IMG/VR virus record: IMGVR_UViG_3300007770_000001
Origin: a virus
Taxonomy: Duplodnaviria; Caudoviricetes
Length of the DNA: 64,000 nt
Reading direction: 5' to 3' (one strand)
Shown here: positions 1-64,000 of the stretch, piece after piece
Layout of the letters: each line of letters begins with the position of its first letter
How positions within the stretch are numbered: the stretch's first letter is position 1
The notes under the pieces: generated by a model
The model's database searches: none
What the model saw: the letters and a program-made list of their open reading frames with translations, nothing else
What the model was told of the DNA's origin: nothing
Program-made: the position numbers and the translations under genes

Positions 1-1863
1 GTTTGGGGAGTCGCAGTCGCGGTTCGTACTCTCGATGACGCCTACGATGGCGGGGGCTCTCCGGGCTCCGGTCGTCGTATCGTGGCGGATCAAGGCGCAG
101 TCGAGATCGTCGACGCCGCTGCCCCCTCCGATCCCATTCCCCCAGGAAGCACCGACGGGGGCCTCGATATTGTCGGGCGTTTCAGGCTGGGGGCTATCAA
201 CAAGCCGGAGCTCCAGCTTAGTCCCAACCCGTACGGAAATGGGCCTGAGGTCCTTATGGGCCAGGAGATCTGGGCTCCTGATGCTCCCTTCGGGTCCACT
301 GCATTCCTCCTGGCGAACGCTACAGGAGTTCCAAGCCACCACAACTACAACATCCGTGTGGGGTCCAAGTCTGCGGCTGGTGGGAACCAAGTAGGTCGAG
401 CGATCCTCCGAGGGGGTGATTCCCTCGCGAATCCTCTCCCCGCAGGCTCTGTCTATGTCCAAGCGGGTCGTGGTGCTGCCGCAGGGGGCGGAGATGGAGC
501 CTCCCTGTACCTGGTCCCTGGAGACTCCGAAGCCGGAACAGTTGGAGACGTGGTTCTCGTCCGTCCGGAGGCCGCCACTCCTGCGACTCTCCAAGCATCT
601 GGTGCCTTCGTCGGGGGTGTCACCGGAACGGTGCGGTTCGGGACCGACATGGGGGCGGTCGAGGTCGCAATAGACGCGGCTGACAACCTGTTCGCGGTCC
701 TGGGGAAGCTCAACGCTACTCTGGAGCTTGTTGCCTCAGACGCAGGCGGTGGGGTCATTCTCCTCACCACTGCCTCTCGAGGGGAAACAGCTGAGGTCTT
801 CTTCCTCAATGCAGACACAGGCCTGGACGTAGCTCTCGGAGGGTTCGCCAGCCAAACCATGACGGCGGGCACCTTCCCTGAGGCTGTGCGGATTCGAGTC
901 ACAGCGGCGAATGAGATCACCTTCGGGGTCGGCGACGCCAACCCGATGATCTACAACACAGATACCGGGAAGCTCACTGTCCCTGGTCCCCTCGACCCCA
1001 CCTATCTGATCCAGACGGAAGCCCCTCCCACAGCGTTCATCTCAGGCAAGGGGGTTCTGTGGGTTGGGGACGGAGCTGGTGGTTCTGTCCTGGGGGACCT
1101 TTACTACATTCATGAGCATGGGACCTCCTCAGCTACGGCAATGAACCTGACAGGAGGTCTTGGGTCCATCACCGTAGAGGATGAAGGGACCGGGCTCGGT
1201 GCGTTCAAGATTCTCAACTTCACCGGCTCTGGAGTCACGGTTACGGACGCTGGAGGAGGCCAAGCCAACGTCGTCGTAACTGGAGGCGGGGGTGGCGGGG
1301 GCTCCCTTGTGGGAGCCGCTCAGGACGTGTTTGCGGCCACCGACTTTGCCTGGGACGGTTCGGTCTCCTCGGTGACTCTGTCCTCTATCCCAGATTCAAA
1401 TGTCATGAATGCTGGGATCATCGTCCTGTTTCGGAACGGCGTCTCGGACATCAACAACGTGGGCCCCACAGCCCCTACAACTGAGTTTGAGTATCGGATC
1501 GTCTCCAATGTCCTGGAGATCGGAGCGGACGTTACCCTGGATCCCACCGACACATACAGGATCGTCTACCCAATCATTAGCGCGGCTATCCTGGCGGGAA
1601 TTCAGCAGGATCTCTTCCCAAGTGCCTCCTTCACCTGGGACGGGACTGTGTCCAGCGTGGCGATCACTGAGACTCTGGATACAGCTGCTGACCTGGCGGG
1701 CTTCGTCATCCTGTACAAGAACGGGATCGCTGAGGTGGATAACGTCGGTCCTGCTGTCCCGACCAACGAATACGAGTATCGGATCAACGCAGGGAACCTC
1801 GAGATCGGTGACGACATCACCATCGAGACTCACAACTATCGGCTCGTGTACCCGAAGACCTGA
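1..1863 (+). CDS. Virion structural protein (tail/fibre-associated), 5'-truncated by window edge
   Basis: Frame 1 is open from base 1 (VWGVAVAVRTLDDAYDGGGSPGSGRRIVADQGAVEI...). Gly-rich, with two tandem ~90-aa C-terminal modules, directly upstream of other structural genes. Confidence 0.7.
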   Translation, partial: VWGVAVAVRTLDDAYDGGGSPGSGRRIVADQGAVEIVDAAAPSDPIPPGSTDGGLDIVGRFRLGAINKPELQLSPNPYGNGPEVLMGQEIWAPDAPFGSTAFLLANATGVPSHHNYNIRVGSKSAAGGNQVGRAILRGGDSLANPLPAGSVYVQAGRGAAAGGGDGASLYLVPGDSEAGTVGDVVLVRPEAATPATLQASGAFVGGVTGTVRFGTDMGAVEVAIDAADNLFAVLGKLNATLELVASDAGGGVILLTTASRGETAEVFFLNADTGLDVALGGFASQTMTAGTFPEAVRIRVTAANEITFGVGDANPMIYNTDTGKLTVPGPLDPTYLIQTEAPPTAFISGKGVLWVGDGAGGSVLGDLYYIHEHGTSSATAMNLTGGLGSITVEDEGTGLGAFKILNFTGSGVTVTDAGGGQANVVVTGGGGGGGSLVGAAQDVFAATDFAWDGSVSSVTLSSIPDSNVMNAGIIVLFRNGVSDINNVGPTAPTTEFEYRIVSNVLEIGADVTLDPTDTYRIVYPIISAAILAGIQQDLFPSASFTWDGTVSSVAITETLDTAADLAGFVILYKNGIAEVDNVGPAVPTNEYEYRINAGNLEIGDDITIETHNYRLVYPKT

Positions 1864-1871
1864 TATAAATA
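1864..1871 (+). promoter_or_regulatory. Possible T4-like late promoter (TATAAATA)
   Basis: Exact TATAAATA in an otherwise GC-rich intergenic gap, 62 nt upstream of a strongly codon-biased structural gene. Only one copy noticed. Confidence 0.25.
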
Positions 1872-1933
1872 GTGGGCCTATCTGGGCTCCGTAGGGCGAG
1901 AGCAGTCTCCCCCCCCCCTTCACGGAGTCCTTC

Positions 1934-4222
1934 ATGTCAATCGCCTTCGAGCAGCTTCGGATGGCCACCAACCCTGGCGTCGAGGACGACGGTTCCGGGG
2001 GAATGCAGGTCAAGATCGGTTTCGGTATGACGCGAGACGCCGACGGCGTCAAGCTCGCTCCGAACAACGACACCTTCAAGACCCCGGTCCGCGTCAAGGC
2101 GCAGGGGAACATCAACCTGACCGGCGGCTCTTCCCCGGACGCGGTTGATGGCGTTACCCTGTCGGTCGGTGACCGGATCTTGGTTCCCGCCCAGTCCACC
2201 GCCAGCCAGGACGGCCTCTACGAGATGACGGTCGACGGTGGCGGCACTGACGACAACACCTGGGCCCGGACCAAGGACGCTCCCACCGGCGCTGAGGCAG
2301 CTGGCTGGTACGTGCAGGTCCTCGAGGGCTCCACCGATGTCGACAAGCTCTTCCGCGTGGATGCGGACCAGGGCGGCGCGACGGTCGGAACCGATGGCTG
2401 GACGGTCGTCGAGGTCGGCGGCGCGACCTCCGACACCCTCGCTGGGGATGGCCTGGTCGCCAACGGAGCGGCTCTCGATGTCAACGTCGACGACTCCTCC
2501 ATCGAGACCAACGCTGACGTGGTCCGGGTCAAGGCGCTCGGTATCACCAACGCCATGCTGGCCGGCTCCATCGCCAACGCCAAGCTCTCCAACTCCAGCG
2601 TCACCGTCACGGCGGGCGACGGTCTGAAGACGGGCGGCTCGGTGGCTCTGGGTGCCGCGGTCACCCTCGACGTCGACGTCTCTGACTTCGCGGGAACCGG
2701 TCTGGAGGATGACGGCTCGGAGAACCTCCGTCTCGCCGCGCAGGGCAACGGTATCGCAGGCGGCGCGGGGTCGACCCTGAGCGTGGACCTCGATGGTGCG
2801 ACTCTCGCAGTGGGCGTCTCGGGCGTCAAGGTGGCTGACGGTGGTGTCACCGAGACTCAGCTCAACACCTCCGTGGCTGGCAACGGTCTCACGGGCGGTG
2901 GTGGCACGGTCCTCGCGGTTGGCGCCGGAACGGGCATCGTGGCGAACGCCAACGATGTCGCGGTTGACGTCGGCTCCGAAGTCACCTTCAACTCCAGCGC
3001 CGACTGGACCTTCCCGAACGGCGTCACTGCCAAGGGTCTGTTCGTCACCGGCACCATGATCGACGCCAACCACGTCGCCAACAAGGCGTATGTGGATGCC
3101 GCTGCCTCCGGGCTCAAGTGGCTGGCCCCGGCTGTCGTCCTGGACTACCAGGGCACCCGGACCGTGGCTCAGATCGACGCCCTCTCCCCCTTGGCGGGCT
3201 GGGCGGTCGTGGCCGGTGACGCAGGAACCCCCTCGGCGGGCTCCTCGGATCTCCTGGCGGCCGGCGACATCGCTGAGTACAACGGCACCGACTGGAAGAA
3301 GATCGTCTCCCACAGCGGCGGTTTCGTGCCCTCCGGCACTCGCTGCATCGTCTCGGCCGGCGCTCTCTTCGCCCCCCTCTCCGACGGGACCGACGAGAAC
3401 AAGCTCGCCGACTTCGACGGAACCAGCAACACCCCGACGCTCACCGCGCCGGCAGAGGGCAACGCGGCGCTGATCACCGGCGAGGCCTCGTACTACGAGA
3501 ACCTCGGCTACACCTACGACAACACCGCGTGGGTCCAGTTCACCGGTGCCGGCCAGATCAACGCGGGTGCGGGTCTGACCAAGTCGGGCCAGACCTTCGA
3601 TGTCGGAGCCGGCAACGGTATCACCGTCCTCGCCGATACCGTCGGTGTGGACGCTGACTCCACCACTGGCGGCAACATCCAGCCGGTCAACGTGGTCGCG
3701 AACGGTGTCGGTGTCGACATCAACGCCATCGCGGGCACGGGCCTCGAGGCCGACGGCTCCGCCAACCTCCGACTCGCCGCGCAGGGCAACGGTATCGCCG
3801 GTGGTGCGGGCTCCACGCTCAGTGTGAACCTCGACGGAACCACGCTGTCCGTCAGTGCCTCTGGTGTCAAGGTCAACAAGATCACCGATACCGAGTTCAA
3901 CGCGAACGTCCTCTCCCTGGACCGCCTGAACATCCGGTTCCGCGAGGAGACCCACGCGGCGGGCACCTTCACCAACGCCAACCCCTCCACGAAGGACCTG
4001 GCGGTGGCTGCCCTCATCGGCACCAACGAGGACAACTACAACGAGGTGTACCGCAACGGTATCGCGGACATGGCCAACCAGGGCAACGGCGGCTCGCCTT
4101 CCGGCGCCACCCAGTACAAGATCGACAACACGGGAGCGGGCTCGATCGGTCGGGTGACAATCGGAGCGAACATCTTCGCCTCCGGCCACACCTACCGGGT
4201 CAAGTACCTCAGCGTCACCTGA
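1934..4222 (+). CDS. Tail fibre / virion decoration protein (762 aa)
   Basis: Contains DGVTLSVGDRILVPAQSTASQDGLY..WAR, a motif typical of phage fibre/decoration proteins. Internal duplication AGTGLE.DGS.NLRLAAQGNGIAGGAGSTLSV.LDG. Very strong codon bias. Confidence 0.75.
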   Translation: MSIAFEQLRMATNPGVEDDGSGGMQVKIGFGMTRDADGVKLAPNNDTFKTPVRVKAQGNINLTGGSSPDAVDGVTLSVGDRILVPAQSTASQDGLYEMTVDGGGTDDNTWARTKDAPTGAEAAGWYVQVLEGSTDVDKLFRVDADQGGATVGTDGWTVVEVGGATSDTLAGDGLVANGAALDVNVDDSSIETNADVVRVKALGITNAMLAGSIANAKLSNSSVTVTAGDGLKTGGSVALGAAVTLDVDVSDFAGTGLEDDGSENLRLAAQGNGIAGGAGSTLSVDLDGATLAVGVSGVKVADGGVTETQLNTSVAGNGLTGGGGTVLAVGAGTGIVANANDVAVDVGSEVTFNSSADWTFPNGVTAKGLFVTGTMIDANHVANKAYVDAAASGLKWLAPAVVLDYQGTRTVAQIDALSPLAGWAVVAGDAGTPSAGSSDLLAAGDIAEYNGTDWKKIVSHSGGFVPSGTRCIVSAGALFAPLSDGTDENKLADFDGTSNTPTLTAPAEGNAALITGEASYYENLGYTYDNTAWVQFTGAGQINAGAGLTKSGQTFDVGAGNGITVLADTVGVDADSTTGGNIQPVNVVANGVGVDINAIAGTGLEADGSANLRLAAQGNGIAGGAGSTLSVNLDGTTLSVSASGVKVNKITDTEFNANVLSLDRLNIRFREETHAAGTFTNANPSTKDLAVAALIGTNEDNYNEVYRNGIADMANQGNGGSPSGATQYKIDNTGAGSIGRVTIGANIFASGHTYRVKYLSVT

Positions 4223-4244
4223 TCCTGACGAGTCCCAGACTCTC

Positions 4245-4271
4245 GAAGGCCCGGCCCTGCGTCGGGCCTTC
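4245..4271 (+). terminator. Hairpin, probable intrinsic terminator
   Basis: GAAGGCCCG (4245-4253) is the perfect reverse complement of CGGGCCTTC (4263-4271), 22 nt after the stop of the 762-aa gene. The U-tract is weak. Confidence 0.5.
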
Positions 4272-4314
4272 ATCGTAGGTAGAGTGGGAGATCCCTCATC
4301 CGGAGATCTCCCAC

Positions 4315-4764
4315 ATGGCTGGAACGCGCGTCATCCTTGTTGTCCTCAAGACCGACAACCCCAAGAATGGGTCAGTCACAGTCTGCTGTGGGGAGATCAG
4401 GCAGGATCCCCTCCTCCCCACCCATCTCCTGATGGTAGGTATCACGGGACTCTCATGGCCCTTCGGCGGGGCTTGGGTAGGTGTGGAGCGGTGGTCCGTC
4501 CCCAAGGACCTGGTCATGAACTGGAAGCTCGGACCTATCCGGAGCCAGCCCACCCTGACCATGGACAAGCTCAACAACGAGGGACAGGACATCCCCCGTC
4601 TTCCCGGAACGGTTCCCAGCAGGGATATGGACAACGACCCTGCCGCTATCGGAGAGCTTGTCCAGAACTCCGATGAGCAGGCAGAGCGGGCTCTCCAGGC
4701 CCAGGAAGCCATGGCTCGTCGTGCCAAGGTGGATGAGAGCAAGAAGGAGACGGACAAGAAGTAG
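4315..4764 (+). CDS. Hypothetical protein (149 aa)
   Basis: Fills the gap between two structural genes on the same strand. GGAG RBS-like sequence upstream; charged C-terminus. Confidence 0.55.
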   Translation: MAGTRVILVVLKTDNPKNGSVTVCCGEIRQDPLLPTHLLMVGITGLSWPFGGAWVGVERWSVPKDLVMNWKLGPIRSQPTLTMDKLNNEGQDIPRLPGTVPSRDMDNDPAAIGELVQNSDEQAERALQAQEAMARRAKVDESKKETDKK

Positions 4765-4817
4765 CGGGTCGGAACGGTCCTCTCCCTATCGTTCTGAACC
4801 TCTGAGGGAGAGTCTGC

Positions 4818-7800
4818 ATGCCTGTCTACCTGCCTGGCCTGACGTTCGGTGGCCTCGGATATGGTGGCGCAGCCTACGGACACTCCTCGTATGGCGGAGC
4901 GGCTTTCCCAAGATCTCCGATTGCCGTCACAAGTGGCTATGGTGGATCCCCCTACGGGACCGGACCTTATGGGTCTCTGGATGCGATTCCTCCGAAGGTC
5001 TCCTCTGCCAGTTCCCTTGACGGGTTTCGGGTTGAGATCTTCTTCAGTGAGGAGATGGATCCCAATCCTGCACTGACCACCCCTTCCAACTACACCTTCA
5101 CTGATGTGTACGGGGTCCCACTCACGCCTCTCTCCGTAGCTCTGGGGACTCCAGGATCCTATGGGGGCTACACATCAGTCATCGTCACTCATTCAGGATC
5201 CACTCTGGGCGGGCAGTACCAGGTCTCGGTGGTTGGAGTCCAGGACCTCTCGGGGAACCCGATATCCCTGAGCTCCGCTACCTTCTCGAGCTTCGGGGAT
5301 GTCTCCCAGGTCCAGATCTCATTCCCCTCCCCAGACGACGGGCGGACTGTCGTCTTGGACTTCGAGAACTCCAACGGGAACCCACAGCCCTTGTTGGCGG
5401 AGTCTGTGTTCTCTCCGGGCGTGGATGACGTCGCCTCCTATAGCGTCACGACCAGCTATCCAGCCCCTCCTACCTTGGGGTCCGCAGCTCAAGATTCTTC
5501 AGTCCTCTCTCGGGTGGTGTTGGATCTCCACCCGATGACGTCCACCACATACAACTTGACCGTAGGCCCTGCTGGGGCATACACCTACGACGGGTCCGTA
5601 CTTCCAGACGCAGATCCCAACCTGGACGGGGCGGAACTCGGGTCTGGGACTTCCAGCACGTCCGGAACAGGGCTCATTCTCTCGAAGTCGGCGGGCTTCT
5701 CCTATGGCTGGTCCTTGGGGGACACCTCCGGGAGACTCCTGACGGGCACGTCCTTCCGCGCGGACTTCACTCTCGACGTCTCCTCTGCTTCGATCATTCC
5801 CTCCCCCCTGAACAGCAGTGTAGTCACGTTCTCTGTCTCGGACGGAACGGTCCAGATAGACCTGGTCCTTGAAGATGTGTCCGGAAACAAGGTCATCTCT
5901 GTCCTGAGCGGTGCTCTCTCCCTACAGGTCCCTGCTGTCTGGGACCTGGCTGAGACGACGGTTTCCTTGGTCCGGAACATGAAGGGAGCTTTCTACGCTC
6001 TCCTCGTGGATGGAGTGCCACTGCTCACCTTTGCTCTGTCTGCTCCGACAGGATCCCCTGTCTATGCGGCAGGGACAGCGGTTCTCCTGTCAGCCCCTCC
6101 CGAAATCAACTTGTTCCGTTTGGGTGGTGTGGACGTATCTGCTTCGGCGACTGTCTTCACGGATGCCTGGAACTTCATCCACGACCTCTCCGACACCTTC
6201 ACGGGGAGTTCTGTCCTCACTCAGGATAGGATCCGAACCCTTCGAGGTCCTCTGGTTCGTGGGTGGGGAGACGCTACTCCCGCGAGGAAAGAAGACGTCA
6301 CGGTTCGCGTTGAAGGGACATCTGTTCCCGTAGCTTCGATCAATCCCTACATTGGGGAGATCGTTCTGGAGACGCCCATTCCCCGGACGGCTCCTGGAAC
6401 TCTCAGCATCGACGTCGACTACATCTGGGCGTCCAATCCGGTCTTCCCCATGGCTGGTTTGAACACGCCAGGTCTCACCCTGAACACGTGGTCCCGCCCA
6501 GGTATCCGTCCTCCAGGAGGCGTCTCCGGAACGACAGGGGCTGCCCGGACCTCTCGCTTCCCTATGAGTGTGGTTCTTCAAGGAGGCCAGCGCACCTCTC
6601 CGAAGCGTATCGGCCACCGATTCGTCGGGTTCCAGAGAGGATACTCTGCCCTCCTCAACTCTCCGACCACACTTCTCCTCAACCAGAGCCCCACGGCGGT
6701 CTCCAAAGGGACGATCTCTGCAGATGCCCTCTACGAAAGCGGCGGGTTCCTCGGTACGACAACTCCAGAGGCCGCAGCCACCCCCTGGAGCCTTGTTGGT
6801 ACTGACACGGGGGCCTTGGTAGGGGACGGGACCTACCGTCTTGTAGACGCCTCTACAGGCTCCTACGGGACAGGCGCCGGAGCGTACTACAAGAGGGATG
6901 TGGACCTCTCGATGACCACCCAGGTCACGGAGAGCGGCCGGTTCTATGTCGAGGAATACACGGCAGATGGGGTGTTCACTGGAGTAGGGTTCGGTGTCCA
7001 TGATGGGAACCAGATCCTCCTGGTGGGTGCTCTCCTGGTGGGTGGTGTTCAGCATCTGGGGGTGCTCCTTGATGGGGAGAATCCTCACCTGGAAGCCAGT
7101 TGGGATATCGGCCCTCAGGTGACTGGAACAGCGACCAGCCAGAGCACAATCCAAGTGCCCTTCGCTGATCTCCCCACTGGAGTCTCCGACGGAAACCGCT
7201 TCCGGGTGGCCTCTGGAAATCAGGCCGGGGTGTACACGGTATCCGAGTGTGGTGTCGTCCAAGCAGAGGACGGTCTCACCTATGAGCTCACGTTCTCTCC
7301 GGAACTCCCAGCGGACATCTCGGGCTTCGGGAATGACGAGCCCGAGATGCTGTTCGAGATCAAGTGGGACTCGGATCTCATTTCGGTGAGGACCACCTCT
7401 GAGTTCCCGCTTGGCGGGGCCACTGTCCTCGTAGGAGGTCCTGTATCCGGAGAGGTCGCTGTCCTTACGAGCCTCCCGGCCTTCCCTGCCCAGACGGCGC
7501 TGTTCCTCCCTGCAACCAAGAAGGGAGTCTCCTTCTGGGGTTCCCTATCTCGCCGCGCCACCAATCAGTCTATCTGGGACCTGGTCCTCTACTCGTCTGT
7601 ACCGGAGAGGCTCACGAAGACCCTTCAGGGGTTGACAGTCCAGACGGAGATGAACACTCTCCCTCCGGATGATCCCAATGATCCCTGGTATGAGGTCGGA
7701 GGGTTCGGCTACGCTGTATCCCCCATCACCGAAGAGCTGCTCCTGAAGGCGACCTCTTCGGATCCCGGGATTGGGCTGACGTTCAGCTATTCCAGGGTGG

Positions 7801-10160
7801 AGCCGTTCCTCACCAACAAGGTGTCCACAGACTTCGAGGCGCGATTCCGTGTTGAGTCTGGGGTTCTGGGAGCCGGCGATGCCCGAGTCACCATACTGGA
7901 CGGGGTCCGGGAGATCATCCTGGATACCCTCCTGTACACACAGGATGCCAACTCGAGGTCCCTGGTCGCGGATCTCCCGAAGGCTTCCCTCTCCGGGCTC
8001 CGGGCTCCGGTAGATGCAGGCTGGACACAGAACCCCTCGTTTGGCCTTCAGCCCCCGTTCGTGCGGGGACAGACTTTGGAGATCTCCAAGGCGGCAACTG
8101 AGACAGGGATCTGGTCCCGAAGTCTCCCTGATCCCTCGTCAGTCACCTATGAGGGTCTGGTCTCCGAAGCCCGGTTCTCCGTGACATCCAGCACCTCGGG
8201 ATCGGTAGGGATCGGGTTCCTGTTCGGAGTAGACGTCACGGTCGCGACAAACACTGTCCGCTCCGTCCGTATTGGATTCGATACGGGGTCTATCCTCCTC
8301 TTGGACGGCTCTCTGGCCACTATTGGGACCTTGGCCTATGCCTGGGATGATGAGCCCCATACCTATCGGATTCTCTGCGATCCGGTTGCTGATACGGTCG
8401 TCCTGTTGGTGGACGATGTGGTGATTGGAGGGACCCCCCTCAGCGGGTTCGCTTCCTCCACAGGTTCTGCCCAGGCGTTCCTCGGAGCGGAAGGCTCCGG
8501 GGTCTGCGAAGTAGTCCTGGAATCAACCAGCGCTGTACCTCTTCGTCCTGTGGCTCTGCCTGGCTCTTCCCTCGGTCGCACCTTGGGGATCAAGCTACGA
8601 GAGGGAACGGGGATCGATGGGTACAGGATCCCACGTGCAGATACGAGCTCGGCGGCGAACTCCTCCGCTGTCGCGATCCCTGTCATCATGGACTGGCAGA
8701 ACTTCCTCCATACACGGCTCTATCTGGATCCGACATGGGGCGTGAGTCTCTTCCGTCCGGATATCCCTCTGCCCCCCTCTGCAACGGGGGACTTCGCGAC
8801 GGAGACTACGGACCCCACTGCTGCGTGGGCTACGGTCGAGTACGTCCAACTCCCAGTGAACAAGCAGGACAGGGGCTGTGTGGAGTTCGGCGCTCCAGAC
8901 CCAAACTCCATCAGCCAGCAGCGCTGGGATTTTGTCCGCTATCGAATCCGAGGCGCAGTCGACGGAGTAGGGATCGCCCCCCAGGGCATGGTCCTCAACC
9001 GATACGTGACGGCTTCCTCTGGTGAGTTCCTGAGAGATACCACGCCGCAGGTAGTCACTATCACCTCCCGGACCTCGACTCTGGTGTACGTCCCAGACTC
9101 GGCTATGTTCGCGGACAGGGTGTTCGTGGTCCAGGTGGATGGAGCGGTCCTGCCTGTTAGCGACTGGGGGTTCGACAAGAACAGCCAGAACCTCATCCTG
9201 AACTCCCCTCTTCCTGAGGATAACCATCCCGTTACGGTCACTTTCGCACCCGGTCGTCCCGTTACGAAGACGTACCTGTGTGGAGAGCCTATTGAGAACT
9301 CCTCGATTCTCCTGAACGAGGGGACGCCTCCGTTCGAGAAGAGTTGGGACAAGCCTGCCACCGCAACCGTCACGGCAGGGACTCCCATTGATGATCCGGA
9401 CGATGACCTTGATCCCGCTGAGTCTCTCATTCTCACGGATCCCTATCAGTATGTCAAGTTCACGGATGACCCTGAGTCCCGTTATGCTGACCTTGATTTC
9501 TGCGAGGTTGAGGAAGGGAAGAGCGTCCACCTCTCCAGCATGTGCGACGGCCCTGGACCCGAGACAGGTCTGGTAGGGATCACGATCGAGGGCCTGTTCA
9601 CCACGGATCCCTTCTCTGTTCCGGAAGGTCCTGGGGGTCCTTGGGGCCAACAGTCTCCGTTCATCAAGGGGTCTGCCTCCCAGTTCGATCCGACCAAGGT
9701 TCTGCTGGCCTCTGGAGGGGTGGTTCAGGGAGGCACTCTGGGCCCCGGAACCGCGATCCTGTATCCGAACGCACGAGGCCCTTCGGGGAATCCTCCTCCT
9801 GGAGGCATGGGTCTCAACCAGGAGATCTTCCTCGTTATCCAAGAGGTCTCCCCTCGGGAAGAGACCTGGGGCATCCAAGGCACGCTGGGAGATAACGTTC
9901 CGCCCAGCTCAGTGTCTGGAGATCCCAACCCAGACGGGACTCCTGGAGCCACTGGGAATGGCGCTGCTGTCTACATGATGGAGGACTTTGCAGGCGCCAC
10001 CTACTCGAAGCTGGGCCCTTGGGGAGGACTGGACGCCCTGTCCGTTCGGTCCCTCCTTGCAGGGGGCTCCCCTCTCTCCGGGGTGGAGCTCACACTATCA
10101 GGCGGGTCTGCGCTCCCGGGACCTACTGTCACCACAGGGCAGATCGAGGCAGCGAACTAA
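4818..10160 (+). CDS. Large virion structural protein (1780 aa; baseplate/tail, Ig-like domains)
   Basis: N-terminal GYG/PYG repeats, then an Ig-like segment (PPKVSSASSLDGFRVEIFFSEEMDP...SNYTF). Beta-rich throughout; structural gene context. Confidence 0.7.
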   Translation: MPVYLPGLTFGGLGYGGAAYGHSSYGGAAFPRSPIAVTSGYGGSPYGTGPYGSLDAIPPKVSSASSLDGFRVEIFFSEEMDPNPALTTPSNYTFTDVYGVPLTPLSVALGTPGSYGGYTSVIVTHSGSTLGGQYQVSVVGVQDLSGNPISLSSATFSSFGDVSQVQISFPSPDDGRTVVLDFENSNGNPQPLLAESVFSPGVDDVASYSVTTSYPAPPTLGSAAQDSSVLSRVVLDLHPMTSTTYNLTVGPAGAYTYDGSVLPDADPNLDGAELGSGTSSTSGTGLILSKSAGFSYGWSLGDTSGRLLTGTSFRADFTLDVSSASIIPSPLNSSVVTFSVSDGTVQIDLVLEDVSGNKVISVLSGALSLQVPAVWDLAETTVSLVRNMKGAFYALLVDGVPLLTFALSAPTGSPVYAAGTAVLLSAPPEINLFRLGGVDVSASATVFTDAWNFIHDLSDTFTGSSVLTQDRIRTLRGPLVRGWGDATPARKEDVTVRVEGTSVPVASINPYIGEIVLETPIPRTAPGTLSIDVDYIWASNPVFPMAGLNTPGLTLNTWSRPGIRPPGGVSGTTGAARTSRFPMSVVLQGGQRTSPKRIGHRFVGFQRGYSALLNSPTTLLLNQSPTAVSKGTISADALYESGGFLGTTTPEAAATPWSLVGTDTGALVGDGTYRLVDASTGSYGTGAGAYYKRDVDLSMTTQVTESGRFYVEEYTADGVFTGVGFGVHDGNQILLVGALLVGGVQHLGVLLDGENPHLEASWDIGPQVTGTATSQSTIQVPFADLPTGVSDGNRFRVASGNQAGVYTVSECGVVQAEDGLTYELTFSPELPADISGFGNDEPEMLFEIKWDSDLISVRTTSEFPLGGATVLVGGPVSGEVAVLTSLPAFPAQTALFLPATKKGVSFWGSLSRRATNQSIWDLVLYSSVPERLTKTLQGLTVQTEMNTLPPDDPNDPWYEVGGFGYAVSPITEELLLKATSSDPGIGLTFSYSRVEPFLTNKVSTDFEARFRVESGVLGAGDARVTILDGVREIILDTLLYTQDANSRSLVADLPKASLSGLRAPVDAGWTQNPSFGLQPPFVRGQTLEISKAATETGIWSRSLPDPSSVTYEGLVSEARFSVTSSTSGSVGIGFLFGVDVTVATNTVRSVRIGFDTGSILLLDGSLATIGTLAYAWDDEPHTYRILCDPVADTVVLLVDDVVIGGTPLSGFASSTGSAQAFLGAEGSGVCEVVLESTSAVPLRPVALPGSSLGRTLGIKLREGTGIDGYRIPRADTSSAANSSAVAIPVIMDWQNFLHTRLYLDPTWGVSLFRPDIPLPPSATGDFATETTDPTAAWATVEYVQLPVNKQDRGCVEFGAPDPNSISQQRWDFVRYRIRGAVDGVGIAPQGMVLNRYVTASSGEFLRDTTPQVVTITSRTSTLVYVPDSAMFADRVFVVQVDGAVLPVSDWGFDKNSQNLILNSPLPEDNHPVTVTFAPGRPVTKTYLCGEPIENSSILLNEGTPPFEKSWDKPATATVTAGTPIDDPDDDLDPAESLILTDPYQYVKFTDDPESRYADLDFCEVEEGKSVHLSSMCDGPGPETGLVGITIEGLFTTDPFSVPEGPGGPWGQQSPFIKGSASQFDPTKVLLASGGVVQGGTLGPGTAILYPNARGPSGNPPPGGMGLNQEIFLVIQEVSPREETWGIQGTLGDNVPPSSVSGDPNPDGTPGATGNGAAVYMMEDFAGATYSKLGPWGGLDALSVRSLLAGGSPLSGVELTLSGGSALPGPTVTTGQIEAAN

Positions 10161-10348
10161 CCCTCGCTTCTGTCCCTCTGAACCCGCTCCCAGTCCTCAG
10201 GACTGACCCAGCGCTCTCCGTCCCAGACTCGTCCGTTCCTCTCCTCCCCCACCTCGGGACTCTTGGTAGGAGGGAGGTAAACCTGAACCGGTCTCCGGAA
10301 AGCAATCCCTGTCTTGGTCATGGCCATAACCATTCTCCTGTACGACAC
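10157..10348 (-). CDS. Small hypothetical protein (63 aa)
   Basis: Convergent with the 1780-aa gene with overlapping stops. Protein-like composition (RVWDGERWVSPEDW). Confidence 0.45.
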   Translation of the reverse strand: MSYRRMVMAMTKTGIAFRRPVQVYLPPTKSPEVGEERNGRVWDGERWVSPEDWERVQRDRSEG

Positions 10349-10404
10349 CTACATTATAGTGCGTCTCTACCGGGTACAGCCAGAGTACCTCCTCTGGAGT
10401 TCTC

Positions 10405-10680
10405 GTGTCAGAGTCCCACAAGAACGTGTCCTGCCCTGTCGATGATCCGACAGATCTGTTTGGCGTGTTCGCCAACGCTATCCGGTTGCGTTCAGATGGT
10501 CCTGATGTCCTCGTGGATTTTTGCGTGTACTCCTCTACTGAGAACCGCGCTCGGGTAGTGTCGAGAATCCGTGTCCAGAGATCCTTCCTTCCAACGATCC
10601 AAGAGAAGATCGCAAACGCCGTCCCCGGGCTCGTCCGGGAGGAAGCGATCCTCGTCATGCCTCTCCTCGGTGAGACCTAA
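10405..10680 (+). CDS. DUF3467-like protein
   Basis: FANAIRLRSDGPDVLVDFCVY....RVVSRIRV matches the DUF3467 pattern (YAN...F.LDF...VV.RI) as recalled. Confidence 0.55.
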   Translation: MSESHKNVSCPVDDPTDLFGVFANAIRLRSDGPDVLVDFCVYSSTENRARVVSRIRVQRSFLPTIQEKIANAVPGLVREEAILVMPLLGET

Positions 10681-10689
10681 GGAGTCCTC

Positions 10690-11733
10690 GTGAGTGAATA
10701 CATTGTGAACACCAAGATCCGCGTCGGCGGTCAGGACCCTCTCGTAGAGCTCTACAAGGGGGAAGTCGTCCGGTTCCAAGGGAGCATGATCACCCGGGAG
10801 AACGGCGACGAGATCCGGCTCACCAACCCAGGGAGTATCCGACAGGCCATCAAGCTGGGGTGGATGGGTCTCGCCAGCCAAGGCCAGGGTGAGTACCGTT
10901 CCCGTCCCGCCCCCATCCAGGTCCACTCCCCCGAGTCGAGGGGGCGGGACCGGACCTCGATCAAGATGAACACCGCCCACGAGGAAGAGACGGAGGTCGG
11001 AACCGTAGAGAGCGTCCGCCCCGACAACGCCCCCCGGACTCACCAGGCCAAGAACGCGGGCCAGTACACTGTTGTCGAGGAGCAGGAAGGCCAGGTGGTC
11101 GGCCGGTTCAAGTCCTCGGCCAAGGCCGGTACTGTCGAGGTGGGCAAGAACGATCAGCAGATCAAGCGTCAGCTGGACAACAACCCCCGACGGGGTGTGG
11201 AGCGCGTCGCCCCTCGGATCTCTCAGCCGGACAATCCCCGAGAGGGCGTCACAGTCACTGGAGGAAGCTCCATTGGAGGAGAGGAGACCGGACGTGTGGT
11301 CGGCCGTGTTTCCCGCGAGGAGCGGACTCCCGCCCCCCAGGTAGGCCCTGCCCCTACCCCCCGCCCTGCAGCTTCTCGGAAGGGACGTCGCAGTCTCCCG
11401 AAGGACGCCACTGCGGCTCTCCGTGAGTGGGTGTTCGAAGGGGAGACCTGGGATGGTCAGCCGATGGACATGAAGTCGGTTCGCACTCTCCTGGGCAAGC
11501 ACTTCCGCACCCTGGACACCAACACGATGGTGTCTCGTGCAGAGGCGGCAGCCTCCGAGCCTGCAGCCCCCCAGGACGAGCCTGTCTGGAACCTCTCCCT
11601 CCACTGGAAGACGCGTGAGTCCCGGGTACGCCACCACGCGGAGAACGAAGAGGTCCTCCAGTGGATCCTGGACAACGACTCGAGCAACGCCGTCAAGAAG
11701 AAGGCGCGTCGGTTCCTTGAGGATCTCCTGTAG
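10690..11733 (+). CDS. Hypothetical protein (347 aa, low-complexity centre)
   Basis: AGGAG RBS, typical phage codon usage, operon position. Confidence 0.7.
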   Translation: MSEYIVNTKIRVGGQDPLVELYKGEVVRFQGSMITRENGDEIRLTNPGSIRQAIKLGWMGLASQGQGEYRSRPAPIQVHSPESRGRDRTSIKMNTAHEEETEVGTVESVRPDNAPRTHQAKNAGQYTVVEEQEGQVVGRFKSSAKAGTVEVGKNDQQIKRQLDNNPRRGVERVAPRISQPDNPREGVTVTGGSSIGGEETGRVVGRVSREERTPAPQVGPAPTPRPAASRKGRRSLPKDATAALREWVFEGETWDGQPMDMKSVRTLLGKHFRTLDTNTMVSRAEAAASEPAAPQDEPVWNLSLHWKTRESRVRHHAENEEVLQWILDNDSSNAVKKKARRFLEDLL

Positions 11734-11778
11734 GTCCGGTATCTTCGCTATTCACAGCGAACCCTGCTGGAGCTCTAC

Positions 11779-12414
11779 ATGAAAATCCTCAAGGAAAGGT
11801 TCCGGAGCTTCTCCGACCAGGTTCGGATGCTCCTGGGTCTGGTCTACGAAGATAGCTTCCCCACGCCCAAGAAGGGGGAGGTCTTCATCCGGGTCGAGGA
11901 CGCCGACACCGGCGAGCTCATCGAAGAGCGTCACATCAAGAATGTGATCACCCTCGATGCAGGCCTCTTGGCCTCTACGTTGATGCTTGCGCCGACCTCT
12001 CGGAACGGCATCAACATGTTGGCCGTAGGGACCGGCGCCACTGGAGCCGTCCTGTCTCCGGACGCTCCGGACCCCAAGCAGAGGAAGCTCAACGCGGAGA
12101 TCGCTCGGAAGACGTTTTCCTCGACTACCTATCGTGACGCCAGCGGGAACGCGGTTTCGATCCGGACCGACATCCTCGACATGACCACGACCTTCGAAGC
12201 GGGAGAGGCGGTTGGTCCGCTCAACGAGATGGGTCTCATGTCCACCATCTCGGACAACACGGGTGTCCAGAACCTGAATCCCGACACGTACCCGACTCGG
12301 GACGTCACGGTGGATGTGGATGACTACGACATCCTCGTGAACTATCTGACGTTTGGCGTGATTTCTATCCCGGCGACCGCCAGATGGAGCCTTACCTGGA
12401 GAATAACCTTCTGA
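11779..12414 (+). CDS. Baseplate / tail-fibre-attachment-type structural protein (211 aa)
   Basis: GEVFI...ELIEERHIKNVIT...LAVGTG...L..EI.RK...TTTFEAGEAVGPLNEMGL...W.LTW.ITF pattern, typical of phage tail/baseplate proteins. Confidence 0.65.
   Translation: MKILKERFRSFSDQVRMLLGLVYEDSFPTPKKGEVFIRVEDADTGELIEERHIKNVITLDAGLLASTLMLAPTSRNGINMLAVGTGATGAVLSPDAPDPKQRKLNAEIARKTFSSTTYRDASGNAVSIRTDILDMTTTFEAGEAVGPLNEMGLMSTISDNTGVQNLNPDTYPTRDVTVDVDDYDILVNYLTFGVISIPATARWSLTWRITF
12385..12414 (+). repeat. Copy 1 of recoded duplicate 3' end (WSLTWRITF*) of the 11779 gene
   Basis: TGG AGC CTT ACC TGG AGA ATA ACC TTC TGA. Confidence 0.9.
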
Positions 12415-12494
12415 TTTCAGTGGGTTACAGGCCAAGGTAGTTTACCGGGATATCATAGATAGCGGCCTACACCGACTCAGGGTATCCTGGTTGT

Positions 12495-13640
12495 ATGCCT
12501 CTTCAGTGTCCTGTGTGCTCTCGGAACGGGTTCAAACGACTCACGCGCCACTTGAAACAGGCCCATTCTCTTTCGAAGCCTGAGGCCCTTGCGCGCTATC
12601 CGGGGCTGGTCTTCGAGGAACCCCTTCCTTCTCGGGAGATTCCCTGCTCAAGCTGCGGGGAGATCGTTCCTGGGGTTTCCCCGCGTGCGACCTACGTCAA
12701 GTGCGAGAAGTGTCGAGTCCCCCCATACACAGGACCCCAGGTATCCTGCGCACTATGTGGAATCTCCCGAAGGAGTCTTCGGAACCACCTCAGGGCGTCT
12801 CATGAGTTGACACCGGACCAGTATCGTGCCAAGTATCCAGGAGAACCCGTAGAGGTTCCTGGGATCCGAAAGAAGTCTCCAGAGACCCGCACCAAGATGT
12901 CTGCCGGAGCTACTCGTCGGTGGTCCGACCCTGAGAAGAGAGCAGAGCAATCCGCTAAGCTGAAGCAGGTAGCTCCCTGGAAGGGGAAGAAGCTATCTCC
13001 AGAGCATAGGGAAGCCATATCCAAGGCTGTCACAGGGTGCGACTACAACCTATCGGAAGAGGGGCGTAGGATCCGAGCAGAGTGTGGTCGGCGTGCTCTT
13101 GAGAAGATTCGCCAGAGACCTGGATATTGGGAGCGCGTTCGGAAAGGCCAGAAGGAGTCTCGTGCAAGAAGAGCTCGGGAGGGAACTCTCTATTTCCCAA
13201 ACGGAAGAGGGATATCCGGGATCCGGAAGGATGTTGGACACTTCACCAGGTCTACGTTGGAGGCCAACTTTTCCCGGGTTCTCCTCCTCAACAAGATCCC
13301 CTACCAATATGAGCCGAAGTGCTTTAATCTGCAGATAGGGGGGAACACGGTCCTCTATCTCCCAGACTTCTACCTTGAGGAACCTTTGTCCCACGACGGG
13401 CGAGTTCTTGTCCCTGCAGGTTGGGTTGAACTGAAAGGTTGGAGACCTAAACCGAGCGATATCCCTTGGATTGCTCAGGAGAAGATAGACGCCCTGTCCC
13501 TTCTGGTAGGGTCTTCAGTAGCCCTGGTGGTCCAATCCGAGCCCTCCTGGACAGATATCCGAGACATTTGGAGACCGCAGATACCCTTGTGGGAGACGGG
13601 ACGTAGGAATCTGCGGACGAACCCTCAGATGTTTCGTTGA
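12495..13640 (+). mobile_element. Free-standing homing endonuclease gene: Zn-finger repeats + NUMOD3-like segment + PD-(D/E)XK nuclease
   Basis: CxxC..H.x4.H fingers; KGKKLSPEHREAISK (NUMOD3-like); RSTLEANF..YQYEP..YLPDF..VELKGW nuclease core. Lower GC than neighbours. Confidence 0.8.
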
Positions 13641-13646
13641 TCTTGA

Positions 13647-13676
13647 TGGAGTCTGACTTGGCGGATCACCTTCTAA
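13647..13676 (+). repeat. Copy 2 (orphan remnant) of the 3' end WSLTWRITF*
   Basis: TGG AGT CTG ACT TGG CGG ATC ACC TTC TAA, 6 nt after the endonuclease stop. Confidence 0.9.
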
Positions 13677-13720
13677 CAGGCGTGTCCCGCCGGTAAAGTC
13701 TCCCGTTGGCGGGAGACCCT

Positions 13721-14782
13721 ATGAGAACGCTCACGATACGAGCGCCGGACGACATGCATCTCCACCTACGGCAAGGGGAGATGCTTCCCGATCTGGTGTC
13801 CTATTCGGCGATGCACTGGTCTCGCGGCATCGTGATGCCCAACACCAAGCCCCCAGTGCTAACGCACTGGGATGCCGCCGGCTATTGTGCGAAAATCATG
13901 GAGGCCGGCACGGGCTTCCAGCCCCTCATGACCCTCTACATGACGGATGGGACCACTCCTCAGATCATCGAGGACGCGGCGGAGTCTGGATTCATCTACG
14001 GGGTCAAGCTCTATCCCCACGGAGCCACAACCAACTCCGATGAGGGCGTCACCGAGATCGAGAACATCTATCCGGCCCTGGCGGTGATGGAGGAGCACGG
14101 GCTCCCTCTCCTGGTGCACGGGGAACTCACCCACGACTACATGGGTGAGGTGGACTTCTTCGACCGCGAGGAGAGATTCCTCCATGCGGTCATGCGTCCC
14201 ATCCTGGACCGCTACCCCGACCTTCGGGTGGTCCTCGAACACATCACGACCCGAGCAGCCACCTCTTGGATTCGGATGGTGCAACCCGAACTCCCGGAAG
14301 ATGTCAAACCCGGAGTACCTCAGATCGCTGCAACGATCACGGCCCATCATCTCCTGGAGAACCGGAACGCTCTCTTTCGGGAGGGGGCCAACACCCACAA
14401 CTTCTGCCTTCCCGTCCTGAAGCGCGAAGTCGATCGACAGGCCCTGGTGTCGGCGGCAACCTCCCGGGAGCCCTGGTTTTTCGCGGGGACTGACTCTGCC
14501 CCCCACACTGTCTACGCCAAGCACAACCACGGTTGTGCCGGGTGCTACACAGCCCCCCATGCGCTCCAGCTCTATGCTGAGGTCTTTGATCAGGTGGGTC
14601 TCCTCGAGAGACTGGAGGACTTCACCTCTCGATTCGGGGCGGAGTACTATGGACTCCCTCTCAACCCCCACAGCATCACCCTCAAGGAGGAACCCTATGT
14701 GGTCCCCCTACACCACATGATCGGGAACAAGCCTGTGGTGCCCTTCTGGGCGGGTCGGAGGTTGGCGTGGTCCGTAGCCTGA
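13721..14782 (+). CDS. pyrC: Dihydroorotase (homodimeric, E. coli type)
   Basis: DDMHLHLR, IVMPN, PLMTLY, GVKLYPHGATTNS, LLVHGE, VLEHITT, FCLPVLKR, FAGTDSAPH motifs. ATG at 13721 chosen over TTG at 13706. Confidence 0.95.
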   Translation: MRTLTIRAPDDMHLHLRQGEMLPDLVSYSAMHWSRGIVMPNTKPPVLTHWDAAGYCAKIMEAGTGFQPLMTLYMTDGTTPQIIEDAAESGFIYGVKLYPHGATTNSDEGVTEIENIYPALAVMEEHGLPLLVHGELTHDYMGEVDFFDREERFLHAVMRPILDRYPDLRVVLEHITTRAATSWIRMVQPELPEDVKPGVPQIAATITAHHLLENRNALFREGANTHNFCLPVLKREVDRQALVSAATSREPWFFAGTDSAPHTVYAKHNHGCAGCYTAPHALQLYAEVFDQVGLLERLEDFTSRFGAEYYGLPLNPHSITLKEEPYVVPLHHMIGNKPVVPFWAGRRLAWSVA

Positions 14783-15792
14783 GCTTCCTCGACTTCATCT
14801 ATCGCTACGGGCTCAAACAAGTCCTGTTCCCTCTGGATGCTGAGAGATGTCACGAGGCCATGCTCTGGTCCGCTCGACACTTCTCCCGGTTCCTCCCGAT
14901 GACTCCTTTCCCCAAGGGCATAGAATCCAAGATCGGGGACATCGAGATTCCGGGTCCTGTGGGTCTGGCCGCAGGGATGGACAAGAACGGGGACGCCCTC
15001 CCTCTATGGGAGCGCCTTGGGTTCGGATTCATCGAGATAGGCTCAGTCCTCCTCCACCCCCAGGAAGGGAATCCGCGCCCGCGTATCAAGAGGCTCCCTG
15101 AGGAGATGCTCTGGAACTGGATGGGATTCCCCAGCGCTGGCATGGTACGGGTGAAGAGGAACTTCCGCCACTGGCAGGACTGCGGTCTCTGGCCTTCGGT
15201 TCCTGTTGGGATCAACATCGGTCTGAACAAGGAGGTCGAGGCCAAGGACGCCCCTCTCCACTATGCATCAGTGGCCAACTTCCTGTCTCAGTTCGCCGAC
15301 TACTTCGTGGTGAACCTGTCCTCCCCGAATACTCCCGGACTGCGGAGCCTCCAGCACCGGGAGAACTTCAAGAGGATCGTCGGGGCTGTCCTAAAGGCAG
15401 TTCCCCACGTCCGAGTCTTCGTGAAGCTCAGTCCTGACCTCCCTCCCCTCCCCTACATGGAAGTTCTGGAAGCCGCTGAGAGAGTCGGAGTTCACGGGAT
15501 CATCGCGACGAATACCTCGGGACACTCAGGCCTCAACCCTCGAGGGCACGGAGGGGTCTCAGGATCCTACCTGTACCACAACTCCCAGGAGAAGGTCCAG
15601 GCTGCTCTCCAGGGAACTCGACTTCCTGTGATTGCCTGTGGAGGGATCAACTCCACCTATCGAACCCAGAAGGCTCTCCTGGATGGTTGTGCTGCTGTAC
15701 AGCTTCTCACGGCCCTTGTCTTCAAAGGCCCGGCCTTCCCCCACCGGATCAACCAGGGGCTCTACAAGCTCCTACAGGACGCTCCAGAATAG
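14767..15792 (+). CDS. pyrD: Dihydroorotate dehydrogenase (quinone, class 2)
   Basis: PVGLAAGMDKNG, GFGFIEIGS, GNPRPRI.RL, NLSSPNTPGLRSLQ, FVKLSPDL, GIIATNT, GGVSG, GGI, VQLLTAL..GP motifs. Confidence 0.93.
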   Translation: MVRSLSFLDFIYRYGLKQVLFPLDAERCHEAMLWSARHFSRFLPMTPFPKGIESKIGDIEIPGPVGLAAGMDKNGDALPLWERLGFGFIEIGSVLLHPQEGNPRPRIKRLPEEMLWNWMGFPSAGMVRVKRNFRHWQDCGLWPSVPVGINIGLNKEVEAKDAPLHYASVANFLSQFADYFVVNLSSPNTPGLRSLQHRENFKRIVGAVLKAVPHVRVFVKLSPDLPPLPYMEVLEAAERVGVHGIIATNTSGHSGLNPRGHGGVSGSYLYHNSQEKVQAALQGTRLPVIACGGINSTYRTQKALLDGCAAVQLLTALVFKGPAFPHRINQGLYKLLQDAPE

Positions 15793-16345
15793 CTCGAGCG
15801 CGGGCTACGTCTTCGTCCCGAAGTCCGTGTCGGGAGCTCACTCGGATGAACCGGGAGAAGCTCTCGGGATCTGGTTCCGGCATCCGAGCCTCCCAGCCTT
15901 CCCACGGGCCCCACTCTTCCACCCAGTTGGATGAGAACCACTCCCGGGTGTATTGACACCTCTCCTCTGAGAATGGTAGGTCTCGGTCGTCGAAGATCAC
16001 GTAGGAGAGGATCTCTCGCCCCTTCATCCAGTCGCGGATCTGTTGGGGGCGGTCTGGCCAGGTGAGGCTCTCCGGCCCCTGGTCTGTGTATCCGATGACG
16101 AGCTCGTTGGGGACTCCACACTCCTCCAGGTCTTGTATGGCAAACTGGACTTTCTCCTCCAAGGTGTATGTAGATTCCTCAAACATTTGGACAGCGTCTG
16201 ATATGATGACGACCCGAGCCCCTGTTTCGTCGCAGAGGTCCTTGATCCGGGCCCCGCACAAGGGGTCGAGCCGTTCATCCCGGTCCAGATCTCTACGGAG
16301 AGGTCCGTCCATGACCCCGTAGAAGTCCAGGAAGATGATCTTCAA
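15749..16345 (-). CDS. HAD-superfamily (Swiss-army-knife RNA-repair-like) protein
   Basis: KIIFLDFYGVM, ETGARVVIIS, R...I..W, YVIFDD, GL...DV..A..IL. A TTG start overlapping the upstream TGA is likely; the track starts it at 16375. Confidence 0.7.
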   Translation of the reverse strand: MKIIFLDFYGVMDGPLRRDLDRDERLDPLCGARIKDLCDETGARVVIISDAVQMFEESTYTLEEKVQFAIQDLEECGVPNELVIGYTDQGPESLTWPDRPQQIRDWMKGREILSYVIFDDRDLPFSEERCQYTREWFSSNWVEEWGPWEGWEARMPEPDPESFSRFIRVSSRHGLRDEDVARARAILERPVGACRAPG

Positions 16346-16952
16346 CGCGTCGGAATGGTCTTCCACCACAGACACCCCTCGGCAGGCACTGAAGTGTACC
16401 CCCAGGTGCCGTCATGGGGGCAGGGGACCCACGGGGCCAGGCCCACCCCCTGCTTCGAACTGTAGATCTGGTCCGACCCTCGAGGACCTGAGTACTCCCC
16501 CTCGTGGTTCCGGCCCTCGCTGTCGACGGTGTCTGCGTAGCCGGCCTGTTCCATCGCACAGAAGGAGCACCACCCTTTGACGCTGTCCCCGAAGATGTGA
16601 GTCCGCCGCCAGAGCTTGACACCAGTTCTGCCACACTTGTGGCAGAAGTAGATGTCGCGCTGGGAATCGGAGAGGCGGTAGCCCTTGAGGTTCGCCACGC
16701 CCTCGGCGAAGAGCGGAACCACGTCGTAGTTCTTCTTGCCTCCCAGGGAGCCAAACATCCGGCTCTTGGCGGTGGTGAAGTCCTGGGGGAGGACCAGCGG
16801 ATCCTCCGGTCCCTCTTCCTGTTCCGTAGCGGGGGGACCTCGTCAATGACGGCCCGGATCTTCTGGCGAAGCATCCCATCAGAGAGGCTCAGCCAGGCAG
16901 CGTGGCTGAGGAGTTCGTCGCAGAGTTCGATGGCACGGGCAAGGGAAGCCAT
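16342..16952 (-). CDS. Hypothetical Cys-containing protein, apparently split by a frameshift at a C6 run
   Basis: ATG at 16952 with RBS reads MASLARAIEL...EVPP. The -1 frame, which has no start codon of its own until 16758, continues ATEQEEGPEDPLVL...MFGSLGG...CHKC...CSFC. Confidence 0.5.
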
Positions 16953-17038
16953 GGGGTTCCTCGGTTTGGGTTCACTTGGGATTACCGGCGGGGAGCTCTT
17001 TTCCGAGGGTTTCCCGGTAATGGGCGCCAGGAGGAGAT

Positions 17039-17560
17039 ATGTCCAAAGCATCAGATGCCCTGCGAATGCTCCGTGCGGGGGCCACCAATCAAGAGATCCA
17101 AGCACACTGCAAGGAGAAGTACGGGAAGGGAATCTCCACGCAAACTCTGGCCAACTACCGGAAGGATATGCGGGAGAAGGACTCCACCAGACAACAGGCC
17201 CTGGCGCGGGCTGGGTTCCTTCTCTCGGAAGGGAGGACTCGGAACGCAGCTCAAATCGAGATCAAGAAGCTCTATGGTGTCACCCTCAGCTACAAGACCC
17301 TCAATGGTCTCATGCCTCCTTCCGAGACCGCTCCTCCGGATCCGGAACCGCGAGCCCCGGCTGGGGCAGGCCCGGAGGCTGTGACCGCCCTCACAGTCCC
17401 GACGGAGGTTCTGACCTCCACAGCGGATGACCTGGAGTCCCGTCTGGAACAGACCTACCAGTGGATGAAGGCTCTTGGGGTCGAGACACTCAACATCTCT
17501 GGCGGGGAAGCCACCGTCACATTCAAACAGAGGTTCAACCTCGGAGGAGACACGCCGTGA
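17039..17560 (+). CDS. Hypothetical, possible HTH DNA-binding protein (173 aa)
   Basis: AGGAGG RBS with GTG start. Two repeated units (..YGKGISTQTL / ..YGVTLSYKTL). Confidence 0.6.
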   Translation: MSKASDALRMLRAGATNQEIQAHCKEKYGKGISTQTLANYRKDMREKDSTRQQALARAGFLLSEGRTRNAAQIEIKKLYGVTLSYKTLNGLMPPSETAPPDPEPRAPAGAGPEAVTALTVPTEVLTSTADDLESRLEQTYQWMKALGVETLNISGGEATVTFKQRFNLGGDTP

Positions 17561-17940
17561 AGCTACGTCTCAAAGGGATCATCATGTGCTCCTTCCAGCG
17601 GAGCGAGGCCACCAACCTCAAGATCTACCGGAAGTCCCCGGAGTACCCTGGGGATCTGCAAGAGGGGGAGGTCTTCCTGTTTGTCTCCCGTGGGCTGAAC
17701 CAGGTCATCTTCGTGTTCCGCGACAAGGAGGGGATCACCAAGGATGGCTGGGAATACGATATCCTGGATTCCCGTCGTCTCCGCTTGGCCGGCGCGACCT
17801 GGCACCCGTACATGCTTCAGGAGTACGCCCGTCAGGTGGGTCTCAGCCTGATTGGCATCCGGTCGTTCGGGGAGATCCTCGAGGAGCGTCGCCAAGAGCA
17901 GCGGGAGCAGCGTCTCGCGCGGAAGCGTCAGGGCAGATAG
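17557..17940 (+). CDS. Hypothetical protein (127 aa), weak IS66-TnpB-like motif
   Basis: GTGA overlap with the upstream gene; GEVFLFVSR...VIFVFRD...RRL...W.P. Confidence 0.55.
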   Translation: MKLRLKGIIMCSFQRSEATNLKIYRKSPEYPGDLQEGEVFLFVSRGLNQVIFVFRDKEGITKDGWEYDILDSRRLRLAGATWHPYMLQEYARQVGLSLIGIRSFGEILEERRQEQREQRLARKRQGR

Positions 17941-18106
17941 ACGCCATCCTTGGTGAGCCTCTCCCGGCAGCGGGGGCAGGTCACTCTCCGGTTGTTGGGG
18001 TTCTCGGTTGCTCTGTGTACCGAGACCATTTCCCCACACCAAGCTCTACGGACCCTTTTACCGGGAGGTCCTTGGATGTCCTGGTCTTGCGCCGCGTGGA
18101 CGACGC

Positions 18107-18841
18107 TCAACGGGAGTGCTCCGCCCTCATCTTGTTGAGGCGGGCCATCTCTGCCGGGTTCTTCTTGAGCTGCTGCCAGCCCTTCTGCATGCCATCATGC
18201 CAGGCGCTGGCGTAGATCTCCCGCAGAGCCGCTCGTGCCTGCCGGGTCGTGTAGTAGGGCTGGTGGCGCTCGTAGTACTCCATGGGCTTGTGCGTCCCAG
18301 AGTCCAGAGCCATGGAGAGGCGATCCCACAGAGCCTGCACCTTGCCGGGAAGGCTCCACTCCCAGTTCTGCCCTACGTCGGCGGAGATGCCCTCGAGGTA
18401 GCCGGGGAAGGCATCTTCATCGGCTCTGTCCTGGTACATCCCGCTCACGTCCATGTTGACGTAGAGGTCTGCGGCATAGGCAGGGTCCGGCTTGCCGACT
18501 TCCTTCCAGATGGTTTGGAGAAGCTTCTCCCAGAGTTTGGGGATGTCCGGCCCGCGCTTGGAGGGGCCCGTCCGAGGCGCTCGGGGAATCGCCCGGCCGG
18601 TGGCGCCGAGATCCTTCAGGGTGACGCTCTTCCCCCGGACAGGAGAACTCTGATTCACCCAGGCGTCGGGGATGCTCTTGTCTCCCCGGAGATACATCCC
18701 CAGATCCATGCCGGGCTTGACGCCCATCCCACGGAGCCAGTTCGCGAAGGCGAGGCTCTCGATCCGGAAAGTCTTGCCCGACTCAGTGGTGAAGAGTTCT
18801 TTGCCCATGTCCGACACCTTCCTTCGGGAGAGTCCTCCCAT
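18107..18841 (-). CDS. Hypothetical protein (~234-244 aa)
   Basis: Protein-like composition and phage codon usage. An alternative ATG lies ~33 nt downstream. Confidence 0.65.
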   Translation of the reverse strand: MGGLSRRKVSDMGKELFTTESGKTFRIESLAFANWLRGMGVKPGMDLGMYLRGDKSIPDAWVNQSSPVRGKSVTLKDLGATGRAIPRAPRTGPSKRGPDIPKLWEKLLQTIWKEVGKPDPAYAADLYVNMDVSGMYQDRADEDAFPGYLEGISADVGQNWEWSLPGKVQALWDRLSMALDSGTHKPMEYYERHQPYYTTRQARAALREIYASAWHDGMQKGWQQLKKNPAEMARLNKMRAEHSR

Positions 18842-18890
18842 ATATCAGATACCGTCTCGGAGGGCGTTTGGGAAACCGGTAATCGAGGTC

Positions 18891-19484
18891 ATGGAACCCA
18901 TCAAATACGACGCTCTCTCGACGACCAACGAGGCCCTGGATGCCCTCATCTCAGGCGCACGGGACAACTGCCCGGGCCTCCCCATCGGGAGGATATCGGT
19001 GTTCTCCGGAGAGGGAAGCACCCCAAGCGTCCTGGCTACGGTCTGCATTTTCAAGGCTCTGGCCGGAAGCCGGGAGGCTCTGGCGATTGACTTCGCGGAA
19101 GACTTCTCCCATGAAGCCATCGGGGGCCCTTATCAAGAGATGGTTTCGGTCCTGCAGACTCGGTGCCCTGTCTTGGCTTCAAAGATGGCAGTTGTGGCCC
19201 CAAAGAGGTCCCTGTTGATCCTCAACCGGCCGGACCGAGCTCTCTACAACGAGGACTTCTCATGGGCTGGGTTCCTGAAGGATCTCCGGAAGGTCCTTCA
19301 GGAGCGGGAGTCTATTCTGCTGATTATCCTTCCACCTCTCTCGGAAATCGAGGTGGATCGCACCTGGCGTTCCCCTTCCTCCCTCTGGGCCAACATCGAA
19401 GACCGGGAAGACGGTGTCTACGCAACCATCCGTAAATCCATGGTCTCCGACTCCATGGGCAGAACAGAGAGGATCCTTGCATGA
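18891..19484 (+). CDS. Degenerate RecA-fold protein A (no Walker A lysine)
   Basis: LSTTNEALDAL..GLPIGRISVFSG aligns by eye to RecA ISTGSLSLD..GLP.GRI..YG, but GKT is absent. Confidence 0.65.
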   Translation: MEPIKYDALSTTNEALDALISGARDNCPGLPIGRISVFSGEGSTPSVLATVCIFKALAGSREALAIDFAEDFSHEAIGGPYQEMVSVLQTRCPVLASKMAVVAPKRSLLILNRPDRALYNEDFSWAGFLKDLRKVLQERESILLIILPPLSEIEVDRTWRSPSSLWANIEDREDGVYATIRKSMVSDSMGRTERILA

Positions 19485-20077
19485 TCGTTCCCACAGGCTT
19501 CACTACGCTCGACCACCACGCCAAGGGGTTTCCCCGACCGGGGATCACTCAGATGTGGGCTCCTCTGGGAACCGGCTTCTCGGAAGTCGCGGTCCAGGTT
19601 CTCAAGACAGCCATCGACCACGGGCACCGGGTCCTGTTCCTCGACTACGTGATGGCTCTCTCCAGCGAGGCTCTCGCCAAGCATGGGCTTCGGTTCACGG
19701 ATGATGCGCTCATCTACTGCTCCCCGGGAACCGTACTGGACACCGAAGCGTTCATCGAGCAGCACCTGTCCGACCCCGACGGACCGCGGATCGTCCTGAT
19801 GTACCACCCGGACTACGTGGCACACACCCCTGGAACTCCCCAGTTCGCCCTCTGGACCGATGCTCTCCCCCGAATCCAGGCTCGAGTCATGACGGCGAAC
19901 GCCTGCGTGGTCGGATTCTTCTCGGAGCCTCGGTTCAACGACGAACCCCCCAACGGCACCTGGCGACACCACGCGAGTATGCGGATCCGTTGGATGCCAG
20001 ACCCCAGCACGGGCCTCTGGAAAGTCCACATGAGGAAGTCTCGGGACATCGTCCCCGAGAGGCCCTTCTCTATCTGA
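19481..20077 (+). CDS. Degenerate RecA-fold protein B (Walker A K->F)
   Basis: VPTGFTTLD..GFPRPGIT..APLGTGFS...VLFLD..ALS..L.K.G...LIYCSP, and RHHASMRI (cf. RecA KFYASVRL). Confidence 0.7.
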   Translation: MIVPTGFTTLDHHAKGFPRPGITQMWAPLGTGFSEVAVQVLKTAIDHGHRVLFLDYVMALSSEALAKHGLRFTDDALIYCSPGTVLDTEAFIEQHLSDPDGPRIVLMYHPDYVAHTPGTPQFALWTDALPRIQARVMTANACVVGFFSEPRFNDEPPNGTWRHHASMRIRWMPDPSTGLWKVHMRKSRDIVPERPFSI

Positions 20078-21035
20078 CCTGGGAGATTCTCTCCCAGGAC
20101 TTGCCCTCGAGGAGACTCCACATCCGGAGTTGCTCCAGGGCATGGCGAAGAAGACCGATGTCCCGAGCGCCCTTGTCTATCTCGACGGGGGCATCTGATA
20201 CGGTCTTCGCGAGCTCCCAGGATACCCGTACCTGTTGGGCGTTCTCTCGGAGCTTCTTGGAGAGGCTTGGGGACCTCCACCGCTTGCCCTGGAACTCTCC
20301 CGTCAGTATCCCCGCCTCAGCGTCCTGGAGGAGCTGGGGGATGCTTCTGGGCGGTCCTGCGAGGAGCTTCTTCGCCCACCCAGGCCCACATCCAGGGCAT
20401 CCTGGGATGTCATCCGCTCCGTCCCCCGCAAGGCCCAGAACCTCGGCGACTCTCTCCGGACCGACTCCCCAACGCTCGCGCACGGTGTCTGGGGTCCAGA
20501 TCGCGTCGCTGTCCTTGGGACGGGCTGAGATGACGTGGACCTTGTCCGTGACACACTGGTGGAGATCCTTGTCCCCTGTGTAGAGCGCGACTCGGGAACC
20601 CTGGCTCCCGTAGCGCGCCGCGAGGGTAGCCATCGCGTCGTCCGCTTCGAATCCGGAGGCACGGGCCTGACTCCAGCCGAGGATTCCCAGGAGTCTCCGA
20701 AGGACTCTCTGCTGGGCGAACATGGAGTCCATCTGCGCCTGCTTCTCCGGGTCCGGGGGCACTCGGCGGCTGGCCTTGTATCCCTCATAGAGGGCCGTTC
20801 GGTGAGTGTAGCCTCCTTCCCAGCACACAGTGACTGAGCAGGGCCTGTCGGCGTACCTCTTCCAAACACGGCCGACGACCGAGAGGAACCCGTAGATCAC
20901 TCCCGTGAAGATCTCTCGCCCCTCATCGTTGACGAACGAGAGTTCCGAGTGCGCATAGGCGGAGCGATGGACCAGGTGCTGGCCGTCGATCAGAATGTGC
21001 GCGTAGTCGTCGTTCTCTTCGAAGAAGAATGGCAT
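20070..21035 (-). CDS. 5'-3' exonuclease / flap endonuclease (PolI N-terminal / T5 D15-like)
   Basis: LIDG..LVHR, TGVIYGF, R..LYEGYKASR, GFEADD, TGDKDL.Q, GLAGDGADDIPGCPGCG helix-3-turn-helix motif. Confidence 0.92.
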   Translation of the reverse strand: MPFFFEENDDYAHILIDGQHLVHRSAYAHSELSFVNDEGREIFTGVIYGFLSVVGRVWKRYADRPCSVTVCWEGGYTHRTALYEGYKASRRVPPDPEKQAQMDSMFAQQRVLRRLLGILGWSQARASGFEADDAMATLAARYGSQGSRVALYTGDKDLHQCVTDKVHVISARPKDSDAIWTPDTVRERWGVGPERVAEVLGLAGDGADDIPGCPGCGPGWAKKLLAGPPRSIPQLLQDAEAGILTGEFQGKRWRSPSLSKKLRENAQQVRVSWELAKTVSDAPVEIDKGARDIGLLRHALEQLRMWSLLEGKSWERISQVR

Positions 21036-21061
21036 GGTCACCTGGTGGCTGGCCACCGAAG

Positions 21062-21358
21062 TTACCGCCCTTCCACGTCGACGGGACGGGCCCAGTCCTG
21101 GAGGGTGCGCGCGGCCTCGCGGCGGGCGCGGCGGATAGCCCTCTCGACGGTGCTGGAGTTGACGGAGCTCAGGGAGAGCTCGACACCCTGGACGCCGAAG
21201 CGGATGGTGGTGGTGACGAGGTTGAGACTACCGGGGTTGATGGTGGTCGTGGCCTCGAAGCCATCCCAGAAGGCCCAGCCGGTGGCCGCGTCGTCGGAGA
21301 CGTCGATGTTGGCGTGGGCGGGGAAGCAAGCGGCGAAGGCGGTGCGGTCGATAGTCAT
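21062..21358 (-). CDS. Small paralog 4 of tandem family (98 aa)
   Basis: RBS GAGGA; C-terminal helix ERAIRRARREAARTL. Confidence 0.7.
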   Translation of the reverse strand: MTIDRTAFAACFPAHANIDVSDDAATGWAFWDGFEATTTINPGSLNLVTTTIRFGVQGVELSLSSVNSSTVERAIRRARREAARTLQDWARPVDVEGR

Positions 21359-21387
21359 GGGGTTCCTCGGGTCCTTTCCTCGATACT

Positions 21388-21415
21388 GTTACGTCGAGGC
21401 CGCCCCAGAGGAAAC
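21388..21415 (-). promoter_or_regulatory. GTTTCC-N16-CGTAAC motif
   Basis: Exact consensus, 30 nt upstream of ATG 21358. Confidence 0.7.
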
Positions 21416-21418
21416 CCT

Positions 21419-21715
21419 CTACGGGTCGATTTCTTTGGCTCGCTCTCGGAGAATCCTCGCCGCCTCTCTTCGAGCCCGCTCGATGGTTTCTCGCGGAGAG
21501 TTCCCGGAGAACTCTGCGAGGTGGAGACCGTTGAACCACACCTCCACGCTGTATCGAGCCTTCTTGTCCGGACCGTAGTCTCGCACCTTGAGCCCGAAGT
21601 TGCCCCAGTAGGTCCCAGCTTCGGGGGGATTCCTGTAGGGGTCAGACCACAGGTGCTCGGGGTGGGGGGAGATCTCCTGGATCGCCTGGAGGACCTGGCT
21701 ACACATGTAGCTCAT
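21419..21715 (-). CDS. Small paralog 3 of tandem family (98 aa)
   Basis: NFGLKVRDYGP..ARYSVEVWFNG...ETIERARREAARIL. Confidence 0.7.
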   Translation of the reverse strand: MSYMCSQVLQAIQEISPHPEHLWSDPYRNPPEAGTYWGNFGLKVRDYGPDKKARYSVEVWFNGLHLAEFSGNSPRETIERARREAARILRERAKEIDP

Positions 21716-21722
21716 GAGGCCC

Positions 21723-22010
21723 CTACGGCTTGATGTTCCGGGAGAGGTCCTGGAGGTGGGTGTGGGCCAGATACCGAGCGTCCCGGACTGCCTGTTTGAG
21801 GGCGCACCGGGAGGCCTCTCCAATAGGCTTGCCGCTGAACCACACCTTCGCTGTGTATCGGAGGGTTTTCTCAGGTCCGTGGTCCCTCAGATAGATGCTG
21901 AAGTTGTCCCAGCAGAGAACTGCTTCCGGGAAATCGGGAAGATGGTCTACTCGAGCCTGCACAAGTGGTGGGGCCAGACTGCGGAGGGTCTTGATGTCTT
22001 CGGGGGTCAT
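21723..22010 (-). CDS. Small paralog 2 of tandem family (95 aa)
   Basis: NFSIYLRDHGP..LRYTAKVWFSG...QAVRDARYLA. Confidence 0.7.
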   Translation of the reverse strand: MTPEDIKTLRSLAPPLVQARVDHLPDFPEAVLCWDNFSIYLRDHGPEKTLRYTAKVWFSGKPIGEASRCALKQAVRDARYLAHTHLQDLSRNIKP

Positions 22011-22017
22011 GATATCC

Positions 22018-22326
22018 TCAGGCGAGATCGATGATGTAGAGGTCTTCGGACATTTCCCGGAGCCGGGAACCGGCCTTCTGGCGGGCCTTCAGGATGGCGA
22101 GACGGAGGGTGACTTCCTGGACGTGTCCCAAGGGACACCCCGCATCGAGGCCGTCGATGAAGATGCAGACCCCGTAGGGGAGGGGGAAGCGCGGTGACTT
22201 CTTCTCCGTCACCAGGGCCCTGAACACCCCCCACCTCACCTCGGCGTAGGGATGGTCCTCGGAGATCGTGACCTGGGCTCCTGGGGGGAAGCGGGGGGCC
22301 AGGTTCTCTACGGTGAGTTCGCTCAT
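22018..22326 (-). CDS. Small paralog 1 of tandem family (102 aa, most divergent)
   Basis: PYGVCIFIDG...LAILKARQKAGSRL; GGAGG RBS. Confidence 0.6.
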   Translation of the reverse strand: MSELTVENLAPRFPPGAQVTISEDHPYAEVRWGVFRALVTEKKSPRFPLPYGVCIFIDGLDAGCPLGHVQEVTLRLAILKARQKAGSRLREMSEDLYIIDLA

Positions 22327-22328
22327 GA

Positions 22329-22823
22329 CTACATATCCTCCAGCTTGGTGCCAACGAGGGCAATGGTGTCCCCACCGAGGGTCTGGCACAGAGGGCCTCC
22401 TGCGTGGGTGAGTGCGATTTCGGTCCTCTCGTCCCCATTGCGAACAACGAGGATGACCGGGAGATCGTTCCGCTCGGACCAGTTCCGACGATCGTTCTCG
22501 GCGAGAATGCGGCCGATGCGCTCGTGGAGCTTGCGAAGAGAGAGGGTCCGGTCAAGGACAGCACGACGGCAGGCCCCCACTTCCTGTAGACGGGCCTGCC
22601 GGACTGCTTCTTCTCGCTTGGCCCTCTGCGTGAGCTCATCTCGCCGAGCCTCTGCACAGGGCTTGCAGGTACGACCCTTGCCGCCTCGAGCGGACACGAC
22701 TTGGTGGCCGCCTCGTCCGAGGCTCTCTCGCCACTGTGCCGTGTACTTCCGGACCACCCAGATCGGGGCTGTTTCGATTTCTCCCAAGTAGGGAGTGTTG
22801 CAGCGGGGGCAGCGACGAGACAT
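22329..22823 (-). CDS. Hypothetical protein with CxxC pairs (164 aa)
   Basis: CPRC and CKPC motifs; first gene downstream of a promoter motif. Confidence 0.65.
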   Translation of the reverse strand: MSRRCPRCNTPYLGEIETAPIWVVRKYTAQWRESLGRGGHQVVSARGGKGRTCKPCAEARRDELTQRAKREEAVRQARLQEVGACRRAVLDRTLSLRKLHERIGRILAENDRRNWSERNDLPVILVVRNGDERTEIALTHAGGPLCQTLGGDTIALVGTKLEDM

Positions 22824-22853
22824 AGGGTTCCAAATGCGACTGGGTTCGGGGGA

Positions 22854-22881
22854 GTTACGCCCACCCCGAACCCAGGGAAAC
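22854..22881 (-). promoter_or_regulatory. GTTTCC-N16-CGTAAC motif overlapped by a 12-bp inverted repeat
   Basis: Exact consensus; inverted repeat arms at 22840-22851 and 22864-22875. Confidence 0.7.
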
Positions 22882-22898
22882 CCAGCCAGGCCCTTGAA

Positions 22899-23195
22899 CT
22901 ACCGGACGGCTCGGAACTGCGCTGCTGCCTGCGCGATGGCCTTGTTGTTCCGAGTGGACGTGCTCTCCAAGGCTTCCACCAGATTGGGCAATCCGGCCGA
23001 TGCCTGGATCTTCTCCGCGATGGTCGCTTCGAAGAGCCTCACGAATACCCTGTCCGTGCGTCGGATGTAGAGACCCCATTCCTGTCGATGGTTGGCAAAG
23101 TACAGACTCTTGCCGTTCTTCAGGGTGACATCAGCAGAGACCTCTGGGAATCTCCGGCTGAGCTCCCGATCCTTGTCCTGGCTGAAGTTGGGCAT
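22899..23195 (-). CDS. Hypothetical protein (98 aa)
   Basis: AGGAGA RBS; MPNFSQDKDREL... Confidence 0.6.
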   Translation of the reverse strand: MPNFSQDKDRELSRRFPEVSADVTLKNGKSLYFANHRQEWGLYIRRTDRVFVRLFEATIAEKIQASAGLPNLVEALESTSTRNNKAIAQAAAQFRAVR

Positions 23196-23205
23196 CTGGG
23201 ATCTC

Positions 23206-25563
23206 CTACTTGGCCGCTGCCGCCTGGGGCTTCTGGACGGTGTACCAGGAGGTCTCGGGGACGATGTTGACCACCAGACCCCCAGAGAACGTGAAGAAGA
23301 TGCCCTCCTTCTCGTCCTTGCCCAGCTTGACACCGAACTGAGTGGCGAACTCATCCGCCTCGTAGCGGGTGGCGACAGCCTCGAGAGCGCGGGGCAGGAG
23401 GCCGGTACAACCGATTTCCATGACCAGACCCTGGAGGGCGTCGTTGGCCTCGTTGATGGTGTTCGTCGCCACGTCGAGGTAGGCGACGATCTCCTCGTTG
23501 GAGGCCCGCTCGTCGGAGAGCAGGAGGGCGTCGAAGGCGGTGGCCATCAGGTCGTCGGCATCGGTCCAGGCCCCGCGTCCCCGTGGCTTGACGGTGTAGG
23601 TGTCCCCGTTCTGGTAGCCCTGCAGCGTCGGCTTGGCGATCGCCGTCTCCCCGTTGGCGACCTTGTACCGCTTCTTCAGGAAGGCGTTCCCAGACTTGAA
23701 CTTCTTCTTGCTCAGGATGCCCACGGTGCCGAAGTTGACCCGATACCGTGTGTAGGCGTCGATCTCGCCCTTGCGCACAGCCTCGTCCCGGTCCGTGTAC
23801 TCGTACATGGTTGGGGGAGAGAAGTACAGGGCGGGGGTCAGGTGAACAGCCTTGAGGGCGGCGACCTGGGTTCCGCTGTACGGAGAGGCCTGTCCCTTGC
23901 TGACCATTGCGGAGAGGGCCTTGGAGCGGGCCATGGCCTGGTTCCGCGAGCTCACCAGGGCCAGGATGTCGGAGGGAGTCGGGCAGGTGTCCGACTCGAG
24001 CCGGAAGCGGCGCATCTCGATGTGCACCAGCTGCCCGGGCCGGAAGCCCTTGGCCACCTCGCTCGGGATCATGAACGGGGTCAGGGCGGTCCAGGCCTGC
24101 TCCGTGTAGATCCGCAGGGGGATCTTGTCCACGTTGCGCTCGCCGCTGGAGATCACCGTGTAGGACCGGAAGTCCTGAAGGCGGCTCACGTCGACGAACT
24201 GGACCTCCCGGACGATCTCGCCCTCGGACAGCTTGAGATCGACATCCCGGACCGTCTCCAGCTGCACGGAGGCGTCGGTCGTGTTGAACTTCATCCCGCG
24301 GATGAAGACCCGGTTTCCTCGTGGCTGTAGGGAGGCGGCCAGCGGGATGACGTTCCCCTCCGGGTCCCGGCGACCCGGGATGCGACGCAGAGAGCGCCGC
24401 CGGTAGGAGGAGAGGAAGCGGTCGGTGTCCAGGCCAACGCTGCGGGCGGGGAGCCCGTTGAGAACGTCAGCCAGTGTGAACAGGTTGTACTGGGGCCGGA
24501 CGTTGCGGCCCATCTCGTAGGCGTCACTGTTGCCCGCGAGGACCCAGGCGATGAGGTCCTCGAGCATGTCGGACAGGGTGGAGGGGGTCATAGCGCTCTG
24601 GTGCGCATCCCACAGCGTCTTGTTGCCACTGGCGAACAGGACCTCCTTCGCCTTCCGGAGATCCTGGAGGCTGGTGAGCGCCATGGTCAGGGCCCCGTGG
24701 AGGTAGGTGTCCTCCCGAGAGACGGCGTGGACACCCTTGGCAGCCTTGGTCGTCGCGGGGACCTCGGTGATCTCGTAGATGTCCACCACCTCGTTGGCGC
24801 CGACACCTGCGAGGTTGAGCTCGCTGTGGGAGGCGTTGACCTGGCCAGTGGTGCGGTTGATCGCCAGGAGGAGCCCGTCGTTCTGCGGGGTGATGGTCGT
24901 AGCCGGGGCGACGCCTGCGGAGAGCAGCGTCTGGGTGTCCTTCATCACAGTGAGGACTTCCCGGAAGGATCGGGCACGGACGGTGGTGCCGGAGAGCGCG
25001 TTGGACATCGCGTTCATCCGGGGCCAGTCGCACCAGGATCGGTAGCCGATGCAGTTCAGGAACAGACCACCCACCTTCCGGGCGTCGGAGACGAATCGGT
25101 CGAGGTTCCGGTTCTCCTGGTAGGAGGAGGGGGAGTTGGCGTAGCCATCGGTGAAGAGGCTCATGCCGGTGGTCTCGCCCTTCCGGACGTGCTTGAGGCC
25201 GAGGTTGAGGGCCTGGCTGATCCCGGTCAGGAAGCTGGCCCGGATGGCCCGGAGCTTCTTGAGGTAGGGGTTGTCCAGCTTGAGGACCTCGGACACGGGG
25301 ATGCGAACCCAGTGCTCGGTGACGTCGCCGTGGGTCGAGAACGAGATCAGGGTGGTGAGCACCCCCTCGTTGGTCATGGACTCGACGGCGAGGGACTGCT
25401 CGAGGCTCTGCTTGAGCTTCTCGATGTCGCCCCACATTGAGCCGGAGCGGTCGATGACCATGATGTGGTGGCCCACGGTGGCCGAGGGGGTCGGAGGGGT
25501 CTCAGGGGTGAGCGGCTTCAGCAGGAACAGGGAGCTTGCAGTGCGAATGAATCTGGTCGACAA
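23206..25563 (-). CDS. von Willebrand factor A domain protein (~785 aa)
   Basis: MIDAS motif VIDRSGSM...T...LFTDG. GGAGG RBS before TTG 25563 (track start 25611). Strong codon bias. Confidence 0.85.
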   Translation of the reverse strand: MSTRFIRTASSLFLLKPLTPETPPTPSATVGHHIMVIDRSGSMWGDIEKLKQSLEQSLAVESMTNEGVLTTLISFSTHGDVTEHWVRIPVSEVLKLDNPYLKKLRAIRASFLTGISQALNLGLKHVRKGETTGMSLFTDGYANSPSSYQENRNLDRFVSDARKVGGLFLNCIGYRSWCDWPRMNAMSNALSGTTVRARSFREVLTVMKDTQTLLSAGVAPATTITPQNDGLLLAINRTTGQVNASHSELNLAGVGANEVVDIYEITEVPATTKAAKGVHAVSREDTYLHGALTMALTSLQDLRKAKEVLFASGNKTLWDAHQSAMTPSTLSDMLEDLIAWVLAGNSDAYEMGRNVRPQYNLFTLADVLNGLPARSVGLDTDRFLSSYRRRSLRRIPGRRDPEGNVIPLAASLQPRGNRVFIRGMKFNTTDASVQLETVRDVDLKLSEGEIVREVQFVDVSRLQDFRSYTVISSGERNVDKIPLRIYTEQAWTALTPFMIPSEVAKGFRPGQLVHIEMRRFRLESDTCPTPSDILALVSSRNQAMARSKALSAMVSKGQASPYSGTQVAALKAVHLTPALYFSPPTMYEYTDRDEAVRKGEIDAYTRYRVNFGTVGILSKKKFKSGNAFLKKRYKVANGETAIAKPTLQGYQNGDTYTVKPRGRGAWTDADDLMATAFDALLLSDERASNEEIVAYLDVATNTINEANDALQGLVMEIGCTGLLPRALEAVATRYEADEFATQFGVKLGKDEKEGIFFTFSGGLVVNIVPETSWYTVQKPQAAAAK

Positions 25564-25650
25564 GGGTCCTCCAGGGTGGATTGCCCTTCTGGTTACCGTA
25601 TCGCAATGCATTGTTAGGCAATATCGCGACTATAGATTTGGTCAGGTGTC

Positions 25651-27879
25651 ATGACTGATTCACGCCGCCAAGCTGTCCGCGCCGTCATTGCTGGGTCATG
25701 GGGATACCTCCCCTGGGAAGGTGATGGTCCTCATGATGAGCGTTGGCGTGTCCTAAACAAGGTGAAGTCCAAGCCGGCCTTCGACTACCTCAAGAAGGAG
25801 CTGACCCGCATCCGGAAGCAGAGCGAGGATCCTGAGAGAGACAACGTGTTCGAGTACTGGACCTGGTTGGGCGCTCTGTTCCTCTCTTCAGACTCCCTCT
25901 ACGCTGCGGTGCCAAAGCCACTCCTGAAGGAAGCTCTCAAGGCGCTGGACGAGATGCGGGACTGTGGGGGATACGAGGCCTGGGTCGCCCAGTGGAAGGA
26001 GCCGGGGAGCATCGGTCCCGCGCGCAAGGAAGTCAAGGAAGCCCTGGAGCAAGCTCTGAAGAAGCCTGCTCCTCTCCACATGTGGCGCACTGATTTTGAG
26101 AAAACGTCGGCGCTCCGTGTGCTTCTGAAGTTCGCAGAGACTCGAGACCCCAACGACTTCGGCACCAAGACGCACGTGACCCACAACTCGGAGATGGGCC
26201 TCCCCACCGGGAACAATGGGTCTGATGAGGTGTCATATTCGGCTCTCCCCCCGGATGCTGCCCATCCGGGAGCCCACGGCCGGGCAATCGGTCCCACCAA
26301 CTTCAACACTCCGGATATGGACCGCGACCTCCAGCCCCGGACTCTGGGTGTCCCTGGTGCTCAGACAACCGAGCACCCTGTCAACGACACTACGGATGGA
26401 ATCGTGACCCGTAGACCCCAAGCTTCCGGCTCCTGTACGATGGGACACTCCCTGGGATGGATCTCACCGAAGGGAGTGATTCATCGCATCCATGTAGATC
26501 ACGGAGTATGGGCTCTCAATCGTTTCGAGAAGGATCCTCAGTTCCTGGCCTGGCGAGGGCCCAAGCCCAAGTTCGGGAAGTCTCCTCGTGATTGGCTTGT
26601 ATCTACAGGTTGGGTGGCTGTCACGAATCTGTACGCAATACAGATCGGCGGGGGCCTCAAGGACCTCTCCCCAGGGGCACGTCAGGGGCTCCTGGAGCTC
26701 ATCAATGACTGTGCAGGCTCTGCGATTGTAGACCCCTCCAAGACTGTCTTCTTGGACCAGGAGAAGGGAAACGCCTCGGATTCCCGAAGGATCCCTCTCG
26801 AGGAGTTCGTCAAGGAAATCGGCGGGCAGAAGGCTCAGGACGAGTTCTTCGATGCGCTCCTGTCCCGAAGGGCCTTCCTCCGTCTGGCCGTGTGGAAGCA
26901 GAGGTGGAAGCCCGGCAAACGGCGGCGGAAGCAGAGGGGACAGGCTCGAGCCAAGAGTCGCGCCTACTACCGCAAGAACCGGGCGAAGCTCCTTCGGAAG
27001 CAGAGGCGTCGTCGGTCCAAGAGCTCCTGGAAGAACAACCCTGCTCGGAAGCGGAGCGAGGCGCGGCGGAAGAAGCAGAACCGGAAGATGATTGGCTCTC
27101 GCTTCTCCGTCAACATCCGCCGGGTGGCTCTCCTGGCTTCCAACTATGCGGTTCCTACAGAGCGGGGTGGGGAGAACGGACGCCCCCAACGTCGACAGCG
27201 CACCACGGACAAGCGCAAGGACCAGATTCGGTATCGAAAGAACAAGAACCAAAACCGGCTGAAGTCCCGTCGTCGCTACCACCTGAAGTGCAAGAAGAAT
27301 CCTCGTTGTATGAAGCGACGCGAGATGTACCGGAAGAACCCGGGACGCTACGAGAGACGTGCGCCCAAGAACGCTTCGGTCCTCACGATTCCGCAGATCA
27401 CCTTCGTCCTGGGTCCGGAGCACCTCCTCTGCCACGTTCACTCGGTCTCTCCCCTGACCGGCGTCGTCACCTTCCAGGTCCATGAGCGGGATGTGTCTCC
27501 CATCGCGTCCCTCCCTGTAGAGGTCCTCCTCCGCGTAGCGACCTTCATGTCGGATGCGGATACCCTGGCCTTCATGGAGCTCGTAGAGACCGAAATCGGT
27601 CTGGATGCCTATGAGGATCTGGACCACGAGGGTCTCTTGGCTTGCGCCCAGATCCAGGGCTATGACGTGGCTTCCGAAGAGTTCTCGGCCAAATGCGCTC
27701 CGTTCACGGACGGGCTGGGTCTCGAAGATCTCCAGCCTGCCAACATCGAGCTGATCGCAGATGCTCTGATCGACGGGGCTCACCTGGCCCCTGCCCCTCC
27801 GGAGAACGTGGATGTTGAGGATATCGACTTCTCCTCCCACCTGTTCTATGGCCAAGTGAGCCACAGAGAGGAATCATGA
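25651..27879 (+). CDS. Multidomain (polyvalent-type) protein, 742 aa, with Lys/Arg-rich repeats
   Basis: Contains a WISPKG..DHGVWA module and two highly basic ~60-aa tracts. Confidence 0.7.
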   Translation: MTDSRRQAVRAVIAGSWGYLPWEGDGPHDERWRVLNKVKSKPAFDYLKKELTRIRKQSEDPERDNVFEYWTWLGALFLSSDSLYAAVPKPLLKEALKALDEMRDCGGYEAWVAQWKEPGSIGPARKEVKEALEQALKKPAPLHMWRTDFEKTSALRVLLKFAETRDPNDFGTKTHVTHNSEMGLPTGNNGSDEVSYSALPPDAAHPGAHGRAIGPTNFNTPDMDRDLQPRTLGVPGAQTTEHPVNDTTDGIVTRRPQASGSCTMGHSLGWISPKGVIHRIHVDHGVWALNRFEKDPQFLAWRGPKPKFGKSPRDWLVSTGWVAVTNLYAIQIGGGLKDLSPGARQGLLELINDCAGSAIVDPSKTVFLDQEKGNASDSRRIPLEEFVKEIGGQKAQDEFFDALLSRRAFLRLAVWKQRWKPGKRRRKQRGQARAKSRAYYRKNRAKLLRKQRRRRSKSSWKNNPARKRSEARRKKQNRKMIGSRFSVNIRRVALLASNYAVPTERGGENGRPQRRQRTTDKRKDQIRYRKNKNQNRLKSRRRYHLKCKKNPRCMKRREMYRKNPGRYERRAPKNASVLTIPQITFVLGPEHLLCHVHSVSPLTGVVTFQVHERDVSPIASLPVEVLLRVATFMSDADTLAFMELVETEIGLDAYEDLDHEGLLACAQIQGYDVASEEFSAKCAPFTDGLGLEDLQPANIELIADALIDGAHLAPAPPENVDVEDIDFSSHLFYGQVSHREES

Positions 27880-29735
27880 GCCACACGTTCCTGTATGATC
27901 GGGAGTCTCCCGACCAGCCTGAGAAGGCTGGGAACCCGTTCCCCCAAGGAGAGGCCCCTGGGAACTCTGGTGGGAATTCCCCCGCTCACGACAGCATGAA
28001 CCCCGCCTCGTCGAAAGTGATCCCCGACCACCTCAAGCATGGCTTCAAGCTCGAGCTGAATCCCGCGTGGGTGTCCCAGGTTCGGGAGGTCATTCGGAGA
28101 GGTCTTCGTCGCAAGTCGAGCCTGGTGTTCCGCCCCAAAGGGTGGAGAGCACTTGGGAGCGAAGCCCTCCAGGAAATGGGGTCTTGGCCTCGGAACCTGG
28201 TGTGGCGGGGAATGACCCAGGCGGAGTTCAAGAACACCGTGGGGTCTCTCAAACCTATCTGGAGTACTGGAAGATTCTCCCTGGAGGGGGAGGGCACCAA
28301 CTTTGCGGAGGACCCGCGAGATGCCGAGTCCTATGTGAACTTTGGTCGTGACGACCCTCGCAATACCAACCAGAACACGTATCTTGTGGGGGTCCGGCGC
28401 CATCCGGATATGAGAAAGGAACGGGACGGATACATCAAGATGCCCTCTCCCCTACCTCTCGATTTTGTTGAGGTGGTGTGGGAGATGTATCCTGAGGAAG
28501 GGGCCGTGGTTGGGAGGACAATCCGATCCTCAACCCGGACAGCCGCGACCTCTCGGGACATACTGGATAGGACGTCCAGAAAGGTCCTGGACAGCGCGCG
28601 CAGGGTTCGGCTCACCCCGGTAGCCTCGGGGGAGCGGGACGGCGTCTACACCCTCCGAGCAGCCGGGAGCAGCGGCACACATACGGTCAAGATCCGGACT
28701 TCCCGGAACCACGTCTGGTGTGCCTGCTCGTGCCCCTTCTGGCAATACCAGGGACCCGAGTTCTGGGCCAAGAATGGCGGCTATCTTCTGGGAGATCCCC
28801 GAGGAACAGCAACCCGTCCCGACAAGAGAGATCCCAAGGGGCAGAACTGGTGCTGCAAGCACGTAGCTGCCGCTCTCCGGATGTATCCAGAGGTGCGGGG
28901 GAAGACAGCTTCCTTCCATGCCCTGCCCTGTCCCAAGCGCGTTGCTATCCGGTTTGCTATCTCGAGGATGGAGCATTCCTGGGCTTGGATCTCCCCCTCG
29001 GGTCGGTTCATCGAAATCAGGGATCACGGTCGTTGGGCTTGGAAGAATCACCCAGATATCCTTCTCTCGTATGCCCTGGAGGAATGGCCCTCCCACTACA
29101 AAGCCCCTGCTGGATACATGGAGGACATCCTTCCATCCTTGACCCGTGATTCAAGAATTGTTGAGAGACAGGACACTCCCGGGTTGGTCGGAACCGAGGT
29201 CCTCCAGTTGAACTCCTCTGTCTTGAACTCTCGTCGGTTCAAGTCTCGTCAAAGATGGATGGATGTCCTGGGCAAGGGCTATTGGCTCCCTCATGAAAGG
29301 CTCTCCCGAGAGGAAGAGAAGTTCATCGAGCGGGCGCATCAGGAGCACGGGTCCGTATTCTCAAAGGAGACACGGGTCCTGGAAGACTCCCCAGCCAACA
29401 AGGCTCGTCGGAAGTTCTGGAAAAAGGAGCGTCAGAGGATTGGGATGGATCTCCGGGAATGGGCCTCTCGGGCTCTTCACGAAGATGGATGGATGTCCGC
29501 TTCCAATACCCAATCTGTGAGCTTGGCGGACGGAGAGAAGGGGAACCGTGCCCAGTGGGACGCCTTCTTCCGAGTGGTGCTCTCAGAGTTCGAGAAGTCC
29601 CGCCAGAAAGAACTTCCTCCCGATCTCTATGTCACCACCCCCCGGACTATCCGAACGCTCTCTTATGAGGATGCTTTGGAACAGAAGGCCAGCAAGAGAA
29701 CCCAGGACGCCTTCTATGAGTGGCTTCTCAGGTAG
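27876..29735 (+). CDS. Multidomain protein, 619 aa: ART-like segment + SWIM Zn finger + WISPxG module
   Basis: VWRGMT...GTNFAEDPRDAESY (ART-like); CACSCPFW...CCKHVAAAL (SWIM CxC..CKH); WISPSG..DHGRWA. Confidence 0.7.
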   Translation: MSHTFLYDRESPDQPEKAGNPFPQGEAPGNSGGNSPAHDSMNPASSKVIPDHLKHGFKLELNPAWVSQVREVIRRGLRRKSSLVFRPKGWRALGSEALQEMGSWPRNLVWRGMTQAEFKNTVGSLKPIWSTGRFSLEGEGTNFAEDPRDAESYVNFGRDDPRNTNQNTYLVGVRRHPDMRKERDGYIKMPSPLPLDFVEVVWEMYPEEGAVVGRTIRSSTRTAATSRDILDRTSRKVLDSARRVRLTPVASGERDGVYTLRAAGSSGTHTVKIRTSRNHVWCACSCPFWQYQGPEFWAKNGGYLLGDPRGTATRPDKRDPKGQNWCCKHVAAALRMYPEVRGKTASFHALPCPKRVAIRFAISRMEHSWAWISPSGRFIEIRDHGRWAWKNHPDILLSYALEEWPSHYKAPAGYMEDILPSLTRDSRIVERQDTPGLVGTEVLQLNSSVLNSRRFKSRQRWMDVLGKGYWLPHERLSREEEKFIERAHQEHGSVFSKETRVLEDSPANKARRKFWKKERQRIGMDLREWASRALHEDGWMSASNTQSVSLADGEKGNRAQWDAFFRVVLSEFEKSRQKELPPDLYVTTPRTIRTLSYEDALEQKASKRTQDAFYEWLLR

Positions 29736-29764
29736 CTGGGTATCTTGGAGTCTCTGGAGACCTC

Positions 29765-30148
29765 ATGCCGACCTATACCTACCACTGCGATGCCTGTGAC
29801 CACCCCTTCGAGAAGATCCTTCGGATGTCCCAGTATGCGGATCCTCAGGACTGTCCGGAGTGTGGAGGGGCCGCTCGGAAGACTGTATCTCCTGTAGGAT
29901 TCGTCCTCAAGGGAGATGGCTGGACAGGGAAGAACCTCAAGATCAAGCGCCAGATGGCCAAGAAGAACCAGCGTCTTGATGCCAAGGCAGCGGACCGCCG
30001 TCGCTCCTCCTCGGGGCCCAAGTTGGTCCCCAATGTCGGCGGGGAGCGGACCGAGTCTTGGTCCGATGCTGGGAAGCTCGCCAAGTCCAAGGGGTTGGGC
30101 ACCTCGGGATACGAGAAGAAGGCGGCTTCGGAGAAGTCCTCTTCCTGA
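29765..30148 (+). CDS. FmdB-family zinc-ribbon protein
   Basis: MPTYTYHCDACDHPFE...CPECGG.ARK..S..GF.LKGDGW. Confidence 0.85.
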   Translation: MPTYTYHCDACDHPFEKILRMSQYADPQDCPECGGAARKTVSPVGFVLKGDGWTGKNLKIKRQMAKKNQRLDAKAADRRRSSSGPKLVPNVGGERTESWSDAGKLAKSKGLGTSGYEKKAASEKSSS

Positions 30149-30198
30149 ACTCCGGTGGACCCCCTATCGCATCCCAAGTTTCCTGAGTAGGAGAGCCC

Positions 30199-30885
30199 GT
30201 GACGGTCTCGCCCAATCTGATCAAGAGATATGTTGGGGTCATCGACCTCACGATCCGTCGTCGGGCTGGAGTCTACTCGTACAAGGTTGGGGCGGCCCGT
30301 TCTCTGGATGCGGCGTTCACGGGGACCACTGAACTCGCGACGGTTCGGTCTGGGCGCCATGTCCGGAGCCGTACTCTCCGGAGAACTCGTCGGGGGATGG
30401 ACGCCATGTCCATCCGGAACCTGACCCGCTTCGCGTATGCCCCTGAGGATTTCGTCTCCGCGACCGTCCCCAGCGACGAAGAGATCGCGTTCATCCGTGT
30501 GTCCGAAGTTGACCTTGGAGGGAACGATCTCGGAGAAGGCCCTGTCCTGGTAGTGCCTCCCGCAGGATTCTTCGCCAGTGGCCGCAACACCCTCTTCCTG
30601 CCGGGAACTGGACCTGACGTGTCCGGTCTCGCAAACAATCTCCCCCCGCCTGATGCGCTCATCATCGACTTCCCAAAGTTCATCGATGAGCTCAACATCC
30701 AGAACACCGATGGAACGAACTCTCTGTTCGTGTCTCCGGGCCCGGGTCTCCCGGAGCGGGAAATCTCTGCTGGTGAAGACATCACGATCTACCAGGGCAG
30801 AGCGGGCCCTCTCTACATCAGAGGAGACTCAGCTGCCGTTGGATTCCAGATCACTGCTGTCCTTGTTAGCGGAATCCAGAGCTGA
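30199..30885 (+). CDS. Hypothetical (probable virion) protein, 228 aa
   Basis: AGGAG RBS with GTG start; lies in a co-oriented run with structural genes. Confidence 0.6.
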   Translation: MTVSPNLIKRYVGVIDLTIRRRAGVYSYKVGAARSLDAAFTGTTELATVRSGRHVRSRTLRRTRRGMDAMSIRNLTRFAYAPEDFVSATVPSDEEIAFIRVSEVDLGGNDLGEGPVLVVPPAGFFASGRNTLFLPGTGPDVSGLANNLPPPDALIIDFPKFIDELNIQNTDGTNSLFVSPGPGLPEREISAGEDITIYQGRAGPLYIRGDSAAVGFQITAVLVSGIQS

Positions 30886-30961
30886 CTCTTCCAATAGATA
30901 GGAAATACCGCATCTCAAGGTAGGGTCCGAGCCCTGCACGTCTCCACGGAGTATTCCAACA

Positions 30962-31633
30962 ATGGCCAACACCGCATACGTCTGCCGGCTCCGGACCGAT
31001 ATCCCTGCCGGCACTCTCCAGCTGCTCGATCTGCAGCCCAACACCTCCAGCCGCAACCTCACCCTCGAGCCTGTCGGCCAGTCCGGCTACCTCGGGGACC
31101 GGGTCGAGAACGACACCCTTGCTGCCCTGACCGGCGGCACGGACACCGCTGCTGTGTACAAGGGTCTCGCCGCGTACCTCATCGACAACGTCATCGACGG
31201 CACCTCCAACGTCACGATCACGGTGACGGTCGCCAACGACGGGGCTGCTGGCCTCATCGCTCTGCTGGATGCCGGCTCTGCGCTGACCGAGGCTGCCATC
31301 AACGCTGACCTGATCGCCACGGGCGGAGCAGGAGCGGGCACCGACATCAACGCAAACAGCTCCTCGGGGAGTGTCAAGGACATTCTGAAGATCATGAGCG
31401 GCGGTAAGTACACCCTGCCCTCCGGATCGACGGTCGGTGGCCTCTCCGCTGCTGCGGAGCTCGGCTCCTTCGACGACGACGCCTACCGTCAGCTGTACGG
31501 AACGAGCGCCCTGCAGATCTCCTGCGGCTCGGGTCGGATCGCCACCTTTGCGGCGGCGGCCTTCTCGTACAGCGGGACTGCGGGTGCTGCCCTGGTCGTG
31601 TACGACCACGAGGGCAACGTCCTCTCCGCCTGA
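30962..31633 (+). CDS. Probable abundant virion protein (223 aa)
   Basis: Extreme codon bias like the 762-aa fibre gene; Ala/Gly/Thr-rich. Confidence 0.6.
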   Translation: MANTAYVCRLRTDIPAGTLQLLDLQPNTSSRNLTLEPVGQSGYLGDRVENDTLAALTGGTDTAAVYKGLAAYLIDNVIDGTSNVTITVTVANDGAAGLIALLDAGSALTEAAINADLIATGGAGAGTDINANSSSGSVKDILKIMSGGKYTLPSGSTVGGLSAAAELGSFDDDAYRQLYGTSALQISCGSGRIATFAAAAFSYSGTAGAALVVYDHEGNVLSA

Positions 31634-31728
31634 TCCAGTTCTCCTTTGAGGACGTTGCCCCGTCCTCCTTGGCCTGTCGCGTCTGCGTTCTCCGGTTCGT
31701 GGACGCGACTCTGCGTTTGGGAGGCTGA

Positions 31729-31956
31729 ATGTTCAGGACCAAGGATCTGTACTTCGCCGCGTACCTGAAGGTCGCCGCCCTCACCTATGTGGGGACTGAG
31801 CGAGAGGGGGCTCAAGTCACCTGGGTCTTCGAACATCCAGGTCGGGATGTCCTCGGGGCTCTACGTCATCAGTTCTACGCGGATACGGCGCGGGTCCCTG
31901 CCCTCTCCTTTGTTCAGGCGATCAAGGATCTCAAGCGTTCCGTCTATCGGGAGTAG
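31729..31956 (+). CDS. DUF5659-like small phage protein
   Basis: T.DLYFAAYL...L......VTWVF pattern as recalled; GGAGG RBS. Confidence 0.55.
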   Translation: MFRTKDLYFAAYLKVAALTYVGTEREGAQVTWVFEHPGRDVLGALRHQFYADTARVPALSFVQAIKDLKRSVYRE

Positions 31957-31998
31957 TGGAGTAGAGAAGCTATCTCTCCCCCCTGATAGGAGGTCCTC

Positions 31999-32508
31999 AT
32001 GGGAACCGTCTTCGAGCAAGGCCAGGAACTTGGGCGTGGAGACCTGGATATCTTCACCGAAGACTCCGACGGGAACCCAGTCAATGTCTACGAGATTTCA
32101 TACTCGATCTACTACGTGGACTCGGACAACGGGGCTGAAGTTCTCATCGGTCCGGATACCCGAACGCCGGTGAATCCTGAGGTCGGGGAATACTACGCTG
32201 CGGTCCGGATTCCCAACTCTGCCGTGGCGGGCTGCTACCGCATCAGGTGGCGGGTCCGAGAGACTGCTTCCTCATCCCAGGAAGGTGCTGTCCAGGAGTT
32301 TGGCGTCGTTGCGGATGTCTCAGGAACGGCAGATGTCTACACGACGGCGGTCCGGGACCTGATCAACAAGCTCCGGATCATGACCAGGGACAACTGCCTG
32401 GGCGGGGACACCCTGGTGGAAGTGGACGCGGACGGGGAGATCATCCAGGTGAGCCTCGAGGACTTGTACGAGGCGATTGGGGATATGCCCATGCAAGAGG
32501 CATCCTGA
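31999..32508 (+). CDS. Fractured gene, 5' half: N-extein (132 aa, Ig-like; putative neck/adaptor protein) + split intein N-fragment
   Basis: ...KLRIMTRDN|CLGGDTLVEVDADGEIIQVSLEDLYE: intein block A begins at Cys133. Confidence 0.85.
   Translation: MGTVFEQGQELGRGDLDIFTEDSDGNPVNVYEISYSIYYVDSDNGAEVLIGPDTRTPVNPEVGEYYAAVRIPNSAVAGCYRIRWRVRETASSSQEGAVQEFGVVADVSGTADVYTTAVRDLINKLRIMTRDNCLGGDTLVEVDADGEIIQVSLEDLYEAIGDMPMQEAS
32395..32505 (+). mobile_element. Split intein N-fragment (Int-N, 37 aa)
   Basis: C-L-x-G-D-T-x-V block A followed by I..LY; 10 Asp/Glu, no Lys/Arg; ends at TGA. Confidence 0.85.
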
Positions 32509-33440
32509 TGCCAAGACCCGCGACACCCCCCAAAGACCCGCCTCCGGAGATCGTCCCGTACCTGGAGAAGCATGAGATCAGTTGGGAGTTGTTCTCGCGC
32601 AGGATGGTCCGTGATCCCGAGGTGAAGAGGATTCGAAGCGAAGTGGTTACCGAACTCCACCAACAGGGGAAAACCTGGGCTCAGATGACAGCTCTCACTT
32701 CTTTCGGCGCGGGGCAGCTGAGAGGGTACACCCGTGCGGTAGGTTGTGTGGCCTCCCGAAAAAACCTGAGCGAAGCGGGAGCACGTTCTGGCAGGGCCCG
32801 AAAAGGGGAGAAGAAGCCATGGTTTTCCAAGCAGATGAAGGAGAGATGGGAGAAGGGAGAATTCGACTTCCATAGAGGGAGGGTGCGTTCGGAGGAAGAG
32901 AGGCAAGCTCTCAGGGATTCTTGGACTCCAGAGAGGAGAGCAGCGTTTTGCCGAACCATGACGGAACGTTGGGCAAACCCGGAATTCCGGCAGAAGTTGG
33001 AAAGATTCCATCAGGACCCAAAGACACGTATGGAGAGATCCGCACGGCAAGCAGCAGCTATCAAGGCGGATCCCCAGAAATGGTCTTGGGGGAAGGGTTC
33101 CCGGGTACGCAGCACCAAATCGGATAGAGCGAGGTTTTGGGTTCGAAGCACCTTTGAGACCGCTGCTGTCCGGCTATTGGAAGGGGATGTCCAGGTTGCC
33201 AGCTACGAGTACGAGCCTGTTTTCAAGGATGAGGCAGGCCTCACAATTTTGCCAGACTTCAAGGTGGTCTTCACAGACGGGTCATGGAAGATTGTCGAGG
33301 TGAAAGCAAGTTGGGTTCTTAGACTCCCCCCAGAACACCCCAAAGCCCAGAAGCTCGCGCGTTACCGCCGGTTAGCAGAGCGGCTGGGGGTGTCTTTCGA
33401 GATTTGGACAGAACAGGACGTGCTCCATGATCACCTCTGA
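32508..33440 (+). mobile_element. Free-standing endonuclease (TnsA-like PD-(D/E)XK with NUMOD3-like tract) between intein halves, 310 aa
   Basis: TGATG overlap with the upstream stop; RSTFE..YEYEP..PDFKV..IVEVKA..K..G.SF.IWTE. Confidence 0.8.
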
Positions 33441-33816
33441 GACCAGAAACAGGATTCGCGCCGCTTTCTCAGTGGGTCGGCTGAAGACCCGCACCGTCTC
33501 TCCGGAAGGGAAGGGACGTTGGCAGCGTGTTCTGAAAGCATCCAAGATGGAGATTCCAGATTCTTTGGATTGCCTGGAGGTCTCTACTTCCAGGGGGTCT
33601 ATGATCCTCACGGAAGACCACAGGGTTTTCACGGCACCCACTGAGAAGACAGAGGCGAGGAATCTGGAGAAGGGATCTCCTGTGCTGGGGTCTGGGGGCC
33701 TGCTGATCCTGGTGACTCAGGTCCGGGCTGCCCCTCGCGAGCGCTTCATGTTCGACATCACCGTGGAGGGGGATCACAACTTCATTCCCGTGGGGTCTGG
33801 GGTCGTGGTGTCAAAC
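33427..33816 (+). mobile_element. Split intein C-fragment (Int-C, 130 aa)
   Basis: TxxH, block F and terminal Ser-Asn followed by Cys+1; basic N-terminus. Confidence 0.85.
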
Positions 33817-34317
33817 TGCCCCGACAAGCACTACAAGTTCCGTCCTCCTGAAGGAACGGAGACCGTGGGCTGCTACAACCAGGTCTTTGGTTATATCTGG
33901 ACTGACGAGGAGCTTGCCCAGTATCTCGAGATGGCCCTCTGGAAGTGGAACCTCTACCCTCCGGACACTTCTGCCAAGTGGACCACGGTCGACAAGGTGT
34001 ACAAGGGGAAGCAGGGTTGGAGATCAGCTCTCCTGTGGGGAGCTCTGGTCTTGGCCGCCCAGGCTCTCAGCTTCCAGTGGGTCGCGAATGAGTTCGGCTA
34101 CAGCATCGGAGGAATCAGCCTCGATCTGGAGAAGTCCTCCAAGTACCAGGCTCTCCGGGCGGACGCCGAGGCTCAGTGGACTCAGCTCACAGAGGCGAAG
34201 CAGCGTACCGAGAAGTACATGCGGGGCTTGGCCCAGCCCAGGTTCGGCAGGGGGGTGAGGTCGGCCTTTGGTCCACATGTGGGAGCGGGAATTTTGTCTC
34301 CACGGTCATTCATCTAA
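33427..34317 (+). CDS. Fractured gene, 3' half: split intein C-fragment (130 aa) + C-extein (166 aa; putative head-tail adaptor/neck protein)
   Basis: Block B LTEDHRVF, block F MFDITVEGDHNF, block G VVVSN|C. The extein has IWTDEEL..YL..AL..N..PP and F.YSIGGISL...SKY. Confidence 0.85.
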   Translation: MITSETRNRIRAAFSVGRLKTRTVSPEGKGRWQRVLKASKMEIPDSLDCLEVSTSRGSMILTEDHRVFTAPTEKTEARNLEKGSPVLGSGGLLILVTQVRAAPRERFMFDITVEGDHNFIPVGSGVVVSNCPDKHYKFRPPEGTETVGCYNQVFGYIWTDEELAQYLEMALWKWNLYPPDTSAKWTTVDKVYKGKQGWRSALLWGALVLAAQALSFQWVANEFGYSIGGISLDLEKSSKYQALRADAEAQWTQLTEAKQRTEKYMRGLAQPRFGRGVRSAFGPHVGAGILSPRSFI

Positions 34318-34382
34318 CCGGTTTTTAGGGCTTTATTTGGGACGCAGGGTACGGTAACCTTCCTTCAAGGGGGTTCTCACCC

Positions 34383-35900
34383 ATGCCCATCATCTGTCCC
34401 CATTGCTCACGTAGATTCAAGGGCACATCGATCAATTCCAGGCACAAACGTGTCTGTGCCGGATGGCCGAACCCACCCTCTCCGATCCCCTGCCTGTGCG
34501 GCCATGAATCCACTTCATCTACCCAGATGAAGCGCCACCGTCGGACTTGCTTTACATGGCAGTCTCGGGACAAGAAGGCAGTGGCCCAGGCGCGGAAGCG
34601 GGAGACCTCTCTTCGGAGGCACGGGGTCGAGAACGGTTCTCAGGCCCCTTCTGTGCAGGCACGACGTGCTGCGACCAACCTCGAGAGATACGGACACACC
34701 AATCCGGGAGCCTCAGAGCAGGCCAAGGCCAAGATCCGACAGACCAACCTGGAACGCTATGGCGTAGAGCATGTCACCTCATCTCCGGAGGTTCAGGCTC
34801 GGATGCGGGAGACCCTACGGAGGAATCATGGGGTCGGCAACCCGTTTGAGTCCCCGGAGGTCCAGGCCAAGATCCGAGCTACGATGCTCGAGAGGTACGG
34901 AGTTGAGAATCCCCAGCAGTGTCCGGAGATCCGAGCCCGCACGACAGCTACGTGCAAGGCCCGTTACGGAGGCAGGCTTCTTGCTTCTCCGGAGATTGCT
35001 GCGAAGGCTCGAGCCACGAACCTGGAACGCTACGGGGACGAGGTCCCTCAGCGCACTCCCGAACTTCGGGAGAGGACCCGCCAGACCAACATGGAGAGGT
35101 ACGGAGTCCCCTGGACCTGCATGGACCCAGAGGTCCGAGCGAAGCAGCTGGCGACGCACCACAAGAGGTATGGGTCCCACTACTTCGCCTCAGAGGAGGG
35201 CAAGGCCCAGATTCTCGCATCTTTCCGAGAGAGGTATGGGGTCGATCATTGGATGCAGGCTGAGGGGGCGTGGGACAGGCTCGTCGCCGTGTTCCAAGAG
35301 AGATACGGAGTCGACCATCCTCTTCAGCTCGCAGAGTTCCTGGAGAAGCGCGTCCGGACAACCCAGGCCCGCTATGGCGTGGACCACGTGCTTCAGGACG
35401 TGGAAATCATGGCCCGTCTCCAAGCCACGAACATGGAGAGGTATGGCCACCCCTTTGCGATGCAAAACAAGGAGGTGAGCAGTAGGATGGTTGCCACCAA
35501 GATCGAACGGTACGGAAATCCCTGGGGACCCTCTCCGGTAGACGGACCCAACGGTCTGGAACAAGCCGTTCATGCCCTTGCCCCAGAGGGATCCCTCCTA
35601 TTCACAGGGGATTTCACGTTCTGGAGATGGCTGCCAACACTCTCCAAGCACAAGAACCCCGATTTCATCGTTCCGGGACCTGATCCGGACCATCCCAAGC
35701 GGGGAGTCACGAAGGTCGTAGAAGCGTTTGGCGACTACTGGCACAGCCGGATGTTCACGGGAAAGGTGCCGTTCGCCCACGAGCAGGAGCTCATCTCCGC
35801 CTATCAAGAGGTCGGTATCGAGTGCCTGGTCGTCTGGGAGTCCGAGGTCAACTCAGAGCCTGAGGGAGTTCAAGCCCGGCTGGCCAAGTTCCTCTCGTAG
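34383..35900 (+). mobile_element. Free-standing endonuclease: Zn finger + 14 tandem ~23-aa repeats + VSR/DUF559-like nuclease
   Basis: Repeats (A/Q)TNLERYGV.....PE...K; C-terminal NPDFIV...VVEAFGDYWH...G.ECLVVWE. Confidence 0.8.
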
Positions 35901-35902
35901 TT

Positions 35903-36124
35903 TCAGGAAACCAGCGCCCAGGTATCTGAGTCGGACGGGTGCTCTACGAACCCCGCACGGATGAAGTACTCGGGGTCGATTTGGGAGGACTCGCCCATCT
36001 TGACGGCGATTCGCCGCCCGTTGTGGGAGTAGCTGGCGATCCAACCTGCTTCCTCCAGGAGCTCAGCGAACAGCGTAGCCAGGCCGGCGGACTCGAAGGT
36101 GTGTGAGAAGACACGGTAGAACAT
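35903..36124 (-). CDS. Small hypothetical protein (73 aa)
   Basis: RBS-like GAGA before ATG; operon with the upstream minus-strand gene. Confidence 0.55.
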   Translation of the reverse strand: MFYRVFSHTFESAGLATLFAELLEEAGWIASYSHNGRRIAVKMGESSQIDPEYFIRAGFVEHPSDSDTWALVS

Positions 36125-36145
36125 GGTTGTCTCGGGGGCTTGGGC

Positions 36146-36565
36146 TCAGTGTTCGTCGTTGGTGGTCCAGACCACCTTGTGGTCCTGGTTGCGGTCGGTG
36201 ATCTCGGTGCAGTAGCCCTCTTTCGTGTAGGTCCGGCACTTCCGGCAGGCCTTGGCCGCCCGGATGGATGAGAAGCTCTCGCCGCAGGAGCACTCGTAGT
36301 GGCAGAGCGCCATCGTCTCGGCGTAGCGAGCCTCGTCCGCCGCGACCTGCTCGGCCTCGAAGTCGGCGGAGAAGTCCCGGACCGCGCCGGAGCGGAGATC
36401 CTCGGACGCCACCTTGCAGCAGCGCGCGGCGTGGCGGTGCTGCCGATAGCAGTTCGTGCACCCGGCGCACTTGAACGGGTGCGCGTTGGGTCCCGTCAGC
36501 TCGACCGGGAAGCCGTTCACGAGGACGGTACGGGCGGAGGCGGAGCGGGTTTCTGAAGCGGCCAT
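36146..36565 (-). CDS. Cys-rich hypothetical protein (139 aa)
   Basis: AGGAGA RBS, strong codon bias, several CxxC/CxC motifs, promoter motif upstream. Confidence 0.7.
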   Translation of the reverse strand: MAASETRSASARTVLVNGFPVELTGPNAHPFKCAGCTNCYRQHRHAARCCKVASEDLRSGAVRDFSADFEAEQVAADEARYAETMALCHYECSCGESFSSIRAAKACRKCRTYTKEGYCTEITDRNQDHKVVWTTNDEH

Positions 36566-36585
36566 GTTGTTCTCCTGTCGCCTTC

Positions 36586-36613
36586 GTTACGTCCAGCCCC
36601 GCAGGAGGGAAAC
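36586..36613 (-). promoter_or_regulatory. GTTTCC-N16-CGTAAC motif
   Basis: Exact consensus, 21 nt upstream of ATG 36565. Confidence 0.7.
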
Positions 36614-36669
36614 CCTCCCTACTCCCAATCGCGAACCCATAGTTGGGCGCACCTCCCCGCTCCACGTGA

Positions 36670-36846
36670 TCAGGCCCCGTGCTTGCTGGGTTGGCTGTCC
36701 CATTCCTCTCCCTGGTGTCCGTAGGTGTAGAAGTGGTTGCAGCGGCCGTTCCGACACTGGTACGTAGGTCGCCCGTCAGCAGCCTCTCCTGTCCGCTCGA
36801 CGGTTTTCTTCCCACACGCGGAGCATTGACCCCGTTCTACTTTCAC
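36670..36846 (-). CDS. 58-aa zinc-ribbon protein (Ogr/Delta-like spacing), not in ORF track
   Basis: AGGAGG RBS + GTG; MKVERGQCSACGKKTVERT...YQCRNGRCNHFYTY...*. Confidence 0.6.
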   Translation of the reverse strand: MKVERGQCSACGKKTVERTGEAADGRPTYQCRNGRCNHFYTYGHQGEEWDSQPSKHGA

Positions 36847-36864
36847 GACGCCCCTCCTATCGGA

Positions 36865-37176
36865 TCATTGACGGAGCGCTTCTCGATCCAGAGCCTCTTG
36901 CAGGAGGTTCTCCAGTTCCTTGACGCGCGCTTCGAGCTCTCGCTGTTTCATCGCGTGGGTGGAGTTGATGAGCTCTCCGGACTCCCACTTTGCCAGCTGG
37001 CCGTTCTGGAACTGTTGGCGGCGGAGCCCTGTGAGGATGCTACCTACTTGGCCAGCCAAGCTGATGGCGTGTCTGAGAGCAGCGGCTTCAACTGGAGCCG
37101 CCACCTCCTCTGCGTGGGCCAGCATATCCTGATGCAGGCCCGAAGCCGCTTGGACCAACCTGTCGTACCTGCTCAT
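36865..37176 (-). CDS. Hypothetical coiled-coil protein (103 aa)
   Basis: GGAGG RBS; MSRYDRLVQAA...LEARVKELE. Confidence 0.6.
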   Translation of the reverse strand: MSRYDRLVQAASGLHQDMLAHAEEVAAPVEAAALRHAISLAGQVGSILTGLRRQQFQNGQLAKWESGELINSTHAMKQRELEARVKELENLLQEALDREALRQ

Positions 37177-37202
37177 AGCACCTCCATGGAGGGTTACCGG
37201 GA

Positions 37203-37496
37203 TCACTCGTCGTAGAGGAAGCTGTCCTCCTCGGCAAGTCTGTCCTCGAAGTCCCATGCCTGGGAACGAGCCCTGTTGTAGCAGACCAAGCAGAACCGGA
37301 AGGTGAGGTATCTCCACCGACCATCGTAGAAGTAGCGGGCGCGGGCGTCCCAGTACCTCTTGCCGCAGTCCCCACCACAGTCTCGGCAGGTGTGCTTCTT
37401 CAGGGAGTTCCGCACCGTTCCTGTGAGAGATACGACCCCACCCTCAGCGTTGAACTCAAGCTGGTTTGAGCCCGGCGTTCTCTGCAGACGTCCCAT
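37203..37496 (-). CDS. Hypothetical Zn-finger protein (97 aa)
   Basis: CRDC..C and CLVC motifs; GGAGG RBS. Confidence 0.6.
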   Translation of the reverse strand: MGRLQRTPGSNQLEFNAEGGVVSLTGTVRNSLKKHTCRDCGGDCGKRYWDARARYFYDGRWRYLTFRFCLVCYNRARSQAWDFEDRLAEEDSFLYDE

Positions 37497-37516
37497 GATG
37501 ACACCTCCATGGAAGA

Positions 37517-37570
37517 GTTACGTAGACATCCAGAATGAGGAAGTTTCCATAAGGGGGCACCAGACGTAAC
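37517..37570. promoter_or_regulatory. Back-to-back divergent pair of the promoter motif
   Basis: Minus strand ACTTCC-N16-CGTAAC (37517-37544) and plus strand GTTTCC-N16-CGTAAC (37543-37570) share the central GGAAGTTTCC, between divergent genes. Confidence 0.7.
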
Positions 37571-37590
37571 TGCTTCGCAAAGGAGCCTCT

Positions 37591-38091
37591 ATGGATCCCG
37601 ACCCCTCCGTCTTCCTCTGGTGTCTCAACTACCGCAACAACGGCATGTGGACTCTCCTCTCCGACTACCGGGACGCGAGCGAAGCTGCTGCCCTGGCGGT
37701 CGCTGTGTACATCGCCTACCGGGGCATCATCCGTGACACCCATTGCTCCGACGACACCATCGTCATCGAGACTCCATCCATCATGGGAGCAGTGGATGTC
37801 CTCTACCTGAAGGGACACCCTTCCCTGATCCGTGAGGTCCGACGGGTCCTCTCCACTTTCCGGAGCGGGTCGGTCCGCGAGGTCTTCGAAGAGATCATGG
37901 AGATCCCGTATCCGGAGAGCCTCCGAGGCGACCCCTACCGGGCGGTCTGGGCGGTCGGAGACCTCCTCAGGAACCCGGAGTTCACCCCGGAGGAGTGCGT
38001 CGATACCCTTCCTCCGTATCGGAACAACAAGATGGGTCCGTTCTCCGAACACCAGCCCCCGCCGTGCTACGGAGGACAGCTCCCTACTTGA
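37591..38091 (+). CDS. Hypothetical protein (166 aa)
   Basis: AAGGAG RBS; promoter motif upstream. Confidence 0.65.
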   Translation: MDPDPSVFLWCLNYRNNGMWTLLSDYRDASEAAALAVAVYIAYRGIIRDTHCSDDTIVIETPSIMGAVDVLYLKGHPSLIREVRRVLSTFRSGSVREVFEEIMEIPYPESLRGDPYRAVWAVGDLLRNPEFTPEECVDTLPPYRNNKMGPFSEHQPPPCYGGQLPT

Positions 38092-38494
38092 TCCAAGCCA
38101 GGGTCCAGATGGCTCCTTCCGCAGACTTGCCTTCGAAGGCGAGACCCTGGAACGTGCAGTTCTCTCCTGTGCAGGATTTCTCCCCATCCCTCCCAGACAG
38201 AAGCTCCGATCCGCAGCGGAAGCAGAACTGAGGATAGCCCGACCCTTCTACTGCGGACAGCGCAAAGGAATCCCCCGGGCTCGAGAGGATCCCCGCGAGA
38301 GGGTGGTGCTCCCGGAGGTTGTTCCCTTCCGTCGGGCACTCCATGTTCGAGCAGTACCAGTGGGTGCTCTTGTCTGCCCCCGGCTGGGGGCCCTCGAAGT
38401 TCGAGTCCTCCCATGCGTTGAGGGCGTCCGCCTCCAGGGCGTAGAAGTCCCTCTCAACACGCTCGAGGGTTCTGGAACAGCAGGGGCATCTCAT
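38084..38494 (-). CDS. Cys-rich hypothetical protein (136 aa)
   Basis: ATGA overlap with the upstream gene; CPCC, C..C, CFRC. Confidence 0.55.
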   Translation of the reverse strand: MRCPCCSRTLERVERDFYALEADALNAWEDSNFEGPQPGADKSTHWYCSNMECPTEGNNLREHHPLAGILSSPGDSFALSAVEGSGYPQFCFRCGSELLSGRDGEKSCTGENCTFQGLAFEGKSAEGAIWTLAWIK

Positions 38495-38931
38495 TCCTTC
38501 TCCAGGAGCCTCTTCATGACCTTGAGCGCAGCGGAACGCTCCCAGCGCCTCCGAAGAGCATACCGTCTCTTCAGAGCTTCCTTCCGACGTCTCTCCGTCT
38601 TCCGTTGGCGGAAGTTCCCGTGGCAGTTCCAGCCCTGAGGGCCCCACGGAGGTATGTCTTCCCCGTCCTTGAGGACCTTCCAGTAGCTGAGGTCCTCCCC
38701 GCTGTGCGGACCTACCAATACGACGTGGCGGAGAGATAGGCGGCGCCAGATCCGTGCGTTCTTCTTCGGGAACCTGCCGGGCCACGGCCACCGGTGCATA
38801 CTCTCACCGCACTTGGGGCAGAGAGGAACAGAGGGTGCTTCTCCGTATCCGGTCTGCTTCTGCCTTCTCGCCCCCTCTCGACAGGGAAGGCAGAACCACT
38901 GGATCTTGATGCTGTTGGTAGGGGAGCCCAT
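38491..38931 (-). CDS. Basic Zn-finger hypothetical protein (146 aa)
   Basis: FCLPCR...CPKCG...GRFPKK...W pattern. Confidence 0.6.
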   Translation of the reverse strand: MGSPTNSIKIQWFCLPCREGARRQKQTGYGEAPSVPLCPKCGESMHRWPWPGRFPKKNARIWRRLSLRHVVLVGPHSGEDLSYWKVLKDGEDIPPWGPQGWNCHGNFRQRKTERRRKEALKRRYALRRRWERSAALKVMKRLLEKE

Positions 38932-38940
38932 GCCCCTACC

Positions 38941-39390
38941 CTACCGGAAGATGGCCTCCAGAGCAGGATCCAGTTCCTGAACCATGTCCGGCCGTCCGGG
39001 ATGTGGGATCCCGTTCAAGGTGAACGGACGCCAACGGTGGTGTTTGATGAGGAAACACACCACCCGAAGGTCGGCTTGCCCCGGAGTGCTCAGACAGATC
39101 ATCACTACCGCCCCGAACTCTTGGACCAGAGGCTTGATCCCCGGGTCCCGGTACGTCGCGACGTCCGTCCGAAGGGCCTCAAGGATGTCTCCCCGATTCA
39201 TGGAGATTTCCCGCTGCTGCGCCGCCTCGTAGATCCAGGGACACTTGGCCATGAGCATCTGAATGGTGATCGCGATCTGAGCCTGGCCTGCGACCTGCTC
39301 CTGGAACTCGCGTCGGTTCCGGTACTCGTAGACCCATCCGATGATCTTTGCTACTGCGAGTTCCTCTACCCATTTCCTTGTTCCGGGCAT
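38941..39390 (-). CDS. Hypothetical protein (149 aa)
   Basis: AGGAGG RBS before ATG 39390. Confidence 0.6.
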   Translation of the reverse strand: MPGTRKWVEELAVAKIIGWVYEYRNRREFQEQVAGQAQIAITIQMLMAKCPWIYEAAQQREISMNRGDILEALRTDVATYRDPGIKPLVQEFGAVVMICLSTPGQADLRVVCFLIKHHRWRPFTLNGIPHPGRPDMVQELDPALEAIFR

Positions 39391-39454
39391 CAGCCCTCCT
39401 TGTAGTGCTGCCCGGTTACCGGCGCGGTAATCAGGTGTAGATTCTGGAGGTGTC

Positions 39455-39892
39455 TTGGGAATCCGTAGAACTATCATCAGGATGCTGGCCGCGACCTTCG
39501 AGGAGGACGAGCCGCCGGAGCCGCCTACCCCGGACCCCACAGAGCAGGAAGACCCTCCGGAGAGGTCGGGAGCGTTCCTGGCAGGTCCCAGCGGAATCAT
39601 CCCGGTGCCTGAGGGTATGAGCCCTCAGGAGGCGATCGCTCGCCACTTCGGTTCCCGAAATCCCTCTCCGCAGATCCCACGCACCACCCCGACCAAGTGG
39701 CATGGACCCTCGAGCGACCATTACCACATGAAGGTAGTAAACTGTGCGGAGGAGATGAACCCCGAGAACGATCCCGAGGTCAAGGATCTCCTACAGGACG
39801 GCTGGGAGCCCTTCGGAGTCCACCGCGTTCGGATGGCTGGGACGATGGGTGTCCGGATGTACTTCCGGATGCCCTGCGGAGGCCACGGATGA
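39455..39892 (+). CDS. Hypothetical protein (145 aa)
   Basis: GGAGG RBS, TTG start; Pro-rich linker. Confidence 0.6.
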   Translation: MGIRRTIIRMLAATFEEDEPPEPPTPDPTEQEDPPERSGAFLAGPSGIIPVPEGMSPQEAIARHFGSRNPSPQIPRTTPTKWHGPSSDHYHMKVVNCAEEMNPENDPEVKDLLQDGWEPFGVHRVRMAGTMGVRMYFRMPCGGHG

Positions 39893-40413
39893 TCTTTACA
39901 AGGCATCCGGACGACCCGAAGTTCACAGTTCCGGGTCGGAAGTTCATCGGCTATTGGAAGCCTCCTCGGGGACCAAACCTCAAGAACCTGCCCGACCCCT
40001 CGAGCTTTATCGATCCAGATATGGAGCAGGATTTCGCAGACAAGACGGCGCGGGTCCTGGAAATGGGCGCCACGTTCGTCCAGTGGAGAGGCCCCTCCTC
40101 GTGCCGTATCTGCGGTGTTCGGAACGAGGCCAAGTGCCTCACGTTCGATGGGACGTGGGTTTGGCCAGAGGGGCTCGCCCACTACGTCCAGGCCCACCGG
40201 GTTCGTCTACACTCCGATTTCATCTTCTATCTTATGCAGATCCCGGAGGAAGTCGGGGCCGAGGTTCTTCTACACCGCGCGACCATGCAGGAGATCTGGG
40301 AGTCCCGGGAGTCGAGGTCCGCTCTGGATCACATCCGCCTGCGAGGTCGCGAGATCAACAGGCATCGCGAGGCTGTCATGTCTCACGCCAAGATCCCCTG
40401 GGATGTGGCGTGA
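39889..40413 (+). CDS. Conserved hypothetical protein (174 aa)
   Basis: GYW...PDP...W.G.SSCRICG..N.....DG.W.WPEGLAHYV..H.VR motif, a widespread uncharacterised family as recalled. Confidence 0.7.
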   Translation: MIFTRHPDDPKFTVPGRKFIGYWKPPRGPNLKNLPDPSSFIDPDMEQDFADKTARVLEMGATFVQWRGPSSCRICGVRNEAKCLTFDGTWVWPEGLAHYVQAHRVRLHSDFIFYLMQIPEEVGAEVLLHRATMQEIWESRESRSALDHIRLRGREINRHREAVMSHAKIPWDVA

Positions 40414-40619
40414 TGGACGGCAAGACCCTGTACAAAACGGGCCTGGGGTTCCTCCTCTCCGCGATCTTCCTGTGCTTCCCCTTCGACTTGGTTGGGCTCT
40501 CCGGTTTGAGGAACATAGAGCCTCACCAGCACACAGGTCTGATAATCATCCTGATGTTGGTCTCCGGCGCCACAGGGTTCTTTTCCCTGGCGCACGCAGT
40601 TGAGAAAGCTCCGAAGTGA
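40413..40619 (+). CDS. Small membrane protein (68 aa, two hydrophobic segments)
   Basis: TGATG overlap; GLGFLLSAIFLCFPF and GLIIILMLVSGATGFF. Confidence 0.55.
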   Translation: MDGKTLYKTGLGFLLSAIFLCFPFDLVGLSGLRNIEPHQHTGLIIILMLVSGATGFFSLAHAVEKAPK

Positions 40620-40761
40620 GGGGCTTCTCCTACATCCAGGTTGAACTCAACGGACACCTCTGGATCTTGACTCCACAGAAGGTAGTCGTGATCAACAAGC
40701 ACACCGGGGAGGTAGGGGTGATCCCCACCTCCCAAGCCATTCGTCTGCTCGAGAGGAAGAA

Positions 40762-41382
40762 GTGATGATTGAACGCGACCCCCTCATGTATCTCAGAGAC
40801 CTTCGCTCCCTCATCTCCATTCTCCGGACCTCCGAGGAAGGGTGGGAGAACCGAGCGGCGGATGCCCTGATCTCCATAGCGCGGAGCCTCAAGATCGAGA
40901 ACCAGGACTGCTTCTGCGTCTCTCCTCCAGGCTTCACCTACCACTTCCCGGTCCAGGAGGACCTCTGGTCTCGGTTCGCGAACGCTCATCGGGGTCTGAG
41001 GCCTGATACCAACAAGATCATCGAGCTCACCAAGACCTGGGCTCCGAAGGACTTGAACACCAGGATCATCCTCCTGACCTATGCCTCGGTCCCGGTCCTC
41101 CTGAAGCTCGGGGATGTGCACCGACGCAGGTTCGCCGGTCTCCTCGAACAGCACGTTGCCATGGTGAGCCTGGGTTCAGAGACGTACCGGAAGCTGGAGG
41201 GCATGGCTCTGGACCGGGAGAAGGCCAACCGCTTCCGGGATCTCATCTCCCTCCTCCACGACCACAAGGGCCTGGACGCCTTCTGGCTTGCTGATGTGGA
41301 CGATGCCCTGAAGGGCCTCCTGGGGGAGGAGTCTTGGAAGGCGTTCCATAGGAACTTCCTCCGGTCCTCGGAATGGAAATAG
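40762..41382 (+). CDS. Hypothetical helical protein (206 aa)
   Basis: Operon position and codon usage. Confidence 0.6.
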   Translation: MMIERDPLMYLRDLRSLISILRTSEEGWENRAADALISIARSLKIENQDCFCVSPPGFTYHFPVQEDLWSRFANAHRGLRPDTNKIIELTKTWAPKDLNTRIILLTYASVPVLLKLGDVHRRRFAGLLEQHVAMVSLGSETYRKLEGMALDREKANRFRDLISLLHDHKGLDAFWLADVDDALKGLLGEESWKAFHRNFLRSSEWK

Positions 41383-41424
41383 GTGTTCAGCCTATCTGGG
41401 GTATCTCCCTCCCCAGGAGATACC

Positions 41425-41967
41425 ATGCACAAACAGAATCTTGCTGAGTTCCTGACCCAAACCGCAGTCCTCCACGGGGACTTCACCCTGACCAGCGGCG
41501 CCAAATCCAAGGTCTACCTGGACATCAAGAAGGCGGCGCTGACCTCCGAGGGTGCGTACCTGATTGGGATGTCCATGCTGTCCAAGTTCGCAGACCTGGA
41601 CCTCCGCTACAGCGCCATCGGCGGCTTGGAGCTTGGGGCTGTCCCTGTTGTCTCCGCCACTCTGGCCTGCGCTCGAGTCCGGGGAACAATCATCGACGGA
41701 TTTGTCGTCCGCAAGGGGGACCGGAGCCACGGCACCGGGAAGAAGATCGAGGGCGTCGATATCAATGGGCTTCGGGTCGCTGTCCTCGAGGACGTCACCA
41801 CTTCTGGAGGCTCTGCTCTGGAGGCTGTTCAGGAGATTCGGAAGGCCGGGGGAGATGTCGCGGGCGTGTTCACTGTCGTGGACCGACTGATGGGAGCGCG
41901 GGAGTTCCTACACGATCACAGCATCCGGTTCCATGCCCTCACGGACATCAAGGACCTGGGCCTGTGA
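41425..41967 (+). CDS. pyrE: Orotate phosphoribosyltransferase
   Basis: GDFTLTSGAKSKVYLD, GGLELGAVP, VRK..R.HGTGKKIEG, VAVLEDVTTSGGSA (PRPP loop), VVDR. AGGAGA RBS before ATG 41425. Confidence 0.93.
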   Translation: MHKQNLAEFLTQTAVLHGDFTLTSGAKSKVYLDIKKAALTSEGAYLIGMSMLSKFADLDLRYSAIGGLELGAVPVVSATLACARVRGTIIDGFVVRKGDRSHGTGKKIEGVDINGLRVAVLEDVTTSGGSALEAVQEIRKAGGDVAGVFTVVDRLMGAREFLHDHSIRFHALTDIKDLGL

Positions 41968-42350
41968 GCTTCGTCAAAGTCGCCAACGTCCGGAAACACC
42001 ATCGGACCGGGGAGGAGACCCGTGTCTATGTAGGGCGGAAGTGCAACGGCTACGAGGGAAGTCCCCTCGGGAATCCGTTTCGCCCCGGAGGACTCCCCGG
42101 AAGCTCCATCCCCAAGTTCAGGACCTGGCTCGTGGACAAGCTACATGAGAAGGATGCAGCGGTGACTGAAGAGGTGCTCCGATTGGCCCGTATCCACCTC
42201 TCAGGGAAGTCTCTGACCCTCCTCTGCTGGTGTGCTCCCACCGGGGCAGGGTTGACCACGGAGGACAAGCCCTACAAGTGCCACGGCCAAGAGATCGCTG
42301 AGATCGTACAGCAGATCTCCGAGAAGGCTGTAGAACGCGGCATGGCCTGA
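41964..42350 (+). CDS. DUF4326 domain protein
   Basis: VYVGR...SPLGNPF...F..WL...L.GK.L.L.CWCAP...CHG. Confidence 0.85.
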   Translation: MSFVKVANVRKHHRTGEETRVYVGRKCNGYEGSPLGNPFRPGGLPGSSIPKFRTWLVDKLHEKDAAVTEEVLRLARIHLSGKSLTLLCWCAPTGAGLTTEDKPYKCHGQEIAEIVQQISEKAVERGMA

Positions 42351-42352
42351 GG

Positions 42353-43525
42353 CTACGCGGGGACGACGCCCACCTGGCGCTTGAACACCAGCCCGTGCTC
42401 AGCCAACCACGTTTCGAATCCCTGATCGACCCAGGTCATCGACACCATCCCCTGGTGGACACCTTTGTCTACGATGACCTCTCCTTGACCATGGAAGGGG
42501 AACTTCTGTCGTAGCTCTCGGGGGAGCTCGTTGAAGTCGATCACGACTTTGCTTGCAGGCACCACCGCTTTGACCAACCAGTTGATCGACTTCTTGGCTT
42601 GGCCCGCCGCAAAGTTGGTCGCGACCTGAGCGGATACGGACCAGCTGCTCTCCTTCCCCCGCTTCACCTTGATCTTGTCTCCAACGTGGAGCTTGGTCAA
42701 GTCTCGGACTCCTGTGCGGCGGAACAGTCTCTTCTTGACATCGGCCATAGTGACGCCGGAGTAGTCCCCCCAGTCATCGACCTGAGTCCCAAATCCCCGG
42801 TACACGGTCACCTGGGTGTAGTCCTTCGGCGAGTTCTCAAGGAGCCACTCCTTGACCGGTTTCTTCATCCGCTTCCCAGGATTCTTCGTGTACCGAAGGA
42901 GCTCGTCGATCACCCAGTCTGGCATCGTGAACCCTTCGGCTCCCGGCCCGGCGTCGATCCTCTGGGCTGCGCCATCCACTATCGTCCCTTGGTTCAGGAC
43001 GATGTCGGTCCAGACGTAGTTGACGTGTCTGTCTACGATCCCATCAAACAGAACCCGGAACTTCTTGGCTGTGGTACCGAGCGTGTTGGCATCACGGCCC
43101 ATCGTGTAGCCATCCAGCTTGCCTGCCAGAACCTTGGCCATTTGAATGTGGTCTTCGGGGAAGGTCATCCCCCAGTAGCGATCGAGGGCCTCCTTCGTGA
43201 TGGCTCCCGCTTTGATCGCCCGGTAGCAGTCTCTTTCACTGCCGTCGAACAGTTTGAGCCCTCGATACATGTAGATGTAGTTGTCCATCCCTGCCAAAGA
43301 GCGCACTCCGACATTCCGACGCCATCGCACATAGGACTTCGCGGGTCTCACCGGGAGGAGGCTGTTGTTCGCTTGACGCCCTCCCCACTCGAAGTACATC
43401 GCCCGACGCTGTAGGTCGGGCATCTGGTCGACGAGGTGGGGGAGGAACAGGTAGAAGTTTCCCTGGAGAGCAGCCTGGTGGAGCCCGGCCACCCGCTGGG
43501 AGCATACTTGTAGGGGGGGTGTCAT
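42353..43525 (-). CDS. Protein with C-terminal ADP-ribosyltransferase-like (R-S-E) domain, 390 aa
   Basis: VTVYRG ... ESSWSVS.QVATNFA ... VPASKV ... GQGEVIV. Confidence 0.65.
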   Translation of the reverse strand: MTPPLQVCSQRVAGLHQAALQGNFYLFLPHLVDQMPDLQRRAMYFEWGGRQANNSLLPVRPAKSYVRWRRNVGVRSLAGMDNYIYMYRGLKLFDGSERDCYRAIKAGAITKEALDRYWGMTFPEDHIQMAKVLAGKLDGYTMGRDANTLGTTAKKFRVLFDGIVDRHVNYVWTDIVLNQGTIVDGAAQRIDAGPGAEGFTMPDWVIDELLRYTKNPGKRMKKPVKEWLLENSPKDYTQVTVYRGFGTQVDDWGDYSGVTMADVKKRLFRRTGVRDLTKLHVGDKIKVKRGKESSWSVSAQVATNFAAGQAKKSINWLVKAVVPASKVVIDFNELPRELRQKFPFHGQGEVIVDKGVHQGMVSMTWVDQGFETWLAEHGLVFKRQVGVVPA

Positions 43526-43576
43526 GACACCCCCCCGGAATAGCCAAGGTACCGGACTCAGGCCGCGCGGAGGAGC

Positions 43577-43951
43577 TCAGCGAAGGTGGCCGTGAGGGGC
43601 TTGCCATCGACACACTTGGCAACGAGCGCCTCGTGGGCGGCCTTCTCTGCGGCTTTTTACACATTCCACAGGACATCTCGCGACTCGAGAGAGGGCCTCG
43701 TCCGATACCAGGCCCAGGTAGCGGTCGAGGAAGGTCCAGAGCGACTCCTGGGCGCGTTCTCCGCTTCTGTCGGGGGAAGGGTGGCGGGGTGGCTTCTTCG
43801 ACCGTCTGGAAGGGTGTTTCCGACGTGGTTTGATGCCCTTCTCTTTCCGGCGTCTCGCGACGGTGGAGGCAGTACATCCGATGCGTCCCGCGAGCACTCT
43901 ATCCACCTCTGTCCCCAGCAGCGGGTCCCATTTCTCCCAGTCGTAGGCCAT
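43577..43951 (-). CDS. Small protein with two HTH-like repeats (124 aa)
   Basis: LLGTEVDRVLAGRIGC...VARRR..KGI and YLGLVSDEALSRVARC...V.SRR. Confidence 0.6.
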   Translation of the reverse strand: MAYDWEKWDPLLGTEVDRVLAGRIGCTASTVARRRKEKGIKPRRKHPSRRSKKPPRHPSPDRSGERAQESLWTFLDRYLGLVSDEALSRVARCPVECVKSRREGRPRGARCQVCRWQAPHGHLR

Positions 43952-43998
43952 GCCCTCGTTACCCTATATCCTGGGGGAGCCCAACTCCTGAGGTCATC

Positions 43999-44799
43999 AT
44001 GAAGGTTCTCCGTCAGGGCTCTCGAGGCTCCGAAGTTCGTCGTCTACAGCAGCTCCTCAACATCGGCGCCGATGGCATCTTTGGCGCCGGGACCAAGAGG
44101 TCCGTCATCGCGTTCCAGAAGTCGAAGGGCCTCTCTGCTGATGGCATCGTCGGCAAGGGAACGTGGGGCGCGCTCGAGAAGGACTCGGGGGAACCGATCA
44201 ATCCAGACCCCGAGCCTCGGACGGCTGACTGGCTGGTCGCCCAGTACCAGGCCAAGGGCTACATCCTCCACACGGGGGGTCGGGTCAACTTCGGCTCTCT
44301 CCGGACCATCCCCGGAACGCCCAACAGGTTCGATGACTTCGTCTTCATGCTCTGGCAGGAGGGGGGTGTCTGGAAAGTCACGTTCTTCGAGGCCACTACC
44401 GACCCAGGCACCTACTGGCTGGAGAACCCGGGGAACTCTCGAGGAACGGCCATCCTGTGCCCTGGCCAGTACGTCGACGTCTACAAGATCGACAAGCACG
44501 GTGGGAAGTACGAGGCGCTTTGCCAGAGGAACGGCAAGGTCAAGGTGTGGCGGGACAAGGACCGCGACGCCGTTGCCGAGTACCAGCAGGGCTCCGAGGG
44601 CGAGGACGGGTGGTATGGGATCAACATCCACCGCGCTTCCTCGAGCCGCATGTCCACGAACGTGGAGAAGTGGTCTGCGGGCTGTCAGGTGATGGCGGAC
44701 CCTGACGACTTCGCTCGGTTCATGACGACCTGCCACTCCGAGAAGAAGCTCCATGGGGAGACCTTCACCTGGACTCTCTTGGAGAACCACGTCTCGTAG
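43999..44799 (+). CDS. Putative endolysin: PG-binding domain + YkuD/L,D-transpeptidase-like catalytic domain
   Basis: LRQGSRG.EVRRLQ.LL...DGIFG..T...V..FQ..GL..DGIVG..TW (PG_binding_1); GINIHRA...KWSAGCQV (His...Cys). Confidence 0.8.
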   Translation: MKVLRQGSRGSEVRRLQQLLNIGADGIFGAGTKRSVIAFQKSKGLSADGIVGKGTWGALEKDSGEPINPDPEPRTADWLVAQYQAKGYILHTGGRVNFGSLRTIPGTPNRFDDFVFMLWQEGGVWKVTFFEATTDPGTYWLENPGNSRGTAILCPGQYVDVYKIDKHGGKYEALCQRNGKVKVWRDKDRDAVAEYQQGSEGEDGWYGINIHRASSSRMSTNVEKWSAGCQVMADPDDFARFMTTCHSEKKLHGETFTWTLLENHVS

Positions 44800-44801
44800 G
44801 T

Positions 44802-45320
44802 CTACTGGCTAAGCTCCATGAAGAGCGCAGTTGCGTCGTCCGCATAGACGGCAGCCCCATATCCCGAGCCGTTGTAGCGGCGGAGAGCGCGCCACACATC
44901 TCCGTCCGTCCTGCCCAGATGTCCGCTCAGGATGTAGGCGGAGCATCGGAGGTTGGTCAGGGGGTCCAGCAGGTCCGAGGGATCCTGGATCAGATGGAGA
45001 TTCTGGAGGGTCTCCGTCCAGACGCCCGGATGGATCTGGGCCAGCCCGATCTCCCCGACTCCGCCGATAGCGTCGGGATCGCAGAAGGATTCCTTGGTCA
45101 CCACTGCCCCAAGAAGGGCAGGCGGAATCTGGAACTCCTCGGACACCTGCTCAATCAACACGTCCAAGTGCGTAGAGCTCTGGGATTCGCACAGCTGGGT
45201 CCACTTCCCGACCGGAGGCGCCACAGGAGTGTTCGGAAGGGGGTTCTCCTGGACTGCCCAGACGACAGTGTTCATGGTGGTCAGGAAGCTTAGGGCAAAC
45301 AACACGGTACGCATCAGCAA
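44802..45320 (-). CDS. Soluble lytic transglycosylase (SLT) with N-terminal signal/anchor
   Basis: IPPALL.AV..KES.CDP.A...GEIGLAQI.P...L.DP..N....A..L......AL..YNG; hydrophobic N-terminus. Confidence 0.85.
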   Translation of the reverse strand: MLMRTVLFALSFLTTMNTVVWAVQENPLPNTPVAPPVGKWTQLCESQSSTHLDVLIEQVSEEFQIPPALLGAVVTKESFCDPDAIGGVGEIGLAQIHPGVWTETLQNLHLIQDPSDLLDPLTNLRCSAYILSGHLGRTDGDVWRALRRYNGSGYGAAVYADDATALFMELSQ

Positions 45321-45353
45321 CTCCAGCAGCGGTATGTCAGGTTCAGCACTGGG

Positions 45354-45381
45354 GTTACGCCTCCGGATTCCAGAGGGAAAC
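45354..45381 (-). promoter_or_regulatory. GTTTCC-N16-CGTAAC motif
   Basis: Exact consensus upstream of the SLT gene. Confidence 0.7.
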
Positions 45382-45433
45382 TCGTTAGAGAGGCTATGTT
45401 GGGCTCCTCTCTGAACCGAGTTCCGGGAATCAG

Positions 45434-45937
45434 ATGGATCGCACCTCTCTACGCAACCTCCTCACCAGCGAGGGGCTTCTCTCCAAAGAGGCTCGCAAGT
45501 CTCTCGAGCTCTTGGACAATCTGGACAACGAGCACGCGGTCCAGGACGCGTGGCCTGACGTCACCTACAAGGGCAAGCCTCTTCTCCCCAGCGGGAGAAT
45601 GTACCCCTTCTATGCTCGTGCTGAAGGGGCGATCACCGAGAAGGACTTCCAGGAAGTCTTCATGGGCTACGATCCCGTCAAGGACGTGTTCATCGTGGGG
45701 TTCGACGTCTGGCCCGACGACAACTGGGAAGACGAGTACGAAGAGGACCATCGATACGCTCGTGTTCGCCAGCTTCGGGCTCGGGGCAAGACGGCGATGA
45801 TGTCCGCAGAGTATGTCGTTGTCAAGTTCGACGGACGTGTGCTCGCTCAGCACACTGCCCCCGGCGGGTTCTACCCGAACGGTCTGAAGGATGCCAAGAG
45901 AAGGTTCCCTCGGATGATCTCTATCCGTCTCGACTGA
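45434..45937 (+). CDS. Hypothetical protein (167 aa)
   Basis: Acidic protein with N-terminal MDRTSLRNLL.SEGLL.KEA leader-like segment. Confidence 0.65.
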   Translation: MDRTSLRNLLTSEGLLSKEARKSLELLDNLDNEHAVQDAWPDVTYKGKPLLPSGRMYPFYARAEGAITEKDFQEVFMGYDPVKDVFIVGFDVWPDDNWEDEYEEDHRYARVRQLRARGKTAMMSAEYVVVKFDGRVLAQHTAPGGFYPNGLKDAKRRFPRMISIRLD

Positions 45938-46616
45938 GAACCCATTCGGGTTTCTTCCCGAACTGAAAGCCGAAGCGACGGATGAGGTCTCCATCCCCGT
46001 CGTCAATCATGTGCTTCACCTCCAGCCCGAAAGTAGTATCCGGGCCTCGCCATACGTTCTGGGCGGGGAGAGCACCCACTGCCCCCAGAGGCGCGCCCAG
46101 GAGTTCCGAGAGGCCCTCGTTGAGGCGCTGGGTGTTTAGCCATATACGTGGAGTCTCTGCATCCTGTCCGTAGACGTGTCGGAACATCCAGGTGGCCAAT
46201 CCCTGGCTCGAGTCCTGCAGATCGAAGAAGGACATCTTGGGAGCGCTGGAGATCTGAGGACACCATACATTGGGGATCGGTGCAACCACCATCCACGGAT
46301 GCGTCCAGTAGTACACAGCGTCCGCGAACTCTCGGGTCCCTTCCGTCCAGAAATCAATGACCTCTGGGTCCGAACGGAGAGTGTGTTCGAACAGGGAGCA
46401 GTACCAGTCCCAGGGGTTCCGAACCACGCCGAACCAGGTACGCTTCTCCCCAGCCTCGGATAGGATGCTCCGGGCTTCCGATATGGATCGGTGCCTTCCC
46501 ACCCCAGGAAACACCTGGGGGTTCTCTCCGAGTTCTCTCAACGCCTGGTAGACGGAGAAGCCCCCGGTCTTGGGCATGTGCCAGAAGGCCAGGCCTGATG
46601 CGGTGTGTACAGCCAT
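45921..46616 (-). CDS. Sulfotransferase-fold protein 1 (Sulfotransfer_2-like)
   Basis: FWHMPKTGG (5'-PSB loop) and FGVVRNPWDWY.SLF (3'-PB motif). Confidence 0.75.
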   Translation of the reverse strand: MAVHTASGLAFWHMPKTGGFSVYQALRELGENPQVFPGVGRHRSISEARSILSEAGEKRTWFGVVRNPWDWYCSLFEHTLRSDPEVIDFWTEGTREFADAVYYWTHPWMVVAPIPNVWCPQISSAPKMSFFDLQDSSQGLATWMFRHVYGQDAETPRIWLNTQRLNEGLSELLGAPLGAVGALPAQNVWRGPDTTFGLEVKHMIDDGDGDLIRRFGFQFGKKPEWVLSRDG

Positions 46617-46660
46617 GAGGGAATAGTACCGTGGCTGGGCTATCTACAAAGAGGGCTACG

Positions 46661-47980
46661 ATGTCCCACGACAACGACGAATCTCGCGCCGGTCTGGTTC
46701 CGTTTTCTCTGGACCAGAATCCTGCTCCCGGACCCTCCCTCGAGGGCCAGGACTACCAGGACAAAAAACAGGCCTTGGTCAACCAGATCATGGCTACTTT
46801 CCGGAAGCTCTTGCCCTCCAACTATGTGGCGGAAACCAACGGTCCGTGGTACTCTCTGCAGTTCCAGGCAATGGCGGAGCAGCTGGCGGATATCCAGCTG
46901 GAGGTTTCCGAGATCTACAAGGACTCCGACTGGGACTTCACCCGAACGGACTTCCTGTGGTCTGTATTGGGGCAGATGGTGTTCCCCGGAGCTACCGACA
47001 GGTCTGGGATCCCGGACATCAGCTCGGATCTGGCGTATCGAGATTTCCTCCATCAGATGGTGGTTCAGCTCCTCAAGGGGGCGACCACCGAGTCCATGGA
47101 AGGAGGCGTGGACGCTCTGGGAGATGATTTCATCTCTACTGTCCTCGAGAGATACCTGGCGTCCCCCCCTCGGGACCCGAACGGTGCATACACGATCAAG
47201 GACCAGTTCACAGTCGATATCTTCATCGAGACCGAATCCGGGGGCTTTCCTGGAGACCCTACGGTCACGGAGAGAAACGCGCGCCTGGTCCTCTCCGCCC
47301 TGAAGCCTGCCCATGTCATCTACACATATAGCCACCTGTTCCGCGACGCCTTCGATCAGATCGCGGATGATGCAGGAGGTCCTGAGTCCTGGGAGATCGA
47401 GGACTACCGCTATGACGACATGCGGAAGTGGTGTCATGGATTCAAGGGCATCACAGGAACGGGGGAGACCCTCTCCAACAGGACCCTCTTCTCAGATCCT
47501 TCCCTCTCCTTTGTTTCTATCACCAAGAACGCGGTGTTGCGGGTCTTGTCAGGCCCCAACGCCGGGGCGTACAGGGTCGTGGGGACGCGTGCTCTCCTGA
47601 GCGGGGCTACGGCTACCCCAGCCTCCTACACGGTCTCCAGCGGGGGCTCAGGGACTCTGGTAGCTCTCGAGGACGATGTGGTAGAGGATACTTCCCGGGA
47701 TTGGGGGGCTCTCGCTGTCGACACTACGATCACGATCCTCGACGGTGTCAACGCAGGCACCTATCGTCTCCACGCTGTCCTGGGCTCTACTGGGGGTCTG
47801 GTCGGGAAGCCAGGGGTGTCTGGGGACCAGGTCCGTCTCTCCCCTTCGATCCTACAGGTGGAGAGACGGATGCCTTCCACCGCGGTCGGCCAGAGCTATG
47901 AGGTAGAGGTGGATAGGCTCGGCCACAAGTCGCCCAAGACGGTCTCCGCTGAGGATGTATCGGCGCAGTTCTACCTCTGA
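46661..47980 (+). CDS. Baseplate wedge / tail protein-like structural protein (439 aa)
   Basis: L..L.......YRDFL...V..LLKGAT...L.ALKPAHV pattern recalls baseplate wedge subunits; beta-rich C-terminus. Confidence 0.6.
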   Translation: MSHDNDESRAGLVPFSLDQNPAPGPSLEGQDYQDKKQALVNQIMATFRKLLPSNYVAETNGPWYSLQFQAMAEQLADIQLEVSEIYKDSDWDFTRTDFLWSVLGQMVFPGATDRSGIPDISSDLAYRDFLHQMVVQLLKGATTESMEGGVDALGDDFISTVLERYLASPPRDPNGAYTIKDQFTVDIFIETESGGFPGDPTVTERNARLVLSALKPAHVIYTYSHLFRDAFDQIADDAGGPESWEIEDYRYDDMRKWCHGFKGITGTGETLSNRTLFSDPSLSFVSITKNAVLRVLSGPNAGAYRVVGTRALLSGATATPASYTVSSGGSGTLVALEDDVVEDTSRDWGALAVDTTITILDGVNAGTYRLHAVLGSTGGLVGKPGVSGDQVRLSPSILQVERRMPSTAVGQSYEVEVDRLGHKSPKTVSAEDVSAQFYL

Positions 47981-48669
47981 TGCTGTACACAGATAAGCAC
48001 ATCGCTGCCTGCCAGCCTCGAACAGGATCCACTGCTCGAAGACACCGGTTCTCGAGGGTCCTCGGTGCCCGGACCATGTTCACCAAAGATGGGAAGGAGT
48101 TCCATGGACACATGCCTCTCCGTGTTCTTCCTCCTGAACTTCTCGAAGGCCGGGTCGGGGTGGCTACTGTCCGGGACCCCTTCAGCTGGATGGTGTCCGT
48201 CTACTTCCGATTGGTCGCGTTCCCTCCGGGGAAGACCCGTGACTTCCTCAAGAAGTGGGGCGGGGGAACGCACCGATGGGATCGTGTCCTCTACGGGTGG
48301 ACCCACCCCGGGGAGATCGAGTCTCCTATGGAAAGGCATGCTTGGGCGAACCCCTGGGGATCCCAGACGTCCGGGACCGAGGGCCTGTGGAGCGCCTCCG
48401 TCCGCTGGTATCACGAAGGGGCCTCGGTCTTCATCGATACAGCAAGGCAGAACGAGGGCTGGGCTTCTCTGTATCCTGAACACCGCGATGCCCTGATAGA
48501 GTGTGGGCGGACCAACGAGTGGGACCACCCTCTTGTCGGGGACATGTTCACTCCAGAACAGGAGCGCTGGGTCCAGGAAGCCGATGGGGATCTGATGGAA
48601 GCCCTCGGGTATTCGGGAGTAGGCCAACCCAGCACCAACATGGTCTCCGAGTTCCCGGTCATGCGGTAA
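47980..48669 (+). CDS. Sulfotransferase-fold protein 2
   Basis: QPRTGST, GH.PL, VATVRDPFSW.VS.Y motifs; TGATG coupling to the baseplate-like gene. Confidence 0.65.
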   Translation: MLYTDKHIAACQPRTGSTARRHRFSRVLGARTMFTKDGKEFHGHMPLRVLPPELLEGRVGVATVRDPFSWMVSVYFRLVAFPPGKTRDFLKKWGGGTHRWDRVLYGWTHPGEIESPMERHAWANPWGSQTSGTEGLWSASVRWYHEGASVFIDTARQNEGWASLYPEHRDALIECGRTNEWDHPLVGDMFTPEQERWVQEADGDLMEALGYSGVGQPSTNMVSEFPVMR

Positions 48670-48679
48670 TCAGTAATAT

Positions 48680-48758
48680 GCTCCCGTAGCTCAGTTGGTT
48701 AGAGCGCTGGGGTTTAAGTCCTGGGTCGTCACCAGTTCGATTCTGGTCGGGAGTTCCA
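48680..48758 (+). tRNA. Atypical tRNA; canonical numbering gives anticodon UUA (ochre suppressor-like), alternative register UAA (Leu)
   Basis: 7-bp acceptor stem GCTCCCG/CGGGAGT, D arm GCTC-AGTTGGTTA-GAGC, T arm ACCAG-TTCGATT-CTGGT, encoded CCA. Weak anticodon stem and 7-nt variable region. Confidence 0.85.
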
Positions 48759-48771
48759 TCTTGGGGGGTGT

Positions 48772-49197
48772 GTGTTACGTGTAGTGGATATCACGGAGGC
48801 GGAGAGGGTTCTCAAGGATCTCGAGAAGAGGGCTCTCCTCCGACCTATCTCGTGGGAGGTCCTGAAGATCGCCAAAGAGAAGGGCGTCCTCCCGCCGACC
48901 AACAACGAGCTCACCGTGCGGCTGGCAGGTGGGCTGCAGGTCACTCTCACGTTCGAGCACCAGCAGTACGGTTTGGTCCGTCACGCATCCTTCTCCACGG
49001 TAACTGGGGAGGCTGAGTCTATGCCGGCTCCGCTCCTCATTCGGGAACTGCTTCCCTTCCTTGGGTTCACTGGTTCTCTCAAGGACTGCCACCTGTGGAT
49101 CGAGGACCTCTCCCATGGAAAGAAGGCCGTCAATGTCATCCAACCGCATGACGGAGACTGGAGTCCTTTCATCACCGATAGACCTGGGAGTGTGTGA
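48772..49197 (+). CDS. Hypothetical protein (141 aa)
   Basis: Protein-like composition; follows the tRNA. Confidence 0.6.
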   Translation: MLRVVDITEAERVLKDLEKRALLRPISWEVLKIAKEKGVLPPTNNELTVRLAGGLQVTLTFEHQQYGLVRHASFSTVTGEAESMPAPLLIRELLPFLGFTGSLKDCHLWIEDLSHGKKAVNVIQPHDGDWSPFITDRPGSV

Positions 49198-49918
49198 GGG
49201 CTGTCCCACCCGTAGTCGGTGCCACTCAGCTGCCTGGAACGCGACGGCCAAGCCGGATTCCGTCCCCACCAAGGCGGAAGAGATCTCTATGGTCCACGAG
49301 TGCGTCTCGTGCTTCGATGTTCGCCTGAGCTTCTTCGGCGGGAATGAGGCGTTCCCCATCCCGGATGAGTGTCCCCGCAGGGGTGGGAGCTCTGGTAGCT
49401 GGCGGGAGTGCGGGGAGTGCTATGCCTACAGGGATAGTGTGACCCGACCTCCCCTGACTCCTGAGATGAGGGAAGCTTCCCGTGGTCTCTGGGTTTCCAT
49501 CGTTGAGCGAGTCCAGGACCGACTTGAACACGGCCCTGACTACCACGACCTTCAGCAGGAGCGCAAGGCCAAGGAGGCCGTATCCCGATTCGGTGACGCC
49601 ATAGACCAGTATCCCGCTCTCCGGAAGCTCACGGAGTCAGGAGAGTCGAATCCCGAGGGCCTCCACAAGCTGGTCTCGTTTCTTGACGCTCTACTGGACA
49701 CGGCCCCCGGAGAACCGGACTTCTCTGGAATTGACTCGGAACGGGTCGGGCTGGAGCTGATGGATGGCCTCCTTCAGTCCCTCCAACGAGGGCACGAAAC
49801 CCCAGACTCCTGGCTTCGGGAATGGAAGGTCTGGTACACGAACCGGCGTCCGTTCTTCCGGTTGTTGGGCTATAAGGGGGAGGGGGAGAGCAAACCCCGA
49901 GGTCCAGATGTCTCCTGA
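49190..49918 (+). CDS. Hypothetical protein with Cys-rich N-terminus (~242 aa)
   Basis: CEGC..C, CVSC, CGEC motifs; start approximate. Confidence 0.55.
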   Translation: MCEGCPTRSRCHSAAWNATAKPDSVPTKAEEISMVHECVSCFDVRLSFFGGNEAFPIPDECPRRGGSSGSWRECGECYAYRDSVTRPPLTPEMREASRGLWVSIVERVQDRLEHGPDYHDLQQERKAKEAVSRFGDAIDQYPALRKLTESGESNPEGLHKLVSFLDALLDTAPGEPDFSGIDSERVGLELMDGLLQSLQRGHETPDSWLREWKVWYTNRRPFFRLLGYKGEGESKPRGPDVS

Positions 49919-50342
49919 CGAACGTTCTTCCCTGATCCAGAGGGCTGCCTCTTTTCCCAAGGGTTCCGTGGAACGACGGGAGATCCTCGCTGGTCTCAAG
50001 CAGGCCAACACGGTGGTCATCCCTGTCCCGTTCCCTGCCGAGTCAGGCCAGACCTTTGAGGAACTGGGTCTCTCCTACGGAAATCCCGAGGAGGACGCTG
50101 GTGACGGCCTGGAGGACACCCAGCGGAACGTCCTGTCCTACCTGGGGAAGCGTCGCTCGGAGGACATCCAGGTGATCGGAGGGGAGGGCGCCAACCTTGA
50201 GCTCCTCCGCGCCGCCTGGAAGAAGGGCCGGACTCTGGGTCCTATCCTGGGAGACTTCGGCAATGACGAGGCGGTGGCTGGGACTCTGGGGCGCATCAAG
50301 GCTGTCATGGTCCCCTCCTACCACACTGTTTGGATGATCTGA
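49908..50342 (+). CDS. Hypothetical protein (144 aa) with leader ERSSLIQRAASFPKGSVERREILAGL
   Basis: GAGG RBS + ATG overlapping the upstream gene. Confidence 0.65.
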   Translation: MSPDERSSLIQRAASFPKGSVERREILAGLKQANTVVIPVPFPAESGQTFEELGLSYGNPEEDAGDGLEDTQRNVLSYLGKRRSEDIQVIGGEGANLELLRAAWKKGRTLGPILGDFGNDEAVAGTLGRIKAVMVPSYHTVWMI

Positions 50343-50505
50343 ACGCGGTATAGTTCAGTAGACGGAGAATCCAATGATCGACTACATCCGAGGCTGGTTA
50401 AGGTAGAGTCTCCCCTCTCAGGGGCCTGCCGACTGCACGAGGCCCTCCTGGGCTGGTGTTCGCTGATACGACCAAAGCGGCACATCACCAACCCAGGAGA
50501 ATACC

Positions 50506-51036
50506 ATGTCCCGTGCCCGTACCACCCATCTCAAGATCAAGATCCACACCCTCGCTGACGAGGCCCGCCATATCCGCCGTGAGGAGCGGAAGGCTCGTCA
50601 GAGGGAGTTCTACGCGTCTCCGGACAAGATGATCCGGAAGGCGGACTCCCTCGAGCGCTTCGCTCGCTGGGCGGACAACTCGGAGAACTCCAGCGCCACC
50701 CGTGCGGAGATCAGCTCCGCTCTGGCCGAGGCGGAGAAGCTCCGCGCCCGCGCTCAGAACTTCGGCGACGAGAGGAAGGCCCACGCTGCCCGGCGGGAGC
50801 GTCTCGACCTCCGAGACCATCGCAAGGGGGTCGTGCGGACGATGTCCCGCTCTTGCCTGCTCGCCTACGGCTACCTCCGGGGCGTTCCGTACGCGAAGAT
50901 CGAGCAGAATCACCGGGAGGACAACTATCCGAACTGGCGGGAGGCCGAGAAGATCATCAAGCGGTTCGGCGGAGATCCCTCTGGGTTCCGCCCCTGGCTG
51001 AAGGGGGAGACGGAGGTGTCCTGTGCGGCGAAGTAG
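50506..51036 (+). CDS. Conserved phage hypothetical protein (176 aa)
   Basis: LKIKI.TLADEAR.IRREE...HR...VR...R...LAYGYLRG.PY..IE; strong codon bias; AGGAGA RBS. Confidence 0.75.
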   Translation: MSRARTTHLKIKIHTLADEARHIRREERKARQREFYASPDKMIRKADSLERFARWADNSENSSATRAEISSALAEAEKLRARAQNFGDERKAHAARRERLDLRDHRKGVVRTMSRSCLLAYGYLRGVPYAKIEQNHREDNYPNWREAEKIIKRFGGDPSGFRPWLKGETEVSCAAK

Positions 51037-51388
51037 CTGCAACACAGGAGGCTGTTCCCCGGAGCACATCTGGGGACTCCTCCGTCCCGACGGCCGGCTG
51101 GCGCGCTTCTCGTTCAGCCACTCCGTCTTGACGTGGGTCAACAACCAGGCCCTCGAGGGCAGGGGCCGCATCCAGCGGTTCCGGTTCCTCCGGGGCCTCC
51201 CCATTCCCCCCGGAGGAACCTCTCGTTCGGGCCTCTACGCAATCGTGGCTGAGCGCGGTTCCAAGGGCCGCGTGCTCCGGGTGTGCTACTCGAAGGAGGC
51301 AGCGGACTTCTTCCGTGAGCCGGGCGCTCGATCCATTCATGAGTTTTGGCTCGCTCCGGAAACTCTGGCCCTGAGGAGGGCAGCATGA
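51023..51388 (+). CDS. Hypothetical protein (121 aa)
   Basis: Overlapping operon arrangement; start uncertain. Confidence 0.5.
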   Translation: MRRSSCNTGGCSPEHIWGLLRPDGRLARFSFSHSVLTWVNNQALEGRGRIQRFRFLRGLPIPPGGTSRSGLYAIVAERGSKGRVLRVCYSKEAADFFREPGARSIHEFWLAPETLALRRAA

Positions 51389-51813
51389 AGTCCAATATCC
51401 AATGGGGCTGGAAGGTCAGCTGTGCTCACGAGAGCTGTTCGGAGCACCTGGAGGTCTGGGGTCCGATGAAGGGGGACACCGAGTATCCCATCGTGCCCGG
51501 TCTCATCAGCGGTTGGAACAAGCCCGAAGAGTACGGAGGATGGTTCTTCTGGAGCTTCCCCAAGGAAGGCCAGCGGTTCTACAGGGCGTTTTGCTCAAAG
51601 CACTCCGCAGCCGCGTTCACCTGGCGGGACGCGGATATCTCCTGGCATCGCAGACTCCGCGAAGCTCGAGACGCCCAGAAGAACTCCATCATCCACAAGT
51701 TGGAGAAGTGGGGCCGGAAGAAGTTCGGACTCCGGATGAAGGGATACATGGAAGACTGGTACAAGAAGAACCCGAAGCCGGCCCCTCCGTGGCCGGTAAC
51801 GGAGAGGGACTGA
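51385..51813 (+). CDS. Hypothetical Trp-rich protein (142 aa)
   Basis: ATGA overlap; GAGGAGG RBS. Confidence 0.6.
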   Translation: MKSNIQWGWKVSCAHESCSEHLEVWGPMKGDTEYPIVPGLISGWNKPEEYGGWFFWSFPKEGQRFYRAFCSKHSAAAFTWRDADISWHRRLREARDAQKNSIIHKLEKWGRKKFGLRMKGYMEDWYKKNPKPAPPWPVTERD

Positions 51814-51822
51814 GGAGGCCTG

Positions 51823-53094
51823 ATGGGTCGGTTGAAGAGCTACAACTACGAGGCGCGGGAAGTCTTCTTCACGGAGGAGAACCGTATTCTGGAGAATCAG
51901 ACCCGACACGGTTCCGACTGTGGGAAGTTCTACCTCGTGGTCGATGTCTACAAGACCAAGAAGGGCTCGTGGAACTACACCCGGGGCCGTGTGTTCCGGA
52001 CTGGAGAGGACGAGCCCATTCCCATCGCGGACATCAAGAGGAACTACGGAGGGTTCGGATTCGCCTGGGTCTACGTTGGCCCCCATAGGAAGCCGTTCCT
52101 GGTCTGCGGGTTCGACTACCAGGGCCAGACGTTCGTGGATCTCAGCACTGGCGAGCGCCGCGACGAACTCTCCCCAGGAGCGGAGAAGGGCTTCGGGTTC
52201 TGTTGGATCCACCGGGTTCAGCTCAAGCAGACCCCGGATATCCTCCAGGTCAGCGGCTGTCACTGGGCGTGCCCCTACGAGTATCGGTTCTTCGATATCT
52301 CGGACCCCATCGGGAAAGGATGGCCTCAGGTCTCCATGCCGGAGGAGCACCTCTCTTTGGATTGCCTGGGTAAGACTCGGATCATGGAGACCGGTGAGAA
52401 CAACTTCTCCTGGCATATGTACGAGGGTGTGTTCATCGGGACCGGGGAGTGGCATCGGGATGTGGAGGACACCAGCTTCGACCTACACTGCGAGGTCTCC
52501 AAGCTGAAGATCCAGGGAGGCTCTGCAGAGGAGATCGAGGCAGCCAAGGCAGCGGAGAATGCTCATGATGAGAAGTACTCCGACCCAGAGGATGATCCAC
52601 ACCTCTGGGACACGGAGCTTCTCATCGATCGGAAGTTCGAGTTCGTCCGGGACGCTCACGGAGTCTATGCCCGGCTCCTCTCCGAGACCAAGCATCCCGT
52701 GGTTCTGAAGCGGGAAGAGCTCTATCTTCAGTGGAAGGAGAAGCGTCGGGCTCAGGAAGCCGAGTGGAAGCAGGACCCAATCTTCCAAGAGCTCTCCAAC
52801 ACCATCCCCTTGAAGGGCCGTGTGGGAATCGGATCCCCTTCCTTGAACGACAAGTGGAAGGGAGAGCCGAACCCAGCCTTCTTCCGTGTCACTCTCGGAG
52901 ACCCCAAGGGGGAGGAGAACCTCGCAGCATCCCTCCAGTGGGGAGTCAATGAAGGGCCGCTGAAGCTGTCCTTGTGGTTGCGGGGGAAGGGGGATGTAGA
53001 GAAGCCCCAGTTCCCCCGCACCTCCGAGGGCCTACACCAAGCCCTACGACGCAGCCGTGAGTACCTGGCTGGGGGCTCCTCCGACCAGGAGTAG
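51823..53094 (+). CDS. Hypothetical protein (423 aa)
   Basis: GAGGAGG RBS; long ORF with phage codon usage. Confidence 0.7.
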   Translation: MGRLKSYNYEAREVFFTEENRILENQTRHGSDCGKFYLVVDVYKTKKGSWNYTRGRVFRTGEDEPIPIADIKRNYGGFGFAWVYVGPHRKPFLVCGFDYQGQTFVDLSTGERRDELSPGAEKGFGFCWIHRVQLKQTPDILQVSGCHWACPYEYRFFDISDPIGKGWPQVSMPEEHLSLDCLGKTRIMETGENNFSWHMYEGVFIGTGEWHRDVEDTSFDLHCEVSKLKIQGGSAEEIEAAKAAENAHDEKYSDPEDDPHLWDTELLIDRKFEFVRDAHGVYARLLSETKHPVVLKREELYLQWKEKRRAQEAEWKQDPIFQELSNTIPLKGRVGIGSPSLNDKWKGEPNPAFFRVTLGDPKGEENLAASLQWGVNEGPLKLSLWLRGKGDVEKPQFPRTSEGLHQALRRSREYLAGGSSDQE

Positions 53095-54063
53095 CACGGT
53101 CAGGTATTCCATGACCTTGTCCTTGGTCCAGGCGTGGATGTACACCCGGGTCCCATCCTCCGACACACCGAAGGTGACTCGGTCTTCCTCAGCGAGCTTC
53201 CGGATCGCTGAGTTGTTCCGGGCGACCTGGTACTCGACACGGAGGCTGACCACACGCTTCCGCCAGCCCATCACGATGGTGGTGTCTCCGAACACGGCCC
53301 GGAACCAGGGCTCCTTGCCTCCGTAGCCGTTCTCGACGGGAATGCGTTCTCCGAGGTCGATGCCTCGCTCTGCCATCTCTGTCCAGACGGCGTCGAAGTA
53401 CTCCCGGTTCTTGGTGATGATGGGGTCCTCGGGGATCGGCAGGTACTCCGAGTAGGCGGGGTCGATCTTGGACCAGTGCGTGTAGGAGTCTCCGTTCTTG
53501 TCCGTCTTCCGTATCGCGAAGTAGCCAACGACACCGGTGATCTCCGGGAAGGCCGGCGGATACAGAGGTCGAAGGAGATCATCCGGATAGGTCAGGTACA
53601 CACCCTTCTTCAGGGGCTTGTCTCGGGACCCCCAGGTCTCGTCGTGCAGCTTCTGCGCGTCCTCGGGGCAGTCGTGGTAGCTGATCTGGTGGTCGGTGAA
53701 GAGCGGAGTGCTTCCGTGGAGATCCGGGAACTTCACGTAGAAGACCTCCTTGAGCCAGGTCGCCCACTCCAGGGTCTCGTGGGCCTTCAGTGCAGCGAGC
53801 CGATGGCGCCAGGTGGGGAGGAGAATCTCGTTCATCCACCAGGACAGACGCTTGGGGAGCATGAGCCGGTCGCGCTCATCCCGACACAGGCTGGTGTTCC
53901 GGACGAAGACCACAACAGCCCCTGCCCGATTGGAGAGGACCTCAACGGCGGCCTTGCACCGAGAGCACGTGTAGTGTCTCTGACACGAGGAACCCCCGAA
54001 GGAGCCCCCTCCTCCGCTGAGCTTGGTTCCATGGCAGAAAGGGCAGGGGGGTGGCTTGAGCAT
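53044..54063 (-). CDS. Hypothetical protein with N-terminal Zn ribbon (339 aa)
   Basis: CPFC...C..YTCSRC; AGGAGA RBS. Confidence 0.7.
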   Translation of the reverse strand: MLKPPPCPFCHGTKLSGGGGSFGGSSCQRHYTCSRCKAAVEVLSNRAGAVVVFVRNTSLCRDERDRLMLPKRLSWWMNEILLPTWRHRLAALKAHETLEWATWLKEVFYVKFPDLHGSTPLFTDHQISYHDCPEDAQKLHDETWGSRDKPLKKGVYLTYPDDLLRPLYPPAFPEITGVVGYFAIRKTDKNGDSYTHWSKIDPAYSEYLPIPEDPIITKNREYFDAVWTEMAERGIDLGERIPVENGYGGKEPWFRAVFGDTTIVMGWRKRVVSLRVEYQVARNNSAIRKLAEEDRVTFGVSEDGTRVYIHAWTKDKVMEYLTVLLLVGGAPSQVLTAAS

Positions 54064-54072
54064 GGGGTTCTC

Positions 54073-55008
54073 CTACAGGGAGGCCAGGGGGATCATTTCA
54101 CAGAGGAGTTTGGCTCGCTCCTCTGTGAGTCTCATGAGGGGGCGTCCTTGAGCATCGAGAGCCAGGAACTCATCGTTGGTCTTGGACACGTATCGGATGT
54201 CGCAGTAGGGAGCGGGGTCCTCTTCGAGAGGATTTGGAAGACAGGCCGGGTTCTGCTTCGATACCGCAGGCTGGTAGAGCCCGTCGGAGAGGACCGAGAA
54301 GTCCCATACGTTGGCCCAGTCCTGAGAGGACTCGGTCTTGACCCGAATCCGGGTCTGGCCCGTCCATTCGATGACCCCAACCTTTCCACTGGGGAGCATC
54401 CCTCTGTCTCCCACCTTGGGGAAGGACTCCTTCCAGCTGTCTTGCAGCTTCTCCACCTTGATTTGGTGGGCTTCCCAACCGTGTATGGGAGTCTCGTCCC
54501 TATACACCCCAGTGATGAACGCGCGGAGGTTGGTGATGGCGGTCCAGTGGGTGTTTCCGCTTTGGGTCTCTATGAGAGCCCGCCTTCCGAATCCTCCGTT
54601 CACAATCCGAGACACAACCCCACGTGTCCCCTTGGGAACCTTGCGTCCCTTGTAGACCTCGACCCAGGATCCGATCTTGACCTCTCGGAGAGCTTCCTCT
54701 GCTTCCTCTTCCTTGGCCGGGTCCAGGGCCTGCTTCTTCTCTGACTTCTCCGCCAAGTGGAGGAGGCGAATGTTCAGGGTGGCGTCTTCCGTTGCGAAGC
54801 CTCTCTGAGCCATGCCCTCGCAGCGGATGATGCATTCCTCGGAGTTCCCTCCGGTGAGATCCCAGACAGTGGCGAAGGTGGCCTGTACCCACTCTCCGGG
54901 GATTAGCTCGGTCTCACGGGTGCTGACGTGGAGCACCCGCCCCTCGTGAGTCGGGCTCCCGTGGGGAACCCACGCACCGTCAACCAGCTTTTCCCAGATG
55001 ATTGCCAT
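54073..55008 (-). CDS. Hypothetical protein with SH3/KOW-like segments (311 aa)
   Basis: IGSWVEVYKGRKVPKGTRGVV and KVGDRG..GKVGVI.W; promoter motif upstream. Confidence 0.7.
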   Translation of the reverse strand: MAIIWEKLVDGAWVPHGSPTHEGRVLHVSTRETELIPGEWVQATFATVWDLTGGNSEECIIRCEGMAQRGFATEDATLNIRLLHLAEKSEKKQALDPAKEEEAEEALREVKIGSWVEVYKGRKVPKGTRGVVSRIVNGGFGRRALIETQSGNTHWTAITNLRAFITGVYRDETPIHGWEAHQIKVEKLQDSWKESFPKVGDRGMLPSGKVGVIEWTGQTRIRVKTESSQDWANVWDFSVLSDGLYQPAVSKQNPACLPNPLEEDPAPYCDIRYVSKTNDEFLALDAQGRPLMRLTEERAKLLCEMIPLASL

Positions 55009-55024
55009 ATTCTCTCCTGGAACC

Positions 55025-55052
55025 GTTACGTCCCTGGGAGCACTGGGGAAAC
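55025..55052 (-). promoter_or_regulatory. GTTTCC-N16-CGTAAC motif
   Basis: Exact consensus, 17 nt upstream of ATG 55008. Confidence 0.7.
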
Positions 55053-55187
55053 CTCGCCGGTAGGAACACTATGGGCACTGCGGCGGCAGGGTCATCCGGG
55101 GTGTCTGTGTCGGAAGTCAGTGCGAGAGCAGATCGAACTCCGACCAGGTCGGGTATCGTCGCATCCCGGAATACGGAGAGACCATAG

Positions 55188-58100
55188 ATGGCGACCCAAG
55201 ACAAGTTCTTCCCCGGAAGCAGCGTCTCCCGCTACCTCATCCCGGGCGAGAGAAGCTGGGGAGAAGCTGTGTACCAGAGCGGGAAGCCCGTTCTGGATGC
55301 CGAGCTCATCCTCTCCCAGGAAATCGTCCGCGAGATGCAGGGCCTCCTGTGGGACCGAGAGACTCCCTCTGGTTGGCTCCGAGGACCTGTTCCCCTCGAT
55401 GGGAATGACTTCGCGGGGTCTCCCACGGCGAACTCCCTCCGCATGGTCAAGCGTACAGCTTTGGTGGCGGGCCTTCCGGTGGTCGTCGAATACACAGGAA
55501 CGACCACTCCTTCCCTGAACGAGATCGTCCTCGATGCCGCGCCGATTTTCGGGGGAGCTCCGCCGGATGTCAAGAGAACGGACTTCATCTTCCTCGAGGT
55601 GTTCCGGGCCCTCGTGTCTCACAGCCCTCGGGCTTCTGCGACCACGGAGGTCATCACCAACGCTGACGTGACGGCAGGAGATACGATCACCATCAACGGG
55701 ACTCCTCTCACTGCTGTGGCGGGTGCTCCCGCCGCCGACGAGTTCCAGATTGGTCTGAACGAGAACGCTACCGCTTCGAACATCGCAGCAGCCATCAATC
55801 TCCCAGGCAACAGCTTCACCAGCATCTGCACCGCAACGACGGATGTCGCGAACCCTGCTCTGGTCAATCTCCGTGCTGCGGATGCTTTGGCTGGCGCCGC
55901 CGGGAACGCTATCACCCTGACTCTCTCCCTGACGACAGGCGGCGCCATCCAAGTCAATGGTGGTGCAGGGCCCACCACGTTCTCTGGGGGTTCGGATACC
56001 TCGAACAAACCGACCCAGGCGACCCTGTATCGCCACGGGAACGTAGACGTTCCTTCGGGAGTGAACTTCCCTGATGATATCGCGGACCCCACCATTGGAA
56101 CCGAGTCCACCAAGCGGGTTCAGATCCAGTACCGCATTCGCACCACAGGGCAGTCCGAAGCCGTCAACTTCAAGACAGGGAACGGCTTCGAATCCTCCGT
56201 TCTGGCTCAGGGAACCCAGTCCGCCCCCGTCGCAGGCTATCCCTTTGTCCCCGCAGATGGGACGTCCTCCAGCGGCTCTTCAGACGCTTCTGCCTACCAA
56301 CGGGTAGACGCGGGCCTTTGGGTTGCTGGGGACGGCTCAGAGGCCGCTGCCACCGCCCTGGGGACAATCGATGGCTATGTCTACGCGGTTCCGATGGCAA
56401 TGGTCTTCCGGCGGAACGATGCATACAACGGAGGGGCCGGCGGGGGCTGGAATCCTCTGACGAATACCAATGGTGCACTCCCCCGTGTCCATGGAGGCTT
56501 TGCCAACCCTGTCGTCGGCGTTATCCCTGCGAACTCTTCAGACCGCCCAGATGGCCGGTTCCATGACGAGATTCTTCCCGCCGATGTGATGGATCTCCGG
56601 AAGCAGGTCTCCCCTGGAGGAATCGATCTGAAAGCGGAGCTCGAGCGGCAGATGACGTCCCTGATGGACGGGAACTTCGGAACCTGGGCCATCGATGCGG
56701 CGGACAAGAACACTCTGGGTGCAGGTTCCGGAGATGTAGGAACTCAGTTCCTGGTCTGCAATGAGGTGGGTCGCTCCGCAGCGAAGGGCGGAGTGGCTCC
56801 GGACAGCGGAAGCACCACTCGGGGCAACGGTATCGGGGACTTCGACCACATCCGCCGTCGGTTCGCTGACTGGCCTGTTGTGGAGCGTCGGGTTCTCCCA
56901 ATCCTCCCCACCGATCTGGTGGGCGCGCAGCCTGGCAAGTACGTCGCCAAGGTCACCGGGGGATACACGACGTGGGAAGCAGGGGATGTGCTTCACATCG
57001 ACCTGGACACCCTGGACGCCACCGGCCTTGGTGGCTGGGCCCACGCTCCCTCTGGAGTTCCCACAGGAGGAGGTGCTGTCACCAACCTGTGGCCTCTTGG
57101 GACCAAGGTGACCAACGTCCTCCGAGTCTTGCATGACGACGGCAACTACAACGCAGCCATCGACAAGAACGTAGCTCTGGACCAGGTCGTTGGTGTGGGG
57201 ACACCCCATATCGAGCTCACACTCGGACGGAACACCCTTCAGGCTACCGGGGGGATCAACGTCGCAGGATACGACCTGGTAGGTGCCGGAGGCGGAGGAG
57301 ACAACAACTCACCACGGCGCATCTGGGTCGAGCTCGAGATCACGTATCCAACGGCAAACGGGACAACCGACACCCCTGTAGAGATCACTCCCGACGCTAC
57401 TGTGTATCCCTCAGGACCGGTTTTCGAGAACCAGACCTCCCAGCGGCCTGATGACTGGGAAGGGGTCATCCAGCCCAAGTACAGGGATGGGGCTCGTGAG
57501 GTAGGTCTGGAGTACATCACCAACGACGGCTCTGGCGCCGGCTCGGGAACTCCGATCACGGACCTGGTCGTCAGCGACTCTACGACTACAGTGACGATGC
57601 CGCGCCGTGTCTATGGTTCGGGGGTCACGACGACCACCGTGACTGACCAGGTGTCCACTCTGCCTCGGGCGGTGGACACCGCGACCACCCCTTATGGGTC
57701 CAGCGCCCGTCGCATCGATCTTCAGGACCCTCTCTCAGGAGCGGGTCAGACCCTGGTCTCGGTGGAGTACTTCGCCCAGGACCCTCTTCCGAACTGGGGG
57801 GCCGTAGGCTACCAGCTGTCCTGCTACTTCAGGTCCGATGCTCCTCAGACTCTGGGCGTTCAGGCGGGAGCTCCCGGAACGGTGCAGATGCCGACGACGC
57901 TCCTTCTGCGTCCCCTGGTTATGTCCCGAACGCTCTGGACAGGCACAGCGGGAGCGGGTAGTGCTGATCTCCCGTATCCCTATGCCAAGCCTCTCGACCA
58001 GATCGCGGTCAACGGGGACCAGAGCCCGTCTCCCTTCCCTGGGGAATGGATCCTCTCGGCGAACGCCTCCATCTCGATTGCTGACTTCAGTGCAGAGACG

Positions 58101-58460
58101 GGCCTGCTGAATCTCCAGCAGCTGGTTCCTGTGGATGGGAACCAGGATTTCCAGTTCAGTTCCCTGGATGTAGACTCGGAGTTCCGAGTCGCATACAAGG
58201 TCTCGGACACGAGTGCCTACCGCCCGGTAGCCATGGCCCAGCCCCTCTCCGGAATCGCAACCCACAAGGTCTGGTTCCCCTTCTTGGCTCGTGCCTCTGC
58301 TGACGGCACCTTCTTCCGGAAGGATGAGGTTCTCCTGGTTGTGGTGAGCCGCTTGGCTATCCTGGACAACACCAACGTGGTGCGGTTCGTGGACTCCAAC
58401 AACGATACATGTGCCGCCGTCTATCGGACGAGGGGCATCTTCCTCTTGGCGTCGGAGTGA
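55188..58460 (+). CDS. Virion structural protein (tail/baseplate-associated, 1090 aa)
   Basis: N-terminal VSR.L......V.Q.GKP.LD.EL motif, shared with the gene starting at 63909; Gly/Thr-rich beta content. Confidence 0.7.
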   Translation: MATQDKFFPGSSVSRYLIPGERSWGEAVYQSGKPVLDAELILSQEIVREMQGLLWDRETPSGWLRGPVPLDGNDFAGSPTANSLRMVKRTALVAGLPVVVEYTGTTTPSLNEIVLDAAPIFGGAPPDVKRTDFIFLEVFRALVSHSPRASATTEVITNADVTAGDTITINGTPLTAVAGAPAADEFQIGLNENATASNIAAAINLPGNSFTSICTATTDVANPALVNLRAADALAGAAGNAITLTLSLTTGGAIQVNGGAGPTTFSGGSDTSNKPTQATLYRHGNVDVPSGVNFPDDIADPTIGTESTKRVQIQYRIRTTGQSEAVNFKTGNGFESSVLAQGTQSAPVAGYPFVPADGTSSSGSSDASAYQRVDAGLWVAGDGSEAAATALGTIDGYVYAVPMAMVFRRNDAYNGGAGGGWNPLTNTNGALPRVHGGFANPVVGVIPANSSDRPDGRFHDEILPADVMDLRKQVSPGGIDLKAELERQMTSLMDGNFGTWAIDAADKNTLGAGSGDVGTQFLVCNEVGRSAAKGGVAPDSGSTTRGNGIGDFDHIRRRFADWPVVERRVLPILPTDLVGAQPGKYVAKVTGGYTTWEAGDVLHIDLDTLDATGLGGWAHAPSGVPTGGGAVTNLWPLGTKVTNVLRVLHDDGNYNAAIDKNVALDQVVGVGTPHIELTLGRNTLQATGGINVAGYDLVGAGGGGDNNSPRRIWVELEITYPTANGTTDTPVEITPDATVYPSGPVFENQTSQRPDDWEGVIQPKYRDGAREVGLEYITNDGSGAGSGTPITDLVVSDSTTTVTMPRRVYGSGVTTTTVTDQVSTLPRAVDTATTPYGSSARRIDLQDPLSGAGQTLVSVEYFAQDPLPNWGAVGYQLSCYFRSDAPQTLGVQAGAPGTVQMPTTLLLRPLVMSRTLWTGTAGAGSADLPYPYAKPLDQIAVNGDQSPSPFPGEWILSANASISIADFSAETGLLNLQQLVPVDGNQDFQFSSLDVDSEFRVAYKVSDTSAYRPVAMAQPLSGIATHKVWFPFLARASADGTFFRKDEVLLVVVSRLAILDNTNVVRFVDSNNDTCAAVYRTRGIFLLASE

Positions 58461-58466
58461 TCTGAA

Positions 58467-61400
58467 ATGCCTCGCAACGTAAACCCAGCGGGCATCTCAA
58501 CCGGAGGTGGGACTGTTGCCCCGAACTCCGTAGAGGACTCCTCTCTTCGGAATCATCTACGGGATACCCGGCCTCTCGAAGCCCACGTCAATGATCCTTC
58601 CGAATCCCATATGGCGGTCACGGTTCGGATCACTGATAGTGGGGGGATGTACACATCGGATGAGGTAGAAGGAGCCCTGCAGGAGATCGGAGCAGGCCAG
58701 TCTGGAGGCCGGACCAACGGGTGGCTCCAAGGCGGGACTTGGACGGCGGTTGGGAACACCCTCACTCTGGACACCCCTTCCCTGGCTCTGATCGGATCCT
58801 CTGAGGTCTCGTTCTCCGGGTCCAGCATCGCCCTGCCTGATGGGACCCGCTGGGTTTACATCGACGCGACCACCGGGAACCTGACCTCGGATACCGTCGC
58901 TCCCAACCTCGTCAACGAACCCATCCTGGTAGGTCTGGTTGTGACTACCGGCGGGGTCATCAATGTCCTGACAAGCACGGACGCGCGGTTCTTCGTCTCC
59001 CAACTGGACCGGAAGCCTGCTCTCACTCTCCGAGAGACAGGAGGCACCAATGCCACGGCAGAAGGATGCTTCGTCACTCTTGAGGCGGCGCTCCTGTACC
59101 TGCAGACCTATGCGGCAACTGGAGCCTCTGAGGCGGAGACCCAGACGATCGTGGTTCGAGGGCCAATCACTCTGCCCACTACGGTGACGATTCCGGTTCC
59201 TGGGATCCGATTCGTCGGGGATGGAGAGGATGCCGCTTTTGTCACAGGGGCGACCCTCAACCCCATGTTCGATGTAGACGGGGTCACCAATACCCAGTTC
59301 CTCGACCTGACCTTCCGAGCAGACCACACCGGATCCATCGCTGTTGCCAGTACGGGATCCCCCGTTCTGAGTTTCCGCATGGAGCGCTGTCGGGTCATCT
59401 CCGGAGCTCAGGACTGGGACATCGGGGTGAACTTCCCGGACGCGACGGCCGTAAACACCGCGACTATCCGCGACTGCTTGTTCGAAGCGGATACTCGGGG
59501 AATCCTGATCGATCGAGCGCACGATACTCTCGTAGAGCACACCCGGATCATTGAAAAGGGTGCTGCCGGGGTCTCCGGAATCGAGCTCAACCTCTCCGGC
59601 CCCTTTGCCGGAGAGGGGAACAACCATATCCGTGCCTGTCGGGTCTCGGGCTTCACGACCGGGGCTTCTCTTACCGGAGATGGCTCTACAATCTCCAGCA
59701 CAACCCTGGAAGGCTCGAACATCGGTCTGCGTCTGGATGGAGGGGAGACCTCGGCAACGGATCTCCAGATCCTCCTGAGCTCTACCACTGGAGTGGACGG
59801 GATTCTCGCTGACGGTATTCCTTCCATCACCGGATGTTCGATCAACTGCCCTCGTACTGTCTGGGCCGCAGAGAACCCCCAGGGCATCACTGTCCTCGCA
59901 ACGGCCTCGAAGGCTCGGATCACTGGGAACAACATCTACGGTTTCGAGAACGCCACCTCTGGGTCCGGAATCCAGTTCTCGGCTTCCTCCATCCAGAGCA
60001 TCCTCTCCGGGAACACAATCACGAACTGCACGGACGGGATCCACTGCCTTCCCGGTGTCCTGAACTGTGCGATCAACACGAATACGATCTCCGACTGCAA
60101 CGTGGGTATCCGAGTCGAGGGGAACGACATCGATACTCAGAGGTCTTCGAATATCTCCATCGTCGGAAACCTCGTCACCGAGTCCGGAGAGACGGGCATT
60201 CTCCTCGTAGGGGAGATCCTGGACACCAGCGTAGAGGGGAACATCGTAGATGGGGCCATCCCGGGCTCAGAGACCGATCCCACGTCCAATGGCATCCTTG
60301 TTTCGGCAGCCAACGCGAACCTCCCTTCCCGAATCCAGGTGGTCAACAACCTCGTCTGGCGCTGCACTTCGGGGATCGAAGCCAGAGGAACCAACGCGAC
60401 CCTGCAGGTGGCTGAGATCAGCATCCAGGGGAACATGGTCCACCACTGCGCCTTCCCGGAGAACATTTCGGGCGTCACCAACACCTATGACGGGAGGGGC
60501 TCCAAGGGTATCGGGCTGGAATGGTGCTCAAAGGCCCAGGTTATCCAAAACAACATCCACAAGATCGGCACGGGCATTGACAACTCCGAGGTGGAAGCCT
60601 TCCCGAACGGGGGCGGCGCCATCCGAGATGTACAGTCCATCAGCATCTACGCGCGGAACTGTGATCGGCTCTCTGTAGACGGGAACGACGTCCGGGATAG
60701 TGTCGCTCTGGACTTCAACACCACGGGATTCCCTCTCGCTCACGGGATCTTCATCGAGGTCAACTCGGTCGCAACCGGAGCCGACTTTGAGGCGAACGAC
60801 TACTCGATTTGCGACAACCAGATCACCTGGGCGGCCATCCTTCCGGGGGTCGCTGGGGGCGGGGAGCGGGGGATCTCCCTTGAGGTCACGGCTGGGAGCG
60901 ATTCGGACACCAACCTCCTCCGGTTCGTGAAGACCTCTGGGAACATGATCCGCCGAACCCGGCGCAGCGGCATCCGATACATCGTCTCCGGAAGCGTCGC
61001 GGGAGGAAGCTCCGGGATCCTTCATGCCCAGATCAACGACAACATGGTCTGGAACGCCTGCGGCCAAGCAGCCCTCGTAGGGGAAAGCCAGGGTGGTATC
61101 GTCATCGAAGCCCTCGGAACAGGGACTGGCGACCCAATGGAGATCGTCGACTTCCTCGTCCAGGGGAACATCCTGGAGAACATCGGATCCCTCGCGGCGA
61201 CCGACGGAACTGGTATCCTCTTCGCTCTCTTCCGAGAGGCCAATCTCCGGGACATCTCGGTAGTTGGGAACAAGGTCACCGATGCGAAGGACTACGGGAT
61301 CTTCCTCCGGGTGGATTCTACCATCACAGGAGGACCCTCCAACCTGGATCGCTGGCTCATCTCAAACAACACCGTCCGGAACACAGACTTCACTGGCATC

Positions 61401-62168
61401 TTGGCGAACGCAGACGGGGCCGGAGTAGGTTCCGATGAGATCGACGGGGTCGTGGTCCAGGGGAACTACGTCGAGGACTGTACCGGAGGTGGAATCTGGG
61501 TCCAGGCGGACTCTCATATCGTCGGGCTGGACATCTCGAACAACCTGGGCAAGGACAACGGCGCCCACACTGTCACCGTTGTCTTGGCTGCCGCCACCCA
61601 GGATACCATTTCGGAAGCTCTCTCCATCCGTGGGAACACTGATCGAGGAGGGCCCGGTGTGGTGAGCTTCACCTCGAGCCACGGACTGGCAGGCCTCACG
61701 GTCTCCGACAACATTGCGCAGGGCTTCACCGGGACTGCCCTCAAAGTGGATATCGGGAGTTCCTCTTCTGGGATCAGCATCACCGGGAACAACCTCCGGG
61801 AGGATCTCCTTACCACCAACTCAGTTGGGATGGACATCGATCTCCCGAACAACGGCTTGCTTGGACTCACCATCTCCAACAACACCATCCGACAGGACAA
61901 CGGCTCCAGTACCAGCATGACCGTGGACTACTCGGGGGCGGGTACGAGTGCGAAGGGTGTATCGATCTGCGGGAACGCATTCTACGGGGCGACCACCAAG
62001 GTCACACGGACCTTCATGACGGTGGATGGGGGGCAGTGCTCGAACAACCTCGAGATCCCGGATGCTGGTTCTGGGGGCTGGGGCAACGGCGGGGCGGGAA
62101 CTTTCACTGACCAGACAGGAGGATCCCCTCCCTGGGCCAACTCCACTACTGTGAACAACCAGGACTGA
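58467..62168 (+). CDS. Right-handed parallel beta-helix protein, tailspike/depolymerase-like (1233 aa)
   Basis: Many repeats of the type I.GN.I....GI.. (ITGNNIY, LSGNTIT, IVGNLVT, VEGNIVD, VVNNLVW, IQGNMVH...). Confidence 0.75.
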   Translation: MPRNVNPAGISTGGGTVAPNSVEDSSLRNHLRDTRPLEAHVNDPSESHMAVTVRITDSGGMYTSDEVEGALQEIGAGQSGGRTNGWLQGGTWTAVGNTLTLDTPSLALIGSSEVSFSGSSIALPDGTRWVYIDATTGNLTSDTVAPNLVNEPILVGLVVTTGGVINVLTSTDARFFVSQLDRKPALTLRETGGTNATAEGCFVTLEAALLYLQTYAATGASEAETQTIVVRGPITLPTTVTIPVPGIRFVGDGEDAAFVTGATLNPMFDVDGVTNTQFLDLTFRADHTGSIAVASTGSPVLSFRMERCRVISGAQDWDIGVNFPDATAVNTATIRDCLFEADTRGILIDRAHDTLVEHTRIIEKGAAGVSGIELNLSGPFAGEGNNHIRACRVSGFTTGASLTGDGSTISSTTLEGSNIGLRLDGGETSATDLQILLSSTTGVDGILADGIPSITGCSINCPRTVWAAENPQGITVLATASKARITGNNIYGFENATSGSGIQFSASSIQSILSGNTITNCTDGIHCLPGVLNCAINTNTISDCNVGIRVEGNDIDTQRSSNISIVGNLVTESGETGILLVGEILDTSVEGNIVDGAIPGSETDPTSNGILVSAANANLPSRIQVVNNLVWRCTSGIEARGTNATLQVAEISIQGNMVHHCAFPENISGVTNTYDGRGSKGIGLEWCSKAQVIQNNIHKIGTGIDNSEVEAFPNGGGAIRDVQSISIYARNCDRLSVDGNDVRDSVALDFNTTGFPLAHGIFIEVNSVATGADFEANDYSICDNQITWAAILPGVAGGGERGISLEVTAGSDSDTNLLRFVKTSGNMIRRTRRSGIRYIVSGSVAGGSSGILHAQINDNMVWNACGQAALVGESQGGIVIEALGTGTGDPMEIVDFLVQGNILENIGSLAATDGTGILFALFREANLRDISVVGNKVTDAKDYGIFLRVDSTITGGPSNLDRWLISNNTVRNTDFTGILANADGAGVGSDEIDGVVVQGNYVEDCTGGGIWVQADSHIVGLDISNNLGKDNGAHTVTVVLAAATQDTISEALSIRGNTDRGGPGVVSFTSSHGLAGLTVSDNIAQGFTGTALKVDIGSSSSGISITGNNLREDLLTTNSVGMDIDLPNNGLLGLTISNNTIRQDNGSSTSMTVDYSGAGTSAKGVSICGNAFYGATTKVTRTFMTVDGGQCSNNLEIPDAGSGGWGNGGAGTFTDQTGGSPPWANSTTVNNQD

Positions 62169-62169
62169 C

Positions 62170-62985
62170 ATGCAGATCCACGCCAACCTCGCCTCTGACT
62201 CCGTTCTGGGCACGGCCAGCGATCCGATCTCCGGAGGTTCCACCCTGGTGAACGGCAAGTACACGCTCCCGGTTCCGGAGGGTGTCTCCGTTCCGGTGAC
62301 TGCGAGCTCCTATGTTCTCCCCAAGGACTCGGGATCCCTCCAGACCCTCATCGCCAATGATCTCTTGGCCCGGAACCCTGGGTACCAACACCAGACGAGC
62401 AACTTCTTCGCTGCTTCTGCGGACATCGCCCTCCTGGACTTGGGAGCCGCCCCGTTCCCCGCCGCAGGGAACATTTCTACAGGAGCCGTTCCTGTGGGAG
62501 TCCCTGCGTCTGTTGCGCGTTGTCAGGTAGGTCGTGGAGCCGGGCCGGCTCCGGTGGGGATCGCTCCCAACTCCGTGGCCATGCTTCCGATCAACCCCAA
62601 CGCAGCTTCCACCACCTACGGTTGTATCATAACGGATACTCTCGACATCACCTCCTTCAACCCGGGGAACCCAGGGACGGATGAGGTGATGGTTTGGTGG
62701 AAGGTTGCCCAGATGTCTACAACCGAGGATATCGTCACCGGGTACAACATCACCGGAAGTCTCAACACTCCGGCGCGGAAGACCCTCGATGAGACTTCCC
62801 AGACCCCTCCAGGTCTCCTCGTCTATGCAAGTGTGGACGATGGTGTGACCTGGCGTCAGGTCCAGCATCTTCAGCCCACCGACTTGGTTACTCCCGGAAT
62901 GGATCTCCGACTGGCTTTCGTCAACGACTCTGCCGCCAAGATCCATCTCCTCGGGTACGTTGTGATGTTCCCCGATCTGCCCTAA
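62170..62985 (+). CDS. Probable virion structural protein (271 aa)
   Basis: Tightly packed in the structural operon. Confidence 0.6.
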   Translation: MQIHANLASDSVLGTASDPISGGSTLVNGKYTLPVPEGVSVPVTASSYVLPKDSGSLQTLIANDLLARNPGYQHQTSNFFAASADIALLDLGAAPFPAAGNISTGAVPVGVPASVARCQVGRGAGPAPVGIAPNSVAMLPINPNAASTTYGCIITDTLDITSFNPGNPGTDEVMVWWKVAQMSTTEDIVTGYNITGSLNTPARKTLDETSQTPPGLLVYASVDDGVTWRQVQHLQPTDLVTPGMDLRLAFVNDSAAKIHLLGYVVMFPDLP

Positions 62986-63042
62986 GCGGTTCCCCGCCTA
63001 TACAGATCGGCGGGTAGCGCACCGGTAGAGAAGGGATCCAGT

Positions 63043-63909
63043 ATGGCTCAAGATTTCGGCACCGGCGTCTCTCGTACGCTCTCTGCTGCGGATCCTGTGC
63101 AGTATCGTGGATTGGGGGGGGTTTATCGTCTCTGGGTCTCCCCCCACCATTTCTACGTAGGGAGATCCAGAGATCTTCTCTCCCGTATTCGACACCACAG
63201 GAACTCCTTGTGTCGGAACGCCCATTCTAACCAACACATGCAGAACACTTTCAACAAGTACGGTGGTTTTCGGTGGGAAATCATTGCTCTTTCTGAGGAC
63301 AGAGCAGAGCAGGTCCAAATCGAGAGAAGTGTGTTGGATGACCTCTACAGGACTTCTGGATGCTTGAACAAAAGTGATCGGGCTGTAGGGGGGTGTCGGA
63401 AAGGTCCTCTGTCCGAGAAGACTAAAAAGAAAATCTCGGAAACCAAACAGAAGAACCCGTATCAAGCCACTCCCGAAGCTCGTGCTCGGATGAGTGCTGC
63501 TGCGAGGGGACGCCCCAAAACGGCCGCACACGTCCGGAACAATGCAGAGGCTCAAAAGGGGAAGAAGTTGTCCCCGGAGACCAAACGGAAGATCTCTGAG
63601 TCTCTGAAAGGCAGGAAGCCTTCTCCGGAAACTGTAGAGAAGATTCGAAAAGCGAACCTTGGGAAGAAACGCACTCCCGAGCAGAAGAGACGTCTAAGTG
63701 AAGGGCAGAAGGGGAAAGTTCTCACGCCGGAACATCGCCAGAAAATATCCGAATCCCTCCGGGGTCGGAAACATTCCGAAGAGGCCCGGCGGAAGATGTC
63801 TGTTTCCCAGAGAGGTCGTACTCACTCTGAGGAAACAAAAGCGAAAATTGCATCCGCTCGAAGAGCTTACTTCGAACGGAAACGAGCCCAAGCCCGCCCG
63901 GAGGCCTAA
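63043..63909 (+). mobile_element. GIY-YIG homing endonuclease with NUMOD3 repeats, fused to a captured 17-aa structural-gene start
   Basis: GVY.....FYVGRS.DL..R...H...L....H.N..MQ..FNKYG..F...E; repeated KGKKLSPETKRKISESLKG units; lower GC. Confidence 0.9.
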
Positions 63910-64000
63910 TGGCTATGAATTTCGGTAATGGCGTCTCTCGCACCCTGTCCGCTGCGGACAGGGGTTATGCGGTCGTCGTATGGCAGGTTGACAAACCGCC
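63909..64000 (+). CDS. 5' end of a virion structural gene (truncated by window edge)
   Basis: TAATG overlap; MAMNFGNGVSRTLSAADRGYAVVVWQVDKP, similar to the N-terminus of the 55188 protein. Confidence 0.75.
   Translation, partial: MAMNFGNGVSRTLSAADRGYAVVVWQVDKP

Follow-up and report, generated by a model that had tools for sequence, protein, structure and literature searches.

Organization of the locus

The locus lies within a 64,000-nucleotide stretch of viral DNA (IMG/VR record IMGVR_UViG_3300007770_000001; hereafter the window), and consists of a conserved phage gene whose last codons occur twice, once at its own end and once again beyond a putative endonuclease gene. The features are as follows:

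11779..12414, plus strand: target ('host') gene, 211 amino acids, phrog_5417 family (PHROG match E 1.3e-16, reaching the last profile position)
12385..12414, plus strand: working copy of the last nine codons and stop, linked to the cassette; AGA/ATA/CTT spelling and endonuclease-like codon usage
12415..12494, plus strand: cassette leader, with the motif AAGGTAGTT at 12434-12442, followed by TATCATAG
12495..13640, plus strand: free-standing endonuclease gene, 381 amino acids, assigned from Pfam, PHROG, PDB-profile and structure matches
13641..13646, plus strand: six-base spacer TCTTGA, from the endonuclease stop to the orphan
13647..13676, plus strand: orphan, read as the displaced resident last nine codons and stop of the target gene; genome-typical codon usage
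13678..13720, plus strand: stem-loop directly after the orphan stop and before pyrC (ATG at 13721); RNA fold -22 kcal/mol, z -2.85

The target protein is conserved in jumbo phages and is a homologue of Bacillus phage G gp190, with a T-W-R motif near the C-terminus that is invariant across 858 homologues. Its AF2 model was closest to the A511 gp105 and phi812 baseplate proteins, a weak match (Foldseek probability 1.0, E 2e-3), and on this model the protein is probably a baseplate component whose last 10 residues form the terminal beta-strand.

The open reading frame of the target gene ends in TGG AGC CTT ACC TGG AGA ATA ACC TTC TGA, the working copy, and the orphan reads TGG AGT CTG ACT TGG CGG ATC ACC TTC TAA. 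An earlier note, made from the sequence of the window, had reported that the terminal peptide WSLTWRITF and its stop recur downstream, six nucleotides 3' of the endonuclease stop, and that all seven differences between the copies are silent; each of these observations proved exact. A six-frame scan of the window found the peptide with its stop exactly twice, and the chance that seven random substitutions in 30 bases would preserve both is approximately 5e-6. A GA precedes the first TGG in both copies, and no similarity beyond this GA and the 30 bases was found on either flank. The W-S within the terminal peptide is lineage-specific, being present in both window copies and absent from other homologues. 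The orphan is in frame with the endonuclease open reading frame, though behind two stops, and is untranslated.

The end of the spacer and the bases that follow read GATGG, the same as 12383-12387, and microhomology may have been used at the right-hand join. The match is no more than a hint, since two additional identical bases would occur by chance once in 16. The stem-loop beyond the orphan probably belongs to the 3' flank that the target gene originally had in this genome, and the lack of a following T-run sets it apart from a canonical terminator.

An identical structure was present in contigs from six runs of two studies, hence the arrangement is not an assembly artefact. The Logan contigs, from four runs of two studies, each spanned the stretch uninterrupted, the only variation being one SNP (12294 G>A, synonymous); contigs from ENA and JGI were likewise near-identical. 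No empty joint across the insert was present in the Logan contigs of the four runs, these being contigs rather than reads, from which rare variants would escape.

Codon usage of the two copies

The earlier note had further described the upstream copy as using codons atypical of this genome, and this held for three of them: AGA, ATA and CTT account for 8.2%, 2.8% and 9.3% of their synonymous families in the long genes of the window, as against 33%, 82% and 34% for the CGG, ATC and CTG of the orphan. It did not hold throughout, as the AGT (4.8%) and ACT (17.8%) of the orphan are rarer in the same genes than the AGC (16%) and ACC (46%) of the upstream copy. The orphan was nonetheless the better fit to genome usage, with a log-likelihood of -8.0 versus -11.9 for the working copy.

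The endonuclease gene has a composition of its own, with ATA, AGA and CTT at 29%, 16% and 27% of their families and a GC3 of 0.60 versus 0.73 for the genes of the window. Scored for resemblance to this usage, the working copy gave a log-likelihood ratio of +1.85, within the top 2.3% of nine-codon segments in the window's genes, whilst the orphan, at -2.27, was unremarkable and genome-typical; the highest-scoring, endonuclease-like segments of the whole target gene were located at its 3' end. The spelling of the working copy resembles that of the endonuclease gene, and that of the orphan resembles the remainder of the genome. Within the window, the support for calling one end resident and the other foreign is this codon usage, an argument drawn from nine codons.

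The endonuclease and its leader

The endonuclease has a modular layout, with Ros/MucR-like zinc fingers at residues 1-45 and 79-126, a CxxC zinc ribbon between them, a NUMOD3 module at residues 164-181 and a C-terminal PD-(D/E)xK nuclease domain at approximately residues 238-361. Pfam searches returned ROS_MUCR at 42.7 bits (cut-off 25.4) and NUMOD3 at 22.1 bits (cut-off 20.4), the PHROG matches were to homing endonuclease, resolvase and endonuclease families, and a PDB profile search matched Ros (E 3e-8). The AF2 model had a pLDDT of 82 and, at full length, gave no Foldseek match at E below 1e-3. For residues 238-361 taken separately, VIA-align returned TnsA (Z 6.9), I-Bth0305I (5.6, a fold-level likeness with no significant sequence match), Vsr (5.4) and Hjc (5.2), and 10 of the 12 top structural matches were to PD-(D/E)xK, Vsr or RAP folds, at moderate scores (Z 5.2-7.5), in line with a restriction-endonuclease-like alpha/beta core.

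The family alignment displayed an E...PD...ExK signature within the conserved motifs STLEANF, LPDFY and WVELKGW. E256 and E312 were invariant, and D291 and K314 were kept in 12 of 15 aligned copies; the D and K were lost only in three shortened copies, which fits decay. The window protein is accordingly a predicted nuclease with intact catalytic residues (E256, D291, E312 and K314) and separate DNA-binding modules.

The leader motif (AAGGTAGTT/TATCATAG) is conserved 5' of related endonuclease genes in other phages and occurs once in the 64-kb window. Its TAGTT was invariant in 10 of 10 aligned cassettes, several of which also displayed a promoter-like spacing (TTGAC, 17 bases, TAnnnT). Scans near the cassette for sigma-70 and terminator consensus sequences yielded nothing above background.

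Distribution of the endonuclease family

A single-sequence scan of IMG/VR retrieved no close relatives of the endonuclease. An alignment-based search of IMG/VR with the endonuclease family alone retrieved 17, all of them located directly 3' of a homologue of the target gene, and the matches located elsewhere were only distant nuclease-domain relatives. What the family members have in common is the 3' end of the target gene beside them, whilst the gene on the downstream side varies. The cassette was present in 16 of 114 homologue loci (~14%), a distribution requiring 14 changes on the tree, and the correlation between endonuclease similarity and target-gene similarity was weak (r 0.26).

Most relatives have a clean junction, with the cassette following the stop codon of the target gene, and no orphan. 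The start codon of the endonuclease overlaps the target gene stop in many family members, and the ATGGC start of the next gene lies 0-25 bases after the endonuclease stop in relatives. In the window, the usual downstream neighbour of the target gene is located 41.5 kb away, at 55188-58460. An unusual downstream neighbour is also present at five or six further endonuclease-bearing loci that harbour no orphan, so that a lack of homology on the right need not produce one. Local alignments and peptide scans of the endonuclease-bearing loci identified orphans in the window and in one further IMG/VR contig, L198, only; weak similarities following the endonuclease in two others, L075 and L146, were judged unconvincing.

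Amongst the arginine codons beside the endonuclease, AGR was enriched and CGG/CGC depleted (Fisher p 9e-4 and 2e-4, on raw counts), although the association with endonuclease presence was not significant in phylogenetically independent pairs. An arginine codon acting as a resistance mark was consequently rejected; it is also contradicted by L198, which uses AGG in both of its copies.

Two further cassettes with duplicated gene ends

The orphan in L198 is a second, independent instance with the same endonuclease family. Its working end and its 21-base orphan differ at five bases, all of them silent, and the TGA of the orphan overlaps the ATG of the next gene. The two nearest relatives of L198 (L269 and L270), recovered through protein homologues, have empty sites in which the gene stop overlaps the ATG of the next gene. 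This junction is the same as that between the orphan and the next gene in L198, and is therefore ancestral. The check proposed in the earlier note, that relatives lacking the insert should have the downstream-type codons directly at the end of the gene, was thus passed in this sister case. An exact junction search of IMG/VR for an empty allele of L198 returned the same contig only.

For the lineage of the window itself, no empty allele was found, every contig and run searched being occupied. The exact target protein was encoded only on contigs with the same neighbours, its nearest homologue was 65% identical, and a degenerate pattern of the C-terminal peptide had no match in IMG/VR or JGI metagenome contigs.

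A GIY-YIG cassette located elsewhere in the same genome has the same layout. The insertion points differ among the cases, at 30, 21 or 0 bases before the stop, hence co-conversion with an irregular right-hand join is a better fit than a precise, intron-like insertion.

Probable origin of the duplicated end

We consider it likely that the locus arose through a free-standing homing endonuclease, with a PD-(D/E)xK domain guided by the Ros/MucR fingers and the NUMOD3 module, whose cassette homes to the conserved 3' terminus of a baseplate-like jumbo-phage gene and replaces that end upon insertion. During a co-infection, the nuclease would have cut the 3' end of the gene in a cassette-less phage, and repair would have copied the gene end, stop, leader and endonuclease gene from a cassette-bearing phage. 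With the usual right-hand neighbour 41.5 kb away there would have been no adjacent homology on the right, and so that side would have closed irregularly, perhaps at the GATGG microhomology, leaving the last 30 bases of the resident gene stranded 1,262 bases downstream. The seven silent differences would then have accumulated between functional alleles of two separate phages. By analogy with the WHO elements of yeasts, these differences and the disruption of the site itself would probably protect the occupied genome from its own nuclease, whilst the orphan and its flank could provide homology on the right whenever the cassette homes into a close relative.

The central proposal of the earlier note is supported by this analysis. 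That the element brings its own version of the gene end and displaces the resident one, so that splicing is unnecessary, is supported by codon usage, by L198, by the strict 3'-end address of the family and by the organellar precedent described below.

The alternative that survives best, although we regard it as unlikely, is that the arrangement is the passive scar of one irregular recombination, with the silent differences representing allelic divergence that has no role in immunity, and with the real target elsewhere, possibly at the stop codon or intergenic junction, or in the usual next gene. The clean, orphan-free position of the cassette in most relatives is in keeping with such a scar, as are the differing junctions of the two orphan cases (30 versus 21 bases before the stop) and the disappearance of the codon association under phylogenetic control. 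A target elsewhere is harder to reconcile with a family whose constant neighbour is the 3' end of this gene and whose downstream neighbour varies. Moreover, the layout has arisen at least twice with the PD-(D/E)xK family and once more, in this genome, with a GIY-YIG gene, and WHO elements do gain allele-specific resistance from the 3' end that they replace.

It is much less probable that the protein is a domesticated nuclease or regulator working with the baseplate module, kept adjacent for its function and often lost, as might be suggested by the strict synteny with one gene and by the Ros/MucR fingers, which are classic transcription-factor domains. The gene is found in only ~14% of homologue loci, scattered over the tree, shortened copies and copies that are catalytically dead by their residues exist, and its composition is foreign to the genome; the presence of NUMOD3 and the gene-end duplications, a hallmark of invasion, also argue against domestication.

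Duplication of the gene end in place, followed by drift of the two copies and with no foreign end involved, would explain the identical peptide in both, including the lineage-specific W-S, but is more improbable again: an untranslated copy should have gained replacement changes, whereas all seven are silent, the two copies are under different codon-usage regimes, and the empty relatives of L198 demonstrate that there the orphan is the original end. The least probable explanation, that the 1.26-kb insert is removed at the level of RNA or translation (as a group I intron or by ribosomal bypass), leaving the downstream copy as the true last exon, can appeal to the intact orphan and to introns being a frequent home of homing endonucleases, and is disfavoured because the gene is already complete with its own stop (12412-12414), no Rfam family matched within 11700-14000 even at E up to 1, bar an unrelated weak match, and the endonuclease stop lies six bases from the orphan, with no room for a 3' intron core. 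The endonuclease is a separate open reading frame between two stops, as expected of a gene outside introns and inteins, and a diverged intron is improbable.

Relationship to known systems

Free-standing homing endonucleases of the Seg and Mob types are known from T4-like phages, in which their spread is termed 'intronless homing'. In ICP1 phages, nuclease genes are found at exchange boundaries (Barth et al. 2023, PMC10448857). As in the window, the T4-like and ICP1 systems involve an intergenic modular nuclease, with DNA-binding modules including NUMOD3, beside a conserved gene and sporadic among relatives, and spread is thought to proceed by cleavage of the neighbour and co-conversion of the flanks. 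Their catalytic domains are GIY-YIG, HNH or T5orf172, whereas that of the window is PD-(D/E)xK, and no mention of duplicated recoded target-gene ends was found in the ICP1 paper (PMC10448857). I-Ssp6803I and I-Bth0305I, homing endonucleases whose fold is of the PD-(D/E)xK or Vsr-like type, reside in group I introns (PMC3239194). I-Bth0305I has an EDxHD motif, whilst the window endonuclease is free-standing, with the classical E...PD...ExK motif and Ros/MucR fingers.

The organellar precedent for end replacement invoked in the earlier note is real, and is found in the mORFs of fungal mitochondria (PMC3630166). These generate 'gene hybrids' in atp6 of Allomyces macrogynus and in atp6, atp9, cox2 and nad3 of Glomus sp. 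(Beaudet et al. 2013, PMC3630166, citing Paquin et al. 1994). In them the gene core is followed by an inserted foreign C-terminal piece, an endonuclease open reading frame and the displaced native piece, no splicing is involved, and the differences between the inserted and native ends are largely synonymous (PMC3630166). The window resembles them in its order of full target gene with a probable inserted end (12385-12414), endonuclease (12495-13640) and probable native end fragment (13647-13676), as well as in its silent differences and its complete, unspliced gene. The native end of mORF-bearing genes matches that of relatives (PMC3630166). The mORFs are organellar, encode LAGLIDADG or GIY-YIG enzymes fused in frame and have duplicated pieces of 50-280 bases, whereas the window, from a dsDNA jumbo phage, has a PD-(D/E)xK endonuclease in a separate open reading frame behind its own leader and a duplicated piece of 30 bases.

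The WHO elements of Torulaspora and Lachancea yeasts home into FBA1, replacing its 3' end (Coughlan et al. 2020, PMC7282813), and the replaced end makes the allele resistant (PMC7282813). The unit is the endonuclease gene with the upstream replaced 3' end of its target (PMC7282813), as is probable for the window. WHO proteins differ in being intein-derived LAGLIDADG proteins with zinc fingers; the elements reside in a eukaryotic nucleus, replace ~400 bases and form clusters by repeated homing, as opposed to the single cassette of the window. On this analogy the recoded end of the window may confer resistance to its own nuclease. We tentatively suggest, with rather less confidence than we have in end replacement itself, that the cassette is a phage counterpart of the WHO elements and mORFs, a mobile unit with a recoded, resistance-conferring gene end, in which the displaced native end would act as a downstream homology arm.

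In the open-access literature we found no paper on phages that describes recoded, duplicated ends of genes adjacent to an endonuclease gene. The layout is known in fungal mitochondria and yeast, and the present instance lies in a huge marine phage.

Implications

The locus illustrates that a homing endonuclease needs neither intron nor intein to settle within an essential coding sequence if it brings a spare gene end. The orphan keeps both parental alleles side by side, marking the recombination junction, and the two ends constitute a ready-made candidate pair of sensitive and resistant sites for an uncharacterised family of modular PD-(D/E)xK proteins with one strict address. The practical value is modest: the family would add new nucleases with long recognition sites, and the duplicated ends offer a natural marker for recombination between phages in the ocean. 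If common in phages, such cassettes would cause mosaic 3' and 5' ends of conserved genes, and would be a trap for annotation and phylogeny. If the interpretation is true, it would represent a general, so far undescribed route for selfish nucleases into coding sequence without introns, by which they would keep rewriting the termini of essential virion genes.

Duplicated end of the target gene

The features of the window on which the analysis rests are as follows.

Features around the endonuclease gene
12385-12414: target-gene end WSLTWRITF plus TGA (working copy), terminating the 211-aa ORF at 11779-12414
12434-12458: leader motif (A/T)(G)GTAGTT(G)AC
12495-13640: endonuclease ORF, 381 aa, downstream of the target gene
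13647-13676: second copy of WSLTWRITF plus TAA (orphan), starting six bases past the endonuclease stop
13721-14782: pyrC
14767-15792: pyrD

The duplicate of the gene end described in the earlier note was confirmed. Across the six frames of the window, WSLTWRITF followed by a stop is confined to these two sites, and the copies differ at 7 of 30 bases, none of which changes the peptide; the chance that seven random substitutions in the gene-end copy would all be silent is approximately 5 per million. Similarity ends at the block edges, except for two further bases (GA) on the left. An assembly artefact can be dismissed, since the duplicated structure is spanned in a single piece, with one synonymous SNP, by Logan contigs of four runs belonging to two marine studies, and ENA and JGI contigs are near-identical to the window across 14 kb. 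This SNP, the sole variant in 2.2 kb, is a G>A change at 12294 (CCG to CCA, target-gene codon 172) present in contigs of two of the four runs. A strong stem-loop (13678-13720; -22 kcal/mol, z -2.85), with no T-run behind it, separates the orphan stop from the pyrC start; the TTG start in the ORF list (13706) lies within its loop, and gene callers take the ATG at 13721.

Duplication in place followed by drift was excluded, as all seven differences are silent. The two copies must instead have diverged in two different phages, each of them serving there as a functional gene end.

Target gene and endonuclease

The target gene belongs to phrog_5417, with a match running to the very end of the profile, and all 43 aligned homologs keep T-W-R close to the C-terminus. 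Its homology to gp190 of Bacillus phage G and to hundreds of proteins on viral contigs of 100-600 kb shows the window to be jumbo-phage DNA. An AF2 model (pLDDT 71) places the last ten residues in a predicted terminal beta-strand, and its best structural matches, all weak, were the baseplate proteins gp105 of Listeria phage A511 and the phi812 counterparts, which makes the designation 'structural gene' plausible.

The endonuclease carries a Ros/MucR zinc finger and NUMOD3, each over the curated Pfam cut-off, and has PHROGs matches to homing endonuclease, resolvase and endonuclease families. An alignment of 15 members revealed an invariant E in STLEANF, together with the P-D of LPDFY and the E-x-K of WVELKGW; the catalytic D and K are missing from three shortened members. 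In the AF2 model (pLDDT 82), PD-(D/E)xK fold matches (TnsA, Vsr, Hjc, VRR-NUC and the I-Bth0305I catalytic domain; Z 5-7.5) are limited to residues 238-361, and residues 79-126 match Ros. This combined evidence makes the protein a modular member of the restriction-endonuclease-like nuclease superfamily whose catalytic residues are intact. The shortened members are probably decaying copies, which the homing cycle predicts.

Shortened family members, 252-277 aa (PDF changed to PSF/PAF; ELK to EVV/ETA)
L004:4735-5490
L010:4624-5388
L023:4712-5467

Which copy is resident

In the window's long genes ATA, AGA and CTT account for 2.8%, 8.2% and 9.3% of their synonymous families, compared with 29%, 16% and 27% in the endonuclease gene, so these codons of the upstream copy are indeed atypical for the genome. 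GC3 is 0.60 in the endonuclease gene, 0.73 in the genome and 0.80 in the target gene. When nine-codon windows were scored by the likelihood ratio of endonuclease to genome usage, the working copy reached +1.85 (top 2.3% of 10,538 windows), with the highest-scoring windows of the target gene at its extreme end, whilst the orphan scored an ordinary -2.27. Codon usage thus modestly suggests that the working copy came with the endonuclease and that the orphan is the resident end. No close empty allele (a target-gene locus without the endonuclease) of the window's phage occurs in the collections, where every contig and run is occupied; the nearest target-gene homolog is 65% identical.

Further cases of probable end replacement

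Two further loci carry a duplicated gene end.

Other probable end-replacement loci
L198:1472-2450 (IMGVR_UViG_3300014204_013734): second, independent orphan by the same endonuclease family
L273:4044-5353: unrelated GIY-YIG/NUMOD3 endonuclease cassette in the same genome, ~11 kb upstream of the window start

At L198 (IMG/VR contig 3300014204_013734), a 40%-identical endonuclease member lies behind a ~50%-identical target gene. The working end, ACT TGG AGG CTG ACT TTC TAG (TWRLTF), overlaps the GTG start of the endonuclease through its TAG, and the 21-base orphan, ACT TGG AGG TTA ACG TTC TGA (TWRLTF), overlaps the endonuclease 3' end, its TGA in turn overlapping the ATG of the following gene. 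All 5 differences in the 21 bases are silent (chance ~1.5e-4). The two nearest target-gene relatives, L269 and L270 (76% and 73% identical), have no endonuclease, and in both the target gene ends in a stop that shares bases with the ATG of the homologous downstream gene. Given this shared overlap, the orphan/next-gene junction of L198 is ancestral, and the working end with the endonuclease is the insert. The proposal that empty alleles would carry the downstream-type end therefore holds in this sister lineage; in the window's own lineage none was found.

At L273, a 159-aa gene ending KSSDIVNMGGGG-stop precedes the endonuclease gene, which ends KSSDIVNNPSCA-stop, such that the peptide KSSDIVN has two coding copies of 21 bases, which differ at 4 positions, all silent. 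The endonuclease ATG overlaps the upstream TGA, and the displaced tail is fused in frame to the endonuclease C-terminus; this is the end-replacement signature again, in a version that keeps the old tail as in-frame coding sequence.

Possible resistance to the nuclease

The recoded end may, as proposed, shield the occupied allele from its own nuclease. Family-wide, an excess of AGR Arg codons (Fisher p 9e-4) and a deficit of CGG/CGC ones (p 2e-4) are seen beside the endonuclease; the trend was not significant in seven well-supported independent pairs, and L198 has AGG in both copies. Because the window genome tolerates the orphan, recognition must span the left edge of the block, broken by the insertion, if the nuclease target lies in the duplicated region.

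Mobility of the cassette

Among 114 distinct loci retrieved via the target gene and having enough flank, 16 have a nuclease homolog directly downstream, with 14 changes in nuclease presence on the target-gene tree. To remove the ascertainment bias of this retrieval, the nuclease family was used by itself as the query against IMG/VR. Each of its 17 close relatives (E at most 7e-23) lay directly behind a target-gene homolog, and more distant nuclease-domain relatives occupied unrelated contexts. The gene on the downstream side differs between loci, target-gene and nuclease similarity are weakly correlated (r 0.26), and many members have an ATG or GTG overlapping the target-gene stop. The leader motif, with its invariant TAGTT, is common to the cassettes, lying 5' of every endonuclease ORF of the family (L005, L075, L078, L083, L089, L008, L013, L189 and L195, besides the window, where it occurs once). 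No intron family was detected at the window's cassette. Together, these properties characterise a free-standing homing endonuclease bound to a single gene at its 3' end. In several cassettes a promoter-like TAnnnT hexamer stands ~17 bases past the motif, and in short-form cassettes the motif falls inside an open frame beginning at the target-gene stop.

Proposed mechanism of insertion

The best account is repair of an endonuclease-induced break in which the donor's gene end was co-converted. The usual place of the cassette in relatives is between the target gene and a ~1,100-aa gene, and in many relatives the latter directly adjoins the baseplate-like target gene. The window's homolog (~1,090 aa; 55188-58460) is 41.5 kb off, beyond pyrC, pyrD and others; the intervening ~41.5 kb (13677-55187) holds mostly non-structural genes. 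Lacking adjacent right-hand homology, repair would have closed irregularly. The spacer and orphan start, TCTTGATGG, resemble the relatives' endonuclease stop followed by the ATGGC start of the next gene, and have GATGG in common with 12383-12387, a hint that the right-hand join may have used this microhomology. Junctions lie 30 (window), 21 (L198) or 0 bases (most relatives) before the target-gene stop, which argues for variable co-conversion and joining events rather than one fixed, intron-like insertion point. Leaving aside the possible resistance, the end-replacement model of the earlier note is supported by codon usage and by L198 with its empty relatives, whilst the precise insertion that it implies is not. 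An orphan is absent from several further loci where the cassette has unusual neighbours, so orphans either form only sometimes or vanish soon.

Relation to known systems

The organellar precedent invoked for end replacement is borne out by mobile endonuclease ORFs of fungal mitochondria, which generate 'gene hybrids' in Allomyces atp6 and Glomus atp6, atp9, cox2 and nad3; a foreign C-terminal piece is inserted 5' of the endonuclease, and the native piece, protein-identical to relatives, remains downstream (PMC3630166). Likewise, the yeast WHO unit comprises an endonuclease gene and a replaced, resistance-conferring FBA1 3' end, its insertion moving the old 3' end downstream as a homology fragment (PMC7282813). 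The window has the layout of both: working end, endonuclease gene, orphan end. No description of such end replacement in phages was found in the open-access literature. Three things set the window apart from both systems: the host is a dsDNA jumbo phage, the enzyme belongs to the PD-(D/E)xK family and bears Ros/MucR fingers, and the replaced piece is tiny.

Follow-up and report, generated by a model that had tools for sequence, protein, structure and literature searches.

A gene for a conserved huge-phage protein, apparently fractured by an atypically split intein and a free-standing TnsA-like endonuclease gene

Introduction

How can a conserved phage protein be made from a gene that lies in two pieces, with an endonuclease gene between them? 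We studied this question at a locus of a 64,000-nt stretch of Caudoviricetes DNA (IMG/VR record IMGVR_UViG_3300007770_000001, hereafter the window). Such "fractured genes" were described in 2009, among them a terminase locus in which the break follows motif N1 (Dassa et al., PMC2677866). From sequence comparison and structural modelling, we consider it very probable that the locus is a fractured gene of this kind, in which a class-1 split intein with a TnsA-like endonuclease between its halves is predicted to yield a trans-spliced protein of 298 aa. A preliminary description of this DNA had proposed this reading, and it passed each computational test that we ran; splicing itself is what we infer.

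Results

Three coupled genes encode one host protein in two pieces

The sequence of the window contains three coupled ORFs on the + strand, which encode the N-extein with Int-N, the endonuclease, and Int-C with the C-extein. The features of the locus are as follows.

31988-31993, + strand: AGGAGG, a Shine-Dalgarno-like motif read in the sequence, 5 nt before the N-piece ATG; presumed role
31999-32508, + strand: N-piece ORF, 169 aa, ending in IMTRDN/CLGGDTLVEVD...QEAS and the stop
31999-32394, + strand: N-extein, 132 aa, N-terminal part of a conserved huge-phage protein
32395-32505, + strand: Int-N, 37 aa, beginning at Cys1; block A and helix alpha1
32495-32500, + strand: AAGAGG, ahead of the endonuclease ATG
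32506-32508, + strand: N-piece stop TGA, directly after Int-N
32508-33440, + strand: free-standing endonuclease ORF, 310 aa; its ATG overlaps the N-piece stop (TGATG)
33427-34317, + strand: C-piece ORF, 296 aa, with a 14-nt overlap with the endonuclease ORF
33427-33816, + strand: Int-C, 130 aa, with an Arg/Lys-rich start and blocks B, F and G
33817-34317, + strand: C-extein, 166 aa and stop, opening with the +1 nucleophile Cys131 and continuing as CPDKHYKF

Re-reading the sequence reproduced to the base the ORF coordinates, both overlaps and the intein block positions of the preliminary description. In the C-piece, LTEDH is block B, FDITVEGDHNF is block F, and VVSN/C is block G with the +1 residue. 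The start of the C-piece is preceded by AGGA, and although a gene caller began this ORF at Met59, residues 1-58 of Int-C are kept in homologs, so that 33427 is the real start. Two host ORFs on the same strand, one ending in Int-N and the other starting with Int-C, therefore flank a free-standing endonuclease ORF, as is characteristic of a fractured gene. This three-ORF layout is not due to chance, since an intein C-terminal model matches Int-C above its cutoff (see below) and the same layout is found in many independent metagenomic contigs. Furthermore, the proteins of the window are also present on contigs of up to 339 kb.

We examined whether the locus might really hold one contiguous intein with an internal endonuclease, in which the stop codon and the overlaps arose as errors of sequencing or assembly. 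Nothing beyond the general error rate of metagenome assembly speaks for such errors, and we regard their probability as practically negligible: the endonuclease is read in another frame than the two intein halves, 10 in-frame stops lie between these halves, and unrelated samples show the same layout. The region 31900-34400 is spanned by four Logan assemblies of two studies, which may derive from the source samples of the window itself; they match at every base of the junctions, contain neither an indel nor a joint, and differ by one substitution, at 34152. With the contigs of four runs showing no indel over the stretch, this explanation was rejected.

The distance between Int-N and Int-C had been taken as a hint of removal at the RNA level, because the two halves share a reading frame and are separated by 921 nt, a multiple of 3. 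Under this explanation, 32506-33426 would be excised as an intron that houses the endonuclease ORF, as group I introns often do for homing endonuclease genes, and a contiguous intein would be translated. We consider this extremely unlikely. The frame match is absent in the related locus L001, where the two intein halves are in different frames, and the length of the N-piece tail varies among relatives, while each C-piece has its own conserved Met start. An Rfam E-value scan of 31500-34800 found no intron, with one chance-level match (RAGATH-32, E=0.55). The insert is fully coding, with its TGATG and 14-nt overlaps, and so leaves no room for a ribozyme core. An RNA-level intron was rejected on the lack of both an Rfam intron and non-coding space. 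None of the RNA runs among which the stretch was looked for carries it.

Both pieces carry conserved intein motifs

The first residue of Int-N, Cys1, is Cys133 of the N-piece, and the alignment has Cys at this position in all 16 N-pieces and in P0040, an allele with a contiguous intein. The same sequences keep the pattern C(L/I/V)GGE..(V/I)E.D..GE....L..L(Y/W), and the whole Int-N segment is missing from uninterrupted homologs. Int-N ends after SLEDLYEAIGD, the counterpart of which is the TLEELYDLID stretch of P0040 and of 5bkh, the Pyrococcus mini-intein compared below. On the Int-C side, T62, H65, D110, N118 and N130 are invariant in an alignment of 19 sequences, with T62-E-D-H65 forming block B; block F of the window additionally has H117, and the +1 residue is Cys131. 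All compared relatives have either Cys or Ser at +1, at an overall identity of 31-48%. Blocks A, B, F and G of a class-1 intein, with the terminal Asn and the +1 nucleophile, are accordingly all present in the two pieces. With 37 aa in Int-N, its end after helix alpha1 and blocks B, F and G in Int-C, the split falls at the position defined as S2 (Int-N of 15-37 aa ending after helix alpha1; PMC13014065). In the family as a whole, Int-N is 30-40 aa long.

Profile searches of the fragments, which the preliminary description had suggested as a check, gave a divided answer. TIGR01443 (intein_Cterm) matched the window Int-C with 26 bits against a cutoff of 15.6, whereas PF14890 (Intein_splicing) stayed under its gathering cutoff (E=3e-4, 21 bits). 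The contiguous P0040 came closer to the PF14890 cutoff of 35.8 bits (E=2e-7, 31.4 bits), and a paralogous Int-C from a second site, site b, of locus L012 exceeded it (53.5 bits).

Block G ends in Ser129-Asn130, and the penultimate residue is thus Ser in place of the usual His. Inteins without the penultimate His can splice, though their rates may be low. This substitution had been singled out as an oddity of the locus; it is truly there in the window, but among the inteins compared at this site, site a, Ser is found in 12 of 17 and His in 5, so Ser is the commoner state of the intein family and not peculiar to the window copy.

The opposite charges claimed for Int-N and the start of Int-C were recovered by counting: Int-N contains 10 acidic residues and no basic one (net -10), and the first 45 residues of Int-C have a net charge of +7. 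Every copy of Int-N is negative, from -5 to -10, and most split copies have +2 to +7 at the start of Int-C; the contiguous copy has 0 there. When Int-C (1-140) and Int-N (125-169) were modelled as a complex, the ipSAE was 0.79, compared with 0.05 for the best of 3 controls; the predictor may give the HINT fold a high score through memory of solved inteins. Of 78 solved complexes, 51 attain the mark set by this score, as do 2 of 108 mismatched pairs. Docking runs had at least 89% of contacts in agreement and a partner pLDDT of at least 78. The modelling supports binding of Int-N to Int-C.

Complementary charges and a confident predicted docking would equally suit intein halves that only associate non-covalently or only cleave, in which case the host protein would be a two-chain complex and the intein a degenerate module; the Ser in place of the penultimate His would also be in keeping with this. 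Mere association, however, would not demand invariant splicing residues, and Cys1, the T..H of block B, the block F Asp and Asn, the terminal Asn and the +1 Cys or Ser are all invariant at this degree of divergence. Furthermore, a retained domain of 167 aa would probably hinder assembly, since the site lies in a conserved sequence segment, in a stretch of the homolog model that has low confidence (residues 132-157, pLDDT below 50). We therefore regard an association-only module as improbable and retain trans-splicing as the predicted outcome.

Empty, contiguous and fractured alleles at the same site

Related huge phages have uninterrupted homologs of 297-298 aa, which read TRDN-NPDK where the window has TRDN, the intein and CPDK. 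In the uninterrupted L004 (298 aa), L005 and P0049, which show 67-73% identity, the junction is TRDN-(N/D)PD(K/R)NY, and the CPDKHYKF of the window lines up with NPDKNYKF and DPDRNYRF. The empty site RDN-(N/D)PD is found in these three and in about 67 further clusters. The C-extein is 67-73% identical to the C-halves of uninterrupted IMG/VR homologs, and the N-extein aligns over its full length with L004, P0049 and the N-pieces of relatives. Exteins of 132 and 166 aa add up to 298 aa, the length of L004. The preliminary description had anticipated both a continuous junction in uninterrupted homologs, found here as RDN-NPDK, and this product length.

An allele with a contiguous intein was found in locus L009, where P0040 (450 aa) contains a 152-aa mini-intein at the same site without an endonuclease gene. 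This intein can be aligned over its full length with the Pyrococcus PolII mini-intein 5bkh (E=4.9e-7).

The fractured three-gene layout is present in LR745208.1 (485 kb; about 43% identity), in L008, L010 and L012 and in an ENA contig, and in these recurring loci the endonuclease ORF always overlaps the start of the C-piece. L001 shows the layout of a fractured gene as well. Among about 200 retrieved cluster representatives there were 52 C-pieces that begin with Int-C, 23 N-pieces with Int-N and 67 uninterrupted proteins. The layout is common to dozens of metagenomic relatives, whose lineages have diverged to about 40-57% identity.

This distribution bears on whether the gene is simply broken, that is, whether an endonuclease insert inactivated both the intein and the host gene and left decaying pseudogenes. 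An endonuclease gene can be a selfish insert and the host protein might be dispensable, yet dozens of fractured lineages keep open frames, starts, coupled overlaps and catalytic residues, and the exteins are still about 70% identical to uninterrupted homologs of a protein that is itself very conserved (81% mean column identity among 31 uninterrupted homologs). Decay of this kind is in our view very improbable, and the split-intein reading continues to account for the locus.

In some relatives, such as L012, the same gene is fractured twice, into three pieces. We lean slightly towards a population-wide, two-site series that includes the locus of the window as one allele, and in which paralogous mini-inteins at sites a and b were each broken independently at the post-alpha1 loop, by a TnsA-like endonuclease at site a and a DUF559/Vsr-like one at site b. 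Under this hypothesis, three polypeptides would be joined into the L012 protein by two natural, atypically split inteins that are related to each other but mutually orthogonal, one of them being Ser1/Ser+1 and cysteine-independent.

The intervening gene encodes a TnsA-like nuclease

A TnsA-like PD-(D/E)XK endonuclease had been proposed from the sequence, and both the fold match and an invariant E...PD...ExK set bear this out. The AlphaFold model of the protein (pLDDT 86) found TnsA as its best Foldseek matches (1t0f_A, E=9.7e-6, probability 1.00; 1f1z_A, 5.8e-5), and an alignment of 28 sequences, which include 27 homolog clusters, shows no variation at E217, P249-D250, E264 and K266. Pfam PF08722 (TnsA-like_N) matches the window protein below its gathering threshold (E=0.005, 17.9 bits compared with 26.5), while the L012 ortholog passes (27.9 bits) and precomputed tables annotate PF08722 on several homologs. 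The nuclease domain is C-terminal; the N-terminal 190 residues are helical with W..PE.R repeats and probably bind DNA.

The endonuclease gene is present only in fractured alleles, and none was found in the empty (L004, L005) or contiguous-intein (L009) alleles. We propose the protein as a candidate homing endonuclease. PD-(D/E)XK enzymes are known to act in this way, for example I-Ssp6803I and I-Bth0305I (PMC2677866, PMC3239194); unlike I-Bth0305I, the window enzyme is outside the Vsr-like family. It resembles Tn7 TnsA (1t0f, 1f1z) in the restriction-enzyme fold and the E...PD...ExK residues, but it lacks the TnsA C-terminal domain and has no TnsB or TnsC partners, so it is not a transposase.

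A local tblastn search within the window detected no second intein. The same search gave one weak second endonuclease-like match, later backed by hhalign. In L001, BLASTP of the upstream ORF 1405-2529 against the endonuclease was not significant.

The host is a conserved phage protein and not a terminase

The N-extein is predicted to form an Ig/macroglobulin-like beta-sandwich followed by a helix, and the C-extein consists mainly of helices and has a C-terminal tail that is very conserved. In the AlphaFold model of the uninterrupted homolog P0049, the overall pLDDT is 66, with about 85 for residues 1-105. Structural comparison by VIA-align gave macroglobulin-type domains as the best matches (Z up to 9.4), and with this homolog model Foldseek against the PDB and VIA-align (wide and second look) matched only a generic Ig/macroglobulin-like N-domain. 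Host-protein searches returned no match in PHROGs, Pfam or NCBIfam and no PDB relative by sequence profile. BFVD matches to the homolog model were uncharacterised phage proteins and phage G gp165, and the Atlas feature matches to gp13, adaptor and connector clusters all score below 0.9. The sole functional label comes from Tunturi_5 gp319, a homolog of 30% identity that is named "head-tail connector protein". The host protein is clearly not a terminase, and on this one database label we describe it as a putative virion or neck-adaptor protein.

Comparison with known split inteins

The preliminary description had presented the split just after block A as atypical. It is indeed atypical, but it has precedents in the 2009 terminase locus, GOS-TerL and AceL-TerL. 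The first of these was reported as "fractured at an unusual point", with an Int-C that has all N motifs but N1 (PMC2677866). GOS-TerL has a 37-aa Int-N, and both AceL-TerL and GOS-TerL are split after helix alpha1 (PMC11766414, PMC13014065). By description, the window shares with GOS-TerL a phage gene, a set of loci with an endonuclease between the halves, a 37-aa Int-N, the S2 split, class 1 and Cys at +1; GOS-TerL differs in its large terminase host and Ser1, whereas the window has a non-terminase host and Cys1.

A short Int-N (15-37 aa) that folds onto a large Int-C is also found in AceL-TerL, Cat-TerL, VidaL and PolB16, which are natural or consensus inteins with an atypical split and are prized for semisynthetic protein ligation (PMC11766414, PMC13014065, PMC10189870). 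AceL-TerL has the S2 split of the window, VidaL and PolB16 an earlier one, after strand beta2 (S1). All four are in terminase or DNA polymerase genes, and for no member of the group has a non-enzymatic phage protein as host, or a TnsA-like endonuclease, been reported (same sources). With gp41-1, gp41-8, NrdJ-1 and IMPDH-1 (Dassa et al. 2009) the window has in common three same-strand ORFs in phage DNA and charge complementarity; the split of these inteins, however, falls at the usual endonuclease site (Int-N 88-105 aa, Int-C 33-54 aa), and their hosts are DNA-metabolism enzymes. The fractured loci of 2009 contain GIY-YIG or Vsr-like endonucleases and non-coding spacers of 27-51 nt with control elements, whereas the window has a TnsA-like enzyme and overlapping genes; endonuclease family and spacer describe the 2009 set and are no logical requirement for a fractured gene.

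The closest solved relative by sequence is the mini-intein of Pyrococcus DNA polymerase II (DP2; PDB 5bkh, 7oec, 2lcj). P0040 and this intein match over the whole domain, including the start C..GDT..V...G....TL.ELY.L, but the DP2 intein, which is archaeal and contiguous and has a replicative polymerase as its host, is only distantly similar.

Discussion

Our results suggest that a huge marine phage encodes a conserved 298-aa protein in the form of two polypeptides. A class-1 mini-intein lies between Asn132 and the next residue of the host protein, and a free-standing gene for a candidate homing endonuclease has entered the loop after the first helix of the intein, the S2 atypical split site. 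Translational coupling of the three genes suggests joint production of N-piece, endonuclease and C-piece. The acidic Int-N of 37 aa would then dock on the 130-aa Int-C, which is basic and partly folded, and the HINT fold would be completed, after which formation of the Cys1 thioester, attack by Cys+1 and cyclisation of Asn130 would join the exteins as TRDN-CPDK. The TnsA-like PD-(D/E)XK enzyme may cut alleles that lack it, so that the element spreads by recombinational repair; this homing activity and its target we likewise infer.

The fractured layout was known before; what is new is the intein lineage, as judged for the TerL inteins by description, the host protein and the TnsA-like endonuclease. 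On sequence grounds, the locus is a new and widespread natural example of what is predicted to be an atypically split intein. Inteins that are split in nature and whose Int-N is short are rare (AceL-TerL, GOS-TerL, VidaL and PolB16 are those named), and further candidates have been stated to be lacking (PMC13014065). They are sought because a synthetic Int-N is feasible, for ligating labelled peptides to proteins, and this intein family, with its many diverged natural pairs, is a possible source of protein-ligation tools. If the two-site reading is true, the family would be a natural source of orthogonal short-Int-N tools, and the post-alpha1 loop would be a recurrent landing site for endonuclease genes.

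With this locus, fractured genes would no longer be confined to DNA-metabolism enzymes and terminase, and a TnsA-like enzyme would join their endonucleases. Furthermore, the living alleles still represent each stage through which split inteins are proposed to have arisen, from the empty site through the contiguous mini-intein to the endonuclease-fractured intein, a series that corresponds to the "gene-breaking" model (Dassa et al. 2009, PMC2677866).

The fractured gene and its boundaries

Re-reading of the sequence returned exactly the three-ORF layout of the preliminary description:

31999-32508, + strand: N-piece, 169 aa, reading ...IMTRDN and then a 37-aa segment, the Int-N (CLGGDTLVEVD...QEAS*)
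32508-33440, + strand: endonuclease, 310 aa, its ATG having one base in common with the N-piece TGA
33427-34317, + strand: C-piece, 296 aa, with LTEDH, FDITVEGDHNF and VVSN|C, then CPDKHYKF...

The endonuclease ORF overlaps the C-piece ATG by 14 nt, and the start codons of the N-piece, endonuclease and C-piece are preceded 5-8 nt upstream by AGGAGG, AAGAGG and AGGA, respectively. The proposed charge complementarity of the halves was also found, with 10 acidic and 0 basic residues in Int-N and a net charge of +7 in Int-C residues 1-45. Because residues 1-58 of the C-piece are conserved in the alignment of homologs, the start at 33427 is correct. The recorded gene call (P0005, 238 aa) begins at Met59 (33601) and omits these 58 Int-C residues; automated annotation would therefore hide this half of the intein.

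At the level of sequence, comparison with uninterrupted homologs is the decisive test of the boundaries. We found such homologs on 150-297 kb IMG/VR contigs, with 67-73% identity to the window C-extein. The homolog at the empty allele L004 is 298 aa long and reads ...ILTRDN-NPDKNYKF... where the window has ...IMTRDN|intein|CPDKHYKF..., which matches both the expected RDN-CPDK type of junction and the length of the predicted spliced product (132 + 166 = 298 aa). A more distant uninterrupted homolog is gp319 (283 aa) of the cultured jumbo phage Tunturi_5. The intein signal expected from HMM scans was detected in C-piece residues 109-131 by NCBIfam TIGR01443 (intein C-terminal splicing region; 26 bits, cutoff 15.6), and more weakly in the C-piece, below the cutoff, by Pfam Intein_splicing (E=3e-4).

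Furthermore, in a 450-aa homolog (P0040, locus L009) the same site (site a) is occupied by a contiguous mini-intein of 152 aa, and no endonuclease gene lies beside it. The sequence of this homolog runs through the break point of the window (...TLEELYDLIDKENDSIIKESFKEGTL...), which locates the split to the loop that follows the first helix. Its mini-intein aligns end to end with 5bkh, the solved mini-intein of Pyrococcus PolII (E=4.9e-7).

Natural atypical splits fall after strand beta2 (VidaL, PolB16) or after helix alpha1 (AceL-TerL, GOS-TerL), with an Int-N of 15-37 aa (PMC13014065, 2026); that of GOS-TerL, a fractured terminase intein, has 37 aa and that of AceL-TerL 25 aa (PMC11766414). 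The split just after block A, described as atypical, is therefore present in the window but of an already known position, and by its sequence we assign the intein to a known kind, the S2-type (post-alpha1) atypically split intein within a fractured gene.

Recurrence of the split state

The order N-piece with Int-N, endonuclease, C-piece starting with Int-C is also found in a 485-kb uncultured phage (LR745208.1, ~43% identity), a 442-kb contig (L008), loci L010 and L012 and one ENA contig, each time with an overlap between the endonuclease ORF and the C-piece start. Searching with the protein sequences yielded 600 C-piece relatives and 45 N-piece relatives; among ~200 retrieved cluster representatives, 67 are uninterrupted, 52 are C-pieces with Int-C first, 23 are N-pieces ending in Int-N and several are mixed. 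A sequencing or assembly artefact is excluded by the frame structure of the ORFs, by this recurrence in unrelated samples and by four assemblies from two studies (possibly the source samples of the window) that are concordant over both junctions.

Next to the question of assembly stands that of RNA-level removal, as Int-N and Int-C share a reading frame across a gap of 921 nt that contains 10 stop codons. Excision of the insert as an intron is unlikely: an Rfam scan of the locus gave no match, the insert is entirely coding with ORF overlaps at both ends, the two frames differ in LR745208.1, and every C-piece has its own conserved start.

We scored conservation on 16 N-pieces and 19 Int-C sequences, at only 31-48% identity. 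No variation was seen at Cys1, at Thr and His of block B, at Asp and Asn of block F or at the terminal Asn, and the +1 residue is Cys or Ser without exception. The penultimate Ser, previously singled out in place of His, is indeed present but is no peculiarity: with Ser in 12 of 17 site-a inteins (His in 5), it is the ordinary state in this family. All copies have an acidic Int-N (-5 to -10), and the Int-C start is mostly basic in split copies and neutral in the contiguous copy. Conservation of the fractured state, the catalytic residues and the starts contradicts the view of the pieces as a decaying gene.

A complex prediction for Int-C(1-140) and Int-N with eight extein residues scored 0.79 (best of 3 controls, 0.05), a mark that 51 of 78 solved complexes attain, as do 2 of 108 mismatched pairs; three runs had at least 89% of contacts in common, with a partner pLDDT of at least 78. 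As folds like solved complexes may score high because the predictor has been trained on them, we read this result as the two halves together completing a HINT-like fold, which falls short of proving binding. It is conceivable that the halves associate with no peptide bond formed, but this would leave the invariant catalytic residues unexplained.

A TnsA-like endonuclease

Homologs of the endonuclease form 27 clusters (38-63% identity, all ~300-345 aa) with invariant E217, P249-D250, E264 and K266, an E...PD...ExK signature. In the AlphaFold model (pLDDT 86) the N-terminal two-thirds is helical and an alpha/beta domain lies at the C-terminus; the top PDB fold matches of the model are TnsA of Tn7 (1t0f_A, E=9.7e-6; 1f1z_A, 5.8e-5); fold and signature together uphold the TnsA-like PD-(D/E)XK identity. 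Pfam TnsA-like_N matches the window copy under its cutoff and the L012 ortholog over it. The TnsA C-terminal domain and a transposition partner are both absent. Fractured alleles have the gene; empty alleles and those with a contiguous intein do not. A homing endonuclease gene would be expected to vary in this way; activity and target are inferred.

Other endonuclease-like ORFs were observed. ORF 12495-13640 of the window (381 aa) is distantly related to the intein-associated family (hhalign probability 88%, E=3.3e-6), with a W..PE.R repeat region and an RS..E...YEP...LPDF core in common. Directly 5' of the LR745208.1 N-piece, a 374-aa ORF (L001:1405-2529) contains YLPDFWV...RIEDTKG, which by eye looks similar to a PD-(D/E)XK motif; a BLASTP comparison with the window endonuclease was not significant (E=0.4), and the window has no counterpart at the matching position.

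Immediately 3' of the C-piece, the 505-aa ORF 34383-35900 matches DUF7487 in Pfam (E=5.6e-81) as well as PHROG 3339 'homing endonuclease' (E=2.5e-44); the unit ...ERYGV.NP... recurs in its sequence, and the motif PDF...EAFGDYWH is found C-terminally. The ORF has an equivalent at the same position in L001, L008 and L010 and none in L004, L005, L009 and L012; given this patchy distribution, it appears to be another mobile endonuclease gene, independent of the first, adjoining the fractured gene.

A second intein site and three-piece alleles

A second intein site (site b), NW(I/V)..EF|S...AHN|SYSIGG, lies in the same gene. It is empty in the window (...VANEF-GYSIGG..., near 34095), and in relatives a paralogous mini-intein sits there, either contiguous (P0015, P0155) or split. 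This intein has Ser1 and Ser+1 and, like that of site a, is split in the post-alpha1 loop. At L012:3573-7415, the host gene is fractured twice, into three pieces encoded within five consecutive genes:

Gene 1: N-extein + Int-N(a)
Gene 2: TnsA-like endonuclease
Gene 3: Int-C(a) + mid-extein + Int-N(b)
Gene 4: DUF559/Vsr-like endonuclease (30 bits, cutoff 20.6)
Gene 5: Int-C(b) + C-extein (PF14890, 53.5 bits)

Three-piece fracturing is also found at L011:452-2864; the proteins concerned are P0132, P0134, P0140, P0142, P0148, P0149 and P0147. In these related huge phages each site has its own endonuclease, TnsA-like at a and DUF559/Vsr-like at b. We know of no described natural protein built from three pieces via two split inteins.

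The host protein

The host protein is strongly conserved (mean column identity 81%, 31 uninterrupted homologs), and the family libraries searched give it no name and PDB no similar sequence. In a model of the uninterrupted homolog P0049 (pLDDT 66), residues 1-105 form an Ig/macroglobulin-like sandwich; a helix follows, then a stretch of low confidence (132-157), at the start of which the intein site lies, and finally a helical C-half. The hits of fold searches with this model either cover the sandwich only (Z up to 9.4) or are uncharacterised proteins of phages and gp165 of phage G.

The virion or neck role is the weakest part of the earlier account and is putative. Tunturi_5 gp319 bears the database label 'head-tail connector protein'; in the accessible part of the Tunturi_5 paper, annotation relies on automated tools, Phold among them, and no proteomics of virions is reported. 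Atlas feature matches to gp13, adaptor and connector clusters, all <0.9, are leads only, and no structural annotation was found among the genes neighbouring the fractured gene.

Upstream, genes at 29720-30148 and 31729-31956 are syntenic with L012:2101-3540. They comprise a Zn_ribbon_8 protein (Pfam E=3.6e-14), a ~230-aa protein and a small ORF (DUF5659 in L012), none with a structural annotation.

Relation to known fractured genes

Fractured genes were defined from 26 metagenomic loci, mostly phage-derived, with DNA-metabolism enzymes and a terminase as hosts and GIY-YIG or Vsr-like endonucleases (Dassa et al. 2009, PMC2677866). Their terminase locus is broken at an uncommon position, which leaves Int-C with all N-terminal motifs but N1. 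The window differs from the known systems in its intein lineage, whose closest solved relative is an archaeal PolII intein, and in a host protein that is no DNA-metabolism or packaging enzyme; unlike the 2009 loci, it has a TnsA-like endonuclease, and gene overlaps where theirs have a spacer with control elements.

Taken together, the boundaries, recurrence, invariant residues and predicted fold completion support the proposal of a gene fractured by a split intein whose halves have a free-standing endonuclease between them. These sequence comparisons support a fractured gene that is both genuine and widespread and holds an atypically split intein of the S2 type, for which splicing and homing are predicted. 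Its practical interest is as a source of split inteins whose Int-N is short, and its evolutionary interest lies in the living allele series in this gene.
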